Shown: piece after piece, positions 1-64,000 of the stretch
How positions within the stretch are numbered: position 1 is the first letter of the stretch
How the letters are laid out: each line of letters begins with the position of its first letter
NCBI GenBank assembly: GCA_963775685.1
Contig: CAVZJV010000014.1
Span: 1,568,001-1,632,000 of the forward strand
Length of the DNA: 64,000 bases
Source of the DNA: Candidatus Bathyarchaeota archaeon
Lineage (GTDB): Archaea; Thermoproteota; Bathyarchaeia; Bathyarchaeales; Bathycorpusculaceae
Direction of reading: 5' to 3'
Notes under the pieces: generated by a model
Seen by the model: only the letters and a program-made list of their open reading frames with translations
Told to the model about the DNA's origin: nothing
Database searches by the model: none
Position numbers and translations under genes: made by a program

Positions 1-4
1 AGTT

Positions 5-106
5 TTATGGGTGCTTTTTAGTTACTGAACAAACTACCACGGCTATGAGAACTGTGATCAGAATGATCATAACTACTGATATCGGTAAGAAGTAAAGATC
101 TGCCAT
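5..106 (-). other. Orphan C-terminal membrane-anchor ORF (33 aa, MADLYFLPISVVMIILITVLIAVVVCSVTKKHP)
   Basis: Hand translation, ATG at 106 to TAA at 7-5. Resembles the C-terminus of the 879-aa protein at 51188-53827 (SMADQYFLASVAAIIVV...LRKRP). In-frame stops lie just upstream. Confidence 0.55.
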
Positions 107-195
107 TGATTGTAACTGCGTTTCTTACTACTTCATTCTAGAAAAATTTTTTAAGGTGCATTTTTTCTTGAAATGAAGGTCAATAAAAGAGGATG

Positions 196-453
196 TTAGT
201 GCGGGTGGACTAATTCGACTCTGCGTTTGCCGCGAGACATTGATGAAGTGCGTATTTTGCCACTAACCTCGAGTTTTAGCAGTAATTCGTTGAAGTCTTT
301 GAATCCTAAATCTTCATACTCATCTTTAAGTTGGTCAAAGAGGTCGTCGTCTGTAAGGTCACCTTTCTTGGTCAGAACTTCCAGTAGGTAAAAGAAGGCT
401 GGACGTGTTTTCCAAGTTTTCATCTGCGGCATAATCGTTTCCTTCCTATGCAA
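196..453 (-). CDS. Small winged-helix-like hypothetical protein coupled to cdc48
   Basis: ORF abuts/overlaps the cdc48 stop; helix-helix-helix-beta-hairpin pattern (LLKLEVSGKIR...RVELV); true start may be MPQMK at 432. Confidence 0.65.
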   Translation of the reverse strand: MHRKETIMPQMKTWKTRPAFFYLLEVLTKKGDLTDDDLFDQLKDEYEDLGFKDFNELLLKLEVSGKIRTSSMSRGKRRVELVHPH

Positions 454-2617
454 CTGGCGTCTGTGGCTTTTGTACTTGTCGGATTTGCTGCATAAAGCTC
501 TTGTACCACTTTTCCATGTCAGGCGTAATCGATGGACCCATCTCTTTTAATGCATCCTGGAAATCCTTCATTGTAACTTCTGCTGAGTTAACGTTCTTGC
601 GCAGTGAGTGCATTGCAGCTTCTCGGCAAAGGGATTCTATGTCGGCGCCAGAATAGTACTTAGTTGCAATTGTAATCTGGTTTAAGTCAACGTCTTTGTT
701 AATGGGCATGCCCTTTGTGTAGATTTTAAGGATCTGCAAACGACTCTTTTCGTCAGGTTCAGGAACATAGATTAATCGGTCAAACCTTCCAGGGCGAAGA
801 ACGGCGGAATCAACCATGTCAGGGCGGTTAGTTGCGGCGATAACTACGATATCTTGCAACGTTGTAATGCCGTCCATTTCGGTTAGCAGTTGGCTTATGA
901 CGCGTTCGGAAACGCCGCTGTCAGACATACCCATTCCACGTCTGGGTGTTAGAGAGTCGATTTCATCAAGGAACACTACTGCTGGCGCTGCCATGCGTGC
1001 TTTGCGGAAGACTTCACGTATGGCTTTTTCTGATTCACCTACCCATTTGCTGAAAACTTCTGGTCCTTTGATAGAGATGAAGTTGGCTTCGCTCTCTGTC
1101 GCTACCGCGCGGGCCAAAAGGGTTTTGCCGCAGCCTGGTGGACCGTAGAGCAAGATGCCTTTTGGCGGCCTAATTCCAAGTTTGGTGAAGATTTCAGGGG
1201 TCTTTATCGGCCACTCCACGGCTTCTATGAGGTGCTGTTTTACATCGTCTAATCCACCGGCATCTTCCCAGTGGACTGTTGTGACTTCAATGTAGACCTC
1301 TCGCATGGCGGTGGGAGTAACTTCTTTGTAGGCACCAAGGAAATCATCCATTTTAACCTCCATTTTCTCCAATACTGCAGGTGGGATACGTTCTTCTTCA
1401 AGGTTAATCTGAGGCAAGTATCGTCTTAGTGCTTTCATAGCGGTTTCTCTGCCCAACGCTGATAGGTCGGCACCGGTGTAACCGTGGGTCATACCGGAGA
1501 GCTTTGGAAGGTCAACATCTTCAGCTAGTGGCATACCTCGAGTGTGAATTTGGAGAACTTCGTACCTCCCTTTCTTGTCTGGGACGCCTATTTCTATTTC
1601 TCGGTCAAATCTTCCTGGTCGACGTAGTGCTGGGTCGAGTGCTCCTGGACGGTTAGTTGCCCCTATAACTATAACGTTTCCTCTACCTGACAAGCCGTCC
1701 ATCAATGCGAGAAGTTGAGCAACAACGCGTCTTTCCACTTCACCAGTGACTTCTTCACGTTTTGGTGCAATGGCGTCAAGTTCATCGACAAAGATGATGC
1801 TGGGTGCGTTCTGTTGTGCTTGCTGGAAAATCTCTCGCAACCTTGCTTCGGATTCTCCGTAGAATTTGCTCATGATTTCGGGTCCGTTTATGCTGTAGAA
1901 GTTGGCTTCTGACTCGTTTGCTACTGCACGTGCGAGAAGGGTTTTGCCGCAGCCTGGTGGACCATGTAGCAGTACGCCTTTTGGTGGTTCAATGCCTAAA
2001 CGCTGGAACAGTTCAGGGTGGCGAAGAGGCAATTCGACCATTTCGCGGACACGCTGGATTTCTGTGTGAAGTCCGCCGATATCTTCGTAGTTTGTTCTAG
2101 GCAAGCCTTTGCCTTCGGGCGCTGGCTCGTTTAAAATGGTTAATCTGGTTTCGGCGGTGACTTTGATTATGCCGTGTGGACGGGTTTTTGAAACTGTAAA
2201 AGGAATGGCATGCCCCAGCATCATGACTAAGGTTGTGTCGCCTTCAACTAGGGTGCGTTCCATTAGGCGGTTTTTGACAAAGTTCGTGAAGTCTTCATCT
2301 ACATTAAGGCGCATATCCACTGGTGCAAGTGTTAAAGAGAGTGCAGTTTTGACTTTTGCAGGTCTGATAACAACGTATTCGTTTATAGCCACACCGCTGT
2401 TCTTACGGGTAAATCCGTCAATTCGGATTATGTCACGGTTTTGGTCTTCGCTATAGGCTGGCCAAGCAATCGCTGAAGTTGTGCGCTTATTCACAATTTC
2501 AATTACATCTCCAGCGCTTATGCCTAGCTTCTGCATGGTTCGCTGGTCGATACGGGCGATTCCTCTGCCTACATCTCTTTGCCGTGCGTCTCCAACGCGT
2601 AGTTGTACTTCGCTCAT
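446..2617 (-). CDS. cdc48: CDC48/VAT family AAA+ ATPase
   Basis: N-domain ([11 protein letters not shown]), two AAA modules with GPPGCGKT Walker A, DELD/DEID Walker B and RPGRFDR second region of homology. Confidence 0.97.
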
Positions 2618-2755
2618 GTAGAATTATCTCCTAAATAATCCTGACTTATTGTTTTTGGATGCGTTTGAAAAAGCTGTCATAACTATATAAACTTTAAAGC
2701 GTAATCTGAAATACTTTCAAGGCGACACAAGGGAAGAAAAGTTGGGGTTTTGTGG

Positions 2756-3034
2756 CTATTCTCTGCTTGTTCGGCGAACCTGGAAGGTTTGTGCTTGGCT
2801 GACACCTGGAATTTTGGCTAGTTTCTCTTCGAATTCATCAACAAGTCCCGATTTGTCTTCAGGATATTTTATTTGAACTAAAAGCGCTACGAGCCCAAAA
2901 GCAACTGGTTCTTCGCCGTATCCTTCAATTTGCGCAAATTCAGGCAAGGCAGCTTTGATTTGGTCTTTAAGACCGTCAAAGCTGGGCACTATATCTTCTG
3001 GAAAAACCTTGTAAGTTACAAGTACGCTACCCAT
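2756..3034 (-). CDS. ef1b: Translation elongation factor 1-beta
   Basis: KVFPED...EPVAFGLVAL signature, 92 aa. Confidence 0.93.
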   Translation of the reverse strand: MGSVLVTYKVFPEDIVPSFDGLKDQIKAALPEFAQIEGYGEEPVAFGLVALLVQIKYPEDKSGLVDEFEEKLAKIPGVSQAQTFQVRRTSRE

Positions 3035-3047
3035 TCAGATTCGCCTT

Positions 3048-3227
3048 TTATGGTCCGCTAAATCCGCATTTGGGGCACTTGTAGAGGCGGCCAAATTTGC
3101 GGCATTTTCCATCGCGTTTAATTTGAATATCACCGCAGTTTGGACATAGAAACTTTGTTGATTCGCTGCCTGGCGGGATTGGTTTTCCGCAACTTGTACA
3201 TGTGACGAGTGATAACTTTTCTGACAT
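3048..3227 (-). CDS. Small Zn-ribbon protein (DUF1610/HVO_2753-like), 59 aa, not in the ORF track
   Basis: Hand translation MSEKLSLVTCTSCGKPIPPGSESTKFLCPNCGDIQIKRDGKCRKFGRLYKCPKCGFSGP; this family commonly lies directly upstream of archaeal EF-1beta. Confidence 0.9.
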   Translation of the reverse strand: MSEKLSLVTCTSCGKPIPPGSESTKFLCPNCGDIQIKRDGKCRKFGRLYKCPKCGFSGP

Positions 3228-3589
3228 GAACTATACACTTCTGCTCCGTGATAATTGTAAGGGTTCCTTATATCCTCTATGCTCAAAAACCCCCACAAAC
3301 AACCACACAATTTCTGTAGAGGTTATAAGAAAAAATAGCTTGTATCAGTACAACCTACAAACAGCCTAACAAATTCTGTTTGCCACTTAAGTATGGTTCA
3401 GGTTTGCTATTGATTATGGATGTTATCACTAGAGGCATCGAGGTGACAAAATTTGGCGGTCCAAACCATTCATTTGTAAAAATGACTAACCCTTGACTGA
3501 TGTGCTTCACGGTTAAGCTAAGTTTTTTTGTTTAATGGGGTTTGGGTGTTTTTAAGGAGAAAGCTCTATAAGCCCGTTATAATCACATA

Positions 3590-3603
3590 TCATAATATTA
3601 GAA
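3590..3603. promoter_or_regulatory. Putative ArsR-type operator copy 1 (TCATAATATTAGAA)
   Basis: 11/14 match to the imperfect palindrome at 4633-4646; lies just downstream of a TATA-like TTATAA. Confidence 0.35.
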
Positions 3604-3739
3604 TTGATGTGGTTGAAGCGGTAAAATCCAAAAACAACTCACAAAAAACAACCTATTAAAAAACTGTTTCACATTTGTTTCAGCCAACTCCTATACCGCC
3701 CCAACGCCACAGTAATATTAAAAATAGAGGAATAAAAAA

Positions 3740-4567
3740 ATGAAAACATGGAAAATAATAACAATAACGATTACTGCCTTCACAGTAGTCGCAGCCCTTT
3801 TGGCCTCAAGCGTGTACGCCATGGGGCCCTGGGGAATAGGCTCGTATGGAGTTAACTCCTATGGATACGGCGGCATGATGGGCGGCTATGGAGGCGGAAT
3901 GATGGGAGGCGGATACGGCTACGGGTACCCAGCCCAAACCGTACAAACAACGCCAACGGACCAATACTACCAGCCTGTCTATCCGTTCATGTTCGGAGGC
4001 AGCTGCATCGGACGGCTAGGCCTTGGCGGATACGGTAACATTACACCCTACGCCTACACTGGAACGCAACTCAACATAACCACCGCGGAAACGATAGCTC
4101 AAAACTATGTTGCGGCTCTCGGCAACCCTGACTTGACAGTGAAGCAGATTGAAGAGCACCAAGCTAACTATTACATCCAAGTTAACGAGCAAAGCACCGG
4201 CAACGGAGCCTTCGAACTACTCATCAATAAGTACACGGGCAGCATCTACCCAGAGATGGGACCTAACATGATGTGGAACACCAAATACGGCATGATGCGC
4301 GGCGGAATCTTGAGCGGAATCTATGGAACCCCAACCACAACCATGACAGTGACTTCGACGCAAGCAACTACTAATGCACAGCAATACCTAAACACCTACA
4401 TAAGCGGCACAACGACAGGCGACGTAACTACATTCTACGGCTACTATACTATCGAAGTGCTTAATGGCGGAACAACCTATGGCATGCTAAGCGTCAACGG
4501 CTACACCGGACAAATCTGGGTCCACACCTGGCACGGAACCTTCATAGAAGAACTACAAATAAGATAG
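3740..4567 (+). CDS. Secreted Gly/Met/Tyr-rich protein with two PepSY-like modules
   Basis: Signal peptide; GGMMGG repeats; duplicated YYIQV..ELLINKYTG / YYTIEV..LSVNGYTG modules; C-terminal HTWHG. Confidence 0.8.
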   Translation: MKTWKIITITITAFTVVAALLASSVYAMGPWGIGSYGVNSYGYGGMMGGYGGGMMGGGYGYGYPAQTVQTTPTDQYYQPVYPFMFGGSCIGRLGLGGYGNITPYAYTGTQLNITTAETIAQNYVAALGNPDLTVKQIEEHQANYYIQVNEQSTGNGAFELLINKYTGSIYPEMGPNMMWNTKYGMMRGGILSGIYGTPTTTMTVTSTQATTNAQQYLNTYISGTTTGDVTTFYGYYTIEVLNGGTTYGMLSVNGYTGQIWVHTWHGTFIEELQIR

Positions 4568-4632
4568 GTGGTTGACAAACCTTTTCTTTAGTTTTTTGGA
4601 TTAAATGCAAAGTATAAATGGGTGAGAAAATG

Positions 4633-4646
4633 TTAGAATATTCGAA
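4633..4646. promoter_or_regulatory. Putative autoregulatory ArsR operator (TTAGAATATTCGAA)
   Basis: Near-perfect palindrome between TATAAA (~4614) and ATG 4660. Confidence 0.45.
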
Positions 4647-4659
4647 TAAGTGGAAACCA

Positions 4660-5007
4660 ATGTCTAATCCAGAATTTGATATGACAATCTACGAACTCCA
4701 AGCGGAAATATCGAAGACCTTAGCACACCCTTTGAGACTTGCTATCCTGCATAACTTAAAGAGCGGAGAAAAAACCGTCAACCAACTCACCCTAACCCTT
4801 GGCGCAAGCCAATCCAACATCTCCCAACACCTAGCGATTCTCCGGCAGCGACAAATTGTTAAAACCCGAAAAGACGGCACAAACATCTACTACCGCGTTG
4901 CAAGCCCAAAAATCAGCCAAGCCTGCGACATGGTCAGGGAAGTCCTAATAGAGCAACTTAGCGAAAAACAGGAGTTAGCAAAAAACTACAGTAAGGAGAT
5001 GACTTAG
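4660..5007 (+). CDS. ArsR/SmtB family metalloregulator
   Basis: KTLAHPLRLAIL...SQSNISQHLAILR...RKDGTNIYY; start placed at MSNPEF. Confidence 0.92.
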   Translation: MSNPEFDMTIYELQAEISKTLAHPLRLAILHNLKSGEKTVNQLTLTLGASQSNISQHLAILRQRQIVKTRKDGTNIYYRVASPKISQACDMVREVLIEQLSEKQELAKNYSKEMT

Positions 5008-5010
5008 AAA

Positions 5011-5160
5011 TTGTGTGGATGTGGCTGTGGTTCAAATTCAAGCAATGATCGAGCAGAAGCCCCTCAGCAAGTGGCGATGGTCCCCTGCAAGTATTGCAGA
5101 GCCCTCTTCCAACAAACAGCAACGTTCTGCCCAAATTGCGGAGCCAAACGAACTGCGTGA
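5011..5160 (+). CDS. Cys-rich microprotein (49 aa; CGCGC plus CxxC..CxxC ribbon), not in the ORF track
   Basis: TTG start 3 nt after the ArsR stop with GGAGATGA upstream; MCGCGCGSNSSNDRAEAPQQVAMVPCKYCRALFQQTATFCPNCGAKRTA. Confidence 0.7.
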   Translation: MCGCGCGSNSSNDRAEAPQQVAMVPCKYCRALFQQTATFCPNCGAKRTA

Positions 5161-5222
5161 CCTAAATTCAAAAACCCTTTAAAGCTCTCTCAGGTTCAGA
5201 ACCGAAAGGAAGATCCACAAAA

Positions 5223-5955
5223 ATGCCCAATTATAAATTTCTATCAAGTTTCATTCTTTCAACTTTGTTTTTGGCAGTTTTAACTATTCCAGTTTTCGCC
5301 GCAACATACAACCCTGGAGTAACCACAGGGATTATGTAAAATATGGAAATTTTGTAGGCATTGTTCCAGGGTTTGAAGGTAAAATGAGCAGTACTCGCTT
5401 ACATTGCAAATAATAAACGCAGCGGGGAGCCAAGTTACGTTCCTTTCAACGGGGAATTCAAGAATGACACCTCTGTTTGGGTAACGCACTGTTTCTGTTT
5501 GGGATGTTGCGATCGGAACTGAAAAAGGGGTGTTGAGCACTCAGGGACCAATAATTTCGTCTAACTTGAATGTTGGAGACCTCATCCCATCACTTGACAC
5601 TTACGCATTGAATAGCACGAAGAACCACCAGCACCTGGGCGTCTGCAGAACGTAAACATACTCAGCGTCACAATATCCACTCCCGACTACAAATTCAAGC
5701 TAAACTACGTTTATGATAAGGCTTCAGGAATGCTTCTGGAATCCTCGTCACAGACTACTGTTCAAGGAGAATCTGGACCAGTGACAGCAGAATATGCCTA
5801 TAGAATCATCCAAACAAACATTTTGAGCGCCCAACCATCCGCTCCAAACACAAATAGCTACCCCAACATTCCAGCAGGCTATATAATCCTATAATCATCT
5901 CGATTGTTATAATCTTGGTAGCCGTTCTTGTCTTGCTGAGAAAAAAATTTAGCAA
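5223..5955 (+). pseudogene. Frameshifted secreted, membrane-anchored protein
   Basis: Signal peptide MPNYKFLSS...FAATYNPGVTTG, then DYVKYG after a shift, YVYDKASGMLLE, and a C-terminal TM helix plus RKK; several frame breaks; end approximate. Confidence 0.65.
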
Positions 5956-6157
5956 TCACAAAAACTTTGACTTGGTAAAGACTAAGTCTACATACCAGCA
6001 CGTTTGTGTCTTTCAAAAACTTGTCATTCTTGTTAACTTTACAACCTTCTGCACTATTACACCGCAAAAAAATTGATCGCATGTCCATTTTTAAGATTTA
6101 AGTAATTTCGCAAACCTCTTAAGAAGGCTTCTTGCCTATTTTATTTGTGGAATCGTT

Positions 6158-7186
6158 TTGGGCGTAAACTTTAAAGACCTCATCCCAAAAATCCCAGTCA
6201 AACTCGAAGACTTGGGCGGCAAAATCATTGCTGTAGACGCATTTAACGCCATATATCAATTCCTCAGCATCATCCGCCAACCTGATGGGACACCCCTAAA
6301 AGACAGCACGGGCAAAGTCACCAGTCACCTAAGCGGACTCTTCTACCGCACAAGCAACCTAATCGAAATGGGCATAAAACCTGTATATGTATTCGACGGC
6401 GAATCACCGGCATTAAAGGCAGCGGAAATTGAGAGGCGCAAACAAGTAAAGGTTGAGGCAGTTGCACATTATGAGAAAGCGGTGGTAAAAGGCGATACAG
6501 AAAAAATGTTCATGTACGCTCAAGCATCAACCAGCATGAAAGATTACATGTTGGGTGATAGTCAGAAGCTTTTGGGGCTTATGGGGTTACCGTGGGTTCA
6601 GGCACCGGGCGAAGGTGAAGCTCAAGCAGCGCACATGAACAAAAAAGACGACGCAGACTATTGCGCAAGCCAAGACTACGATAGTCTTCTTTTTGGGGCA
6701 TGTAAGCTGCTTAGAAACGTGACTATTTCTGGAAGAAGGAAAAGAGGAAAAGTCACAATTGACGTGGTGCCTGAGGTGGTAGAGTTGCCCAAAACTCTTC
6801 ATGAATGTGGTTTGACGCGCGAGCAACTAATTGACGTTGGCATTTTAATTGGTACTGACTTTAACCCCGACGGTGTAAAGGGGATAGGCCCAAAAACGGC
6901 TCTCAAACTCATAAAGCAATACGGCACCTTGAAGAACGCAGTATCACATATAGAAAATGTAACTTTCGCTGACAAAATAGAAGAAATACAGCAAATTTTT
7001 TTGTGTCCAAAAGTCACCGATAACTACAAGATAGAATGGAAAGAACCTGATGAGAGCGGTTTAATCAATTTTATGTGCCGTGAAAAAGAATTTGGTGAGG
7101 AACGCATCAAAAAATCCCTTGAACGAATGACTGCGGGGAGCAAGAAGCAGAAAAGCAAAGTTTCGTTAGAAAAATGGTTCGGCTAA
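6158..7186 (+). CDS. fen: Flap endonuclease 1
   Basis: YQFLSIIRQPDG, EGEAQAA, SQDYDSLLFG, GTDFNPDG, GIGPKTA; C-terminal PIP-like SLEKWF. Confidence 0.97.
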   Translation: MGVNFKDLIPKIPVKLEDLGGKIIAVDAFNAIYQFLSIIRQPDGTPLKDSTGKVTSHLSGLFYRTSNLIEMGIKPVYVFDGESPALKAAEIERRKQVKVEAVAHYEKAVVKGDTEKMFMYAQASTSMKDYMLGDSQKLLGLMGLPWVQAPGEGEAQAAHMNKKDDADYCASQDYDSLLFGACKLLRNVTISGRRKRGKVTIDVVPEVVELPKTLHECGLTREQLIDVGILIGTDFNPDGVKGIGPKTALKLIKQYGTLKNAVSHIENVTFADKIEEIQQIFLCPKVTDNYKIEWKEPDESGLINFMCREKEFGEERIKKSLERMTAGSKKQKSKVSLEKWFG

Positions 7187-7262
7187 ACCAGAAGGTGTCA
7201 GTTGAATTTTTGACAGGTGCATCCTTTGATGGCGCATTGTTGACTTGCCTGTGAGTCCCTCT

Positions 7263-7339
7263 ATGATGACCACCACATGTGGCACAAGTTTTGAGTACGG
7301 TTATGCTCAAGCTTGCATCTTGCGGTAGGATATCACTGA
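7263..7339 (+). ncRNA. Candidate C/D-box sRNA
   Basis: ATGATGA (C box, 7263) and CTGA (D box, 7336) in the fen-glmS intergenic region; internal hairpin; internal C'/D' boxes poor. Confidence 0.3.
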
Positions 7340-7383
7340 TAACGTTTCAACGTTAAATCTATAGACAAATAAAGAAAATAAAG

Positions 7384-9213
7384 TTATTTTACAGTAACTG
7401 ATTTTGCGAGGTTGCGAGGCATATCTGGGTTGAATCCCTTCTCTAGAGCCACGTAATAAGCTAACAACTGAAGAGGCACTGCAAACGGAATCGGTGACAA
7501 AACGCTCGGGATACCTTTGGGAACTTCGATATACTCGTCAGATATGGATTTGATTTCTGCGTCGCCTTCTTCAATAACTGCTATAATATGGGCGCCGCGG
7601 GCTTTCATTTCCATGACGTTTCCGATGATAGTTTTGTGGGTTTCATCTCGGGGGCATATGAATACGACTGGGAAGCCGTCTTCGACTAGGCTTATTGGAC
7701 CATGTTTGCTTTCGCCTGCGGGGAACGCGATAGATGGTATATAGGCGATTTCCATGAGTTTGAGTCTGCCTTCAAACGCGGTGGCGGTGCTTATACCCCT
7801 GCCGAGGAAAAAGAATACTTTAGAAGACGCGTATTTTTTGGCGATTTGCTTAATCTTTTCTTCCTGCGTCCGAACAATCGTATCGACGTCTTCAGGCATC
7901 TTTTTGAGGTTCTCTTCTAGGCTGTCCATTTCGTCTTGAGAAATCTTGCCCCGCTTCTTTGACAACTTCAACGCGAGTTGAGCTAAGACTGAAAGCTGCG
8001 AGGTGAAGGTTTTGGTGGCGGCGACTCCGATTTCTGGACCTGCCTGCGTGCCAATGTATACTCGAGAAATACGCGTCATAGTTGAGCCGATAACGTTAGT
8101 TAAGCTCAGCACGGTTGCTGCGCGTTGTTGTGCACAACTTACCGCGGCTATTGTGTCTGCGGTTTCGCCTGATTGACTCACGGCCAACAGTGTGCTGTCG
8201 ATGTTAACAGATTTGCCATATTGCTCCAAAAACTCAGAAGCGTAAACGGGGTATGCGGGCAAGAACGCCAGTTTAGAGAACATGTAGGAAGCTGCTAAAC
8301 ATGCGTGATAGCTTGTTCCGCAGGCAACCAAGAAAACTTCGTTGGCGCGGTCAAGAAAAGTAGCCAGCAAATCCAAATAATGATCTTGAATGCGCAGGGT
8401 GTTTCGGAGGGTTTGAGGTTGTTCATGGATTTCTTTAATCATGAAATGCGGATACCCCTGCTTCACCGCCATCTCAGGAGTCCACTCAATGATTATGGGT
8501 TCACGTGTAACAAGACTGTTGTCGGAAATTTTTCGGATTTCATAGCCGCCAACGGTAAGAATGACGAGTTCACCGTTATTTATCAAGACGGCTTTGTTGG
8601 TAACCTCCAAAAAAGCTGGAATATCAGACGCACAGAAAACGCCTTTGCCGTTGATTCCTAAAACCAGCGGGCTTTCGTTTCGAGCGCAGATTATCTTGTC
8701 AGGTTCGCGGGTTGAGATAATGGCGAATGCGTAGGATCCTTCTATTCGTTTAAGGCTAGCTAAAATGGCTTGTTGGAGCGTGAGGTTAGGAGTTTGTTTT
8801 AGGGTTTCCTCGATTAGGTGCGGCATGACCTCAGTGTCTGTTTTTGAAACAAACTTGTGACCTAAGTTTTCAAGTTCATCTTTAAGTTCCATAAAGTTTT
8901 CTATGATGCCGTTGTGGACAACAACAATTTCGCCTGTGCAGTCGGTGTGGGGGTGGGAGTTTACTTTTAGGGGTGCACCGTGGGTTGCCCATCGGGTGTG
9001 TCCTATACCTATGCTGCCTGGCATGTCGTCGAGGTTTACGATTTTGTGTACTTCATCGATTTTGCCCGAGTCTTTTTTCAGGTAGATCTTGCCGCCGGAG
9101 ATGGTTGCTATGCCGACGGAGTCGTAGCCTCGGTATTCTAGATGTTTTAGAGATGAATGGATGAGGGGCGCAGCGTTTCCTTCTTTCAGAACACAACCGA
9201 ATATTCCACACAT
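7384..9213 (-). CDS. glmS: Glutamine-fructose-6-phosphate aminotransferase (isomerizing)
   Basis: N-terminal MCGI, LEYRGYDS, GHTRWATHG, two SIS domains, C-terminal PRNLAKSVTV. Confidence 0.97.
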   Translation of the reverse strand: MCGIFGCVLKEGNAAPLIHSSLKHLEYRGYDSVGIATISGGKIYLKKDSGKIDEVHKIVNLDDMPGSIGIGHTRWATHGAPLKVNSHPHTDCTGEIVVVHNGIIENFMELKDELENLGHKFVSKTDTEVMPHLIEETLKQTPNLTLQQAILASLKRIEGSYAFAIISTREPDKIICARNESPLVLGINGKGVFCASDIPAFLEVTNKAVLINNGELVILTVGGYEIRKISDNSLVTREPIIIEWTPEMAVKQGYPHFMIKEIHEQPQTLRNTLRIQDHYLDLLATFLDRANEVFLVACGTSYHACLAASYMFSKLAFLPAYPVYASEFLEQYGKSVNIDSTLLAVSQSGETADTIAAVSCAQQRAATVLSLTNVIGSTMTRISRVYIGTQAGPEIGVAATKTFTSQLSVLAQLALKLSKKRGKISQDEMDSLEENLKKMPEDVDTIVRTQEEKIKQIAKKYASSKVFFFLGRGISTATAFEGRLKLMEIAYIPSIAFPAGESKHGPISLVEDGFPVVFICPRDETHKTIIGNVMEMKARGAHIIAVIEEGDAEIKSISDEYIEVPKGIPSVLSPIPFAVPLQLLAYYVALEKGFNPDMPRNLAKSVTVK

Positions 9214-9299
9214 GTTTTTTGTTTCCTTTTTGATACTTTGGAATTGTCATATTGAGTTGGATGTTTGTTTATAAGTATTTTTAATATCAGAGTTTGACT

Positions 9300-9319
9300 A
9301 CTAAAAAAATTTTTTTAGT
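9300..9319. promoter_or_regulatory. Perfect 20-bp palindrome in the glmS / HTH-regulator divergent promoter
   Basis: ACTAAAAAAATTTTTTTAGT; further inverted repeats GACTAA..TTAGTC (~9339-9368) and AGTACATGTACT (9406-9417). Confidence 0.4.
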
Positions 9320-9435
9320 GGTTTGTGCTTCTTTTACGGACTAACTAAAGCTTGCAAAGCGTTTAGTCGACAAAATTTGTGAACCATTATAAATAAATTT
9401 TTTATAGTACATGTACTTTACTCCTTACGACTATT

Positions 9436-10398
9436 ATGGAAAAAAAGCTCCTCCTCCAAAACAATGGCAACAATCAAAAAGCAAAAGAAATCAGCATACT
9501 GACCGACTCGCAACAACTTAAAACAATCTTAGGCAGCCTCAGCTGGAAAATCCTCACTCTACTCTCAACAAAAGAAATGTACCCTCTTGAAATCGCAAAG
9601 CATCTCGGCGTGCATGAACAAAAAATCTACTACCATATAAGAAAGCTCACCAAAGCCGGAGCAATCGCGATTGTAAAGGAAGAAAAAAAGAAAGGAGCCA
9701 TTGCAAAATATTACAGAACCGTTTCCACAGCCTTCGGAATCGAATTCCAACATGGCTACAAACCAATCCAAAATATATGCACCCTTTGCCTCGATGAGCA
9801 ACTGCAGAAATTCTTCAAAGAATTCATAAATAACGGCGTTTTTGATGGAAAAATCGTGGTTGGCAGCCCCCAGCCGCATGGACCCTTCAAAACCAGCGCG
9901 CGAGACGGCCACTATGCCGCGCATTTAGCGCTTTTTTTGGGGCAATTCGCCAAGATGCCCACGGAATTTGTGGTGAAGTTGGACGTCGACGTGAAGGTAG
10001 AGAAGGAGGAAAAAAACAACCTCATCCTTATGGGTGGTCCAGGAACGAACTTGTTAACGCAGGAAGTTAACGACTATTTATCCATCAAATTCGTCATGCA
10101 ATCCTCAGGACAGGGCTTTTTGCTGGGCGGTTTATCATCGAAGAAGAGTGGGCAGGTTTTCACTTCGGACGTTTCAGGTGTCATTGCAAAAATCATAAAT
10201 CCGTGGGATAGCACCAAATGCATAGTGGTTTTAGCTGGCAACAAAGCAGTTGGAACCAAAGCGTGCGTGTTGGCATTGACCAATTTCTGGAAGAAAACGC
10301 TGGAGAATTATAAGGGGGAGGACACTTTTGCTGTGGCTATTCATGGGTTTGATTTGGACGGGGATGGTAAAGTGGATTCGATTGAGGTTAGCGAGTAA
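9436..10398 (+). CDS. ArsR-like HTH regulator fused to an uncharacterised C-terminal alpha/beta domain
   Basis: N-terminal wHTH (YPLEIAKHLGVHEQKIYYHIRKL); C-terminal NLILMGGPGTN and DLDGDGKVD motifs. Confidence 0.8.
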   Translation: MEKKLLLQNNGNNQKAKEISILTDSQQLKTILGSLSWKILTLLSTKEMYPLEIAKHLGVHEQKIYYHIRKLTKAGAIAIVKEEKKKGAIAKYYRTVSTAFGIEFQHGYKPIQNICTLCLDEQLQKFFKEFINNGVFDGKIVVGSPQPHGPFKTSARDGHYAAHLALFLGQFAKMPTEFVVKLDVDVKVEKEEKNNLILMGGPGTNLLTQEVNDYLSIKFVMQSSGQGFLLGGLSSKKSGQVFTSDVSGVIAKIINPWDSTKCIVVLAGNKAVGTKACVLALTNFWKKTLENYKGEDTFAVAIHGFDLDGDGKVDSIEVSE

Positions 10399-10833
10399 TT
10401 GAGTTCCAAACAAACAATAGAAACATTCTGGGCTTTAGGACACCCAAATATTAGAGCTATCCACCCCACTACTCTGATGTTTACTAAGGATGTGCATGTT
10501 TCTAAGAACGGCGACTGCATAATTGCAATGACAGCGGACAAATCGGTTGCAGATTTAAGCGCTAAATTCAAGGAAAGACTGCGAATGACAAAAGCTGAAT
10601 TAACCATAATTATCGAATCAGGCAACTTTAGAGATGAAATCAAAGCACTTGGCTCACATAAGCTCTGTTTATGTCATTCAACTGACATAGTAATTAGGAA
10701 AAGCGATTATATCTGCAGTAGAACTTTGGCAATTTGTGCTGATAAATCGGCAAATGATTTGAAAAGAGTGCTCGTTGAAAAACTCCATGACCCTAAACAA
10801 AAAGTCAAAGTAACCTTAATTGTTGAAAGCTAA
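10399..10833 (+). CDS. DUF371 family protein
   Basis: GHPNIRAIHPTTL..TKD...GDCII; IVIRKSDY...RTLAI.ADKSA. Confidence 0.88.
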   Translation: MSSKQTIETFWALGHPNIRAIHPTTLMFTKDVHVSKNGDCIIAMTADKSVADLSAKFKERLRMTKAELTIIIESGNFRDEIKALGSHKLCLCHSTDIVIRKSDYICSRTLAICADKSANDLKRVLVEKLHDPKQKVKVTLIVES

Positions 10834-11900
10834 ACGATTTTGGCGTCTAACACAACCTGCGATTCAAAGGGCGCGGTTTCACGGATACTTTTAGAGTAAA
10901 GGTATGCGTCGACTCGTCGCCCATTTTTCTCGACCAACTCAGAGAATCGCTGCTTTAAGTTTTCTATCGAGTCGGGTGCGCGGACAAACCCATAAAAATG
11001 CACAACCCCGCCCTCAGATTTTATTGCACTGCAGGCAGCGTCTATGAAATCGATTGCGGTTTCAGGCAGGTTCATGATTACTCGGTCGGCGTTAGCTTTT
11101 AGTTTGGTTCGGGCAATTTCTCTGGCATCTGCAAGGATGGGGAAGACGCTTCCTTCAACCTTGTTTACGCGCACGTTCACCAAAAGCAACTCCACCGCGT
11201 CGGGATTTAGGTCAACAGCGTAAACCTTCACGATTGGATTTCTTTTGCCAATCAGAACCGAGAAGGGACCAACTCCTGCGAACAAGTCCGCAACTTTCTC
11301 GTTATCCTGAATTTGCGAAGCCACCCTTTCGTGTTCATGAGATAGCCGTGGAGAAAAGTAGGCTTTCGCTATGTCAACCTGGTATTGGCATCCGAATTCA
11401 CGGTGGATGGTTTTGGTTTTGTGTTCTCCAGCGATGTAGTCGTAGTCGCGGACGCGGAATATGCCGCTGATGTCGCTTGCTTTGGCAAGGACTGTTGTTA
11501 CGTTTTTTTGTGTTTGCAGGATTGCCTCGCCGATTGTGTTTTGGTGAGGTCTAAGTTGGGGTGGGATGTCGATTACGACGATGTCGCCGATTATATCAAA
11601 TGCTTGGGGCACAATGGATATCAAATCAGCGGGCAGTTTGTCTTGGAGGGCTTGCGCTAATGTTTCTGATGGCAACTGCTTTTTACTAAAAACAATGGTT
11701 AACAAATCAAATTTTGGTATCTGAGTTTTTAGTTTTGTTAATTCGAGTCCTTGGGGTTCCCTAATCAAGGGAATGAACAGGTTTTCTTCGTCTCTTTGGA
11801 TAAATAGAGATTTGTCGGCTAGCCCAAACTTAGTTACTAACGCGATTGTTTTTTCCCCGCTTGTCTTTGGAACTTTAATGCTAACCGATGGTCTGGGCAT
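10830..11900 (-). CDS. trm5: tRNA (guanine-37-N1) methyltransferase, Trm5 family
   Basis: FDIIGDI, YFSPRLSHE, DLFAGVGPF SAM motif, DRVIMNLP. Confidence 0.9.
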   Translation of the reverse strand: MPRPSVSIKVPKTSGEKTIALVTKFGLADKSLFIQRDEENLFIPLIREPQGLELTKLKTQIPKFDLLTIVFSKKQLPSETLAQALQDKLPADLISIVPQAFDIIGDIVVIDIPPQLRPHQNTIGEAILQTQKNVTTVLAKASDISGIFRVRDYDYIAGEHKTKTIHREFGCQYQVDIAKAYFSPRLSHEHERVASQIQDNEKVADLFAGVGPFSVLIGKRNPIVKVYAVDLNPDAVELLLVNVRVNKVEGSVFPILADAREIARTKLKANADRVIMNLPETAIDFIDAACSAIKSEGGVVHFYGFVRAPDSIENLKQRFSELVEKNGRRVDAYLYSKSIRETAPFESQVVLDAKIV

Positions 11901-11905
11901 AGCGT

Positions 11906-12940
11906 TCAGCTTTTTTCTATCCTATAGAGGTATCCTAACTTTTCAATCATGAATTTAACGTTTAACATTTTTTCCATCAGCCAAATGTTGGATTCGAGAT
12001 GCTCGGAGAAGGTTCGCGTCACGAAGGCTGATTTGCCCTGGGCGAGCGCTATATAGGGAATGAGCATGTCCGCCAAGAAAACATCAACCGTCGGCTGGGC
12101 TGATAGCTCAGATAGGAGTTTTTGGGCTGCCTCTTTGCCGACTGCCTCAGCCATCTTCCGCAGTTCCCCAATTGCGTCAGCGCCTACGATTACTCCGGTA
12201 TCGGTTTGTGCCCACAAAACAATTGAGCTGCCTTTTTGGATAGGATTTGATTGATCGTTTACGATTTGTATTTCGGGGTTGTAACCGTTCTGTGAAAGGC
12301 AATCTTTTGCTGCCTCAGCTTGTCTCTTGGCAACTTGCCTTTCAGCAAGGTAGGTACATAGGGAAACACCCTTAATCGTTTCAAGCATGCCAAAAGTCTC
12401 GAGCTGAAAGGGTTTAAGATGCTTATTGGCCTTAATCGTCATCGTTGCTTCACCCATCCCTTTAGGGTAATAACCGTATTTTTGAACAGAAATTTCTGCT
12501 TCAACGCCCATTCGCTTCAACGCTGGCAAAAGCACGTTTTTTAGGTAGTTGATGGTTGGGGCATGACTTGTGTCGGTTCCGCCTTTAGCAACATGCACAC
12601 GCACCGAACTTTGGGAAAACAAACAAATGGGTAAGGTCGCCAAGAACAACATGGGAATACTGCCTGCAGTTTCAATTACCGCTTCAACGTTGCCGCCGCT
12701 GATTTCCTGCGGGGTAAACCAAAGTTCCCTTGAGCCTAACGTCGCTCCTTGGATTTTGGCGTTGCAAAGTTTACCTGCAGTTAACACAGCTTCAAGATGT
12801 TGAGGTTTTAAGCCTGGCTTCGGACGGTTTTGCCTTATATTAGTTATGTGAAGAGGCTGCTTGGTGATGGCAGATAATGCTATGGATAGACGAAGAATGG
12901 TACCGCTTCCGCTTTTTTGACTTCCATCGATTTCAATCAT
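11906..12940 (-). CDS. rtcA: RNA 3'-terminal phosphate cyclase
   Basis: IEIDGS..SGTILR, RPKPGLKPQH, GGTD, GYYPKGMG, SEHLESN (catalytic His). Confidence 0.95.
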   Translation of the reverse strand: MIEIDGSQKSGSGTILRLSIALSAITKQPLHITNIRQNRPKPGLKPQHLEAVLTAGKLCNAKIQGATLGSRELWFTPQEISGGNVEAVIETAGSIPMLFLATLPICLFSQSSVRVHVAKGGTDTSHAPTINYLKNVLLPALKRMGVEAEISVQKYGYYPKGMGEATMTIKANKHLKPFQLETFGMLETIKGVSLCTYLAERQVAKRQAEAAKDCLSQNGYNPEIQIVNDQSNPIQKGSSIVLWAQTDTGVIVGADAIGELRKMAEAVGKEAAQKLLSELSAQPTVDVFLADMLIPYIALAQGKSAFVTRTFSEHLESNIWLMEKMLNVKFMIEKLGYLYRIEKS

Positions 12941-13019
12941 GCGGGTTCTTCACTGTATAAGTGGGTTGCAAACAATTAATAAGCGTCTGGGTTATTTAGG
13001 AGTTTAAGAGGGAGCATTC

Positions 13020-13460
13020 TTGAGTACTGAGAAGGAAAAACTCGATCAGCTTTTGCAAAGAGTCGAAGAAATTTCAGTTACTTTAAATAGGGTTTCAGAA
13101 GAGTTGCGGTCTGTTTCGGCATCGCTTAAATCGCTTGCGGTCGGCCAAATCACTCAGCCAACAAGTAAGACCTACACCTCAAGTCCTTCGGCATCTCCAT
13201 CTCCATCTCCAACACCAGCATCCTCAGCCGGGCCATCCTCAAGGCTAAGATCGCTAGATGACATCCGCATGTCCTTCCCCGAAGAACTCGAAGCACGACT
13301 AAGCTTCGAAGAAAAAGGTGACTACATCATCATAAAACCCAAACAGTTTTTGGGCTCAGAGAACTTTGCGAAAATCGCTTCCGCGGTACGTGGGATGGGG
13401 GGCGAATATATTAGCGCTGGGAAAGATTCGCATTTTAGGGTGCCCAAGAAAAAAGCGTAA
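13020..13460 (+). CDS. Hypothetical protein: N-terminal coiled coil, Ser/Pro linker, small C-terminal domain
   Basis: Heptad-like N-terminus, SPSASPSPSPTP linker, compact C-terminal domain ending GGEYISAGKDSHFRVPKK. Confidence 0.75.
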   Translation: MSTEKEKLDQLLQRVEEISVTLNRVSEELRSVSASLKSLAVGQITQPTSKTYTSSPSASPSPSPTPASSAGPSSRLRSLDDIRMSFPEELEARLSFEEKGDYIIIKPKQFLGSENFAKIASAVRGMGGEYISAGKDSHFRVPKKKA

Positions 13461-13465
13461 CGAAA

Positions 13466-13738
13466 TTAAAGTGCAGTGAAATTCGAAAATTCGCCCTTAA
13501 AAGGTCCAAAAATAACATCCAGATTAGTCACTCTTGCAAAAGGAGGACCCTGACGACAATAGTTAACGAGCATTTTCACCGCATGTTCTTCACCCTCAAA
13601 AACCGCTTCCACTCGCCCATCAATCAGATTTCGCACCCAACCCGTAACGCCTAAGTTTTGCGCCTCAATTAGAGTGCTTTGTCTAAAGAAAACGCCCTGA
13701 ACTCGTCCAGAAACGAATAAGTGTGCTCTAACTTTCAT
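13466..13738 (-). CDS. acyP: Acylphosphatase
   Basis: [10 protein letters not shown] and GWVRN..DGRVE signatures. Confidence 0.95.
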
Positions 13739-13807
13739 AGACTTTCTTCGAAATAAAGAGAAGATGAGGTTTAAAAATACAATTTCGACAAAAAGAAAAA
13801 ATGGATT

Positions 13808-14275
13808 TTACCATGGCTCGATTTTTTCGCCCACGGTGTATAAAAATAGGTTTGCTGAGGGTGGTCCTAGCCACTTGAACTTGTTGACTAAATCCTTGAC
13901 TGCATGTTCATAGTTGTTTGACTTGTCTAGGCTGTCGATGTATTTTTGGAATGAACCGTACTGTTTCTCTATGGCTACAAAATTCTGAGCATTCTGTATG
14001 ATTGCTTTGATTTTGCCTTTGTTTCTTACTATGCCTTGGTCTCTCATCAGGCTTTCAACATCGGAGGCTGTGAAGTTTGCGACCTCGCTGATTTCAAAAT
14101 TTGCAAAAGCCTTCTTTGTTGTCGGCCACTTGCTGTCGATTACGTGCCAGTTTAAGCCTGCTTGAAAAATCACTCGGCACATATTCTCAAAGTATACACT
14201 ATCATTTGAGGGTATTTTGTCTCGGCACCACCAATCAGGCATCTGCCAACCTTCGTGTTCTTGCATAAAATTCAA
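13808..14275 (-). CDS. tag: DNA-3-methyladenine glycosylase I-like protein
   Basis: FE...IFQAGLNW, F..F...VA.F, GIVRNKGKI.AII.NA, FKWLGP. Confidence 0.85.
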   Translation of the reverse strand: MNFMQEHEGWQMPDWWCRDKIPSNDSVYFENMCRVIFQAGLNWHVIDSKWPTTKKAFANFEISEVANFTASDVESLMRDQGIVRNKGKIKAIIQNAQNFVAIEKQYGSFQKYIDSLDKSNNYEHAVKDLVNKFKWLGPPSANLFLYTVGEKIEPW

Positions 14276-14285
14276 ACCTAAAAAT

Positions 14286-14711
14286 CTATTTCCATTCCCA
14301 GATTGTAACGTTCATTTCCATCCACATTGGGTCTGTTGCTTCAAAAGTAACCAGAGCAATAGTGTTATTAAGCCAACCAAGTTTCTCGGACATAGTCATG
14401 AAACTCCATAAGCCTACACTTTTTGGGTTCGCGCCCGGCATCATTTTCATAAGATCAAAGCCTTTTATTGTACCCATATCGCCGGTCATAGTCATTAGCA
14501 TGCCTTGATCCAGCGATCCAGCTAAGCCTTTTGGCGGAGTCATGCTCTTACCTGTCACGTTGAGGTTGCAGTCAACGCCTTTAGCTTTCCCCATGCCTTT
14601 CATTTGGGCCGTCCAAGTATAAACCGAAGTTACGCCGTTCATATCGATTGACTTTATGAAACTTGCGCCACTTTTGCCTTTGCCTTCCCAAAGTTTTTCA
14701 CCTATTGTCAT
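14286..14711 (-). CDS. Hypothetical Met/Gly-rich all-beta protein
   Basis: GAGGTGA RBS; clean ORF; alternating beta-strand pattern. Confidence 0.75.
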   Translation of the reverse strand: MTIGEKLWEGKGKSGASFIKSIDMNGVTSVYTWTAQMKGMGKAKGVDCNLNVTGKSMTPPKGLAGSLDQGMLMTMTGDMGTIKGFDLMKMMPGANPKSVGLWSFMTMSEKLGWLNNTIALVTFEATDPMWMEMNVTIWEWK

Positions 14712-14882
14712 TTTTTATTTTCACCTCTATAAAGAAGGGTTTTTTGCTTGGAATTTAAGTCGTTGTGGTTGCCCTTGTACAGTAACAATTAAGTCTCTTC
14801 TGGTTTACTTTCACTCAACCCTCTACTGCTCGGAGGTGTCGGTGTTTGACTTGTTTTAGAAAGGTATTCCGCCGATTACCGT

Positions 14883-15234
14883 TTGGTGGTTAGCTTGTTT
14901 AAGGTCAACTGTGGAAAACTGATGGTTTATGCCTCAACAGGTATTCCCAGTGGGAAAAGGTTGAAATCTGTCAGGACTGCTGCAAAAGAAACTGCTAAGC
15001 GTTTGAATCTGGATTTTGAGATGGTTCGTTTGGAGAGGGCATCTTCGCCAATTTATGTCTATTATGAAGAGAGCGATGGGGATGAGCCCTATTCCACTTT
15101 ATTGTGATGAAGGCAAAATTTCGGGGTTAGACGAAATTAGTAGCAAACTCAGAAACATGATGTTTGTGTTGTCTTTTCACCCGAACCATTCAGCCTTGAA
15201 AGAAATAAGAAAAGAACTTCTCAAACTTTCATAA
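14883..15234 (+). pseudogene. Hypothetical protein split by a +1 frameshift near 15087
   Basis: Two overlapping ORFs join as ...YYEESDGDEP/IPLYCDEGK... if one C of GAGCCCTATT is removed. Confidence 0.65.
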
Positions 15235-15544
15235 AACGAATCGCTTGGTTCTCAAGGGCAACCTCATAAACCTGGTTCACATCGAAGGTTACGCCAAAGT
15301 TGTCGTATTCTTGTTCAGTTAAAAACAAGATTATTTTCGGTGTTGCCATCTGTGTGCGTTGAGGCAAAAACGGCATTTGGGTTTGGAGCGCTTGCATGAT
15401 GTCCTGCGCCATCTTGGCTTCGTCCGATTGAGGTCTAACCACGTAAGGGTTGATTTCTCGTTCTTCAAGGAGTTCGATTCTTTTTCCAAGGTTGCCATCT
15501 AAGTCGCGGGTGGATTCGATTTTGTTGACTCTAACGCGGAACAA
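15221..15544 (-). CDS. Arcadin-1 homolog
   Basis: Motif pattern D..G...K.I...EE.E and P.I.LFLTE.E...FG..FDV..VYE...EN.AI matches my recollection of Pyrobaculum arcadin-1. Confidence 0.75.
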   Translation of the reverse strand: MFRVRVNKIESTRDLDGNLGKRIELLEEREINPYVVRPQSDEAKMAQDIMQALQTQMPFLPQRTQMATPKIILFLTEQEYDNFGVTFDVNQVYEVALENQAIRFMKV

Positions 15545-15759
15545 TCAATTCACACTCTCAATAAGGATAGACAGTCTTAGATTTAATTGTTTACACCTAC
15601 CGCAGTGCAGTTTGCTTCTCAAGGTATCTTTCAAACCTAAAGCTTTTTGAATGAGCTATGATTTAGCAAGTTCGGCCTTACACTGTACACTCAAACGCTT
15701 CAAAATGGCCCCACCAAACTGGCAAGTTCCTTGTTTTGTCTAAAAAACGGTTTGCACTC

Positions 15760-16353
15760 TTAAGTTGGGGTAGGTGAAGAATCATTTTTTTCTTCTTTTT
15801 TGATTTCGGTAATTCTTTTATCTAGAAGTTTTAGTCGATCCCGCATTGTTTTTACTGCTTCGTAAATGTGTTTGCGTTCATGCTCTAACTGTTTGAGGTT
15901 GCGTTCATTACCAATTTGCTCTTCAAGGAAAGGTGATAACGGTGAAGGCATGTTAGGCACTGACCAGTTTTCCAATTCTATGTTTAAGACGTCTCGGGCG
16001 AATTCACGGAAAAGGTTGCCGATGTTGTTTGTGATTTCTGTTTGCTTTAGGATTGCTTTTCTTAGGATTTGTTCTCCGGATTCGGTAATTTGGTAAACTC
16101 TCAGACGCCGATTCTTTTGAGATTGCCACTGCCCCTTGATGAATCCGGATTTTTCGAGGTCACGCAGAATTGGGTAGACCCCGCCTGCTGTGGGTTGCCA
16201 GAAACCTTTGGTTCGGCTGTTGATTTCTTTCATGATTTCGTAGCCGTGGGAAGGTTTCTTGTTAATGAGAATTAGTACGCCCATGCGTATGATTCCTTTT
16301 TGGGCTTCTTTCATCCAGTTTGCGGTTGTCTTGTCTTCCGTTTCTGTTGTCAT
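15760..16353 (-). CDS. PadR family transcriptional regulator with C-terminal coiled coil
   Basis: HGYEIMKEI...GGVYPILRDLEKSG...RVYQITESG. Confidence 0.92.
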   Translation of the reverse strand: MTTETEDKTTANWMKEAQKGIIRMGVLILINKKPSHGYEIMKEINSRTKGFWQPTAGGVYPILRDLEKSGFIKGQWQSQKNRRLRVYQITESGEQILRKAILKQTEITNNIGNLFREFARDVLNIELENWSVPNMPSPLSPFLEEQIGNERNLKQLEHERKHIYEAVKTMRDRLKLLDKRITEIKKEEKNDSSPTPT

Positions 16354-16399
16354 TAAGAATCTAATCTATAGTAGATATGGGGAATACTTATATTTTGCC

Positions 16400-16411
16400 G
16401 CAATATATTGC
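16400..16411. promoter_or_regulatory. Putative PadR operator (GCAATATATTGC)
   Basis: Perfect 12-bp palindrome between divergent padR and ABC genes. Confidence 0.45.
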
Positions 16412-16442
16412 ACTGAATAATATTGAAGCGTGGTCTCAACAA

Positions 16443-17462
16443 ATGGATAACGGCAACATTATTGAAGTTAACAACTTAACCAAGATGTTTGGAAAGTTCA
16501 CCGCAGTAGACGACATCTCATTTGACGTCAAGAAAGGCGAAATATTCGGCTTGCTAGGGCCAAACGGTGCAGGAAAAAGCACCACCTTAAGAATGCTTTC
16601 CACACTCTCAAGACCAACCAAAGGATCAGCAACCATCGGAGGATACGATACGGTAAAACACGACATGGACGTACGCAAACTAATAGGTATTGTTTCAGAA
16701 AAAATGATCATTTACAACCGTCTAACGGCCAAAGAAAACCTCTGGTTCTTTGGTAGCCTCTTCAACATTCCAAAAGATACACTAAACAAAAGAATCGATG
16801 AATTACTCGAACTTGTTCAACTTTCAAAATGGAAGAACGCCCAAGTTGGAACATTCTCAACAGGCATGCGTCAGAGAATGAACGTTGTTCGTGCCTTACT
16901 TAACATGCCTCAGGTACTGTTCCTTGATGAACCTACGTTAGGTTTAGACCCTCAGTCATCAGTTGAAATCAGGGATTTTGTGAAAAAACTCAACCAGGAA
17001 CAAGGAACCACAGTCATAATAACTACTCATATGATGCTTGACGCTGATTTGCTCTGCGACCGCATAGCAATCGTTGACCATGGAAAAATCATCGCGCTTG
17101 ACACTTCAACTAATCTTAAAAAGATAATTTCAGGAGGAGATACCATGATTATTAAACTTGAAATCGCTAACTTAACACCCGACCTAGTCACCTCAATAAA
17201 AGGGCTCAAATGTGCAGACGCTGTAACCCAAGAAAACTTGACAAGTCTGCATCTTATTGTTCACGGCGAAGAAGCTTTTGATAATATAATCGATACCGTT
17301 AGAGAAAAAAATGGAAAAATTACTTCAATGGCTAACCTTCAGCCTTCCCTAGAAGACGTATTCTTGCATATAACTGGTCACGAAGTTAGGGACAACGCAG
17401 ACCAGAAAATTCCGATGGAGCATGGTCCAAAGTTTGGTGCATCGCCAAGGAGAGTCAGGTGA
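16443..17462 (+). CDS. ABC-2 (DrrA-like) exporter ATP-binding protein
   Basis: GPNGAGKST, FSTGMRQR, LFLDEPT, TTH, C-terminal PSLEDVFL; start placed at MDNGN. Confidence 0.95.
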   Translation: MDNGNIIEVNNLTKMFGKFTAVDDISFDVKKGEIFGLLGPNGAGKSTTLRMLSTLSRPTKGSATIGGYDTVKHDMDVRKLIGIVSEKMIIYNRLTAKENLWFFGSLFNIPKDTLNKRIDELLELVQLSKWKNAQVGTFSTGMRQRMNVVRALLNMPQVLFLDEPTLGLDPQSSVEIRDFVKKLNQEQGTTVIITTHMMLDADLLCDRIAIVDHGKIIALDTSTNLKKIISGGDTMIIKLEIANLTPDLVTSIKGLKCADAVTQENLTSLHLIVHGEEAFDNIIDTVREKNGKITSMANLQPSLEDVFLHITGHEVRDNADQKIPMEHGPKFGASPRRVR

Positions 17463-18652
17463 GTAAGATGACTGCAAAAACAGTTCTTCAGCACAGCTAT
17501 AGAATCGCTAAAAAAGACTTAACGGAACTGTTCAGAAACAGGCTTGGTTTAGTTCTTTTAATCGTTATGCCTTTATTTATGATGGTTATGGTAGGATTTA
17601 TTTACCCATCCAACGGTACGATAACTGATCTAAAAGTTGGCTTGGTCAACGAAGACTCAGGCTTTAACGGCGCCTTTTCTCCAAGTCAAGGCTTCATTAT
17701 GGGTCTAGATTCGATTAACAGTCAAACCCATATGCTCATCATAACCAACGTTAACAGCACCGCGGACCTCAAAGATATGGTACAGAGGGGGCAACTTCAG
17801 GGAGGCATAGACATTCCCAATAATTTCTCTCAAAGCATCATGTCTGGGCAGCAGGGCACTCTCATAATTGTAAGTGACGAATCTAACCCTCAGATATCCG
17901 CCACCATCCAAGCCGCGCTGACAGGTGTCTTTAACGCTATGGGACAACAGTTAGCCATACAAAATGTTTTGCCATTGAATGCCACAGACCCTCTGGCAGT
18001 TGTACAGCCCTATAAAGTACAAACCCAAGGTGTAGTTTCGGGTCACCCAAGCTACTTTGACTTCATTGCTCCAGGCATAATGGCCATGACCGTAATGATG
18101 AGTGTCATGACGGGTTTACCAGTAGCTATCTCACAAGAGAAAGAAATCGGCACCATGGATGGCATGATGGTTGCGCCCGTAAACAGACTCTCGATCCTGC
18201 TGGGCAAAACTATGGCTCAAACCGGCAGAGGCTTAATCCAGGGAGTCATAATCTTGGCCTTGGCGATTGGCATTTTCGGGGTGGCCATACAAGGCAGCAT
18301 CCTGCTGGTGTTTGCGCTACTCTTGCTTGGAGTGTTCAGTTTCGTCGGCTTAGGCATAGTCATAACATCTTTCACCAAGGACCAAGAAACTGCACAGATG
18401 CTCATGATGACACTGATGTTCCCGATGATGTTCCTTAGCGGAGTGTTCTTCCCCATACAGCAGATGCCTTGGTACATGCAGGACATAAGCAAATTACTGC
18501 CACTAACCTATGCGTCCGATGCTCTACGAAAAGTCATGGTGCTAGGCGCAGGCATACCGCAAATATCCACAGAACTCATAATACTCATCGTGTTCGGCAT
18601 AGTCATGATAGCAATCGCACTGCCAGTGTTCAGACGGATGATGACCAGATAG
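17459..18652 (+). CDS. ABC-2 exporter permease
   Basis: N-terminal TM, extracellular loop, EKEIGT motif, FLSGVFFP...LLPLTYA. Confidence 0.93.
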   Translation: MSKMTAKTVLQHSYRIAKKDLTELFRNRLGLVLLIVMPLFMMVMVGFIYPSNGTITDLKVGLVNEDSGFNGAFSPSQGFIMGLDSINSQTHMLIITNVNSTADLKDMVQRGQLQGGIDIPNNFSQSIMSGQQGTLIIVSDESNPQISATIQAALTGVFNAMGQQLAIQNVLPLNATDPLAVVQPYKVQTQGVVSGHPSYFDFIAPGIMAMTVMMSVMTGLPVAISQEKEIGTMDGMMVAPVNRLSILLGKTMAQTGRGLIQGVIILALAIGIFGVAIQGSILLVFALLLLGVFSFVGLGIVITSFTKDQETAQMLMMTLMFPMMFLSGVFFPIQQMPWYMQDISKLLPLTYASDALRKVMVLGAGIPQISTELIILIVFGIVMIAIALPVFRRMMTR

Positions 18653-18662
18653 GAGAACCAAA

Positions 18663-18818
18663 ATGAGCACACTCTGTTCCAAATGCCCCTTCTTCCAACT
18701 TGCCCCTTTGCTAAGACGCAAAAACGCTCGCAAACGCTGCCGCATCGAACCCCAAAGACAACTCCGTATCTACGAATGCAAAGACTTCCCCGAAAAAAAG
18801 GGACTCTTCAAAAATTAA
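18663..18818 (+). CDS. Basic 51-aa Cys-containing microprotein, not in the ORF track
   Basis: GGAG upstream, ATG 10 nt after the permease stop; MSTLCSKCPFFQLAPLLRRKNARKRCRIEPQRQLRIYECKDFPEKKGLFKN; followed by T-rich terminator. Confidence 0.55.
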   Translation: MSTLCSKCPFFQLAPLLRRKNARKRCRIEPQRQLRIYECKDFPEKKGLFKN

Positions 18819-18897
18819 TTATTTTTTTTACTTTTTTTGATCTTTCGGAAATAGAATTGTGGTTTTTTGAGGGTTTTCCATGCGAAAGGAAAAAATT

Positions 18898-19303
18898 TCA
18901 AGCCTTTACCTGATCGGCGTTCTGTCTTTCTTGGTAATCAGTTGTCGAGAAAGAAGAGAGAATTAGGATGCTAAGAAAGCATGGAATCCATATTCTAAAG
19001 TCCATGAAATAAACTAAGCCTGTGAACGGCAGGGCAACAATCAGAACATCAAGTATGAAAAACACCCTAGCCCAAACCAAGCCCATAATTAATCCTTCTT
19101 TTCATGCTGCCTGGTTTAGCAAACATAACAGAAGCAACCAACAAGACCGTCACAAAGCCGGGTGTAGCAATCCATACCAAAAGGCTATCCGTCTCAGTAG
19201 CCAAAGTTACGAACGCTGCAATCTCGACGGAGATGACTGCGTATATCAGCAGAGGATACAAGATAGGCTTCCTTGCCTTTTTCATCATAGTTAAAACTGA
19301 CAT
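18898..19303 (-). pseudogene. Small multi-pass membrane protein, frameshifted near 19075-19090
   Basis: Two overlapping hydrophobic ORFs (19067-19303 and 18898-19086). Confidence 0.5.
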
Positions 19304-19518
19304 TAATTCTTTTTCAAATGAATATGAGCAGTTAATGTTTAAGTTTGTTGTTTTGTTTAGGAATTTCTGAATCTCATGTAGCTGGCATATACGTAGATGG
19401 GAAAAAAATAATGATGGAAATCTGTAGAACGAGGTTGTTTACAGTTGTTTTGGTGGGTTGCTCCCGTTACGGTTTTATATGCAAACTCAGGCATACAAGA
19501 AGCAAGAAGAGATTCCTC

Positions 19519-20961
19519 ATGTCTGATATTGGAGTTACCGTAAAGAAATGTCAGGATTTCAGCGAATGGTACGTTGAAGTCGTTTTGAAAGCTGAGCTTG
19601 CAGATTACGCGCCTGTGAAGGGGTGCATGATTATTCGCCCCGACGCTTATGCGGTTTGGGAAAAAGTTCAGGAGGTTGTAAACCAGAAAATCAAAGCCAC
19701 AGGCCACCGCAACACCTATTTCCCCATGTTTATCCCAGAAGCTTTCCTCAAAAAGGAAGCCGAGCATTTCGAGGGGTTCACCCCAGAAGTCGCGTGGATC
19801 ACTCAGGGCGGCAATACCCCATTGGAGGAAAAGTTGGCGGTTCGCCCTACCAGCGAAACCATCATGTATGCGATGTTTAGTAAGTGGATACGCAGTTGGA
19901 GAGATTTGCCTCTCAAAATTAATCAATGGTGCAACATCGTCAGATGGGAAACGAAAGCCACAAAGCTGTTTTTACGTACACGCGAGTTCCTCTGGCAGGA
20001 AGGTCATACAGCGCATGCCACAAGCGAAGAAGCCGAAGCCGAAGTAATGTGGGCTTTAAACATGTACAAGGATGTAGTAGAGAATTACCTTGCTATCCCA
20101 GTTATCATTGGCACCAAGAGTGACAGCGAAAAGTTTGCAGGCGCTCTTTACACTACAGCGCTTGAATCCATCATGCCCGATGGAAAAGCCCTTCAGATGG
20201 GTACCAGCCACAACCTCGGTCAACACTTTGCCAAAGTATTTGACGTCAAATTCATAGGGGAAGATAAGCAGGATCATTATGTTTGGCAAACCAGTTGGGG
20301 CGTTACCACACGGCTCATAGGCGCCATGATTATGGTTCACGGCGACGACAAGGGCTTGATTATGCCACCCAAAGTTGCGCCAACGCAAGTTGTCATCGTT
20401 CCAATTCCATTCAAGGGCCAAGAAGCTGAAGCAATCGCATCAAAAACAAAGGAGATCGCGGAGACCCTAAAAGCCAAAGGCGTAAGCGTAATCTTAGATG
20501 ATCGAAACGAATACACTCCAGGCTGGAAATTTCACCAGTGGGAACTCAAAGGTATCCCAATCCGCATAGAGCTCGGACCACGTGACCTAAAACAAGAACA
20601 AGTGGTAATGGTACGACGCGATACCTGCCAGAAAACTCCAGTCAAAGAAACTGACATCTCTGCCACCGTTGAAAAACTGCTACAAGAAATACAAGACAAT
20701 ATGCTCGCCAAAGCCAGAGCAATCTTGCAAGACAAAACCAGCTTGGTTCAAACTTACGAGGAATTCAAGAAAGTACTCGAGGAGAAGGGGGGGTTCCTCA
20801 AAGCGGCCTGGTGCGGTAGCCCAGACTGCGAGAAAAAGGTTAAGGATGAAACGGGCGCAACCATCCGCATTCGACCATTCAAAGTTGAGGAACCAACCAC
20901 CGGTTGTATTGTGTGTGGGGAGAAAGCTAAAGAAACAGTGTATTTTGCAAGGTCTTACTAA
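19519..20961 (+). CDS. proS: Proline--tRNA ligase (archaeal/eukaryotic type)
   Basis: FSEWY, RPTSET, RTREFLWQEGHT, QTSWG, C-terminal ARSY; start at MSDIG. Confidence 0.97.
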   Translation: MSDIGVTVKKCQDFSEWYVEVVLKAELADYAPVKGCMIIRPDAYAVWEKVQEVVNQKIKATGHRNTYFPMFIPEAFLKKEAEHFEGFTPEVAWITQGGNTPLEEKLAVRPTSETIMYAMFSKWIRSWRDLPLKINQWCNIVRWETKATKLFLRTREFLWQEGHTAHATSEEAEAEVMWALNMYKDVVENYLAIPVIIGTKSDSEKFAGALYTTALESIMPDGKALQMGTSHNLGQHFAKVFDVKFIGEDKQDHYVWQTSWGVTTRLIGAMIMVHGDDKGLIMPPKVAPTQVVIVPIPFKGQEAEAIASKTKEIAETLKAKGVSVILDDRNEYTPGWKFHQWELKGIPIRIELGPRDLKQEQVVMVRRDTCQKTPVKETDISATVEKLLQEIQDNMLAKARAILQDKTSLVQTYEEFKKVLEEKGGFLKAAWCGSPDCEKKVKDETGATIRIRPFKVEEPTTGCIVCGEKAKETVYFARSY

Positions 20962-22784
20962 TCTGACTTAGCGGACTTAAGTTGGCTTGCCACGTCAGCT
21001 AACCCCAACTTTTCCAGGGTTTCCTTTTTTGGAACACCATTTTTGTCCCATCCCCGCTTCAAATAATAAATATCGAGCATGTAGTTGTATTTTTCTAAGT
21101 CAAGCACTGAACCTTTGAATGTACCTTCAGCTAAGGGGTCGTTGAACCAACGCATGGGCGGAACATCCAAGTCCCGACTCCATTTATCGTCGTATTCTCG
21201 AACCCAGAAGGCTCGAATTAAATTGAGAATTCGGTCACTAATCAGGTTTAACATGTCCAGCGAAATGTCCTTTCCTGTTGAAGCGCGCAGGTATTTGTGG
21301 TACCATTCAAGCTCAAGACCCAGCGAGGTATGAGGGAAACGGCAGACAGTTAGGGCTTCGAAGGCTCCGCCGCGAATAAGCTGGGTTTTGATAAGGTATT
21401 CGACTTTTGCTTGGTCATAGGTTCCTCTGCCATTCTTGATTTCCCAAGTGATTATCCATGCGTCTTTGTGGTGGGCGCCAATCGAGCTGGTGCCGTATGC
21501 CAAAGCCATGCCGGGTGCAGTATGGCAGTCGTAAGCCGAGACTTCTAAGCCTTTTACATGCATTGCCCAATCGCCAGAGCCCTTGCCGATGGCTGCGGAT
21601 GCAGCTCGGACGCCGTTCGCTAAAACATCTCCTAAACCGCGTCTGTAACCGATGTCGTTAATTAAGGCCTTAATTGCCTCAAAGTCGCCCCAGCCTATCT
21701 TCTCAGATATCAACCCCTTCTGGGAAGCTTCCATCGCAAACCCGATAACATTCCCAAGAGAAATAGTGTCAAGACTAAATTCGTCGGCCATACGGTTTAA
21801 GGTGGCGACTTGCGATAGGTTCCCTACACCGATGTTTGAGCCAAGCATAACCACGTTCTCGTAATCCAACTCTGAGTCTTTTCCTTCGCTGTCTTTGACG
21901 ACGTTTCCACAGGTCATGTTGCATTGGGGGCAGCCGCGGTTTGAAGACTTCAGTTTTTCCATTGTAAAACCGCTTATGCCTTCGGCTTGGTCGAAAACAC
22001 CCTGCTTGAAGTTGAATGTGGGTAAGGCGCTGTTTTCTTGACTCCACTCTACTGTTGACATGGTACCTTGCCGTTTCCAAAAAGAATAAAGCGGCTTAGC
22101 CAAAAGCTCTTTATAACCAGCCACTGCCAACCTTTTCATTTCCTCAGGATATGCAAGAGGAATCGGTATTGTGCCTTCGATTACGATGGCTTTAAGGTTC
22201 TTGCTGCCCATAACCGCGCCCATCCCAGGCCGCCCCCCGGCTCGCCCCTTCTGCGAAACCACGGTGGCAAACCTAACAAGGTTCTCTCCGCCAGGACCGA
22301 TAGAAACAATCCCCGCCAGTTGGGAGTATTTTTTTTTAAGGTGTTCTTCAGCGGCAAAGGAGCTTTTGCCCCACAAATCTCCCGCATCCAAAAACTCACA
22401 TGTTTTGTTTTTGATATGAAGTATGACAGGCGTTGACGCTTTTCCCTCAATGACAAGGGCGTCGTAACCAGCTTTGCGTATGTTAACTGCTGCCCATGAA
22501 CCTGAGTTGCCGTCGCCGTAGCCACCGGTTAGAGGGCTTTTTGAGGCTATGACAAGTTTGCCGCTGTTAGGCAACCCAATACCCGTTAATGGTCCAGTTG
22601 CAAAGATAAGTTTGTTTTCGGGTGAAAGTGGGTCGGTTCCTTGTTTTATGGTGTCCCAGAGGATTTTAGCAGCAAATCCTCTGCCGCCCAAAAAATTCAA
22701 TGCTAACTCTTCGCTGAACTCTTCGGAGGCAGCATAGCTTTTAGTCAAGTCTATGTTCAGAAATGCACCTGTCCAACCCTGCAT
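20958..22784 (-). CDS. aor: Tungsten-containing aldehyde:ferredoxin oxidoreductase family enzyme
   Basis: FLGGRG, SKSPLTGG, GMGAVMGSKNLKA, CxxCxxxC Fe-S ligands, DYE, KGLE...YD. Confidence 0.92.
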   Translation of the reverse strand: MQGWTGAFLNIDLTKSYAASEEFSEELALNFLGGRGFAAKILWDTIKQGTDPLSPENKLIFATGPLTGIGLPNSGKLVIASKSPLTGGYGDGNSGSWAAVNIRKAGYDALVIEGKASTPVILHIKNKTCEFLDAGDLWGKSSFAAEEHLKKKYSQLAGIVSIGPGGENLVRFATVVSQKGRAGGRPGMGAVMGSKNLKAIVIEGTIPIPLAYPEEMKRLAVAGYKELLAKPLYSFWKRQGTMSTVEWSQENSALPTFNFKQGVFDQAEGISGFTMEKLKSSNRGCPQCNMTCGNVVKDSEGKDSELDYENVVMLGSNIGVGNLSQVATLNRMADEFSLDTISLGNVIGFAMEASQKGLISEKIGWGDFEAIKALINDIGYRRGLGDVLANGVRAASAAIGKGSGDWAMHVKGLEVSAYDCHTAPGMALAYGTSSIGAHHKDAWIITWEIKNGRGTYDQAKVEYLIKTQLIRGGAFEALTVCRFPHTSLGLELEWYHKYLRASTGKDISLDMLNLISDRILNLIRAFWVREYDDKWSRDLDVPPMRWFNDPLAEGTFKGSVLDLEKYNYMLDIYYLKRGWDKNGVPKKETLEKLGLADVASQLKSAKSD

Positions 22785-22933
22785 AATTTACCAAAACCAT
22801 GTGTACCTTAGAAAAAACGAAAATAAAAATGTACTGAGAACGTTCTACCATCACGTTGTACCTCTTATTTTTATTTGATGAAACACTCTTCAAAGCAAAA
22901 AAACATAAAGAGAAAGCAGCTGCATATGCAGCT

Positions 22934-24929
22934 TTGAAGCAAGGATTAATAATAATATTGTTCTTCTTGGTTACAGCAAGTGTTGTTGTGGGGGTACATG
23001 TAACAAGCGCCCAAACAATCATTGTTCCAAATGATTACCCTACAATTCAGACTGCAGTTGATGCAGCCAATAGCGGTGATACTGTTCGGGTGGCAGCTGG
23101 AAGATACTATGGACGCATAGTAGTCGATAAGTCAGTAGCGATTATCGGAGAATCTGCTGAATCTACGTTCATATATTGCACGCAAGAAACCTATGATCCA
23201 TATATCAACTTAGGCAACCGTTTGACATATCCGCTAACAATGTCTTAATCGCAAACCTGTCAATCCTTCAGGCTAATGAATACTACGGAGCGATAAAAGC
23301 AAGCAATGTTAACAATCTGCAAATAAGGAATAATATTTTTGGTCAGAGCAGGTCTAGCGTCATCGCCATTGAACTTGATAGCTGCGTTAACTTCTTAATA
23401 ACAGACAATTACATACAAGCATCTGGACAAATTGATATTAGAAACTCCACAGACTTGGAAGTATTAAGAAACAAGCTATCAAACACCGACTACTCAATCA
23501 AGCTGTACACCTCGTCCAATGTTCGTTTAGAAGAAAACTCTATTCTGCAAAGTCATGAAGGGATACAGATCACGGATTCAATGAACACTGTGCTAATCCA
23601 ACACAGTATCGATTCTCTTTATGGCGCAACAAACGCTATTAGATTAATTCGGAGTCCCGGAAGCGGGCTAACAGGAAACGAGATTACAAACTCAACAGGC
23701 GGTTTCTTGATTAGCGAGTCGGGTTCTTGTGAGTTTAGAAATAACGTTGTTAAAGATACGTATGTTTTCGGTTGGGGCGGTTCGGGCTTTGGCGTTGTCG
23801 GCTACAAGCTTGAAGACTTCACTCAAAACATTGATGCTTCGAATACTATCGAGTGCAAACCCATTTACTACCTACAAAATATACATGGAATATCAATTGA
23901 TCCTTCAAACTATCCAATGCTGCTGGTTATCTGGCTTTAATTGGGTCTTCGGACGTTAAAGTCGAAGGTTTCACTCTCAGCGGATGTTCTCAAGGAATAT
24001 TACTTGCCCAGACAACTGATTCACAGATAAGAAATAATACAATTTCCAATTCTGCCGATTGGATTAGTCTGTTATGCTACTCAACTGGAAATTTGATTTA
24101 TGGAAACAAATTTGAGGCAAACCAGAATAGTATCCACTCTTACTACTCCGACAATAATGAAATTCTTAATAATGACATGACTCAATCAGGAACTGTTTGG
24201 ATAGATACCTCCTTTAACTATCGAATAGTTGCGAACGATTTGGGAGGTATGAAACTTGTTCAGGCAGAAAATATCTCTGCCTACCACAACAACTTTGTGA
24301 ATTCCAGTTATAACTTAGGTTCACATTACACGACCGATTTAGGGTATCCCACCGGCGGCAGCTACCACATTGATTATAATGGTGTAGACGAAAAGAGCGG
24401 AATTTCTCAAGGGGTGCCAGATCCAGATGGGATAGGTGACACCGCCTACTATACCACTGATTATTACCCATTAATGTCGCACGTTTACCTATTTGATGCG
24501 GGACCTTGGGGTGGAGAAAACGTCTATGTTTCGCTGGAAAGCAACTCTACCATATCCAACTTCAAAATTGACAATGCAAACCACTTTGTTAGCTTCACTG
24601 CTTCAGGAAATGCAGGGTTAACCGGTTTTGTGAGAGCAGAAATTCCTCAAATCATAAGCAAGAACACTTGGGGAGGCGACTTCCAAATTCTTGTTAACGG
24701 AAAATCCTATCCGTATACGACAATAGAAGGAACCAAAAATGATTATGCATATGTAAGTTACCCAAATGAAGCAACCAAGTCTGCTGAACATGATGAAAAT
24801 CCATTATTTTCAGGCCAAGAGGTCCCTTTATTAATCGTTGCAGTTTTGTTGATAGGAATCATTACGATTTTATCTTTTTTGCTTAGGAAAAAGCGGTCAA
24901 AAAATATGATAAAAGACCACAATTCTTAA
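22934..24929 (+). pseudogene. NosD/CASH parallel beta-helix surface protein, in several frameshifted pieces
   Basis: Signal peptide plus IVPNDYPTIQTAVDAA..GDTV; Asn-rich repeats; IDASNTI..KPIYY; DGIGDTAY..DYYPLM; C-terminal TM plus RKKR. Confidence 0.8.
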
Positions 24930-25029
24930 CTCAGTAATTCTTATTCCCATTTCGTGTGGTTCAAATCTATTTGCCCAATTGCACCTAAAGTTTTGCTAGA
25001 TACATTTATTTTTTGGGCTATCAAGTGTT

Positions 25030-26286
25030 GTGGTTACAGGTAAAGCTGCTTTGGCGCACGTTAAAGTCACGGAAAGAGCAAGCAACATTGAATATGCAAT
25101 ACGAGACGTCATAGTGCATACTCAGGAACTGATTACGAATGGCAAAAAAATTTATTACCTAAACATAGGCGACCCTACCGCATTCGATTTCAAAACACCA
25201 CAGTACGTCAAAGATGCCTTATGCAGGGCGATTGACTGTGATGATAACTATTATTCTCCTTCAGAGGGACAACCGGAACTGCGGGAAGCCATCGTGCGCA
25301 AAGAAAAAAGAGTCAATTCTGTGGATATAACTTCGGATAACGTCTTGATTACCGAGGGCATTTCTGAAGGTATCCAGATGATTCTGGCAGCGTTGGTTGA
25401 GAAAGGTGACGAAATCCTTTTTCCCGGACCAACCTACCCACCATACATATCATATACCAAATTCTTCGAGGGCACACCTGTCTCCTATGAAACCATCGAA
25501 AAAGAAGGCTGGGTTCCCAACATAGATGACCTCCGAAGCAAGATTTCGCCTAAAACGCGTGCTATAGTAATCACTAACCCCAACAACCCAACTGGTAGTG
25601 TCTATAACGCAAAGTGCATTAAAGAAATGCTCGATATTGCTGGCGAATACAACCTGCCGGTTCTTTCGGATGAGATTTATGACCAATTAACTTATGAGAA
25701 AGAATTCGTCAGCGCCGCCCATCTCGCCAAAGATGTCCCCGTGGTCGGTTTAAACGGGTTCTCCAAGGTTTACCAGATGACGGGATGGCGATTGGGCTAC
25801 ATGTACTTTAAAGGAGCCGACAGACAACTCGACGACCTTAAACTGGGCGTAGAGAAACAGTGCCGAATTCGCCTCTGCGCCAACACGCCTGTGCAAATCG
25901 CCGGGGCTGCCGCACTTGACGGCCCCCAAGATTTCGTCAAGGGCATAGTTGACCGGCTGCGCGAAAGACGCGACTATGCGTGGAAACGCCTAAATGAAAT
26001 CGAAGGCATCAGTGCAACTAAGCCTGAAGGCGCATTTTACATCTTCCCCAAAATCCATGACGTCGGCACAAGGTGGAAAACCGACATGGAATTTGTTGTG
26101 GAACTTCTCAGAGAAACAGGAGTCTTAATTGTCAACGGCTCAGGCTTTGATCCCGTGTACGGTAAAGATCACGCAAGAATTGTTTTCCTTCCTCCCTGCG
26201 AAGAACTCGAAGAAGCTTTCAACTGCATAGAGAAATTCATGAATAAAAAGCAGAAAACAAGCCGCAGCCATGTGGGCCACGGTTAA
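25030..26286 (+). CDS. Class I PLP-dependent aminotransferase, alanine aminotransferase-like
   Basis: IEYAIRD, LNIGDP, NPNNPTG, SDEIYD, FSKVYQMTGWRLGY. Confidence 0.92.
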   Translation: MVTGKAALAHVKVTERASNIEYAIRDVIVHTQELITNGKKIYYLNIGDPTAFDFKTPQYVKDALCRAIDCDDNYYSPSEGQPELREAIVRKEKRVNSVDITSDNVLITEGISEGIQMILAALVEKGDEILFPGPTYPPYISYTKFFEGTPVSYETIEKEGWVPNIDDLRSKISPKTRAIVITNPNNPTGSVYNAKCIKEMLDIAGEYNLPVLSDEIYDQLTYEKEFVSAAHLAKDVPVVGLNGFSKVYQMTGWRLGYMYFKGADRQLDDLKLGVEKQCRIRLCANTPVQIAGAAALDGPQDFVKGIVDRLRERRDYAWKRLNEIEGISATKPEGAFYIFPKIHDVGTRWKTDMEFVVELLRETGVLIVNGSGFDPVYGKDHARIVFLPPCEELEEAFNCIEKFMNKKQKTSRSHVGHG

Positions 26287-26291
26287 AGAAC

Positions 26292-27176
26292 TTAGATTCT
26301 TGTGCCGTTCTTGGGGTTTTCGATTACTTTTTGGAATTCAGCCATCAACTTTTTGGTGACCGGCCCAGGTTTGCCGTTGCCGATTTGACGTTTGTTAACT
26401 TCGCGGATGGGCACCATCTCCATGGCTGTGCCGGTGAAGAATGCTTCGTCAGCGGTAAATAGCATAAACGGTGTCAGGTTAGTTATGATGAGATCTATGC
26501 CGAGGTTTCCACATAGTTCAGCGACAACGTCAGCGGTGATGCCTGCAAGTGCGCCTGTTGAGGTGGGTGGGGTGAAGACCTCGTGGTCTTTAACTATGAA
26601 TACGTTTTCGCCGACGCCTTCTGCGATGTAACCGTTGCTTTCGAGGCATATTGCTTCGTCTACGCCACATGCATTGGCTTCAATTTTTGCTAGCACGCTG
26701 TTTAGGTAATTGAGAGATTTTATCTCGTGTGTGGTTGCGTCCACTGGGTTTCTGCGGACCCAGCTAAACATTGTGGTTATGCCGACTTCTTTGGCGTTGC
26801 TTGCCTTTATGTTGATTGTGTCAGTTATGATTATGACTGTTGGTTTGGGGCATTTGCGCGGATCTAGACCCAAATCACCAATTCCTCTTGAGACGATTAA
26901 ACGTATGTAGCTGTCCTTCATCTTGTTCTTTTGAAGGGTTTCAACGACAGCTTTGGTCATCTCTTCTTTTGTTAGCGGAATTTGGAGCATTATGGCATGC
27001 GCGCTATGGTATAAGCGGTCGATGTGCTCTTTAAGTTTGAAAACAACGCCGTTGTACATGCGGATGCCTTCGAAAACGCCGTCGCCGTAGAGGAATCCGT
27101 GGTCGTAAACGGAGATTTTAGCCTGTGACTTAGGGTAGAATTCGCCGTCGATGTAGATTTGTAATTCGCTGATCAT
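26292..27176 (-). CDS. ilvE: Branched-chain amino acid aminotransferase
   Basis: DHGFLYGDGVFEG, KSLNYLN, EG.GENVF, LAGIT, EAFFTGT. Confidence 0.95.
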   Translation of the reverse strand: MISELQIYIDGEFYPKSQAKISVYDHGFLYGDGVFEGIRMYNGVVFKLKEHIDRLYHSAHAIMLQIPLTKEEMTKAVVETLQKNKMKDSYIRLIVSRGIGDLGLDPRKCPKPTVIIITDTINIKASNAKEVGITTMFSWVRRNPVDATTHEIKSLNYLNSVLAKIEANACGVDEAICLESNGYIAEGVGENVFIVKDHEVFTPPTSTGALAGITADVVAELCGNLGIDLIITNLTPFMLFTADEAFFTGTAMEMVPIREVNKRQIGNGKPGPVTKKLMAEFQKVIENPKNGTRI

Positions 27177-27270
27177 CTGTTTTCCTCTTCTTGGATGACT
27201 GTTTCATATTGCCCAATTGTTTGATATAGTTTACCCCAACGATACGCACGATTCGTTTACAGGGACTTTA

Positions 27271-29169
27271 TTAACCGTGGAACTGCGGACGCTTCGACAA
27301 GTATCTGGGCAGCGGAAGGGGTTTTGTGGGTTTGTCGGCGATTTTCTCTGAAACCATCGCTATCAACTTTTCGGGAGTGAGGTTTTGCTGTTGACCCTTA
27401 AGCGCACGGACTCTAACAGATAACATGCCAGATGCGATTTCTTTCTCGCCTACAACTATTATATAGGGTATCCATTCCTGTTCAGCTTCCCGGATTTTCT
27501 TTTGCAGCGTGGAGGCAGAGTCATCGATGTCTACACGGATGTTGTGTGAGCTGATTTGTTGAGCTAACTCCTCCATTTTGTCAAGGAACTTGTCTGAGAT
27601 TGGTATGAGCCTGACTTGGGTTGGTGATAGCCAAATGGGAAGCATCGGAGCTTTGCCCGCCATCTGCTCACGGTAAGCCTTCTCCAGTAGTGCATAGATG
27701 TCTCGTTCGATGGCGCCGCTTGGACTGCAGTGTAGAATTAGCGGGTATTGTTTTTCGCCTTTCTCGTCAACAAAGGTAATCTCATACCGCTTGGCGTTTT
27801 CGACATCGATTTGGTCGGTGCTAAGTGCAGCTGCTTTGTCTTGGTTATCGATAAAGTTGAGGTCCCATTTGAGGGCAAAATAGAAGAACCGTTCTTTCCA
27901 AACCTCAGCTAAGATGGGTTTGTCAAACTTTTGGGATAGCTCAGTTATGAAGTCTTTGTGTTCAGCATAAAAGTCCTTAGTGAAACGCATTGCAATCTCG
28001 TAATCGTCTTTTACTAAGCCAATGTTTTCAAGAACGTCAATGCTTAGGTTGAAACGTACCATGAATTCTCTTTTTGCTTGTTCAAGGTCAGTGCACAACG
28101 CATGGCAATCGGGCATAGTGAATGCGCGTAACCGTTTTAGACCAACGACTTCTCCACTTTTTTCTCTGCGGAAACTGTACCGGGTTAGCTCATAGAGTTT
28201 TATGGGCATCTGTTTGTAACTGAATTGTGCATCATGTGCCATCAAGAATTGCCCAAAACAGGCGGCAAAGCGTAGGAACAGCTCTTTATCTTCGGATCTA
28301 AGGACGTATTGTCGAGCTGGGAAACGGTTTAGGTAGCTTTTGAGGCTGGGATGGTTGAAGTCGTACATTAGGGGTGTTTCGACTTCCATGCCTCCGTAAG
28401 CTGCAACACGTGTAGAGACGTATTGTTCAAGGAGTGATTTTATCATACGTCCTTTGGGGTACCAACGGATATTGCCAGGATCACTACCGGGTTCATAATC
28501 GGCGATTTCGAGCCGCTTCATTAGTGGCACGTGGGGCGGCATCACGGTAACAGCGCGGGTCTTTTTAATTTCGTATTGGGAGAACTTTTGAAGGTTAGTG
28601 TGTCCTTTGAATTTGAATTCTTCAACTGGCACCAGTGAGCCGTCGGTTTGAAGAATGTGCCAGTAGGATTTCATGGTGTCTTCGGCTTTAAGGGCAGCCG
28701 ATACGGTTTCTTCTTCTTTTTTACCCTCGCATGGAGCTTGGGCTTCAGTTTCCGCTGGCGATAGCGCGTAGTTGCGGGCTTGTTCAGCCAGTGGATGCCC
28801 TTTGATGGATATAATGAATTGTTTGTTCCAGCCAAAGGGCGCACGATAAGTTTCGATACCTTTCTCTTTGGCGTATGCTTCCATGGCTTTTATGATTTTT
28901 AACGCCTCGCTGGGCTGGGAGAGGTTGCTGCTAAGGTGAGCAAACGGGTAGATGAGGATACGATTAACTTTGAGCTTGCCCAAAAAAGCCCGGACATCGT
29001 TGATGGCCTTCTGAGCCATTGCGGAAGTATCGCCTTCTTCAATAGCTGTGAATAATACTACGACTTCTTCAAAGCGTTTCTCGGTTTTCTCTGCTTCTTC
29101 GGCGATGTTGATTTCTTTTTCGACGGGTTTGAAAACTATAAAGTTAGAGTGTAACTGCAAAATTCGCAT
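27271..29169 (-). CDS. thrS: Threonine--tRNA ligase (archaeal type with N-terminal editing domain)
   Basis: MRILQLH..YPFAHLSS..RAPFGW..GHPLAE editing domain; LRFAACFG, RLRAFTMPD, HCSPSGAIER. Confidence 0.97.
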   Translation of the reverse strand: MRILQLHSNFIVFKPVEKEINIAEEAEKTEKRFEEVVVLFTAIEEGDTSAMAQKAINDVRAFLGKLKVNRILIYPFAHLSSNLSQPSEALKIIKAMEAYAKEKGIETYRAPFGWNKQFIISIKGHPLAEQARNYALSPAETEAQAPCEGKKEEETVSAALKAEDTMKSYWHILQTDGSLVPVEEFKFKGHTNLQKFSQYEIKKTRAVTVMPPHVPLMKRLEIADYEPGSDPGNIRWYPKGRMIKSLLEQYVSTRVAAYGGMEVETPLMYDFNHPSLKSYLNRFPARQYVLRSEDKELFLRFAACFGQFLMAHDAQFSYKQMPIKLYELTRYSFRREKSGEVVGLKRLRAFTMPDCHALCTDLEQAKREFMVRFNLSIDVLENIGLVKDDYEIAMRFTKDFYAEHKDFITELSQKFDKPILAEVWKERFFYFALKWDLNFIDNQDKAAALSTDQIDVENAKRYEITFVDEKGEKQYPLILHCSPSGAIERDIYALLEKAYREQMAGKAPMLPIWLSPTQVRLIPISDKFLDKMEELAQQISSHNIRVDIDDSASTLQKKIREAEQEWIPYIIVVGEKEIASGMLSVRVRALKGQQQNLTPEKLIAMVSEKIADKPTKPLPLPRYLSKRPQFHG

Positions 29170-29181
29170 ACAGATACCTCT

Positions 29182-29385
29182 TTAACTGTAACGCCATTTG
29201 TCTATGGTCTTGTCTTTCTTGGTTTTCTTTTTGTATTCTTTATAGTGTTCTTTGCATATGTAGGCTCGTTTATCACTGCTAACGTTAAATCCCGCAGCTT
29301 TAACTTTATCAGCAGATAATGACCTTGCTGCTTCTCTGCTGCATCCTGAAACAGTGCATTTTTCGCCTTTTTCGATGCGACCCAA
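29182..29385 (-). CDS. Small basic Zn-binding hypothetical protein
   Basis: CxxxxC and CxxH motifs, Lys-rich tail; TTG start behind GAGGCGTGA. Confidence 0.75.
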   Translation of the reverse strand: MGRIEKGEKCTVSGCSREAARSLSADKVKAAGFNVSSDKRAYICKEHYKEYKKKTKKDKTIDKWRYS

Positions 29386-29429
29386 ACAATCACGCCTCAA
29401 TACACATTGATTTACTTGTAGATATACTG

Positions 29430-30356
29430 CTATTGCTTAAGTTTCTTTTCATACAACTCAGTTGCTCTTCGATAAATCTCTTCTTTTTTGCCAAAATAAG
29501 TGGGACCAATCCCTTCAATAACACACGACGCTGCGGCGGAGCCAACACTCGCGCACCACAACGATTCTTTCTGGCGAATGTATTCAGTTAAGAACGCTCC
29601 GATGAAAACGTCTCCTGCGCCTGTGGGGTCAACCAGAACCTGTGAAGGGCAAGGATCAATGTGGTATTGGGCTCCTTCTACGGATAACACGGAACCTTTG
29701 GCACCCAGGGTTACGATTACAGTTTCAATTCCGACATCATGAATTGCCTTTATTGCGGGCTTAAGCTCTGATTCTCCGGTTAGGGCATAGATTTCGTTTT
29801 GTGATGACTTAAAGATGTTAATTAAGCTGAAGATTTGATTATCCACTTCGGCGTTCTCTGATACCTTTCCTGCTTCGTCGAAGCTTCGAAGCAAACCTTG
29901 AGGGTCAAGCGACAAAACATCGGTGTGCTGTTTAAGTTCTTCCACTAATTCGTAGGGAACCTCGTTGGCGATGGGGGCAATGTGAACTGCATTGGCATGA
30001 AAATCTTTGGGCACATCATTGGCACTCAGCGCCAGTCCTTTACTTTTAAGCCTTAAGGTGCGTTCATAGAGGTCCTTACCGTAGGTAAGTTCAAAGCTTG
30101 TTGTGGGTTCAGCTGCAAGTTTTATGACGGTTGAAACATCTATGCCTTCTTGCTCTAGCCACCAAAGGTAAGCTTGGGGAAAGTTTCCGCCGACTTTGGA
30201 GATGACGAAGGCGGTTGCATCTAGGCGTTTGGCCGCGAAGGAGGTGTAAGCTGCTGCACCGCCTAAAATCACGAACGGGGCAGTTCTTTTTGGCAAAATT
30301 ATTGTATCTATTGATAAGTGTCCAACTACTGCGATATCAGAGCTTTGAGCAACCAT
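29430..30356 (-). CDS. PfkB/ribokinase family carbohydrate kinase
   Basis: GG.AAY, VTLGAKGS, DPTGAGDVF; start at MVAQ. Confidence 0.93.
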   Translation of the reverse strand: MVAQSSDIAVVGHLSIDTIILPKRTAPFVILGGAAAYTSFAAKRLDATAFVISKVGGNFPQAYLWWLEQEGIDVSTVIKLAAEPTTSFELTYGKDLYERTLRLKSKGLALSANDVPKDFHANAVHIAPIANEVPYELVEELKQHTDVLSLDPQGLLRSFDEAGKVSENAEVDNQIFSLINIFKSSQNEIYALTGESELKPAIKAIHDVGIETVIVTLGAKGSVLSVEGAQYHIDPCPSQVLVDPTGAGDVFIGAFLTEYIRQKESLWCASVGSAAASCVIEGIGPTYFGKKEEIYRRATELYEKKLKQ

Positions 30357-30494
30357 CTTTTTGATCCACGTTGAATATGGAAATGAGTCATATATAGCGT
30401 TAGCCCAACAGAGAAAGCAAACGTTCAATCGGAAGACACAATTTTCCATTTTTGTTTGACAAAGTTTTAATAACTTAAACTCGCTCAGATGGTT

Positions 30495-30559
30495 GGCTAT
30501 GGCATTAGCCGTGGTACGAGCCAAAACCGCAGCCAAGATGGATGCTGATAATGCCTACT
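30495..30559 (+). ncRNA. Fluoride riboswitch (crcB motif)
   Basis: GGCTATGGCATTAGCC...AAACCGC...GCTGATAATGCCTAC fits the crcB consensus including pseudoknot GGCAT/ATGCC; lies 20 nt upstream of crcB. Confidence 0.9.
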
Positions 30560-30578
30560 TACGCTGGAAGGTAAGCAT

Positions 30579-30968
30579 ATGAAATGGATAGAGTTTGTCC
30601 TCTTGGCAGTTGGGGCTATAGTCGGAGCTTTTCTACGTTACAAAATGGTCGAGTCGCCGGTCGCGATTTATGGGTTGCCCGTTAACGTGTTGGCAGTTAA
30701 CGTCGTCGGCAGTTTCATTTTGGGCTTTTTCTCAATCATGTCAGTTGGCTTAAATTTTGCTCCACAGTACACATTACTTGTGGCGGTTGGGTTCTGCGGA
30801 TCCTTCACAACCATGTCTTCATTCGCGCTTGAAACCAACAACCTGTTTGACAACAACCGTTTTAGCCTGCTGGTCCTAAACATCCTAGCAAACGTGGGCT
30901 TGTCGCTTGGAGCAGTGTTAGGCGGCAGAGTGCTCGGTGAAGAAATTATGGCGAGGTTTGTGCGTTGA
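30579..30968 (+). CDS. crcB: Fluoride efflux channel CrcB/Fluc
   Basis: GAIVGAFLRY, VNVVGSF, GFCGSFTTMSSF. Confidence 0.95.
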   Translation: MKWIEFVLLAVGAIVGAFLRYKMVESPVAIYGLPVNVLAVNVVGSFILGFFSIMSVGLNFAPQYTLLVAVGFCGSFTTMSSFALETNNLFDNNRFSLLVLNILANVGLSLGAVLGGRVLGEEIMARFVR

Positions 30969-31276
30969 GAGAGAAAATGTGGGATTTAACGATTAGAATT
31001 AAGAAGAATGATGAAATTGGTGGCAAACGTCTCCAGACTTTAATCATGGATTATCTAATAAAAGCGGGAATTGAAGGCGCAACTGTGTGGACTGGTGTAA
31101 ACGGCTTTGGCAAACGCGGAAAGTCCACACTGCACCTTGAAGGCGTAACAGTTAACATGCCTTTGATTATTGAAGTGGTGGATACGCAGGAAAAACTTGA
31201 ACCTCTATTACCGGATTTAAAGCAAATTATAGGTGACGACGGCTTAGTAACCATTCAAGAAACCTACGTCATCTAA
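30965..31276 (+). CDS. DUF190 family protein (PII-like)
   Basis: GIEGATV..G..GFG, MPLIIEVVD; usual partner of crcB. Confidence 0.9.
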   Translation: MREKMWDLTIRIKKNDEIGGKRLQTLIMDYLIKAGIEGATVWTGVNGFGKRGKSTLHLEGVTVNMPLIIEVVDTQEKLEPLLPDLKQIIGDDGLVTIQETYVI

Positions 31277-31798
31277 AAACTCTAAAACTTGTTTTCAAAA
31301 TACCAATGGCTTGAAAAATGGGAAATATGGTGTCTTCTATTCTAAGAAGATGCCTGTTTCGTTCCATGCTCCTTTGAAGTCCAAAGATGAAATAGGCATG
31401 TATTATCAATAGAACCCAAAAGAAGTAAAGCTATAGGTTCTTGGAACAACAAATCAGAAGGGGCTCTATAGTTACATAAAGTTAACCTCGAGGACTCCGT
31501 AGGCAGAATGCCCGTCATACCTGTCAGCAACGTAATAACAAGTATATTTAAAAAAGAAAAAGCAAACCCAATAAGACATTAACAAAAGTATCAACCTAAA
31601 CTGCTTCGTCAGGGTAATAAGCGTTTTAATTGTTTTAACCTGCTCAAAGATTTTAGAAACAGCTTTTGAGGCTTCTGAAATAACGGGATGCATTTTGATC
31701 AAAAAAATAACTTCGCTAACAGTTTCAGTATATAGTGTTACAGGTAGAGATGGGAAATATTTGTCTAAAAAATATTGGTTTTAACAGAAGACAGTGTT

Positions 31799-33660
31799 TT
31801 AGGAAGAGTTTTTAACTTTTTCAGCGGGAAGTGTAAACTCGAATTTTACACCTCTCCCAATTTGACCCCTCTCTTCTAATGTCCAGCCATACACATCACA
31901 TATACTATAAATAAGGTATAACCCCAAACCAGTACCTTTTCCATTACCCTTTTTAAAAAGATGCTTTCTAAATTGATTGTCGATACCTACACCGTCATCT
32001 GTATAGGTTAATTTAGCCGAGCCATGATCAAGTTTTTCTACATATATCGAAATATTGCGAGTTTTTTCTCCATACTTCAGTGAGTTATCGATGAGATTGT
32101 AAAAAACTTGTGTTAGTAGAGAATCAGCAATCACTTCAAAACCCGCGCAATGGTTCTCAATCTTTATACCTTTTAGGTCTGAAAAAAGGCAGAGCGCGTT
32201 TTGGACCATTTTGCCTACATCGACCGGAATTAATTCTTCAATACCTATCATTTCATAAGTTTTAGCAAAATCAAAAATATCACAAATATTTTTAATTGAA
32301 CCGTCAATCGTATCAAAATATTTTTCTGAACTCGGTTCAGTTTTGCAGTTATTCTTAAATAGATAAAGATTCCCTTGAATTAACGCTAGTTTATTTCTTA
32401 CATCATGCCTCGTAAAAGCGCCCAAAACTTTAATTTTTTCATTTAATAATCTTGACCTCTCCAGATGCCGATTCGATTACAACTTTGAACTAAAACAAAA
32501 TCAGAAATGTCCAAAAAAGCCATAAAAAATCCATACACTTTGCCCCTTACAATTAATGGACCACCTGACAGACAAACATCAATTAAAGAACCATTACTCC
32601 TTTTACGTTTTGTATTAAGGCTTATTTGTTTTTTCATTATTGCTTTTTTTATATTTTCTGATTCTTGTTTAAGACCCTCCGGGAGAATAACATCAATATT
32701 TCTGTTTTTAACTTCTTCAAATTTGAATCCAAAGAGTTTTGTAAAACTAGAGTTAATTTCGGTCACTCGGAAAGTCTTGTCCAAAAAAACAATAGCTTCA
32801 GGATGATATGAAAAAAGCGCTTTTAACATTTGACTGTTTTTTTCAAATAAATGTTCTTGCTTTTTCCGCTCCGTCACATCGCGTATAATGCTGACGCCAA
32901 ACCACTGACCGTTTTCAACAAACGCTGAGAAAGAAAGCTCGACAATAATCTTTTTGGCTGAACCTTTCTTTATTGTGAGTTCAACAGTATTTCCCATCAT
33001 GGATAAATTACCGTTTGGTAATTCTTTGAATCCTTCATGCATGTTTTGTTCATAGCTAGCCAAGAATTGTTTATTGAAATGTTCGTTTAACGTTTTTGTT
33101 ATTTCATCTTTCGAATATTCTAACATGAATTTTGCTGATTTATTGCAATAGATTATTTCTCCTGCATCGTTAAAAACTACAATTGCATCGAGAGAGGAGT
33201 CAAAGATTGCTCTAAACCGCTTTTCACTTTCTCTAAGCATTTTCTGAGTTCTTATGTATTGTGAGGCTTGATGAATACAAGATGCCAATTCAGCATAAGT
33301 CGCGGCTGGAGAGCCGCGTTTATCTAGGTATCTGAATGCTCCGGAATTCAATGCTTTGACCGCTATTTCATCCCTTGCCTTACCAGTAAATAAAATAAAA
33401 GGGGTTGTATTTCCAATGGCTTTCAGCTCTCTTAAGAATGCTAAACCATCTTTATCGTTCATTTCGTAGTCAGATATAATTGCGTCAAATTTTCTCTTTT
33501 TAAGAATAACAAGGGCTTCATTGACAGATAGGACAGATTCAACTTTAATCGTATTTTGCATCTCTAAACATTGTTTTGCCATAATCAAGAATGCCTCATC
33601 ATCATCTACATGTAGAACATTTATTGAGTGTTCTAAGGTCAGTTTTCTTGAAAGCGCCAC
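31799..33660 (-). pseudogene. Hybrid REC-PAS-PAS histidine kinase, frameshifted near 32430-32490
   Basis: REC (LHVDDD, SDYEM, LFTG), two PAS domains, H-box TRHDVRNKL, N-box NLIDNS, G-boxes DDGVG and GTGLGL, across two ORFs. Confidence 0.88.
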
Positions 33661-33849
33661 GTCAGTTATGTTTTCAGATATTTACATCATCACCGGACTA
33701 AAGTTAAAGCAGATCATTAAAATATTGTTTTGAAGATAAAATGATTTGTGAATTTATGGTCCTATTTTAAAATAAATAGTTGTAAAATGTATTCGGAATT
33801 AGCAATTGATAAATGTAATTGAGGTAATGTTTTGATGGGTTGCTTTACA

Positions 33850-34296
33850 ATGGAAAATATCCTAATAATTGATGACGATGAAAAAATGCAAGAAATGATA
33901 TCGCAAATTCTTAGTAAGAAAGGATATTCGGTTAAATGTGTTGGCAATGGCAAGGAAGCTATTGCTGAAAGTTTTGAAAAACTTTACAATTTAGCCCTTA
34001 TTGATATTCATCTACCAGATATCGAAGGAACTGATTTATTGACTAAACTTCGAAAAACAGAACCAGAAATGGTAAAAATCATATTAACGGGTAATGCAAC
34101 CCTTGACAATTCAATTAATGCCACAAACAAAGGTGTAAATGGCTATATTTTAAAGCCATTTGACCCTAAAAAATTATTAAAATTAATCGACGATAAATTG
34201 AAAGAGCAGCGAGAAAAAATGCAATTCGACGAAAAAAAAGTGGCAGAATATATTGGGTTAAGGCATCAATGGATGGCAAATGCTACAAATAAATAG
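33850..34296 (+). CDS. Stand-alone response regulator (REC)
   Basis: ILIIDDD, LIDIHLP, LTG, KPF. Confidence 0.92.
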   Translation: MENILIIDDDEKMQEMISQILSKKGYSVKCVGNGKEAIAESFEKLYNLALIDIHLPDIEGTDLLTKLRKTEPEMVKIILTGNATLDNSINATNKGVNGYILKPFDPKKLLKLIDDKLKEQREKMQFDEKKVAEYIGLRHQWMANATNK

Positions 34297-34428
34297 AGTA
34301 AGATAACTTAATTGAAAAGAGTTTCTTAATAAATGAGTTGTTAATGCAGAGTTAAGCGGTTGCTTTGTTTGTTACAAAAAATATTGTAATAACATGAAAG
34401 GCTACTGGATTAAATGTTATTTGTTTAT

Positions 34429-34881
34429 CTACCATCTATTTGGATTGCTGTATTTGAAAACAGGAGTATTTTCTTTTGCCTGTTCCATTTCCTTAAGCAA
34501 AGTTAAATACTTGTTTTCTTTCTCAGCTTGAAGTTTTTTAATCATTCCAAGTAAATCAGCAGGTTTAAACGGTTTGAGTATATAGGCATCCGCCTTTTCA
34601 TTCACTGCAATTACCGCATTTTCAATAGTCGGATGCCCTGTTAAAATTATCTTAATCATCTTTGGCTGAATATCCCCCAAGACACCAAGCAACTGGGTTC
34701 CTTTTGTATCTGGAAGCTCTATATCAATAAGAGCAAAATCTATAGGAACCTTTTTGCAGATTTTCAAGGCTTCTTTGCCCTTGTCGACAGCTTCAACAGA
34801 GTATCCTTCATTTTCCAGAATTGAAGTCAGCATTTCTCTCATCTTTGGATCATCATCAACAATTAATATTGTCGTCAGCAT
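34429..34881 (-). CDS. Stand-alone response regulator (REC)
   Basis: ILIVDDD, LIDIELP, LTG, KPF. Confidence 0.92.
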   Translation of the reverse strand: MLTTILIVDDDPKMREMLTSILENEGYSVEAVDKGKEALKICKKVPIDFALIDIELPDTKGTQLLGVLGDIQPKMIKIILTGHPTIENAVIAVNEKADAYILKPFKPADLLGMIKKLQAEKENKYLTLLKEMEQAKENTPVFKYSNPNRW

Positions 34882-35273
34882 TCATGTATCAACCTAAAGT
34901 GTTTTGCGAACATGCAATAGCTGTGTTTTTCTTTAATAATTTTGTGAACTTCAGATATGAATTATTTTTACTTTAGAACCATAATTTTAGATCTTGACCG
35001 CACAAGAGGGTTGTTTCTATCGCGCATAACTTCAAACGCGCATTAATTGTCGAAATATTTTGCATTTCTTCTTCTTATCAAAAGCAGGATTGCAAAAATT
35101 AGAATAATAACTAATTACATTTTTCTAATTGCAACGGATTACAAAAACTTAACCCGAATGGCGTTAAAACAATATTCGTAAAAGTCTGTTTAATGAGCTA
35201 ATTCAGAGTTACTTGAATATCCAGGAACGAGTGCCTAATAGAAGCAAAATAGGTTGAAAATCGAAAAGAAAAA

Positions 35274-35642
35274 TTAGGACTGAAGTAGCAGAATTGCTTT
35301 CGCCAAGTCACCACCGCAGTCTTGGAGGGCTTCTTTGGCTTTCTCCAGGCTTTTGCCTGTTTGGTCCGCGACGAGTTGCACGTCTTCTTCGCTGAACATT
35401 GGTTTAGCGGCTGCTGCTGGTGCTCCACGTTGAGAAGGGGCTTGCTCGCTGACTTGTCCGCCGATGACTTGGTACATCTTCTGTCCCTGAACCTGCAGAA
35501 TCGCAACCTCAGGGTCATCGATAACTATGTCCTTATCGGCTGTTCGGATGATAACTTGTTGGACCTCACCTACTGAGTCCATGTTCATGCCCATGCGTTG
35601 CATCATACGTTTTTGTTCTCGTGGATTCATGCGTCTATGCAT
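35274..35642 (-). CDS. nac: Nascent polypeptide-associated complex protein
   Basis: MNPRE..RMMQRMG NAC domain plus C-terminal UBA (EEDVQLVADQTG...GDLAKAIL). Confidence 0.95.
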   Translation of the reverse strand: MHRRMNPREQKRMMQRMGMNMDSVGEVQQVIIRTADKDIVIDDPEVAILQVQGQKMYQVIGGQVSEQAPSQRGAPAAAAKPMFSEEDVQLVADQTGKSLEKAKEALQDCGGDLAKAILLLQS

Positions 35643-36133
35643 AGAGATTACACTACCCATTATTCTGTGCTTGAACTTGATATACTTAACCTTATATCAA
35701 TGATTTTAAGAAAAAAATGGAAAGGAGGTGTCTCCACAGGTACGCGGGTTTAGCTCCATCCCAGCTATTTAGCAAGTCATATACGCATTTGCTTTCCTAT
35801 AGAGGGGTAACATAATATTTGTAGTCCGCTTCCTTTTAGCTGGTTTTTCCACATTCACGGCAGCTCTGCAAACATAGTCTTCGTTATTAAAAGTGACAAA
35901 AGGGGGGTGCAGATCGAAGTGTTTTTGAATTGTTAGACCTAACTGATTCAAGATTTGAAGAATGTCCGATTTTATTAATTTTCAATCGTTTCTTTACCAT
36001 GATGAAAAGTACGAAAATATTTATGGCAACCAATGCGTCCAAGAGTAATTGCCATTTTTTCCTTTGTCTCATAATAAAAATGAATTAGAAAAAGAAAGAG
36101 AGGATAGATTATTGTGTGATTTGCGTTTACCGG

Positions 36134-38804
36134 TTATTTTTTGAGCCCCATCACTATCACTAAGCCGACTATGGCGATTGCTGCAGCGATTATGTAGGTC
36201 ATTAAGTCAGATATCGTCGCTAAGTTTGAGGGGCCTGTTGGCGTTGGGGTTGCCGCTACTGATTCGCTGGCGTAAAAGGCTGTTGCAGCTGACGATGGAT
36301 AGTATCCTCCTGAGCCGCCAAAGGTTGCAGTAACTGTGTAATCGCCTGCAATGTCAGGGGTCCATGTTAAACTGTATGTTCCGTACGCATTGCTTGTAGT
36401 GGTGCCGATATCTCTGTAGTTGCCGTTAGAGTCAGTGACAGATATGGTTACTTGAACTCCTGTCAAGTTGTGTGGCATTATCTGTTGTTCATAGACTGCT
36501 TCCATAAAACTGGTCATGCTTTCATCAGAAACGCATGGTAATCCATTGGGGAAGTTTGCCGCAACGGCTTCTTGCTTTGAGCCTGCAGAGACATCAGTTA
36601 CTGTGCCAGTTATTGTCACAGGCGTAGCAGTTGTTACACCGACTTGTGGTGCGCTAACTGTTGTTTGGCTTGGTCCTTGGGCGTAAGCGTAAATCTGACC
36701 ATCGTAGGAGTTGAACGACGTCATTACGCCATATGCTACCGCTGTTGCCGTATCGTCGAAAGCAAGATTACTCCAAACTAGTTCTCCAGTAGTGCCGTTG
36801 AGAGCTAATACTTGTGCGTTGTGGAATAGTGGTGGACTGTACTCGTGACCTTCTGAGAGATATAGCATTGGGCTAGGGCTACCAGCTAAAGCTTCGCAAG
36901 AGAAGACCCATATTGGGTAGATACCATAGGGTGTTTCTGTGCCTGCATCTCCGTTAGCTTGTTCGGTAATAAATGACCAAAGAACGTTACCATTCGTTAG
37001 TCAACTGCCCAAACATCGCCGCCTAAGGCCCAAACGTACAATACGCCGTTTGTGGTATCTGGAACGCATCGGAAGCCGTATTCGTCATAAGTGTTTGGCA
37101 TTTTACCGTTAGACATTGGAACGTTGAGACTCTTTTCCCATACTTGTTGCCCTGTAGCTAGAGAGAAAGCTTGCATGTCATAGGTTGCGAAGTTTATTTC
37201 AACGTAGACTCCTGCTGCAGCGGAAGGCGGACCGTTTGTCCTGGTGAAGGGAGTGAATACGCCTCCTGTCCGATTTTGTATCCACAACAGTGAGCCATCT
37301 TTTGCGCTTAAGCCTGCTTCGACTTGCCATCCGATGTTTTCTTGGACAGAAGTAGCTCCAGTAGTCATGACTAATGTGTCGCCTGACCATGCCGAATAGC
37401 CAAATGCAGAAGTGCCGAGACCTGCCGTGACGATGCCGTTAATAACTGGAGGTATTGATTGAGTAACCCATTCGATTCCGTCTTGCCATGAATACGAAGC
37501 GCCAAGTGCAATACCCCAGTTCAAATCAGTTTGCTGCATAGCAGCTGTTAAGTTGTACATTATCAATGCAGGTCCATTAATAGCCGTGTCAGAAATAGTA
37601 TATGTGACTCCTGGAATTGGATTGCCAAATGCACCGAATCGTCCGTTGGGATAAGCAGTAATATTAGCTGCAGCGTTACTGAAAGCGTAGCCTATAATGT
37701 TTCCATTTGCATCTTGGCCAAGGAAAACGAATGAAGGAGTATTTGTAATTGTGCAGAGATATTGCCCCGTCATACCGTCATAAATTTTCCAGTCGCCTGG
37801 CGGTGCAAAAAGTCCTCCGCCGCCTTGGGTAATGATGTATTCACCAACAACGCCATATTGGTTGATGTTTTCAAAGTTAACCATCATTCCGCATCTTAGT
37901 GGATCAGTCGTGTTTATTACCCACATAGTTTGTCCGGTGTAAAGGTTAGTGGCCATGATTCCTTGTTGACTGCTCGTGGTGGTCGTGTACCATGTTGAGT
38001 ACATTATGCCGTTCATTATGACTGGTGCAAATTTGGGGTTGTATTGCGAGGTTGTCCAGAAGGCGCTGTTTTGTTCGTCGTTTCCGAGTTTTCTTCCAGC
38101 TACGCCTCCTATGCACCAAGGCTTTGTCCAGAGTATGTGAGCAGTGGTGGGGGCTGTTGTGTATGGGTTAAAAGTTGCCTGTTGCATTGTATCCACCAGT
38201 ATTGGCAAAAGTGTTTGCAGCGTATCCCATCCAAGCTCCACCGATGGCAGCCCAATTTTGAACGTTTTCAGCGTTAATTGTAGTTTGCCACCAACTTGTT
38301 GGAAGTGGGGTAAATGGAATACCAGTTGCAAAATCTTGTTGGACTAGAAGAGTTACTGGCGCACTTTTGCTCGGCAGGTTAATGTATCCAGCAAAAGTAG
38401 GACCTCCGAAAGTGTTAGGGGCTCCGACAAGTGTCTGTCCGCCATACATAAATTGGGATGTGTAGTTGCCAAGCGATGTTGGAGTGTAGTGAGTGTATGT
38501 GCCTCCAGTGAGATCTGAAGTAAATGGTCCAAGTGTTTCAGTGGTTTCATCTGGATGCGTTACAAGAACTGTCATGTTGATGACCAGTGATTGGTCCGCG
38601 TTTGGCACAGCAAGCCAAAAGTTAACGGTTACTGGTTGGCCGACGCCGCAGGGGTTAGGGGCTACGTTAATGTAGGCATATGTTTGAATAGTGTTTGCTG
38701 CTTGCAGTTCCTATTTGCAATGTTATTGCTGATCCCATTGAAACAATCATAAGCATACTGATAACAATCGCTAAGTTTTTGTTTGTTAGATTTCGCAGAT
38801 TCAT
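36134..38804 (-). pseudogene. Large PQQ-like beta-propeller surface protein, frameshifted; paralog of 51188-53827
   Basis: Colinear motifs with the intact paralog (PN P.GVGQ, ETLGPFTSD.TGG, NPYTTAP..AHILWTKP, EGHEYSPPLF, NFPNG.P.VSDES) across 5 or more frames. Confidence 0.85.
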
Positions 38805-38836
38805 TTTGTTTTTTCTTCCTTTTAATTTTATTTTGA

Positions 38837-38877
38837 GTTGAGAAAAAATTTTGAATCAAGAAATAAGATTTCTCAAC
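38837..38877 (-). promoter_or_regulatory. 5'-leader hairpin GTTGAGAAA..TTTCTCAAC
   Basis: 9-bp inverted repeat between a TATA-like TTTAAA (~38901-38906) and the AAGGAAGAAAAA ribosome-binding region. Confidence 0.6.
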
Positions 38878-39291
38878 CTAGGTGTAGTTAACTGTTTTAA
38901 TTTAAATAGTTTTGGTGAGATAGAAGTAATAAATGCAAACAGTTCAGACGGAAAAGTTCAAAAAAGATATTAGACTCGAGTTTACAACATCCACTTTGTT
39001 AGGGGTTCAAATAGAGGAAAAGGAACTTATACCCAATTTCTCGAGCATTCTCATATTGAAGAGCTTAAGCCAACAAGATGAAATACTGAGGTAAGTTCAT
39101 TTGTGCTTACATGAACAATAAAATAAAAAGTTGTGCGAGCGATACCTCTACTTCAAAGAAGATTCATTTTGATTTCTTGACTAAATTACCTTGAGGCTTG
39201 GAATTCAACTCCAGCTATGTGGACCAAAAGCGCCTATTGGGTGAATAGCTACTTCAGTCAAAACTAAATTTATAATGAAAGCTTGATAAGC

Positions 39292-39759
39292 TCAATTTTC
39301 CTTAGCACCATGTCGGGTCTTAACAGCAACGCCTGTTTTGAAAGCCTTCATTTCTTGGCTTGAAAGAGTGGCGCGTCCAACCGCCAGAACTTGCCCATTT
39401 TCGTCTATTGCGATGACTTCGTCTTTGGCACCCACCTCAGCATCAACCTTGACGACATGAACCGCGAAGACGTCTCCTCCTTCGGTAATGTATTTGGAAA
39501 CATCGTTTTTTACAGTGACAAAACACTTGGCAAAGGGAGTGTTATGAATCATGAATTGAGCGGCTTTGAGGCTCAGTGAAAACAACCCATCCGTCGGGCG
39601 TAAGGTAGCTAATCGTTCCTTGTTTAGGGTGATGTAGCGTATCCTGCCGGTTCTTGGTGAATACTGGATTTCGATGTTGTCTGGAAACAGCTGTGCGCCT
39701 ACGCCTTTTCCGAATTGGTAATCAGCTATGCTTCTAACTTTTGCCAGGTTGTTTTGCAT
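39292..39759 (-). CDS. PUA-domain protein resembling the C-terminal part of archaeosine tRNA-guanine transglycosylase
   Basis: IADYQFG, TGRIR, TLRPTDG, GGDVFA.HV, GVAVKTRHG. Confidence 0.85.
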   Translation of the reverse strand: MQNNLAKVRSIADYQFGKGVGAQLFPDNIEIQYSPRTGRIRYITLNKERLATLRPTDGLFSLSLKAAQFMIHNTPFAKCFVTVKNDVSKYITEGGDVFAVHVVKVDAEVGAKDEVIAIDENGQVLAVGRATLSSQEMKAFKTGVAVKTRHGAKEN

Positions 39760-39840
39760 GGGGCATCATCGTTTGGAGGTTGTTGTTTCGACAAGTATAA
39801 ACATTACAAGATTATAAAGACTGTGAAAGGTGAATGTTTC

Positions 39841-40390
39841 TTGAGATGTGAAGTTTGCGGACGCAAAATCCACTCTGACCCAGTTCGGGCAGTAATTGAA
39901 GGAGCCCAACTAACTGTCTGTATCGAATGCTCCAAACACGGCAAAGTACTCTTGCGTGAAGAAGCAGACATTGGAAAGGCACAGCCCAGCCTCAGCTAGA
40001 CCAAGCCCAACCAAATCCAACATCCGCATTCCAACTATCAAGAGAAAACCACCCGTCGCCCAAGTCCAAATTACAACAGAACTCGTCGATGGATACGCGA
40101 ATAAGATACGGGTTGCAAGAGAAAAACTCGCCATCTCCCACGAAGATTTGGGCAAAAAAATCAACGAAAAGGCCTCACTGCTTAAACACATCGAAACAGC
40201 CAAAGTGGCTCCAAATAACCAGCTTGCTACCAAACTTGAACATGCTCTAAAAATCAAGCTAATGATTCCAATAGCTGACGAAAAAGTTGCAACCCTGCCT
40301 AAAGGAGCTAATGAAGGTTTAACCTTGGGGGACCTCATCGAAGTAAACAAAGATGACGAGGAGACTTCCACAAAACGAAAGCGATCATAG
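39841..40390 (+). CDS. mbf1: Archaeal multiprotein bridging factor 1 (Zn ribbon plus HTH), apparent +1 frameshift near 39985-39995
   Basis: MRCEVCG...IEGAQLTVCIEC in one frame; ELVDGYA.KIRVARE...KLEHALKIKL, LTLGD in the next. Confidence 0.88.
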
Positions 40391-41643
40391 CGCAACGCCG
40401 ACTAAACCGTGAAGAATCAAGTTTAGATGAACTTAAAGCATTAGCCCAAGCAGCCGGATACATTGTTGTCGGTACGATGGAACAAACTCGTCCGCCCGAC
40501 TCACGCTATCAGATTGGTGCGGGAAAAGTTGAAGAACTCGCTCGGATGGTCGCGGAGACAGGTGCTGGCAAGGTAATTTTTGACAATCAACTCCGCACAG
40601 TACAAACCTACAACCTTGCAAAAGCCACAAAAGTCGAAGTTATCGACCGCTTCCAACTCATATTAGAACTCTTTAACAAAAGAGCTACAACAACTGAAGC
40701 TCAGCTGCAAATCCAGCTTGCAATGGTGCGAAACGAACTCAAACATGCGCGGGAAAAAGTACGTTTATCTAAAGGAAGCGAACAACCGGGCTTCATGGGT
40801 TTAGGTGCATACGAAGCAGACGTCTATCGCGACGCCATAAAACGTCAAGTTCAAACTATACTCAAAAAACTTGAAAGGGTTCGAGAAAAAAGGGTTCTTC
40901 AACGGGAAAGAAGAACCGAGCTTGGTTTTCTAACAATTTCGCTTGCAGGATACACTAACGCTGGAAAAAGCTCCCTATTCAACGCCTTAACACAAGACAC
41001 AGTTGAAGTTGACAACGCCTTATTTACAACACTTTCAACAACGACGCGGATGGTAGAGTTTTCTAACCGCAAGTTCCTTATAACTGACACTGTTGGCTTC
41101 ATCGACCGCTTACCCATCGCACTCATTGAGGCGTTCCATTCTACTCTGGAAGAAACCATCTTTTCTGACCTTATAATAGTGGTTATAGACTTAAACGAGC
41201 CCTTAGAAACCATTGAGAAGAAAAACGAGGTTTGCTTAGAAACAATCGACCGGCTTGGAGCATCTGGCATACCCACCATAACTGCCTTAAACAAAATTGA
41301 CAAACTAAACCCAGAGGAAAGACAACAGAAACTCGAAGCCCTAAAAGACAAAGTCAAAAATCCAATCCTACTGTCGGCAAAATGCCAAACAAACCTTGAT
41401 GTACTAAGAAAATATATCCTGCGTATTCTCGAAAACTATCTGCAAGCCCAGTTTTCTGTTCCGTTAACTGGCAAGACCATGCCTTTTATTTCTTGGGTTC
41501 ATCAGAAAACCCATATCCAAAAGGAAACTTTCACCAACGATTCTGTTGAAGTGTATTTTGAAGCCACCCCATCCATAACTGAGCAAGTAAAGAGAAAAGT
41601 GGAAGATTTAGATGGAAAATTCCAAAGTATTCCCTCAACCTGA
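40375..41643 (+). CDS. hflX: GTPase HflX
   Basis: EL.ALA.AAGY, G.GKVEEL, EAQLQ..LA, GYTNAGKS, LFTTL, DTVGFI, NKID. The homologous N-terminus extends upstream of 40477 to an ACG at 40375. Confidence 0.93.
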   Translation, partial: TKAIIAQRRLNREESSLDELKALAQAAGYIVVGTMEQTRPPDSRYQIGAGKVEELARMVAETGAGKVIFDNQLRTVQTYNLAKATKVEVIDRFQLILELFNKRATTTEAQLQIQLAMVRNELKHAREKVRLSKGSEQPGFMGLGAYEADVYRDAIKRQVQTILKKLERVREKRVLQRERRTELGFLTISLAGYTNAGKSSLFNALTQDTVEVDNALFTTLSTTTRMVEFSNRKFLITDTVGFIDRLPIALIEAFHSTLEETIFSDLIIVVIDLNEPLETIEKKNEVCLETIDRLGASGIPTITALNKIDKLNPEERQQKLEALKDKVKNPILLSAKCQTNLDVLRKYILRILENYLQAQFSVPLTGKTMPFISWVHQKTHIQKETFTNDSVEVYFEATPSITEQVKRKVEDLDGKFQSIPST

Positions 41644-41647
41644 TGAT

Positions 41648-42211
41648 GTGCCCAAGATTTTTGTACTACGTTGGGGACACCGGCCTCAACGTGACGTTCG
41701 TTTGACTACTCATGTTGCTTTGACTGCGCGTGCGCTCTGCGCTTCTGGATTCATCTTAGCTGACGTAGAAGATACGCATATTCAGGAAACCGTTGCAAAA
41801 ATAACCAAAGCGTGGGGCGGCAACTTTCACTTTGAAATGGGAACCCCGTGGAAAAGAGCGGTCCGCGACTGGAAAGCCAAAGGCGGCGTCATCGTACATT
41901 TAACTGCTTATGGCGAGAACGTTCAAACAAATGGTGTCATGAGTCGAATAAAAGCTGTAGGCAAACCCGTGATGCTGCTTGTGGGAAGCCAAAAGGTTCC
42001 TGGCGAATTCTACTCAGACGAAATCTCGGATTTCAACGTAGCAGTCGGAAACCAGCCTCATTCTGAGTGTTCGGCTTTGGCGATTTTTCTAGACCGCTAC
42101 TTTGAGGGCAAAGAACTCGCCAAAACCTTTGAGAAAGCCAAAATCGAAATTATTCCAAAGGAAAGGGGTAAACAAATCAGAAGCCACTTGGATAACGTGG
42201 ATTTTCATTAA
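41648..42211 (+). CDS. trm56: tRNA (cytidine-56-2'-O)-methyltransferase
   Basis: LRWGHRPQRDVRLTTHVALTARA, HLTAYG, VGSQKVP, NQPHSE. Confidence 0.95.
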   Translation: MPKIFVLRWGHRPQRDVRLTTHVALTARALCASGFILADVEDTHIQETVAKITKAWGGNFHFEMGTPWKRAVRDWKAKGGVIVHLTAYGENVQTNGVMSRIKAVGKPVMLLVGSQKVPGEFYSDEISDFNVAVGNQPHSECSALAIFLDRYFEGKELAKTFEKAKIEIIPKERGKQIRSHLDNVDFH

Positions 42212-42276
42212 TGTTTTGGGAAGGGTTTTATTCCAGAAGGTTCCCATATTATGTTACTAAAAAGGAACATTAGAGT

Positions 42277-42789
42277 ATGTTATCCACTATTGATGATTCA
42301 ACCTTAATCAAAGTAGCTTTGGCGTTAGGTGGCGAAGAAGCAGTTCAACTTATAGCTCACCTCAAAGGCGTGGAAGAGATAACGGATGATGAAATCGCTA
42401 ACAAAACGGGCATCCGCCTCAACGCTGTTCGCAAAATCCTCTACAAACTCTATGATCATTCGCTGGTAAGCCTGCGCAGAACACGGGACCCCAAAACAGG
42501 ATGGTTTATTTTCCACTGGAAACTTCAACCAGACCAGCTTGAGGGATTCATTTTAAGCCAGAAAAGACGTGTTCTTGAAAAACTCAACGTAAGGCTAGAA
42601 TACGAAAAAAACCACGACTTCTACTACTGTGACAGCCAAGAATGCAAAAGAGTTCCTTTTGAAGATGCCGTTGAACTAGTTTTTCATTGTTCCACATGCG
42701 GCAAAAACCTTGTTCATTTTGAAAACGGAAAAATGATCGACAAACTCTCCGAGAAAGTTGAGATCTTAAGCAGGGAATTAGGTGAGTAG
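42277..42789 (+). CDS. tfe: Transcription factor E (TFE alpha)
   Basis: TDDEIA..TGIRLNAVRKILYKL wHTH, RDPKTGWF.F.W, Zn ribbon C..C / CSTCG. Confidence 0.93.
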   Translation: MLSTIDDSTLIKVALALGGEEAVQLIAHLKGVEEITDDEIANKTGIRLNAVRKILYKLYDHSLVSLRRTRDPKTGWFIFHWKLQPDQLEGFILSQKRRVLEKLNVRLEYEKNHDFYYCDSQECKRVPFEDAVELVFHCSTCGKNLVHFENGKMIDKLSEKVEILSRELGE

Positions 42790-43334
42790 CTCTGCTTCCG
42801 AACAGGGAGCAAGCAATCGAGCTCCTCTACAAAAACCACTGTCCCTCTCAAGTAATTAGCCATTGCATAGCTGTCGCGGATTTGGCAGTAGAAACTGCAA
42901 CCAAACTTGAAGCTAAGGGACTAAAAATTAACATAGCACTCGTTGAGGTAGGTGCCCTTTTACATGACATAGGGCGCTCAAAAAATCACACTGTTGATCA
43001 TGCATTAGTTGGCGCACAAATCGCAAATTCCCAGAGTTTGCCTGAGTCAGTCGTTAACATAATTAAGCGACACGTTGGCGGGGGAATCACAGCAGATGAA
43101 GCGGAAAAGTTTGGTTGGCCAAAAGACGATTACTCGCCTCAAACTTTAGAAGAGAAAGTTGTCTCTTACGCCGACAAACTAATTGATAAGTCAAACAGGA
43201 TCCCCGTTGAAATCGAGATTGAACGGCTTCAGAGAGAGAAGAAGAGTGAAGCAGCAGAAAGAGTTAGAAAGCTAAACGAAGAAATAACCAGTTTACTAGG
43301 CACAAACCATGACCACCTTAACACTACTAATTAA
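42782..43334 (+). CDS. HD-domain (HDIG) metal-dependent hydrolase
   Basis: HC.AV, ALLHDIGR, H...GA, RHVGGG, EEKVV.YAD. The N-terminal LPNREQAIELL is in frame from 42792, but GTG 42782 is one base out of frame. Confidence 0.88.
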
Positions 43335-44082
43335 AGCTCAAAACTTTGGGCAAGTCAAACAAATCGATGAACTCTTAAAAACACAGTTTGAAGAATTAGA
43401 CGTAGAACTAAAAGTTCTAACTAACTCAGTCAATAGGTGGGTTCAAGTTTTTCTTTCAGGCGAGGACGAAGCTATAGCGACAAGCTATATCAACAAGGAA
43501 ATAGGCACCTGCCCCATAAGCCTTGACAACGCAAAAAACTTGCCATTCCTCAAAGGATATATTTCAAAATTGGACCTTGCTAGGCAAGAGATACTTGTGG
43601 ATGTGGGGATTTTTGAACCTAAAATGATTTTGTTAACAGTTCCTCTGGCTACTTTGCAAAAGCAACTTGTTGGTGGCAAGGGGGTGGATTTAAAGAAAAT
43701 CGCGGAGAGTTATGGTTTTGCAGAGCGTTCTTTATTAACTGTTAAACTTTTTTCACAAGAGGGTGATGTGTTGCAAGCGGAGTTGGCGACGGAGCAGGTT
43801 GAGAAGCTTCATATTTGGCAGCTGTCACTTTTGGACAGATTAATAATTTTGGGTGCCTCAAAGGAAACGATTGAGGGTGTGCTTGAACGGACAAGGTTAA
43901 GCCGCGATGTGATCGATATTGAGGTTTTGGGTATGTTTGAACATGCTCTAACGTGTAAACTTGGAACAAACGCCGCAGGGTTGGTCGGGATTATGGGAAG
44001 GTACTTGAGGAATTCGGTTTTTGTGGTTTTTAATGCACAAAGAAGTCTAAATTTGTTGATCGATAATACATTAACCTTATAA
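43309..44082 (+). CDS. DUF2110-like archaeal protein
   Basis: GEDE..A..Y...EIG, VDVG, D.I.IE.LG.FEH.L.CK.GT.A.G; usual neighbour of tfe and the HD gene. Confidence 0.75.
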   Translation: MTTLTLLIKAQNFGQVKQIDELLKTQFEELDVELKVLTNSVNRWVQVFLSGEDEAIATSYINKEIGTCPISLDNAKNLPFLKGYISKLDLARQEILVDVGIFEPKMILLTVPLATLQKQLVGGKGVDLKKIAESYGFAERSLLTVKLFSQEGDVLQAELATEQVEKLHIWQLSLLDRLIILGASKETIEGVLERTRLSRDVIDIEVLGMFEHALTCKLGTNAAGLVGIMGRYLRNSVFVVFNAQRSLNLLIDNTLTL

Positions 44083-44130
44083 TTGTGTGAATAAATAGTT
44101 AAACTTTAATTGAAAGGGGGAGGGGGGCTT

Positions 44131-44292
44131 ATGAGCCAGGTTGACGATAGAGAGAGAAAAAAATATCGGATAGACATCGGAGCTTATGGCAGCATAGGAA
44201 TTGAGGCGCCCACAAAAGAAGAATGTTTGGAACTCTTCAACGAAGTCACAAAAACAAAACGTGACTCAAGAATAGATGAAGCTATAAGATAG
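44131..44292 (+). CDS. Small hypothetical protein (53 aa)
   Basis: G-rich RBS and upstream TATA; MSQVDDRE...EAPTKEECLELF. Confidence 0.55.
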   Translation: MSQVDDRERKKYRIDIGAYGSIGIEAPTKEECLELFNEVTKTKRDSRIDEAIR

Positions 44293-44359
44293 CGCCAAAC
44301 CTCACGCTCTCAAACGCCTATTCATCAGGATTCAAGTAAACAAAAGTCTAGCTTATATC

Positions 44360-44524
44360 TTATAAGACATCGTGTTCTTCTTTGCAGTGTGTCTCGAAAT
44401 CCTCTTTGTTGTCGTAGACTTCCTGGTCAATTGGACACTTGAACTTCTTGTCCTTAGTCATTTCTGGCTTGGGCACAGTAACACGCGGGGCAGTCCTTTT
44501 TAAGTTATTTTTGTCATTTGCCAA
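44360..44524 (-). CDS. Small C2H2 zinc-finger protein
   Basis: GGAGGTGA RBS; FKCPID..Y....F..H....H (CxxD variant). Confidence 0.7.
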   Translation of the reverse strand: MANDKNNLKRTAPRVTVPKPEMTKDKKFKCPIDQEVYDNKEDFETHCKEEHDVL

Positions 44525-44770
44525 CCAATTCACCTCCAACAAGCACTCGGCTGCTTAACAAAATAATTGAGCGGAAAGAAAGTTATTAAAAATATGTGAC
44601 TGTACCCACCCAACAACTAACCCATAAAACAAAAAAAGCTGGTGAGAAAATCTAATTTTTGCTCTGTTTGACTTTCTGAGCCAACAAAAGACACCAACAG
44701 CGGATACTGTTAAGTTAACTTGCCTGTCGTACAAGTGTGATTAGGGCAACTTTTGGAACCGTTGCTAGAA

Positions 44771-45310
44771 TCATTTAAAAGGAACAAGGTTGGCGCGGTT
44801 GATAAGGTACAAATTGTTGGCATAATCATTGCGGCAATCGAACAAGTAAGTTTGGTTTAACTTGATTTCGTTGTAGAGGGTTGCGTTGTTGGCAATGTAG
44901 AGTGTTCGACCGTTGGCTAGGTTAACCGCATAGTTTACAGCTGGCTTATCGGTAACTTGAGCTTTTGAAACCACAAATCCTCCTTGGGGATTGACACTCT
45001 CGATTATGATTAGGTTGTTGTTAAAATCTATGCGACACATAAACGTGTAGATTTGGGTTTGGTTTTCTATTATGCACTCATAGAGGGCAGTGTTGTTTTG
45101 AATGTACAAGGTTCGACCATCCAATAGGCTAACAGCGTGAGTTGCATGAGAATGGTCTGAAATGACGGTCTTTGAGAGCACCGCACCGCTTTCCGCGTCA
45201 GGAATGGATGCGCTGCGTATGGAGTCTTCTGCAACAGCCACTATAACGGTTAGTGTCGCCAACGAAACAACAATTGCTAAAACCACAGTTAGTTTGAATG
45301 AGTCCATCAT
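44771..45310 (-). CDS. Membrane-anchored protein with two tandem ~55-aa repeats
   Basis: N-terminal TM; AV.L..GRTLYI.NN..LY..I..NQT..F.CR.D..NNL occurs twice. Confidence 0.75.
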   Translation of the reverse strand: MMDSFKLTVVLAIVVSLATLTVIVAVAEDSIRSASIPDAESGAVLSKTVISDHSHATHAVSLLDGRTLYIQNNTALYECIIENQTQIYTFMCRIDFNNNLIIIESVNPQGGFVVSKAQVTDKPAVNYAVNLANGRTLYIANNATLYNEIKLNQTYLFDCRNDYANNLYLINRANLVPFK

Positions 45311-45588
45311 TTGACTATTTTCCCTCTTTCTGGGTGATATGGAGTGAATGACTAATAAGAAAATCCAAAAAAGATATTGTTAAGCTACTCAACCTGTTCC
45401 ACAGTCATTCATTTTCAACTATCTCTCCATACTGTTAACGCAAGAAATATAGAAAGATTAGTTATTTTGCACAAAGTATTCGAATGTAACGTTCAGTTTT
45501 TAGAACCATACTCGTAAAGCCCTAACATCTTAGGGGCAATACATAAATTCAAAAAGTAACCCAGTATATTATAACAAGCTGATTATTT

Positions 45589-46867
45589 ATGAAAAAATTT
45601 TATTCGTTAATAACTCTGTCAATTCTTTGCCTTTCAGTTCTCTTATCTGTTTCATTTACAGCCAATGCCCAAGATGATGCTTCGTGGCCCATGTTTCACC
45701 ATGACGTAACGCACACTGGCTACTCAAACACAGATGGACCTAGCTGCAAATCAAACTCTTTGGACCTTCCCAATTAGCAACGGTTGGGTATTGACTTCCC
45801 CAGTGGTCGTCAACGGAATAGTCTACTTTACTTCATCCGATAAAGGCATGCACCTCGATACAGCCAACAACAACATTTATGCGGTAAACGCTAAAGACGG
45901 AACAAAGATCTGGAACTACTCAGCCCCAGCTAAAATCTATGGATCTCCAGCAGTTGCAAACGGCATGGTCTTCTTCGGATCTGACGATTATGCAATCTAT
46001 GGATTAAATGCAACGACAGGTGCTTACATATGGAAATGCGTTACCGGAAGCTATGCCGAGGGTTCCCCGACGATTTCAAACGGGATACTCTATGCAGGCT
46101 CAAACGACAATAAACTGTGGGCTATAGACGCTGCTTCTGGCATGCCTCTGTGGAACTTTACAACCGGCGGCCTTGTTACTTCCGCTCCTGCGGTAGCTAA
46201 TGGAATAGTTTATTTCGGCTCATATGACCACAATGTTTACGCTTTGGATGCTTCTACGGGCGCTGAAAAATGGAGTTTTTCAACCGAAAGTGTTGTGGCA
46301 TCTTCTCCCGCGGTCGCTGACGGCAAGGTTTTCATCGGTAGCTTTGACAACAATACCTATGCGTTAACCGCTGACACTGGGGCTTTGGTGTGGAAAGTTG
46401 AAACTGGTTATGACCAATGCGTTCAGGCATCTCCCGCCTTTGCTAACGGTGTAATCTACACTGGCGGCGCTTTCGACTTCAAACTCTACGCTCTAGACGC
46501 CACAAACGGCAACGAGAAATGGACTTTTGTAGCCAACGGAGGAATCACTACCGCACCTGCAGTAGTAGGCAACAAGGTCTACGTGACAGCCACATTGAGC
46601 AACACAGCCTACGCAGTTAACGCACAAAGTGGTGACCAAATCTGGAGCTACCAAACAGACGACAACATCTACTCATCACCAGCAGTTGTTGACGGAGTCG
46701 CATACTTTGGCGCCTACGACGGCACATTTTATGCTGTCGGACAAAACGAAAACGGCACTGGCGGCCAAGAAACCCCAACCACCACATATTACATAATCGC
46801 CATAGCAGCAATAGGACTTATCATTGTCGCGGTCGCAGTCATTGCACTCATAAAAAGACACAAGTAA
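45589..46867 (+). CDS. PQQ/BamB-like 8-bladed beta-propeller surface protein, +1 frameshift near 45741
   Basis: Signal peptide plus WPMFHHD..HTG, then repeated SSPAV.NG.VYFGS.D...YAL.A.TG...W blades; C-terminal TM plus KRHK. Confidence 0.88.
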
Positions 46868-46975
46868 CTTTCTTTAAAGACCCTTTTTTCATTTTTGGAT
46901 TCGGGCTATTTCCATCGTTATGACATTTAGTGAAAATGTTCTGTGCTAAACTCCATGGTACTTGATTGATTTTTC

Positions 46976-47030
46976 TTAGTCAAGAAAGTTTGACTAACAA
47001 AACCACTTTTAGTCAAGAATCCTTGACGAG
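46976..47030. promoter_or_regulatory. Twin palindromic operators TTAGTCAA-N6-TTGAC
   Basis: TTAGTCAAGAAAGTTTGACTAA (46976-46997, perfect 8-6-8) and TTAGTCAAGAATCCTTGACGAG (47009-47030), 33 bp apart. Confidence 0.7.
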
Positions 47031-47140
47031 AACGCTTTTTACACATAAAAATAGTTGTTTTTTACGAGGAAAGCTGGATGGGCAAATGCTCTTCCTTGAT
47101 TCCTTCTGTCGTGGCATGAGGCAAAATTGGAGGCTAAACA

Positions 47141-48134
47141 ATGAGCAAGGTCAGATTATCTATCCAAAAAACCAAAAACAACCGCGACTGTGACTTGTCA
47201 GGAAGACTAAAATCGCTTAACGCAGAATGCCGAAACTGTGCACCAATAACCCCTTTTGAATGTTTATCCGGCTGCAGAGTTTACCTTTTAAAAAGTGAGT
47301 TGAGACATCTTTGGGAAGCAATGGAAAATCCTAACTACCTAAAAGAACTCTTCAACGCTTTAAAAAATAAAGCGCGACTTCAAGTTATGCAAGCGATCGT
47401 AAATGGCACGTGTTCTTTAGGCCATCTTCAAGAGGAATTAAAAAAAGCCGGGCACAACTCCCGCCAAGATTACCTTAACGAAGAATGCCTTCCAGCTCTA
47501 ATGGCAGTGGGTCTTGCTGCACGGGTACGAGAGAATTATCATGCAACCACATTGGGCAACTGCTTAACCCAACTGTTCAGAGACTTTACAGAATTTGTCA
47601 ACGAGCTGCCCACTCACTCCGAGTGCTATGAAGAAGCACTTTTGCAATCTCTTCACGTGGGACCAAAAACGTTTGAAAATATAGAAGCGACTTATTGCAC
47701 CAAAAAATGTTTCGCGAACCCTCAAACGTTTGAGCTCGACTGGTTTGATAAAAACGCCGGAGGCAAGAGCCTACATATTCTTCTTCAGAACAATACGGGA
47801 TCCAAACAAAGAAACTTTGACAACCATTGAACGGACAATTTGTGATGCTGTTGGCTACGAGGGGATTTCTGCAGGAGACCTTGCCAAGAAAACGAAGCTT
47901 TCTTTAAGAAGAACCTACAAGTACCTAAAATGCTTGAAGGGGAAGAAACTGGTTTTCATACGAAGGACACCAAAAGCTTACGCTTTAACCTTTAGGGGCG
48001 AAAAGCTGGCTTTAGTTCTACAAAAGATCCAGCAAACTGTCGAAGATACCTGGGATTCTTCCCGACCAGTCATGCGGGATAACCAAGTGATCCTTGAAGC
48101 TGGAGGTTTAACCACCAATGATTTGCGCTCCTAA
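47141..48134 (+). CDS. Multi-winged-helix regulator with N-terminal CxxC-x7-CxxxC motif, +1 frameshift near 47690
   Basis: CRNCAPITPFECLSGC, ArsR-like NALKNKARLQ, further HTHs (ISAGDLAKKTKLSLRRTYKYLKCLKGKKLV...YALT.RG). Confidence 0.75.
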
Positions 48135-49405
48135 ACCAGTCGACATTGTAAACGTAAGAATCACTCATAAAAAAGCGCATGTGCCGCTTTTGGAGGCGGT
48201 TTCTTTCAAAGACAAGGTCAACGCGTATGCGGAGTTACGCTCGCTTGACAGTGCGCAGGAATCGGTGTTGATTCAAACGTGCAACCGCATTGAGGTTTAT
48301 CTTGTAAGTGAACATGGAGATAAAACGGTTAAATCCGCTTTGGAGTTTTTTGGAAACCGTGCTTCTTCTCACACCAAAGACGCGTGCAAAGCAATTGAGT
48401 ACTCAGTTAACCATGAAGCGCTCAGTCACCTTTTGCGGGTTACTTCTGGGCTAGAATCAATGGTTATAGGCGAAGACCAAGTCATAAACCAAGTCTGGAA
48501 CGCGTACCTTGAAGCTGAAAAGGCAAAGGCATCAGGTCCAGTTCTTAGTCTTCTGTTTAATCGGGCAGTAAACGTTGGTAACCGGGTAAGACGCGAAACT
48601 GGAATAAACAAAGGCGCGGTCTCTGTGGGTTCAGCCGCGGTGGAACTTGCTGAAAACCTTTTGGGAAGCCTTAACGAAAAGAAAATCCTGATCATGGGAG
48701 CGGGCGAAACGGGCACGCTTGTTGCCAAAGCAATGGCGAGGCGCTGTCTCAACCCAATTTTCATAGCTAACAGAACCTACGAGCGTGCATGGCGACTGGC
48801 ACAGGAACTTGGCGGTAAAGCTGTCACCTTTGAAAAGTTAGGTCAAGTACTCGTTGACGCCGACGTTGTGTTCTGCTGTACCTCAGCTCCGCACTTTCTG
48901 TTGACCAAGGATCTAGTATCGTGGTTGACGGTGGCGAGAAAAAACAAAAAGGACTTAGTGGTAATCGATATTTCAAACCCGCGAAACGTCGAGGAAGCAA
49001 TAAGAGAACTGTCATTCGTGAAACTCTATAACCTTGACGACTTAACGTTGATTACTGAGCATAATATACAGGAACGCCAGAAGAGTTTGCAAGAAGCAAA
49101 CAAAATCGTCGATCAGGAACTTGGGTCACTCGAAACGTGCCGTTAAAGCGAATTCTGTGCGAGACATAGTTTCTTGTGTTCTCTTGCAGGTTGAACAAAG
49201 CCGCCGGACAGAACTTGCTAAAGCCCTCGCCATGATGGGAGAGCTGGATAACCGCCAAAAAAAGATTGTCAGCGACTTAACCAGCATCTTGCTCAAGGAG
49301 ACCTTTCTTCCAATTATTGAGAACTTGCGTCAAGCCGCCGCCAACGAAGACCCCGAACTTATAGAGGTTGTAGCAAAATTATTTGAGATCAAGGAAACCT
49401 TGTAG
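48118..49405 (+). CDS. hemA: Glutamyl-tRNA reductase, +1 frameshift near 49135
   Basis: THKKA, QTCNRIE, SGLESMVIGEDQ, VSVGSAAV, GAGETG, DISNPRNV; dimerisation domain in the next frame. Confidence 0.93.
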
Positions 49406-49414
49406 AGGAATACT

Positions 49415-50780
49415 ATGAAGAAAAAGTTTTTACCCTTTTTGTTCTTAATTCCGCTTCTTGTGAGCTTGCTGAGTTCGGGTTTTGGTGGCAATTTCAATAC
49501 AGCGTTAGGAGACAAAGGAAGCGATGGCACAAACAACAACTTTGATTCTTGGCCATGTTTCACGGTGACTTGATGCACTCAGGCTACACTGATTCCTCAG
49601 GGCCAGTAACAAATCAAACTCTGTGGAGTTATCAAACCGGTCCAATACTTCCTCGCCGACAGTTGCCAGCGGTTTAGTCTATGTTGGATTAAATGATGGC
49701 AAAGTTCTAGCCTTAAACGCCAGCAGTGGGGCAGTTATGTGGAGTTACCAAAACGGCGGTGCGGTTTACTCTTCTCCTGCTGTTGCCGATAATGTTGTCT
49801 ACTTTGGATCATGGGACAAATCTGTATATGTAGTTAATGCTTTAACTGGTGCGTTACTTTGGAGTCATCCAACTGGCAGCTATGTGCAGTCATCTCCCGC
49901 TGTTGCCAACGGAGTGATCTATGTGGGCTCATATGACCACTTAACATCGTCCAATAGTGGCAGTCTCTATGCTTTGGATGATTCAACGGGTAAAATGCTA
50001 TGGAGTTATCCAGTTGGCACAGAAGTTTTAACCTCACCCATCGTTGCAAACAAAGTAGTCTACGCTGGCGGAAACGACAACAACTTTTTTGCATTTAATG
50101 CCTCCAATGGAGCAAAACTGTGGAACTACCAAATAGGTAGCTATAGCTCTGATAGTTGGTCGTCTGCAGCTGTCGCAGAAGGTGTACTGTATGTAGGTTT
50201 TGGCGGAGGAACCCTTTTTGCATTTGGCGCTTCAAACGAAACTCCAACGTCCACACCAATCTTAGCGCCGACACCTACGCCAGTCACAAAACCAAATGCA
50301 ACTGTCTCAGCCGTAACAAATAGCGTCGAAACAGTAAACCTTGCCCTAAATGGAAACATCACAAGTTCGCAGATGTCCAACGTTACAATCGCAGTAAAAA
50401 ATGCCACATCAACCAGTTTGTCTTTCACTGTTACAGGCGAAAGTGGCACTATAGGTTTTAGCAACATAACCATTCCAAAAAGCGTAGTGCCTCTGGAGAC
50501 GACGCCATTAATTTTCATAGATGAATTGGCAGCTCAGAGCCAAGGCTTCATCCAAGACGCCGGCAACTACTATGTATGGTATACAACCCATTTCAGCTTA
50601 CATCAAATATTAATCATGTTTACATCAACTAATTCTTCCCCAAACCTTACAGGCTTAAATGGGCAGGCAAGTTGGTTTCAAATTTTATATGGTATTGTGG
50701 CTGCTTTAGTGGTTGTGACGTTAGTTGTGGTTGGGCTTTTCTTTGCTTTGAAAGACCGAAAAAAAAAAGTAAATATTTAG
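49415..50780 (+). CDS. PQQ-like beta-propeller surface protein with Pro/Thr linker and C-terminal anchor; N-terminal frameshifts
   Basis: Signal peptide MKKKFLPF, WPMFHGD..HSG, SSPAVA blades, PTPTP, YVWYTTHFS.H domain, TM plus RKKK. Confidence 0.85.
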
Positions 50781-51187
50781 AGCTGGTCTTGATTCTCTTA
50801 ACCATTAAGCGAGGGATGTGACACCTTGAATATTCTGTCAAATTCAAGCCCTAACTAGAAACTTGTTCTGCTTTTTCTAATGTTGGCATCACAAGAACAT
50901 TGCAGAAGTTAGTAACAATCAGATAAGTCCAAAGAAATCTGTTTAGTAAAATTGAAATAGCAAGTAGAATTTAAACTGGTGATTAGCTCTTAAAAGGACT
51001 AAGCAATCGAAATTGGTTGGATTTTAAGAGTGATTAACCCTGTAATTGAAACTTTAAGAAAGCAACAATTGCAATCACGCCAACCACGGCTAAATAAAAT
51101 GAAATTCATCCAGAACCGACTTAGCTCATCGTTTTCTTCATTTTTAAAATTAAAAAAATGGGAAGAGATTGTTTTTGTTTGGCTTTT

Positions 51188-53827
51188 TTATGGTCGCTTT
51201 CTAAGCGTTATCAAAGCTAGCACAATGCCAACTATGATTATGACAACGATTATAGCGGCAACTGACGCCAGGAAGTATTGATCGGCCATGGATGGTGCTG
51301 CGGTTGGGCCTGGAGATATTGTTGGTGCTGGATTTACAACTGTGAAGGATGTTTCACCAGATGATGGATAGTATGCTTCGGTTCCTGCAAAGTTAGCGAT
51401 GACCGTGTAGTCGCCAGTTATGTCGGGTGTCCATGTGAAGGTAAACATGCCGCTGCCATCACTTGTGGTGGTGCCTATTTGTCTATAGTTTCCGTTTGAG
51501 TCAAGAACCTCGATTGAAACTGGAACACCAGTAACGGTGGTTGGGCATGGCTGCTGCATGTAAACATACTCCATCCATCCCTTCTGGCTTTCATCGGAAA
51601 CAGCTGGAACGCCGTAGGGGAAGTTTGCTGCTGGTGCTTCTTGTTTTGTGCCTGCCGAAACGTCGAGTACAGTTCCGCTGATAACCAGAGGTCTGTCTAG
51701 GTCAATTGCTGTTTTTGGTGCATCTACTGAAAGTGCGCTTGAGCCTTTACCAAAAGCGTATATTTGATTGTCGTATGCGTTGAGTGTTACCATGACACCG
51801 TCAGAAATAGCTGGTGCACTAGTAACATCGAAGGCATCAATGCTCCAGACGACTGAGCCATCTGTAACATTGATTGCTAGCTGCTGAGCATTGTGAAAAA
51901 GCGGCGGGCTATACATGTGGCCTTCGGGGACGAATAGTTTGCCATCTGCGACTGTTCCAACAGTGAAGGTCCATAGGGGTTCAATGCCATAGGGTGACTC
52001 GTAGCCGCCGGACGGAGTGTGGTATTCCCAGTTGATCATACCAGTACTAATCTGAAATGCATATACGTCTCCGCCGTAGGTCCATAGGTAGATTATGCCG
52101 TTAGCGACAACATATTGCATACCTAGAGAGGCAAAAGGATTGACGTTTGGAAGTGCGACTGGTCCCCAAGCTTTATTGCCTGTGCTCAGGAGATAACCTG
52201 TAGCTGTTAGTGCGCTTGAGTCGAATTCTACGTAATAGCCGTTGGCCATAGTGGTGCCTCCAAGAAGTACCCTTGCATATGGAGTTAAGGTGCGGTTGGT
52301 TATCCACATAAATGAACCATCGTTTGCATTGAAAGCTGCTTCAATTTGGAATCCAGATTGGTAGATTGCTGCGCCAGCGCTGGCTAGTGCTATCATGAGA
52401 ACTACTCCGCTGTTGACTCCAGAAATTGTAAGGCTAGATGCTGTTGGAATTGGGACTCCTTGGGTGTTGAAGGCAGGTGGCAGGGGAACGCCTGATATGT
52501 TGGTTGGTAATTTTACTGTCCATTCGATTCCTAATGCAAAGTTTATGATTGAGCCGAGAACAGGTCTCCATACCCAACTGTTTTCCTGTGGAGTACTGGG
52601 TAAACCGCCATATGCGTATGGTGTGCCAAGGTTGATGCATTTGGTCGAGTTCCACATGTTCAGTGTGCGGTCGGTGTTGTTGACATAGTAGCCTATCATG
52701 TTTCCACCTTCATCTTCTGTTAGGGTCATTGAACTGCCGTTTACGATACTCAATATGTAGTTCCCTGTCATAGCATCCCACATGCTGTACGTGAGTCCGG
52801 TGAATGCTGCTGATGCTGAGAGATAACCAAGTGGGTTTCCTGTGGTCCATATGTAAGCTAGTGCACCGTATTGGTTGGGGGTGGTGTATTGCAATAGTTG
52901 ACCACACCTTAGAATCGAGGTTGAATTTATTGTCCATATCGTTTGTCCAGTATGTAAATTCACTGCGGCAATGCCTGTTGGGTTGGTAACACTTCCGGGA
53001 TACATTTCGTAGTAGAGAATGCCGTTAATGATTACTGGCGCGAATTTTGGTTCGTATTGTGAAGTTGAATAGTAGTTGCCTGTTTCAGAACCTCCGAATT
53101 CTCCGCCGATGGTTCCTCCGAATGCTTCAGGTTTGGTCCACAGTATATGAGCACTGTTTGGGGCAGTTGTGTAAGGATTATAGTTTGTGCTTGCATTGTA
53201 CATTCCTGTATTCGCAAACGTGGATGGTCCAAAGCCAAGCCAGTTGCCGGCAATTGAATACCAATTGTTATTCTCAGCGTAGATTGGGCGTGTCCAATAA
53301 GTGGTTGGAAGGGGATTTTCGCCGGCATAGGATATTTGATCTTCTTGGACTGTGACTTTGAATACGTTGCTTTTGCTGGGTTGATAATAGTCACCGATAA
53401 ATTCGTTAGGAGCTACACCGGGGAAGGGATTGTTGCCTGCTAATGTTTGTCCAGGAAAACTCATTTGGAAGGTGTAGTTGCCTAATATATCTGGTGTGTA
53501 GGTTGTGTGAGCTCCACCGGTAGCATCTGATGTGAATGGTCCAAGGGTTTCAGTTGTTCCATCAGGCTTTGTCACTAGTATAGTCATTCCTTGCCATCTG
53601 TCACCAAACTGTGCGTTGGCTGTTGGTGGAGGTTCGTTAACCCAGAAGTTTACGTTAACTGTTTGTCCTACGCCTATAGGATTAGGTGAAACACTGCAGA
53701 AGGTATATGTTGGGATTTGATATGGTGGTGAATGCGCATTAGTAGTTGGCACTAGTACCATTGAAGCTTCCATAGAAATTGTCAAAAACAAAACGATCAA
53801 AATAGCTGATATTTTATTTTTCATCAT
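51188..53827 (-). CDS. Large (879 aa) PQQ-like beta-propeller surface protein with Ig-like domains and C-terminal TM anchor
   Basis: Signal peptide, many N-x-S/T sequons, propeller blades, FTWTPD..G.YTV.A.F.G Ig-like domain, TM plus RKRP. Confidence 0.9.
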   Translation of the reverse strand: MMKNKISAILIVLFLTISMEASMVLVPTTNAHSPPYQIPTYTFCSVSPNPIGVGQTVNVNFWVNEPPPTANAQFGDRWQGMTILVTKPDGTTETLGPFTSDATGGAHTTYTPDILGNYTFQMSFPGQTLAGNNPFPGVAPNEFIGDYYQPSKSNVFKVTVQEDQISYAGENPLPTTYWTRPIYAENNNWYSIAGNWLGFGPSTFANTGMYNASTNYNPYTTAPNSAHILWTKPEAFGGTIGGEFGGSETGNYYSTSQYEPKFAPVIINGILYYEMYPGSVTNPTGIAAVNLHTGQTIWTINSTSILRCGQLLQYTTPNQYGALAYIWTTGNPLGYLSASAAFTGLTYSMWDAMTGNYILSIVNGSSMTLTEDEGGNMIGYYVNNTDRTLNMWNSTKCINLGTPYAYGGLPSTPQENSWVWRPVLGSIINFALGIEWTVKLPTNISGVPLPPAFNTQGVPIPTASSLTISGVNSGVVLMIALASAGAAIYQSGFQIEAAFNANDGSFMWITNRTLTPYARVLLGGTTMANGYYVEFDSSALTATGYLLSTGNKAWGPVALPNVNPFASLGMQYVVANGIIYLWTYGGDVYAFQISTGMINWEYHTPSGGYESPYGIEPLWTFTVGTVADGKLFVPEGHMYSPPLFHNAQQLAINVTDGSVVWSIDAFDVTSAPAISDGVMVTLNAYDNQIYAFGKGSSALSVDAPKTAIDLDRPLVISGTVLDVSAGTKQEAPAANFPYGVPAVSDESQKGWMEYVYMQQPCPTTVTGVPVSIEVLDSNGNYRQIGTTTSDGSGMFTFTWTPDITGDYTVIANFAGTEAYYPSSGETSFTVVNPAPTISPGPTAAPSMADQYFLASVAAIIVVIIIVGIVLALITLRKRP

Positions 53828-53851
53828 TAGAATTTTTCTTCCTTTTCTTTC

Positions 53852-53880
53852 GTTGAGAAGAAAAAAGGGTCCTTCTCAAC
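53852..53880 (-). promoter_or_regulatory. 5'-leader hairpin GTTGAGAAG..CTTCTCAAC
   Basis: 9-bp inverted repeat between a TATA-like TTTTTTAA (~53905-53912) and AAGGAAGAAAAA. Confidence 0.6.
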
Positions 53881-54244
53881 ACTTAATAATTAATTCATTG
53901 TAGGTTAAAAAACTTGCCGATTTGTCGCAAGTACCTTATTAACTGATTTTCTATTGACAATTTTCATAAAATTTTTTTAATTTTAAATTTAATAAACTAC
54001 GTCTACCGAGTGGCGAGTGGTAATGGCTTACTGTTTTTATTTTCTGGATGCGTACAAGATGGAAATTCAGAAAACTTGAGTTGGTTGATAAAATAAAAAC
54101 TGTTTTCTAAGAAATAAGGGCCAATAACCAAGATCATCGACTTCGTCTATTTCTTCAAACCAATAAAGTCAAGACAAAAAAATATCTTCAAATATGAATT
54201 CTGCCTTCATAAAATATTAGAAGCAAATTCTTCTAAAACAAATT

Positions 54245-54311
54245 GGGTTGAGAGGGAATGCATTTGATGGCTCGCCATCACACCTTGCATCTTCCACACA
54301 ACTCTCAACCC
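54245..54311. ncRNA. Candidate structured RNA (long bulged hairpin)
   Basis: GGGTTGAGAG/CTCTCAACCC outer stem, GGAATGCA/TGCATCTTCC middle stem, TGATGG-CTCG-CCATCA cap; intergenic. Confidence 0.5.
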
Positions 54312-54691
54312 GCCTATTTGATAGATTAAACTTGTTGTTAAGGAATTAGAATTTTTGAATTTATAGAAAGAAGAAAAAATAACTCCTCAGAAGCACCATA
54401 CCTATTAGCCATTGAAGCTAAAATAGGAGTCAACAAATTAGTCTTCAAAGAAGTATATTTGTCCATTCTCAACAGACCAACTCAGACACCTAGTTTTCTC
54501 AATTTTTTTTTCAGTATAAAACAAAAGCCACCTGAAACAAAATGTGTAGTAGTAAACAAGACTTTATTCCAAAACACTAAAAACAATTCTGTCATCGACA
54601 CATCAAAACCGCTCTAAATCTTGTTGGTTCGTCCAACATATTTTTGTGTCTACTAGGTTTATACTAAACGGAAAGATTTAGCGTTAGTTGA

Positions 54692-55705
54692 GTGGATTGT
54701 TTGCCTAGTTTGAAAATTAGCGTTAATGTTGGAGAGGGCTATAACGATCCGATGCGGTTCGTAGAATGCGCGGTTGTGGCTGAAAGATATGGGTTTGATG
54801 CTGTTTGGTTTGGTGATCATCTTTTGCCTTGGATACATAACCAAAACAAGTCAGCTTTTGTATGGTCGGTTATGGCTTCGGCTCTTGACAGGACCAATAG
54901 CATCAAGGTAGGTCCCATTGTTACTTCACCGATAGGGGGTAGATACCATCCCGCAATCATCGGACAAGCAGCTGCAACCTTAGATAACATGTACCCTGGA
55001 AGATTCCAGCTTGGGGTTGGTTCGGGCGAAGCAATTAATGAAGTCAACTTCTTTCCAAAAGGATGGCCGAGATGGCAGGAGAGGATTGACAGGTTGGCTG
55101 AAGCGATTGTTTTGATGAAGAGGATGTGGGAAAGCGAAGAATACTTCAATCATCAAGGTAAACATTTCAATATGAACAACTTCTTGCTCTATACAAAGCC
55201 TAAAACCAAGATTCCTATTTATTTTGCAGCTCAAGGAAGAAAAGCAGCATCTTATTCAGGGATTTATGGAGATCATCTCGTAACTGTAAACTCAGCGGAA
55301 AATTGTCGAGATGTGATTTTCCCGACCTTTGAGGAATCTGCTAGAAAAGTTGGAAAGGATCCGTCAGTTATGGAGAAGATGGTTGAAGTTTCCCTCTATT
55401 TTACCGAAAAGAATGCAGGTGTTGAAGAAGTTAAAAGATCTGGAGAAGCTGGTTTTTTTGCCGTTGGCTCTTTTGATGAAACGGATCCAAGAAAGGTCCA
55501 AGAAATGTCTAATACTGTGGTTGATGAAACGGTTTTAGCCAATTTCTGTTTCGTTTCCTCGCCAGACGATATTATTGAGGCAATTGAAAAATATGCGTAT
55601 GCGGGTGCGACGCATGTGGAACTCGTGACCCATTCATTCCCTGAAAGAATAGAGTTAATCGGAGAAAAAGTTCTGCCTTATTTCCTTAAAACAGAAAAAG
55701 GGTAG
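54692..55705 (+). CDS. LLM-class (probably F420-dependent, G6PDH-like) oxidoreductase
   Basis: AERYGFD.VWFGDHLLPW, RYHPAIIGQAAATLD.MYPGRF.LGVGSGEAINE. Confidence 0.9.
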   Translation: MDCLPSLKISVNVGEGYNDPMRFVECAVVAERYGFDAVWFGDHLLPWIHNQNKSAFVWSVMASALDRTNSIKVGPIVTSPIGGRYHPAIIGQAAATLDNMYPGRFQLGVGSGEAINEVNFFPKGWPRWQERIDRLAEAIVLMKRMWESEEYFNHQGKHFNMNNFLLYTKPKTKIPIYFAAQGRKAASYSGIYGDHLVTVNSAENCRDVIFPTFEESARKVGKDPSVMEKMVEVSLYFTEKNAGVEEVKRSGEAGFFAVGSFDETDPRKVQEMSNTVVDETVLANFCFVSSPDDIIEAIEKYAYAGATHVELVTHSFPERIELIGEKVLPYFLKTEKG

Positions 55706-55882
55706 CAACTATTAGCTTAGTAGCTTAGCTTCAGATTTTCTATTCCTCGTTACTAACACGGGCATTGCTACGATAACAACCACTGTTCCCACTCCAGCCA
55801 CTACTCCAACCATTATTTCAACTAATTTTTTGCACTGTAAATCAAACAAGAAAGCAAAAAGAAACCCCATTTGTTGAAGTAG

Positions 55883-55928
55883 TGGTGGGCCGAGCCGGAC
55901 TTGAACCGGAGACCTGTGGCTCGTAAAG
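55883..55928 (-). repeat. Duplicated 3' half of tRNA-Val (att-like direct repeat)
   Basis: 46 nt matching 56706-56751 with 4 mismatches; runs from the anticodon loop to CCA. Confidence 0.9.
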
Positions 55929-55989
55929 GAAAAGTTTTGTACTTTGGTTTTCAAGACTTTGTTTAGAAGAGCTTCCGACGAATAATCCT

Positions 55990-56372
55990 TTAGAGTACAG
56001 TTATTCTTGGGGTCTCAAACTTCAGGAAGTCTTTATCTCTTGTTATAAGCAGTTCGTTATTTGCAGCTGCTACACCTGCTATCAGCACGTCAAGTTCGTT
56101 TACCTTCTTACCTTTCTCCTTTAACTTACTGTATAAGTTCACCGCTTTATTCATTGAAGCCTCCTCAAAATCGTAGATAACAAACTGCCTAAATCAATTC
56201 TGATACCAAACTTAAATTTTTCTTCTTTGTCCCTTTGAGCAATTCGTATTCAGTGATGATTGTTATAGCCATCCTCTCATTTTTAGAATAGGTCAATCAA
56301 GTCCAAGACAGATTTCTTTTGCTTCAAAGCATCGATAATTATGGAGGAATCAAACACAACCAACTGAATCAC
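55990..56372 (-). pseudogene. vapC: VapC PIN-domain toxin, apparently with two frameshifts
   Basis: Hand translation VVFDSSIIID...ITEYELLKG...ELDVLIAGVA..N...LITRDKDF. Confidence 0.85.
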
Positions 56373-56614
56373 TCGATATCGGTCTTGCGTTGAACTGCAA
56401 GCTTTCTGCCCTTCTCCACCGCGGTAACCATTTCTTCAGCGTCCTCTTCGCTTGAAGGCTCATGTGAATTCAGAAACTTTAGAATCTTTTTTGGGTCGCC
56501 TTTATTCTCATATTGGTCAATTAGAGTTTTGAGTAACTCTGTGAATGATTTCCCGTTTTTCATTCGTGAAAGCTCGAAATAAACCTCATCGGATATTGAT
56601 ATTACTCGAACCAT
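56369..56614 (-). CDS. vapB: VapB-type (DUF217-like) antitoxin
   Basis: VISISDEVY.EL.RMK..KSFTELL; overlaps the vapC start. Confidence 0.85.
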   Translation of the reverse strand: MVRVISISDEVYFELSRMKNGKSFTELLKTLIDQYENKGDPKKILKFLNSHEPSSEEDAEEMVTAVEKGRKLAVQRKTDIE

Positions 56615-56705
56615 CAGTATTTACCTGTATTCTATATCTATACATACAATGCATATTTTATTTTTCACAAGAAATATCCTTGCAACAGCGAAGCAAAATG
56701 CAAAA

Positions 56706-56783
56706 TGGTGGGCCGAGCCGGACTCGGACCGGCGACCTTTGGCTCGTAAAGCCAACGTCCTAACCAGGCTAGACGACCGGCCC
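56706..56783 (-). tRNA. tRNA-Val (anticodon TAC), CCA encoded, no intron
   Basis: Cloverleaf GGGCCGG...TTGGC-TTTACGA-GCCAA...GCCGG-TCCGAGT-CCGGC-TCGGCCC-ACCA. Confidence 0.93.
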
Positions 56784-56929
56784 ACACGGGTGTTTGATTA
56801 ACTGATTGCATTGGTTAATATTAGAATTTTGTTTCCCGAGGTATTTATTATTTGAACTGCCCTGCAAACACTGACGCCTTTACTGAAAGCCAATGAGCCT
56901 TCGAGTATTTCTGGAGTTAGAGCTCGTGT

Positions 56930-58112
56930 TCAACTTTTCCTTATACTTTTTTTCCAGTTAGCAAGAAACAGTACTGTCAAGACAGAACATGTTATTCCTG
57001 CAATTAAGAACACCCCATTAAAGCCAAGCGCCGAGAAGATTGGGTTAAAGATTATTGGGGGCAAAAACTGACCTATAAAAAGAAATGTTGTAAGGTAGGA
57101 TATCATTCTGCCTCGGACACATGTTTTCGTTAGTTCGCCCACCCAAAGATTTAGGGTAGGCATAACCATTCCTTGACCTACCCCAAATAGCACCATCATA
57201 ACTAACACAGATAATATGCTGATAGTTTGAGATAACAAGATCAAACCAAAAGTCCATAGGCCGAGCCCAACAAACGCAATAACGTTATATGAAAATTTAG
57301 ATTTAATTCTTTTATACATAAGAGCGCTTATTGCTGCAGCAACCCCCATGGCACCAATAAATAAGCTTATGACTAAACTGTTATTGATAGCAAAAGTCCT
57401 AGTCAAAAGCTGAGGGATGAAAGTAACATTCGTGTAAAGTAAGACCATCAGCCATAAACCCAAACCATAAACTGCAAAGATGAAAGGCTTTTGTTTAACT
57501 GTCTGGAGCACTGAAATATTATGCATCGCTTCGGTTTCGGGTTTTCTTTTGTCAAAGGCGTCTGGTATGATGAGCCATGCAAGCAAACCTATAGGGATAC
57601 CGGTTAAATAGATGCCGAAGGGTAAATTCCAAGCTAACAGTCCTAATGCACCCCCTAAAAGCGGCCAAATTACTCCTCCTAGTGAAGCTGTGCTAGCTTG
57701 CCAACCCATGATTTTGCTACATTCTTCCCCTTTGTAAGCATTCAGAATCAATAATATAAGCGGATTAGCTATCGCAGCTACAGCAATGCCAAGAAAAGCT
57801 CGGCTAATTAGCATAGTTGTTATATCTGTAACGAAAAGACCTGAAGCTCCCGCAATACCATAAAGTATTAAGCCATAAGCGAATGGCTTTTTGGAACCTA
57901 TTTTGTCGATAATGATTCCGAAAATTGGACTAAAAATTGCGATAAACAAGGCGTGAGTGGTTATAACAAACCGGATATTATTCTCATCAGCGCCCTGCAG
58001 ATTTCCCTGCATCAAACTTATAACTGGTGAAATGATAGAACCGGCCATAACAGCTTAAGGTACCAGCTGCTAAAACGATGAATAACGCTTTTTTCTTAGT
58101 TGCTTCACTCAT
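56930..58112 (-). CDS. MFS transporter, +1 frameshift near 58055
   Basis: G.I.DKIG.K motif A, RAFLG, about 12 TM helices; ATG 58112 is one base out of frame with the main ORF. Confidence 0.88.
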
Positions 58113-58149
58113 TGGATACATTTCCAGTGTTTTCGTTTTACTACTATAA

Positions 58150-58400
58150 TGTTCTTAAACATCTTTTCAAGCAACCATAGCATAGACTTTTCATTCTAGC
58201 TAAACTCGATGTGAGAGCTTCGGTAAGTCGCTTAGAGACACTTATTAATTTTGGTTCTTTTGCTTGCCTTTTCGTGGTTAGCATATTTTGTACGCTCTGA
58301 CGTTTGCTTCATCTCTTTTCTATCGCATATCCTTTCTTGCAGAAGCTTAGCTATCGCCTAGCCATCGTTGCTTTGTCCACTCTAAAAATTAGAATTATGT
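58150..58400 (-). pseudogene. Degraded MarR family regulator
   Basis: Pieces read FRVDKATMAR / IAKLLQE / RDEANVRAYK across several frames; directly upstream of the MFS gene; limits approximate. Confidence 0.6.
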
Positions 58401-58555
58401 TTCCTAGGTGGCTATCTAATTTTGTTCAATAACAAGTAAACTCTATATCCTTCAAAGAATCTTCACGAGTAGTCAGGAAAGCATCCAGTTCGAAACCCTC
58501 TCAATCGGCTGTTAAATTCATGAGGGATCAAAACAAAAAGTCAATCAAGGATTAA

Positions 58556-59471
58556 ATGGAAATGAAGATCTTAATATGCGGTAAAGGTGGAAGCGGAAAA
58601 AGTACAGTGGCTGCAGTTTTAGCCAAGAGCTTGCAGAGCGAAGGCTACCGTGTGATAGTTGTAGATGCTGATGAGTCAAACTATGGCCTTAGCGCCCAAC
58701 TTGGTCTTGCAGCTCCCAAGGAATTGATGGATCAAATCGGCGGAAAGAAGGCAGTGCAGGGCAAGATGGGCAGAGTTCAAGGTGATGGCCACAAAGCGCC
58801 TGTCTTCACTGAATTATGGGGCATCGACGATATCCCAGCGGAGGTTGTTTCAAAGAAAGACAGCTTGTATTTGGTGCAGGTTGGAAAGGTCAAGCATTAC
58901 GGTGAAGGCTGCGCCTGCCCAATGGGGGTGCTGTCCAAAGATTTCCTTAACCATCTATCGTTGGGTCCAAAGGATGTCGCTATCGTTGACACTGAAGCCG
59001 GCGTTGAGCATTTGGGGCGAGGCTTAGGCGGCAGCGTTGACCTCATTCTGGGAGTTATCGACCCCTCCTACGAGTCTATTAAGCTGTCTGAGAAATTCTC
59101 AGCCATGGCAGAAGAAAGCAAAAAACCCATACGATTCATCCTCAACAAAGTTGACAGCAACCTTGCCGGCGAGATTTTAGTTAAAGTTGGCCGAGAAAAG
59201 GTCGTCGGAGTTTTGCCCTTCAGCAAATCTGTTCAAGAAAAAGGCTTATTGGGAAAGCAAAAAACCCATACGATTCATCCTCAACAAAGTTGACAGCAAC
59301 CTTGCCGGCGAGATTTTAGTTAAAGTTGGCCGAGAAAAGGTCGTCGGAGTTTTGCCCTTCAGCAAATCTGTTCAAGAAAAAGGCTTATTGGGCAAAGCAC
59401 TTGACCCCCAGTCACTCAACATTGCGACTGCCACACGCTTTGTCCTAAACGCTCTAAACGAGAAAATTTAA
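58556..59471 (+). CDS. cooC: CooC/MinD-type nickel-insertion ATPase, disrupted by a 139-bp tandem duplication
   Basis: GKGGSGKS, VDADES, GCACP metal motif, DTEAGVEHLGRG, LNKV. Confidence 0.85.
59114..59391 (+). repeat. Exact 139-bp tandem duplication
   Basis: GAAAGCAAAAAACCCATACG...GGCTTATTGG at 59114-59252 and 59253-59391. Confidence 0.95.
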
Positions 59472-60144
59472 AGGGTAATCTCTTGAATCCACAATGGAAA
59501 ACGTGACGACGTGACGTTTCTGGATAGCTGATTCAAGAAATTGTTAAAAGTTGTCGGATGAGACAGACAGCACAAGGTTTAATGATTATATATTTTAGTG
59601 CTTGATAGGTGGTTTCTTTTTACTAGGTGACTATATTTGTGTTTTTATAGTCACATTATTTAAGGAGTTTTTTTTGAGGGCGCGGTATTTTTTTGAAATG
59701 AGCTCTAAATGTGGGCGTATGTTGTTACCCTTTTCGTATGCTTGCAGCACGGCGTAGTATTGTATTCGGTCCTTTAGTTCGATGTTTAAGGGCGGAAAAT
59801 TCTGTTTTAATAATATGTTGTTTAAAAGTAACTGTCCTACTCTGCTGTTGCCATCTTGAAATGGGTGATTACCTCAAACGGGTTATGAACCACGGCGCCT
59901 AAAACTATGGGTTGGCACTCCTTCTTGTTTTGGTTGTACCATCGCACAAGTTTTTTGAGCAAGGTATCTATCTGCTGCGTAAGACAAGCCTGTCAGGGTC
60001 ATTTCCTTGCGCAGTAATTTTGCCTTGCATGTCTAAGCTGCAGACCATCCAGTCCGCCAGTTAAAAAAATAAGTCGTTGAGTGGAGGAACCGCTGGGATT
60101 TGAACAAGATCGAATGCACCCGGGCACATGGTTACATCGTACAT

Positions 60145-61101
60145 CTAATCATGTTGACTACACTCGGGAGGCTGCTTGTGCTCGAAGAGCAACGGCAAAC
60201 CAACCATTGGAATTGATAATAGCCACAAGTTAAGGTTTCCCAAGAACCACAAGTACCAGTAGCTCCACGTTTCATTCCTTCCAAAGAAAATCCATGAGAG
60301 GTAATTCCAAAGGAAGAACAAGCCCAACACAGTGATGATAGCGCCGATTGTTTGAACCTCAAATTTTTCCACGTTTTCGGTCCCCATAGATTTTTTCGCG
60401 AAATAAGCAGTAAAAATTGTCAGTGCAAGCATTCCAAATGAGGTTAAAGTGAAACTAAGCAGATTTTCTGGGTAGGCAGTCAAATAATGGATTTCTTGTC
60501 GCAATACGGTTGATACCCAGATAGCAGTACTGGTAAGCCAGAACACCAAAACGTAAACCGTGCCCGCAATCAACCCCCACTTTATTGCTCCTTTCACTGG
60601 TTTGTTTGGGTTCAATTCGTATGATAGCTTGAACAACACAGTAGGAATAACAATGGATTCGATGAGTAAGGGTATTTCATAAATTAGAAGGGAAACAAAA
60701 ATTGGAAGCGTTGAAATATGCCCATTAACACGCCATATGGTGAAACCAAACGTAGATGTTAAGGTCAGAACAGCTGTAGTCAACAGCCCCAGCCAGTAAA
60801 TGGCTTCCCCAAACAGAACCAGTCTAACCAGTTTCTTTATCCTCTGTGTTGGAAGACCTTTTCTTATAAAGTAGAGAATGACGCCCCCTAAAGCGACTGC
60901 GCTGGCTACAAGTCTGAAGGCAATCCCGATCGCTCCAGAAATGTCCTCGGCGAAAATGATAAACCGAAGGGAGCCGTTGAAAGATTCCCATTCGCCAATC
61001 CACGAAAGAGTAAACATCGCATGGAATGTAAAAAGGAAGTATGCTAGAACGACTATAAGGAAACCGATTTTTGGTGGAGAATAGAAACTATGCTTTAGCA
61101 T
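60145..61101 (-). CDS. Multi-pass membrane protein of unknown function
   Basis: About 8 hydrophobic segments; start placed at MLKHSF. Confidence 0.8.
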   Translation of the reverse strand: MLKHSFYSPPKIGFLIVVLAYFLFTFHAMFTLSWIGEWESFNGSLRFIIFAEDISGAIGIAFRLVASAVALGGVILYFIRKGLPTQRIKKLVRLVLFGEAIYWLGLLTTAVLTLTSTFGFTIWRVNGHISTLPIFVSLLIYEIPLLIESIVIPTVLFKLSYELNPNKPVKGAIKWGLIAGTVYVLVFWLTSTAIWVSTVLRQEIHYLTAYPENLLSFTLTSFGMLALTIFTAYFAKKSMGTENVEKFEVQTIGAIITVLGLFFLWNYLSWIFFGRNETWSYWYLWFLGNLNLWLLSIPMVGLPLLFEHKQPPECSQHD

Positions 61102-61316
61102 TGTATTTATTAGACAAGTATTTGCCAATTTGCTTTTATTTTTTTGGTTATGATAATGGGCACATAAATACCAAAAACAGCTATCGTCTTGGAACATTGT
61201 CTAATTTTCAGGATTACCGTTTATTCCCTATTTGATTTCCTAATTTTATATTGCCTAAATAATATAAAATGTACCATAAACCTTGAAGCGCTCAGGCTCA
61301 TTCATAAATGTTGAGT

Positions 61317-62060
61317 TTATTTTTTATTGATGTTTGATGCGCCTGAGGTGTTTATTGTTCCAAGTGTTGGTTCGCCGATGTACTGAAGGGTGGATACACC
61401 GCTTGCTTGAACATCTAACCTTCCGCTAAGGTTTACGGTTGCGTGGCTTGCCCCGCTTAAGTCGACGTTGACGTCGTTGACGCTAAAGTTGGTGAGGTCC
61501 AAGTTGCTTGCCCCCGAAACCGCTGAGGTAAGGTTGCTTCCAGTTCCCTCGCCTATAATGTGTGAAGCTCCGGACACTTCAAAGTTAACATCTCCGACGT
61601 TGAAGCTCCTAAGTTCTAACATGCTTGCGCCTGACACTTGGGCGGTGAACTTATTGGAGCTGCTAAAGCCGTCTGCTGTTCCCCTACTCGCACCCGACAG
61701 CTCTAAGTTGTCCAATGCAGGCATTGTTATTTCAGCTTTACTGTTAAAAACGCCGAAGAACACTCCAGGCTTAACATCAATCTTTAGTGTCTGACCCTGC
61801 TGTGTCACCTCGATTCTATCGAACAATCGCTCACCAGCGGAAATCTTTACGCTATAAGAGGCAGACTGCGTTATGGTAACTTGGAAAGCTGAGCCGACTT
61901 CAACTGAGGAAAACCCGCTGAAATCCAGACTCTCTGTTCGCTGGTTGCCCGGCAAGACCCAAAGAAAAACAAAAACAGACCCAACAACCAACACAACAAT
62001 ACCCACAGCCAATAAAACGATAAAAAGAGTACTTAAAGCCCTTCGGTTCTTATAGACCAT
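61317..62060 (-). CDS. DUF2807 / GIN-domain beta-solenoid protein
   Basis: N-terminal TM; repeated (L/V)SGAS turns; Y.G.P....I..SGAS.I. Confidence 0.88.
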   Translation of the reverse strand: MVYKNRRALSTLFIVLLAVGIVVLVVGSVFVFLWVLPGNQRTESLDFSGFSSVEVGSAFQVTITQSASYSVKISAGERLFDRIEVTQQGQTLKIDVKPGVFFGVFNSKAEITMPALDNLELSGASRGTADGFSSSNKFTAQVSGASMLELRSFNVGDVNFEVSGASHIIGEGTGSNLTSAVSGASNLDLTNFSVNDVNVDLSGASHATVNLSGRLDVQASGVSTLQYIGEPTLGTINTSGASNINKK

Positions 62061-62250
62061 GAAATCAATCCCCTTTCTTAGATGAAAATAACCTTTTAGG
62101 CTTATTTATTATTTTTCATGTCATCTCGGTGCGTTCTGCAGCAACCAGAGTGATTTTTTTGGCAATTGAAAAACAGTACTTTAGTAATAGTTCACTTACA
62201 GTCACAAACCCTTTAATTTAAGATGTGGATAGCCTCACGGAGGAATTATT

Positions 62251-62643
62251 ATGCGAGAAAAGCAACAAAACCAAGAAGAAAAGAGCACCACCAAGCAGGC
62301 CGCGAAGAAGGCAGACGAGGAAAGCGCCGTGCTTGCGGCAATCGCCGCGATGCCTGGACCTGATCGCGAAATAGGCGAGCGTCTCCATGCCATAATCAAA
62401 GCAAGCGCGCCAGCCCTCTCGCCGAAAACTTGGTACGGGATGCCAGCGTATGCCAAGGACGGCAAGATCGTCTGTTTCTTCCAAAGCGCGCAAAAGTTCA
62501 ACACAAGGTACGCGACGTTCGGCTTCCAGCACGAAGCGAACCTCGACGAAGGCAACATGTGGCCGGTCGCCTTTGCGCTGAAGAAGTTGACTGCCGCCGA
62601 AGAAGTAAGGATCGGCGCACTTGTGACGAAAGCGGTAAGCTAA
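62251..62643 (+). CDS. DUF1801 (YdhG-like) protein
   Basis: LHAII...[20 protein letters not shown]; visibly more GC-rich than its flanks. Confidence 0.88.
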
Positions 62644-63153
62644 GTCATAACTTTTTTAAATAATTAAGAAAAAAGTTAAGTATTTTAATACGCCCGCAGT
62701 GCATCTTATAACACCAAAGACGCGTGTGCAAAGCAATTGAGTACGGTCCAGATATTTTAGAGGGGTCAATCCTGTCTCTTTTATTCATGGTTTTTGCCAA
62801 GTTGATTTCACCTTTACAGAAACAGGCTTCAAGGTTGTTTATTATGTTAATTGAGGGTGAAAAAGGCTTTTTGTCTGAAGCAAATTTTTTCGGCATGTAG
62901 AAATGTATTGGGATTTTTTTGTCTGAGACCCTACTTATACAAAATTTGGGTTTTCATAGAAGAAGTTTTAGGTTAATCTGTTTTTTAGCGTGTTTTTGGG
63001 AGTACTTTAGTCATGACGAAACGTTTTATGGGTGACATTTTGCTCTTTTGGCTTTAGGAAAACGGGAGTAGCGTTTATTGCGGCGGGCGATTTTTCACTA
63101 ACCATATTTTTGGCTCCATAACTTGTTATGATTACATGAGAAAACAGCGAAAA

Positions 63154-63359
63154 TCAAGATTTCTTATTTTCAGATAACGATAGGTTTAAGCTATAACCTT
63201 CTTTGACAACATTTATCATCAGTTGCTGGCCTCGGAACAGTCTCATCAAGTCATGGTATTCTCTGGGAGAACAAGCGTGATTCGGTCGTATTCGTAGATC
63301 TTTCGGGCGTTCTTGTACTTTCTTTTTGATTTATCAAACCGAAGCTTCACAATGAGCAA
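63154..63359 (-). pseudogene. Small basic protein downstream of polB, with one frameshift
   Basis: MLIVKLRFDKSKRKYKNARKIYEYDRITLVL / PREYHDLMRLFRGQQLMINVVKEGYSLNLSLSENKKS. Confidence 0.45.
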
Positions 63360-63364
63360 ATCCC

Positions 63365-64000
63365 TCAGTATTGTAGGAGACTGTTTTGTTTTTGTTGTCT
63401 GACCGTTTCGCAAATTGATTTGGGGGTGTAGCCGTTGAAGCTTAACATGTTTGCGGCTGCTGAATAAAGAAGCATCAGGTATTTTTCGGTGTCAGGTTCT
63501 ATTCCCTTCTCCAATAGTTGAGCTGCCTTAACTCTGCGTTCAAAGCGTTTGTTGTTTGAATCGGTATAGACAAAGTGTACACTGTTACCTGCGTGAACTT
63601 CGGAGCCTTCCTTGATTAGTTGCTCTGCGGCGATGACTTGGCTCACGTGTTGCTTGTAGTGTTTTGGGTTTTTTGACAAGTGCTTTTTAACAATCAAATC
63701 TCCGATTGTTACTTCTCCGTCGATTAGTTTTTGCCGGTAAGCTTTGACAACTCTTAGGGCCGCAGGAATTTTTTGCATGAACTCCTTGGAGTTGTTAGCT
63801 TTAGAGAAAATGTCGATCATTTCCATCTGGGCATTGTAAACAAATCTGGGCGTGTCGTGTTTGCGTACTTCTAACCCTCTGACTTTTAGTTTTCCGCTCT
63901 CCATAACCCCATAATACCGGTTAAGCACGCCGACGTTTGGATGCATCTTTGAAGGCAAAAAAACAATCCATTTGTAGCGGCCTTCAAAGTTTAGCGGTAC
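63365..64000 (-). CDS. Family B DNA polymerase, C-terminal part (PolB2-like); runs off the window edge
   Basis: FEGRYKWIVFLP...NRYYG...KVRGLEVRKHDTP, KHLSK.P..Y, D.EKY..LL. Confidence 0.85.
   Translation of the reverse strand, partial: VPLNFEGRYKWIVFLPSKMHPNVGVLNRYYGVMESGKLKVRGLEVRKHDTPRFVYNAQMEMIDIFSKANNSKEFMQKIPAALRVVKAYRQKLIDGEVTIGDLIVKKHLSKNPKHYKQHVSQVIAAEQLIKEGSEVHAGNSVHFVYTDSNNKRFERRVKAAQLLEKGIEPDTEKYLMLLYSAAANMLSFNGYTPKSICETVRQQKQNSLLQY

Follow-up and report, generated by a model that had tools for sequence, protein, structure and literature searches.

Organisation of the locus

The window, which is the whole stretch of 64,000 nucleotides that was analysed, contains at 46976-49405 what appears to be a two-gene unit consisting of a twin-box promoter, a leader of about 75 nt, a regulator gene, and a gene for a second glutamyl-tRNA reductase (hemA2) whose translation would be coupled to that of the regulator. 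The regulator has a four-cysteine cluster (Cys4) and, as predicted, three winged helices. Its features are the following:

46979-46994, plus strand: box 1, GTCAAGAAAGTTTGAC, an exact fit to the genome-wide consensus TAGTCAAGAAANNTTGAC
47012-47027, plus strand: box 2, GTCAAGAATCCTTGAC
47028-47035, plus strand: BRE-like element GAGAACGC, directly 3' of box 2 (putative promoter element)
47036-47042, plus strand: TATA-like element TTTTTAC, after the BRE-like element (putative promoter element)
47078-47119, plus strand: short open frame of 13 codons and a stop within the leader, 3' of a GAGGAAAG stretch
47141-48134, plus strand: regulator gene, 330 amino acids once read through one extra assembly base near 47688
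47228-47275, plus strand: codons for C30-x2-C33-x7-C41-x3-C45 (CxxC-x7-CxxxC) of the regulator
48118-49405, plus strand: hemA2, second glutamyl-tRNA reductase paralogue, 428 amino acids once read through an extra assembly base near 49137

Both boxes are exact GTCAA-N6-TTGAC palindromes with a centre-to-centre spacing of 33 bp, just as an earlier note on this DNA had seen them (about three helical turns apart), and box 1 together with its flanks (46976-46997) extends to an 8-N6-8 palindrome, TTAGTCAA-N6-TTGACTAA. The two exact matches in the window compare with a mean of 0.09 in shuffled sequences, and two or more were found in 0 of 100 shuffles. If one mismatch is allowed the window still has two matches, with 3.16 expected and at least two in 82 of 100 shuffles, so that this count alone is not significant. 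An Rfam scan of 46850-47250, which covers the leader, returned no riboswitch and a single chance-level match to a vertebrate lncRNA family (E 0.5). As judged by eye, most leaders in the paralogue clade to which the regulator belongs (clade B, see below) have an ATG at a comparable position after a GGAGGAAA-like stretch.

The stop codon of the regulator (48132-48134) lies inside the hemA2 frame starting at 48118, and the two genes thus share 17 nt (48118-48134). This overlap, which the earlier note had pointed out, is repeated at the orthologous locus L052, and the gene order recurs at other loci as well. That no other hem genes stand beside hemA also proved correct: no tetrapyrrole family was found among the 16 flanking products of 36137-62640, nor among four further scanned products.

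Interrupted reading frames

The regulator gene and hemA2 each carry a one-base frameshift in the assembly (near 47688 and 49137). The regulator gene is split into the open frames 47141-47830 and 47730-48134, and the dimerisation domain of hemA2 is encoded in a second frame, 49121-49402. The split in hemA2 was absent from the earlier note. Over each break lies a single short-read contig that is one base shorter than the assembly, and once the bases at 47688 and 49137 are skipped, both frames stay open (330 and 428 codons) and fit their homologues. These contigs have a depth below five (3.6 for the one without the base at 49137), one of them differs at four other positions, and they may come from a related strain. 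It could be that the frameshifts are genuine and that both genes are decaying pseudogenes in this strain, given that both are interrupted in the assembly and that a sister subclade of the regulator (in genomes G002, G010, and G023) has in-frame stops and has lost the boxes. However, the shorter contigs and the fit of the restored frames to homologues argue against decay. In addition, the two flanking PQQ-propeller genes contain at least three further frameshifts within about 5 kb, and such a cluster fits consensus errors of the 2.47 Mb long contig. We regard decay of the locus as improbable.

The regulator and its paralogues

The description of a protein of about 330 residues with CxxC-x7-CxxxC and several winged helices was borne out, the winged helices predicted being three in number. 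Based on a structure model of P0003, which is 77% identical to the window regulator, the protein is predicted to open with a helical segment that contains the Cys4 cluster, to continue with the three winged helices, and to end in a long helix. C30, C33, C41, and C45 are invariant in all 37 aligned family members, at identities down to 33%, while C162 varies and is a glycine in several members. The four conserved ligands that characterise Fe-S- or Zn-binding regulators are thus present, and the metal that they most likely bind (Zn or Fe-S) would be either structural or sensory. The sensing of redox state, iron, or another metal by the regulator is pure speculation.

Known domain models cover the regulator in part. 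For residues 1-65 there is no covering model in Pfam or NCBIfam, and residues 1-70, used as a query against the Atlas, yielded no usable match. Pfam HTH_45 (PF14947) matches the third winged helix of P0003 with 31.4 bits and the proteins P0028, P0057, and P0021 with 36.7-44.2 bits (cut-off 25.5), and it reaches 25.1 bits on the C-terminal piece from the window itself, just below the cut-off. Pfam HTH_5 exceeds its cut-off of 22 only for the main paralogue P0028 (32.9 bits), and NCBIfam HTH_metalloreg stays below its cut-off of 55 for both P0003 (25.2 bits) and P0028 (40.2 bits). A Foldseek search of the PDB gave no match at E 0.001 or better, and the matches of a wide structural search are all to single winged helices, with Z up to 12.2. 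We found no solved or described relative with the whole architecture.

The relationships within the family were taken from a quick tree of 50 rows, with the presence of boxes scored upstream of each gene. The loci L030, L050, and L055 were omitted as duplicates of L048, L033, and L037, as were L043, a contig-end fragment, and L053, which has no regulator; in the survey of upstream boxes L029 and L053 have no row and the row of L043 rests on the contig-end fragment. Of 24 genus genomes, 23 encode the main paralogue, which has boxes in none of 22 cases, counting its 21-row clade and L001, which is unresolved beside that clade in the same 99-supported group. In clade B, whose support on the quick tree is 85% SH-aLRT only, boxes are found within 200 nt of 10 of the 11 intact genes; the eleventh, L032, has a single box at -328. 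The divergent clade C has boxes in 4/4 cases and clade D in 0/5. The boxes before the clade-B and clade-C genes have at most one mismatch and lie 102 to 207 nt upstream of the start codon, that is, within about 210 nt. Box 1 is kept upstream of the clade-B orthologues, and box 2 of L035, L052, and L054 is identical to that of the window. The conservation of the twin boxes, which the earlier note had regarded as operators, therefore extends to the paralogue clade of the regulator in other genomes. The window regulator is a second paralogue, and a fast-evolving one, within a conserved family from Bathyarchaeia-labelled records. The helices of the second and third winged helices are near-identical between the main paralogue and the window regulator.

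A second glutamyl-tRNA reductase

The window hemA2 matches GlutR_N (134.3 bits), Shikimate_DH (131.4 bits), and GlutR_dimer (40.6 bits) of Pfam, each above its cut-off. The equivalog model TIGR01035 (cut-off 209.55) gives 374.4 bits for the intact orthologue at L052, which stands in here for the split window gene, and 383.4 bits for the canonical copy. In glutamyl-tRNA reductases the TCNR motif contains the active-site cysteine, and GxGxxG is the nucleotide-binding motif. T54, C55, N56, and R57 (TCNR) as well as G194, A195, G196, and E197 (GAGE) are invariant in 24 of 24 sequences including that of the window, and neither motif varies between hemA2 and canonical copies. The two copies of this genome share 62% identity. 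The canonical hemA is located on another contig, within a cluster of ALAD, siroheme-synthase-like, and Cbi (cobalamin/siroheme) genes, and the genome-wide scan listed no motif site near that cluster.

Across the genus, hemA2 is present in seven of 61 genomes. Twin boxes precede all seven loci; in six of them the regulator stands directly upstream of hemA2, and in the seventh (L053 in genome G075) the twin boxes and a TTTTAC element directly precede hemA2 without a regulator. The regulator adjoins none of the 23 canonical hemA loci. No hemA was found at E 1e-20 or better in 22 of the 61 genomes, and five of the 11 clade-B regulators with a box match (including L032) are encoded in such genomes (G001, G011, G012, G013, and G022).

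According to the earlier note, the regulator is a dedicated redox-, iron-, or metal-sensing factor that gates ALA (tetrapyrrole) synthesis through hemA. The order of regulator and hemA2 in six of seven hemA2 loci, the 17-nt overlap in the window and in L052, and the four invariant cysteines are in line with this proposal. The linkage does not extend to the canonical hemA, however, whose cluster has neither the regulator nor the boxes, and the hemA of the window is an accessory paralogue. Control specific to tetrapyrroles is also hard to reconcile with the box-bearing clade-B regulators in genomes where no hemA was found. Furthermore, the main, clade-C, and clade-D paralogues never adjoin hemA, and the hemA2 of G075 keeps its boxes without a regulator. 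As a general function the proposal is largely contradicted, and on the whole we consider it very improbable.

The boxes as part of a putative genus-wide promoter element

In this genome the motif TAGTCAAGAAANNTTGAC has about 30 sites, of which 7 are exact, 9 have one mismatch, and 14 have two, and the reversed motif as a control has no site at up to two mismatches. At up to one mismatch, sites are present in 58 of 61 genus genomes, with 0-1 per strand in the controls. The sites have a common geometry of box 1, a gap of 8 to 29 nt, box 2, about 8 nt, TTTT(T)AT, and, after another 25-35 nt, a start codon. In the window the elements follow one another in this order, too, but the leader is longer (roughly 75 nt). 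The spacing of about 8 nt (GAxAAxxC) between box 2 and TTTT(T)A(T/C) is repeated at the remaining box sites in the genome, ahead of 10 orthologous loci, and in genome G046.

The products encoded downstream of the boxes begin with a hydrophobic segment in nine of ten cases in this genome and in 16 of 18 in G046, the background being 319 of 1416 open frames, although the test took in the first 70 residues of the target products but the first 50 of the background frames. Among 16 downstream products scanned, ten had no match; two matched NosD/beta-helix, and single products matched a PQQ-like propeller, an arylsulfotransferase, a proteasome subunit, and an ArsR-like HTH. The boxes can thus not be regarded as private operators of the regulator and hemA, as the earlier note had read them, because the motif is found throughout the genus and mostly ahead of genes whose products begin with a signal-peptide-like segment. 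In G040, many twin boxes have no open frame of at least 50 amino acids starting within 250 nt.

Which protein binds the boxes

Autoregulators are classically recognised by a conserved palindrome in front of their own gene, and such a palindrome precedes the clade-B and clade-C genes. It could therefore be that the regulator, alone or together with the main paralogue, which lacks boxes, occupies the twin boxes as a dimer and acts as autoregulator and master of the regulon. It would then control both its own operon, hemA2 included, and the secreted-protein genes, and the Cys4 site would modulate the binding. Several findings fit. The Cys4 regulator is the sole regulator gene found with conserved boxes, and each of the 11 genomes in which a clade-B gene is preceded by boxes has six or more strict sites. 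In G006, G017, and G018 the boxes of the family genes are GTAAAG variants, and the same variant is seen at other sites listed for these genomes. The third winged helix is almost identical between the paralogues. Given its near-identical helices in the second and third winged helices and its presence in nearly all of the genus genomes surveyed for it, the main paralogue could be the binder, in which case only the genomes G040 and G005 would be exceptions.

However, motif and protein do not keep company across genomes. G040 has 64 motif sites compared to 11 in the control, with the same core and the same layout from box 2 to TTTTAC, and G005 has 32 compared to 4, but a profile search for the regulator family found no member in either of them, although even a single-protein search had found members down to 33% identity in other genomes. 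The G040 assembly is a single contig and 97% complete; that of G005 consists of 60 contigs and is 92% complete, and here the gene could be missing because of the incomplete assembly. G003, G007, G014, and G015 have 9-31 strict sites but neither a clade-B nor a clade-C gene. Conversely, five other-family genomes (G025, G029, G030, G031, and G039) encode a family member but have the motif at background level only. As far as can be judged from the sequences, autoregulation, which the earlier note had proposed, is possible but not favoured, and for the regulator as master of the regulon we see only a minor chance.

Two further proteins were considered as binders and found no support. One is a 285-aa DUF7347/HTH_5 protein divergent from a box site, which has a patchy distribution and boxes at two of six orthologous loci. 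The other is a 68-aa zinc-finger-like protein, encoded behind twin boxes in G000 and G046, which is present in 11 of 41 genomes and not in G040.

Role of the unit and implications

Because the boxes belong to a putative genus-wide promoter element found mostly before secreted-protein genes, we read the unit as a bicistronic member of a large box regulon and not as a dedicated tetrapyrrole switch, a reading that we favour with some reserve. The unit is most likely the target of some other box-binding factor. The twin boxes would be the upstream element of the promoter type that is used about 30 times in this genome and across the genus, and a DNA-binding factor would bind both palindromes just upstream of the putative BRE/TATA. 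By analogy to archaeal activators with binding sites at this position, the factor may switch on the secreted-protein genes along with the regulator paralogue and an extra copy of the first committed enzyme of tetrapyrrole synthesis, the last two presumably from one transcript. The regulator itself would probably be a secondary regulator downstream of the box-binding factor. It is rather unlikely that the regulator, with a Cys4 metal site that may be of the Fe-S kind, itself binds the twin boxes and couples a redox or metal signal to both the secreted-protein programme and the hemA2 on its own mRNA. This would provide a feed-forward link from extracellular activity to tetrapyrrole (corrinoid) supply, and G040 and G005 would use a replacement factor.

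To our knowledge, transcription control in these archaea is essentially unstudied, and a full-text literature search returned no paper on the regulator family, the box motif, or an archaeal hemA regulator. The reading of the unit as a regulon member offers a concrete, testable regulon defined by a palindrome of 16-18 nt in fixed geometry to a TATA-like element and with dozens of targets per genome, as well as a conserved regulator family whose whole architecture is without a solved counterpart and has so far been found mainly in Bathyarchaeia-labelled records. The link to hemA2 suggests that some members of the genus may raise the first tetrapyrrole step along with their secreted proteins. The balance of cofactor supply would be at issue here, as illustrated by the many genus genomes in which no hemA was found. 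An over-reading is corrected at the same time, in that the boxes are not operators reserved for this unit and the regulator is not specific to tetrapyrroles.

Comparison with known systems

Each winged helix of the regulator singly matches proteins of the ArsR/SmtB and MarR/PadR/HTH_45 types (HlyU, SqrR, NolR, RosR). PDB profile searches gave HlyU-like activators for residues 56-108 (E 7.5e-5), an ArsR-family chain for residues 165-215 (E 8e-5, further entries including 6o8m, SqrR), and NolR for residues 231-297 (E 4.5e-4). However, ArsR/SmtB proteins have a single winged helix in about 100-120 residues with their metal sites in or beside it, whereas the regulator has 330 residues and three winged helices, and its invariant cysteines (residues 30-45) are predicted to sit apart from these, in an N-terminal helical segment. 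RPC34/RPC6 and TFE-beta are also known to combine several winged helices and a Cys cluster in a single chain. RPC6/RPC39 gave weak matches at the level of winged helices that are not significant (E 0.13-0.29); the Cys cluster of the regulator, in contrast, is N-terminal, and nothing ties the family to the basal transcription machinery.

SurR of the Thermococcales has two winged helices and a CxxC redox switch, acts both as activator and as repressor, and activates its own gene. No SurR chain was among the 52 PDB sequences retrieved at E 1 or better, and a distant kinship is compatible with this absence. The excerpts of PMC12162507 describe SurR as having several ArsR-like winged helices in one chain and a CxxC that is located within the N-terminal winged helix and forms a disulfide, and as recognising a short palindromic site in many promoters, its own included. 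As far as these excerpts go, the likeness concerns an archaeal multi-winged-helix chain with a CxxC and a palindrome in many promoters, with the binding of the regulator to its own promoter being only putative. The difference from SurR as it is portrayed there is that the four invariant cysteines of the regulator are predicted to lie in a distinct helical segment ahead of the first winged helix.

The position of the boxes has its counterpart in archaeal activators of the TrmBL1, Ptr2, and TFB-RF1 type, which act from sites upstream of BRE/TATA. In the excerpts of PMC4706686, TrmBL1 sites upstream of BRE/TATA activated two of three templates in vitro, and those located downstream of the promoter had a repressing effect. 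About 8 nt separate the end of the twin boxes from the TATA-like element, which on that account would be the same activating position as for TrmBL1, but the GTCAAGAAANNTTGAC motif is unrelated to the TGM motif quoted in PMC4706686. With respect to HemA (TIGR01035), hemA2 is conventional in having all three Pfam domains, TCNR, and GAGE, and in having the L052 orthologue that passes the equivalog cut-off. It differs in being a second copy outside the tetrapyrrole clusters, in a putative operon with a regulator and behind a promoter type that otherwise serves secreted proteins.

The regulator-hemA2 unit and its reading frames

The unit at 46976-49405 appears to be a conserved part of a putative regulon, newly defined, that spans the genus and mostly comprises genes of secreted proteins. 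It carries an uncharacterised paralogue of a regulator with four cysteines and three winged helices, together with an accessory hemA (hemA2). The earlier note had taken it for a candidate tetrapyrrole control system; its observations were confirmed but this interpretation was borne out only in part, and the unit is not one dedicated to tetrapyrrole synthesis.

Features of the unit (window positions)
46979-46994, box1, exact GTCAA-N6-TTGAC palindrome
47012-47027, box2, exact palindrome, centre 33 bp from that of box1
47028-47035, BRE-like GAGAACGC, with box1 and box2 in the same order as at other sites of the genome
47036-47042, TATA-like TTTTTAC, directly following
47078-47119, short upstream open frame, 13 codons
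47141-47830 and 47730-48134, regulator, one gene split by frame
48118, start of hemA2, 17 nt ahead of the regulator stop

Pfam places GlutR_N and Shikimate_DH in the first hemA2 frame and GlutR_dimer in another, and therefore hemA2 is split too. Contigs from three public runs of one study were compared over 46900-49500, which they cover partially. Each break is spanned by one contig with one base fewer, at 47688 and at 49137 (depths 2.5 and 3.6; one contig carries four further differences). Skipping the extra bases restores open frames of 330 codons for the regulator and 428 for hemA2, which read ...LIAPKNVSRTLKRL... and ...AVKANSVRDIV... and match the homologues. The PQQ-like propeller genes flanking the pair (45589-46867 and 49415-50780) are also frame-split, the upstream one by a single frameshift and the downstream one by two or more, so that the locus has at least five in about 5 kb, on a contig of 2.47 Mb. 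The breaks in the regulator and hemA2 are probably consensus errors of the assembly; a strain difference is a possible alternative.

The regulator family and its paralogues

A word-index search found 439 relatives of the regulator. Among the 120 listed, most are 314-316 residues long, the few source names are mostly Bathyarchaeia or Bathyarchaeota (two MAG records are labelled bacterial), and annotations are generic (winged helix-turn-helix, HxlR or ArsR family). The four-cysteine cluster described earlier was retained throughout: C30, C33, C41, and C45 are invariant in 37 aligned sequences with identities as low as 33%, and C162 varies among them. The AlphaFold model of P0003, a 77% identical relative (mean pLDDT 80.9, pTM 0.68), predicts a helical N-terminal segment with the four cysteines, three winged helices, where the note had reported several, and a C-terminal helix (284-320).

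Genomes of the genus encode one to three copies, and the genome of the window has a second, intact one about 68 kb downstream (G000:C14:1683562-1684479). In a quick maximum-likelihood tree, 50 rows were separated into four groups. Boxes were counted if they lay in the 350 nt upstream and had no more than one mismatch.

Paralogue groups (rows, SH-aLRT support, genes with boxes)
Main paralogue, 21 rows, 87, 0 of 22; slow-evolving, L001 unresolved beside the clade
Clade B, with the regulator of the window, 14 rows, 85, 11 of 11 intact genes (10 within 200 nt)
Clade C, 4 rows, 100, 4 of 4, some as GTAAAG variants; divergent
Clade D, 5 rows, 97, 0 of 5

The boxes are conserved before all intact clade-B genes. 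The three genes of a stop-containing clade-B sub-branch (G002:C6:141850-142781, also frameshifted; G010:C3:42728-43663; G023:C1:351333-352265) have no boxes and may be decaying. Within about 1-2 kb of these and of the clade-D genes lies a gene of about 450 residues with a DUF7347-like winged helix (G023:C1:350153-350602, G010:C3:44393-44881, G002:C6:140686-141087, G019:C38:13164-13562, G016:C5:77566-78018).

hemA2 and the canonical hemA

Of the 61 genomes of the genus, 39 yielded a glutamyl-tRNA reductase gene and 22 did not, G013 (listed as 100% complete) being among the latter; the synthesis of tetrapyrroles from glutamate hence looks patchy in the genus. Copies of hemA2, 72-82% identical to that of the window, are present in seven genomes, six of which also hold a canonical-type copy about 62% identical to the hemA2 of the window. 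The TCNR and GAGE motifs are retained, and an intact orthologue scores over the HemA equivalog cut-off. The proposed synteny with hemA holds for the accessory copy only: the regulator is immediately upstream of hemA2 at six of seven loci, with the 17-nt overlap seen again in L052, and adjoins canonical hemA at none of 23. At the seventh hemA2 locus (L053, in G075) the regulator is absent, but hemA2 is directly preceded by twin boxes and TTTTAC. As the note had stated, hemA2 stands apart from other hem genes, since Pfam found no other tetrapyrrole gene among 16 neighbouring products of 36-63 kb and four more. The canonical hemA of the genome (on G000:C11) is clustered with ALAD, a siroheme-synthase-like gene, a CobB/CobQ-like gene, CbiX-CbiC, CbiD, and two tetrapyrrole methylases, and none of the extended-motif sites is listed near it. 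Five genomes without any hemA found (G001, G011, G012, G013, G022) have box-bearing clade-B regulators, usually between a nucleoside-deoxyribosyltransferase-like gene and rpl3/rpl4 (names assigned by eye from N-termini). In G057, the gene after hemA2 (L052:437-1081, minus strand) encodes a 214-residue protein that looks hemerythrin-like by eye.

The box motif in the genome and the genus

The two exact palindromes of the window are well above chance (shuffle mean 0.09; two or more in 0 of 100 shuffles); with one mismatch allowed, the count is reached by 82 of 100 shuffles and is uninformative alone. Their distance of about three helical turns is true of the window but not a conserved feature, because the spacing is 24-26 bp at eight loci, with 33 bp confined to the window and G020. 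In the whole genome there are 18 exact sites versus 6 for the reversed control, with spacers biased towards GAAA, and 30 sites of the extended motif, a wider consensus (at most two mismatches), versus none. Many are tandem, spaced 24 or 33-45 bp, in a constant layout of box1, box2, about 8 nt (GAxAAxxC) and TTTT(T)AT, with the start codon following after 25-35 nt; the regulator gene of the window has a leader of about 75 nt instead. The short open frame in this leader follows a GGAGGAAA-like stretch, an arrangement that recurs in most clade-B leaders (L033, L036, L037, L051, L052, L054); it could encode a leader peptide or merely mark a conserved ribosome-binding region.

The motif is present in 58 of 61 genomes of the genus. 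Judged from sequence, the products behind the boxes are mostly secretory: a hydrophobic N-terminal segment occurs in 9 of 10 in this genome and 16 of 18 in G046, versus 319 of 1416 background frames (windows of 70 residues for targets and 50 for background). Pfam assigned two NosD/beta-helix proteins, one PQQ propeller, and one arylsulfotransferase among 16 products, ten of which had no match. Another non-secreted member is a protein of 68 residues that has a CxxCxxCH motif and, further on, HxxC. It lies behind twin boxes spaced 24 bp in both G000 (G000:C14:2244273-2244476, L092:2274-2480) and G046 (L126), and was found in 11 of 41 genomes but not in G040.

Which factor binds the boxes

Outside the genus, the motif is at background level in 15 genomes of other families, G040 being the exception with 64 sites versus 11 in the control; at its genes of secreted proteins, box2 and TTTTAC are arranged as in the genus. 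The G040 sites (L103-L118) have the same core and other flanks (TTT...CAAA). For many of its twin sites, no frame of at least 50 residues opens within 250 nt; judged by N-termini, a DtxR-like gene follows one site (L109) and the gene of a 510-residue HTH protein another (L118). A profile search found no member of the regulator family in G040, a single contig that is 97% complete, nor in G005, which is 92% complete and has 32 sites. Conversely, a single-protein search found members at 33-43% identity in G025, G029, G030, G031, and G039, in which the motif is not enriched. Within the genus, G003, G007, G014, and G015 have 9-31 strict sites and the boxless main paralogue as the only family copy, the main paralogue occurs in several genomes poor in the motif (G002, G004, G017, G019), and all genomes in which a clade-B gene bears boxes have six or more strict sites. 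Because this distribution fits a target gene, we prefer, by a modest degree of belief, to regard the regulator-hemA2 unit as a target of the box regulon. A self-binding master regulator would fit the distribution only with G040 and G005 as exceptions, and we consider the autoregulation suggested in the note unlikely.

Comparison with known archaeal regulators

The boxes stop immediately before the BRE/TATA-like element. With TrmBL1 in vitro, two of three templates were activated from sites upstream of BRE/TATA, whereas all nine with sites downstream of the promoter were repressed (PMC4706686). By this analogy the box-binding factor, of which the regulator-hemA2 unit would be a target, would more likely activate than repress; the weak TTTT(T)AC element found in the regulator operons would fit such activation. 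NCBIfam models did not reach their cut-offs on the regulator family, and a structure search gave no whole-protein match among solved chains; taken separately, each winged helix matches proteins of the ArsR/HlyU/SqrR, NolR, MarR/PadR, or RosR type. Kinship to SurR was not detected with the P0003 model and PDB profile matches. SurR, an archaeal protein of several winged helices that carries a CxxC switch and activates the gene encoding it (PMC12162507), is a precedent for such regulators, but the cysteines of the regulator of the window are predicted to lie outside the winged helices.
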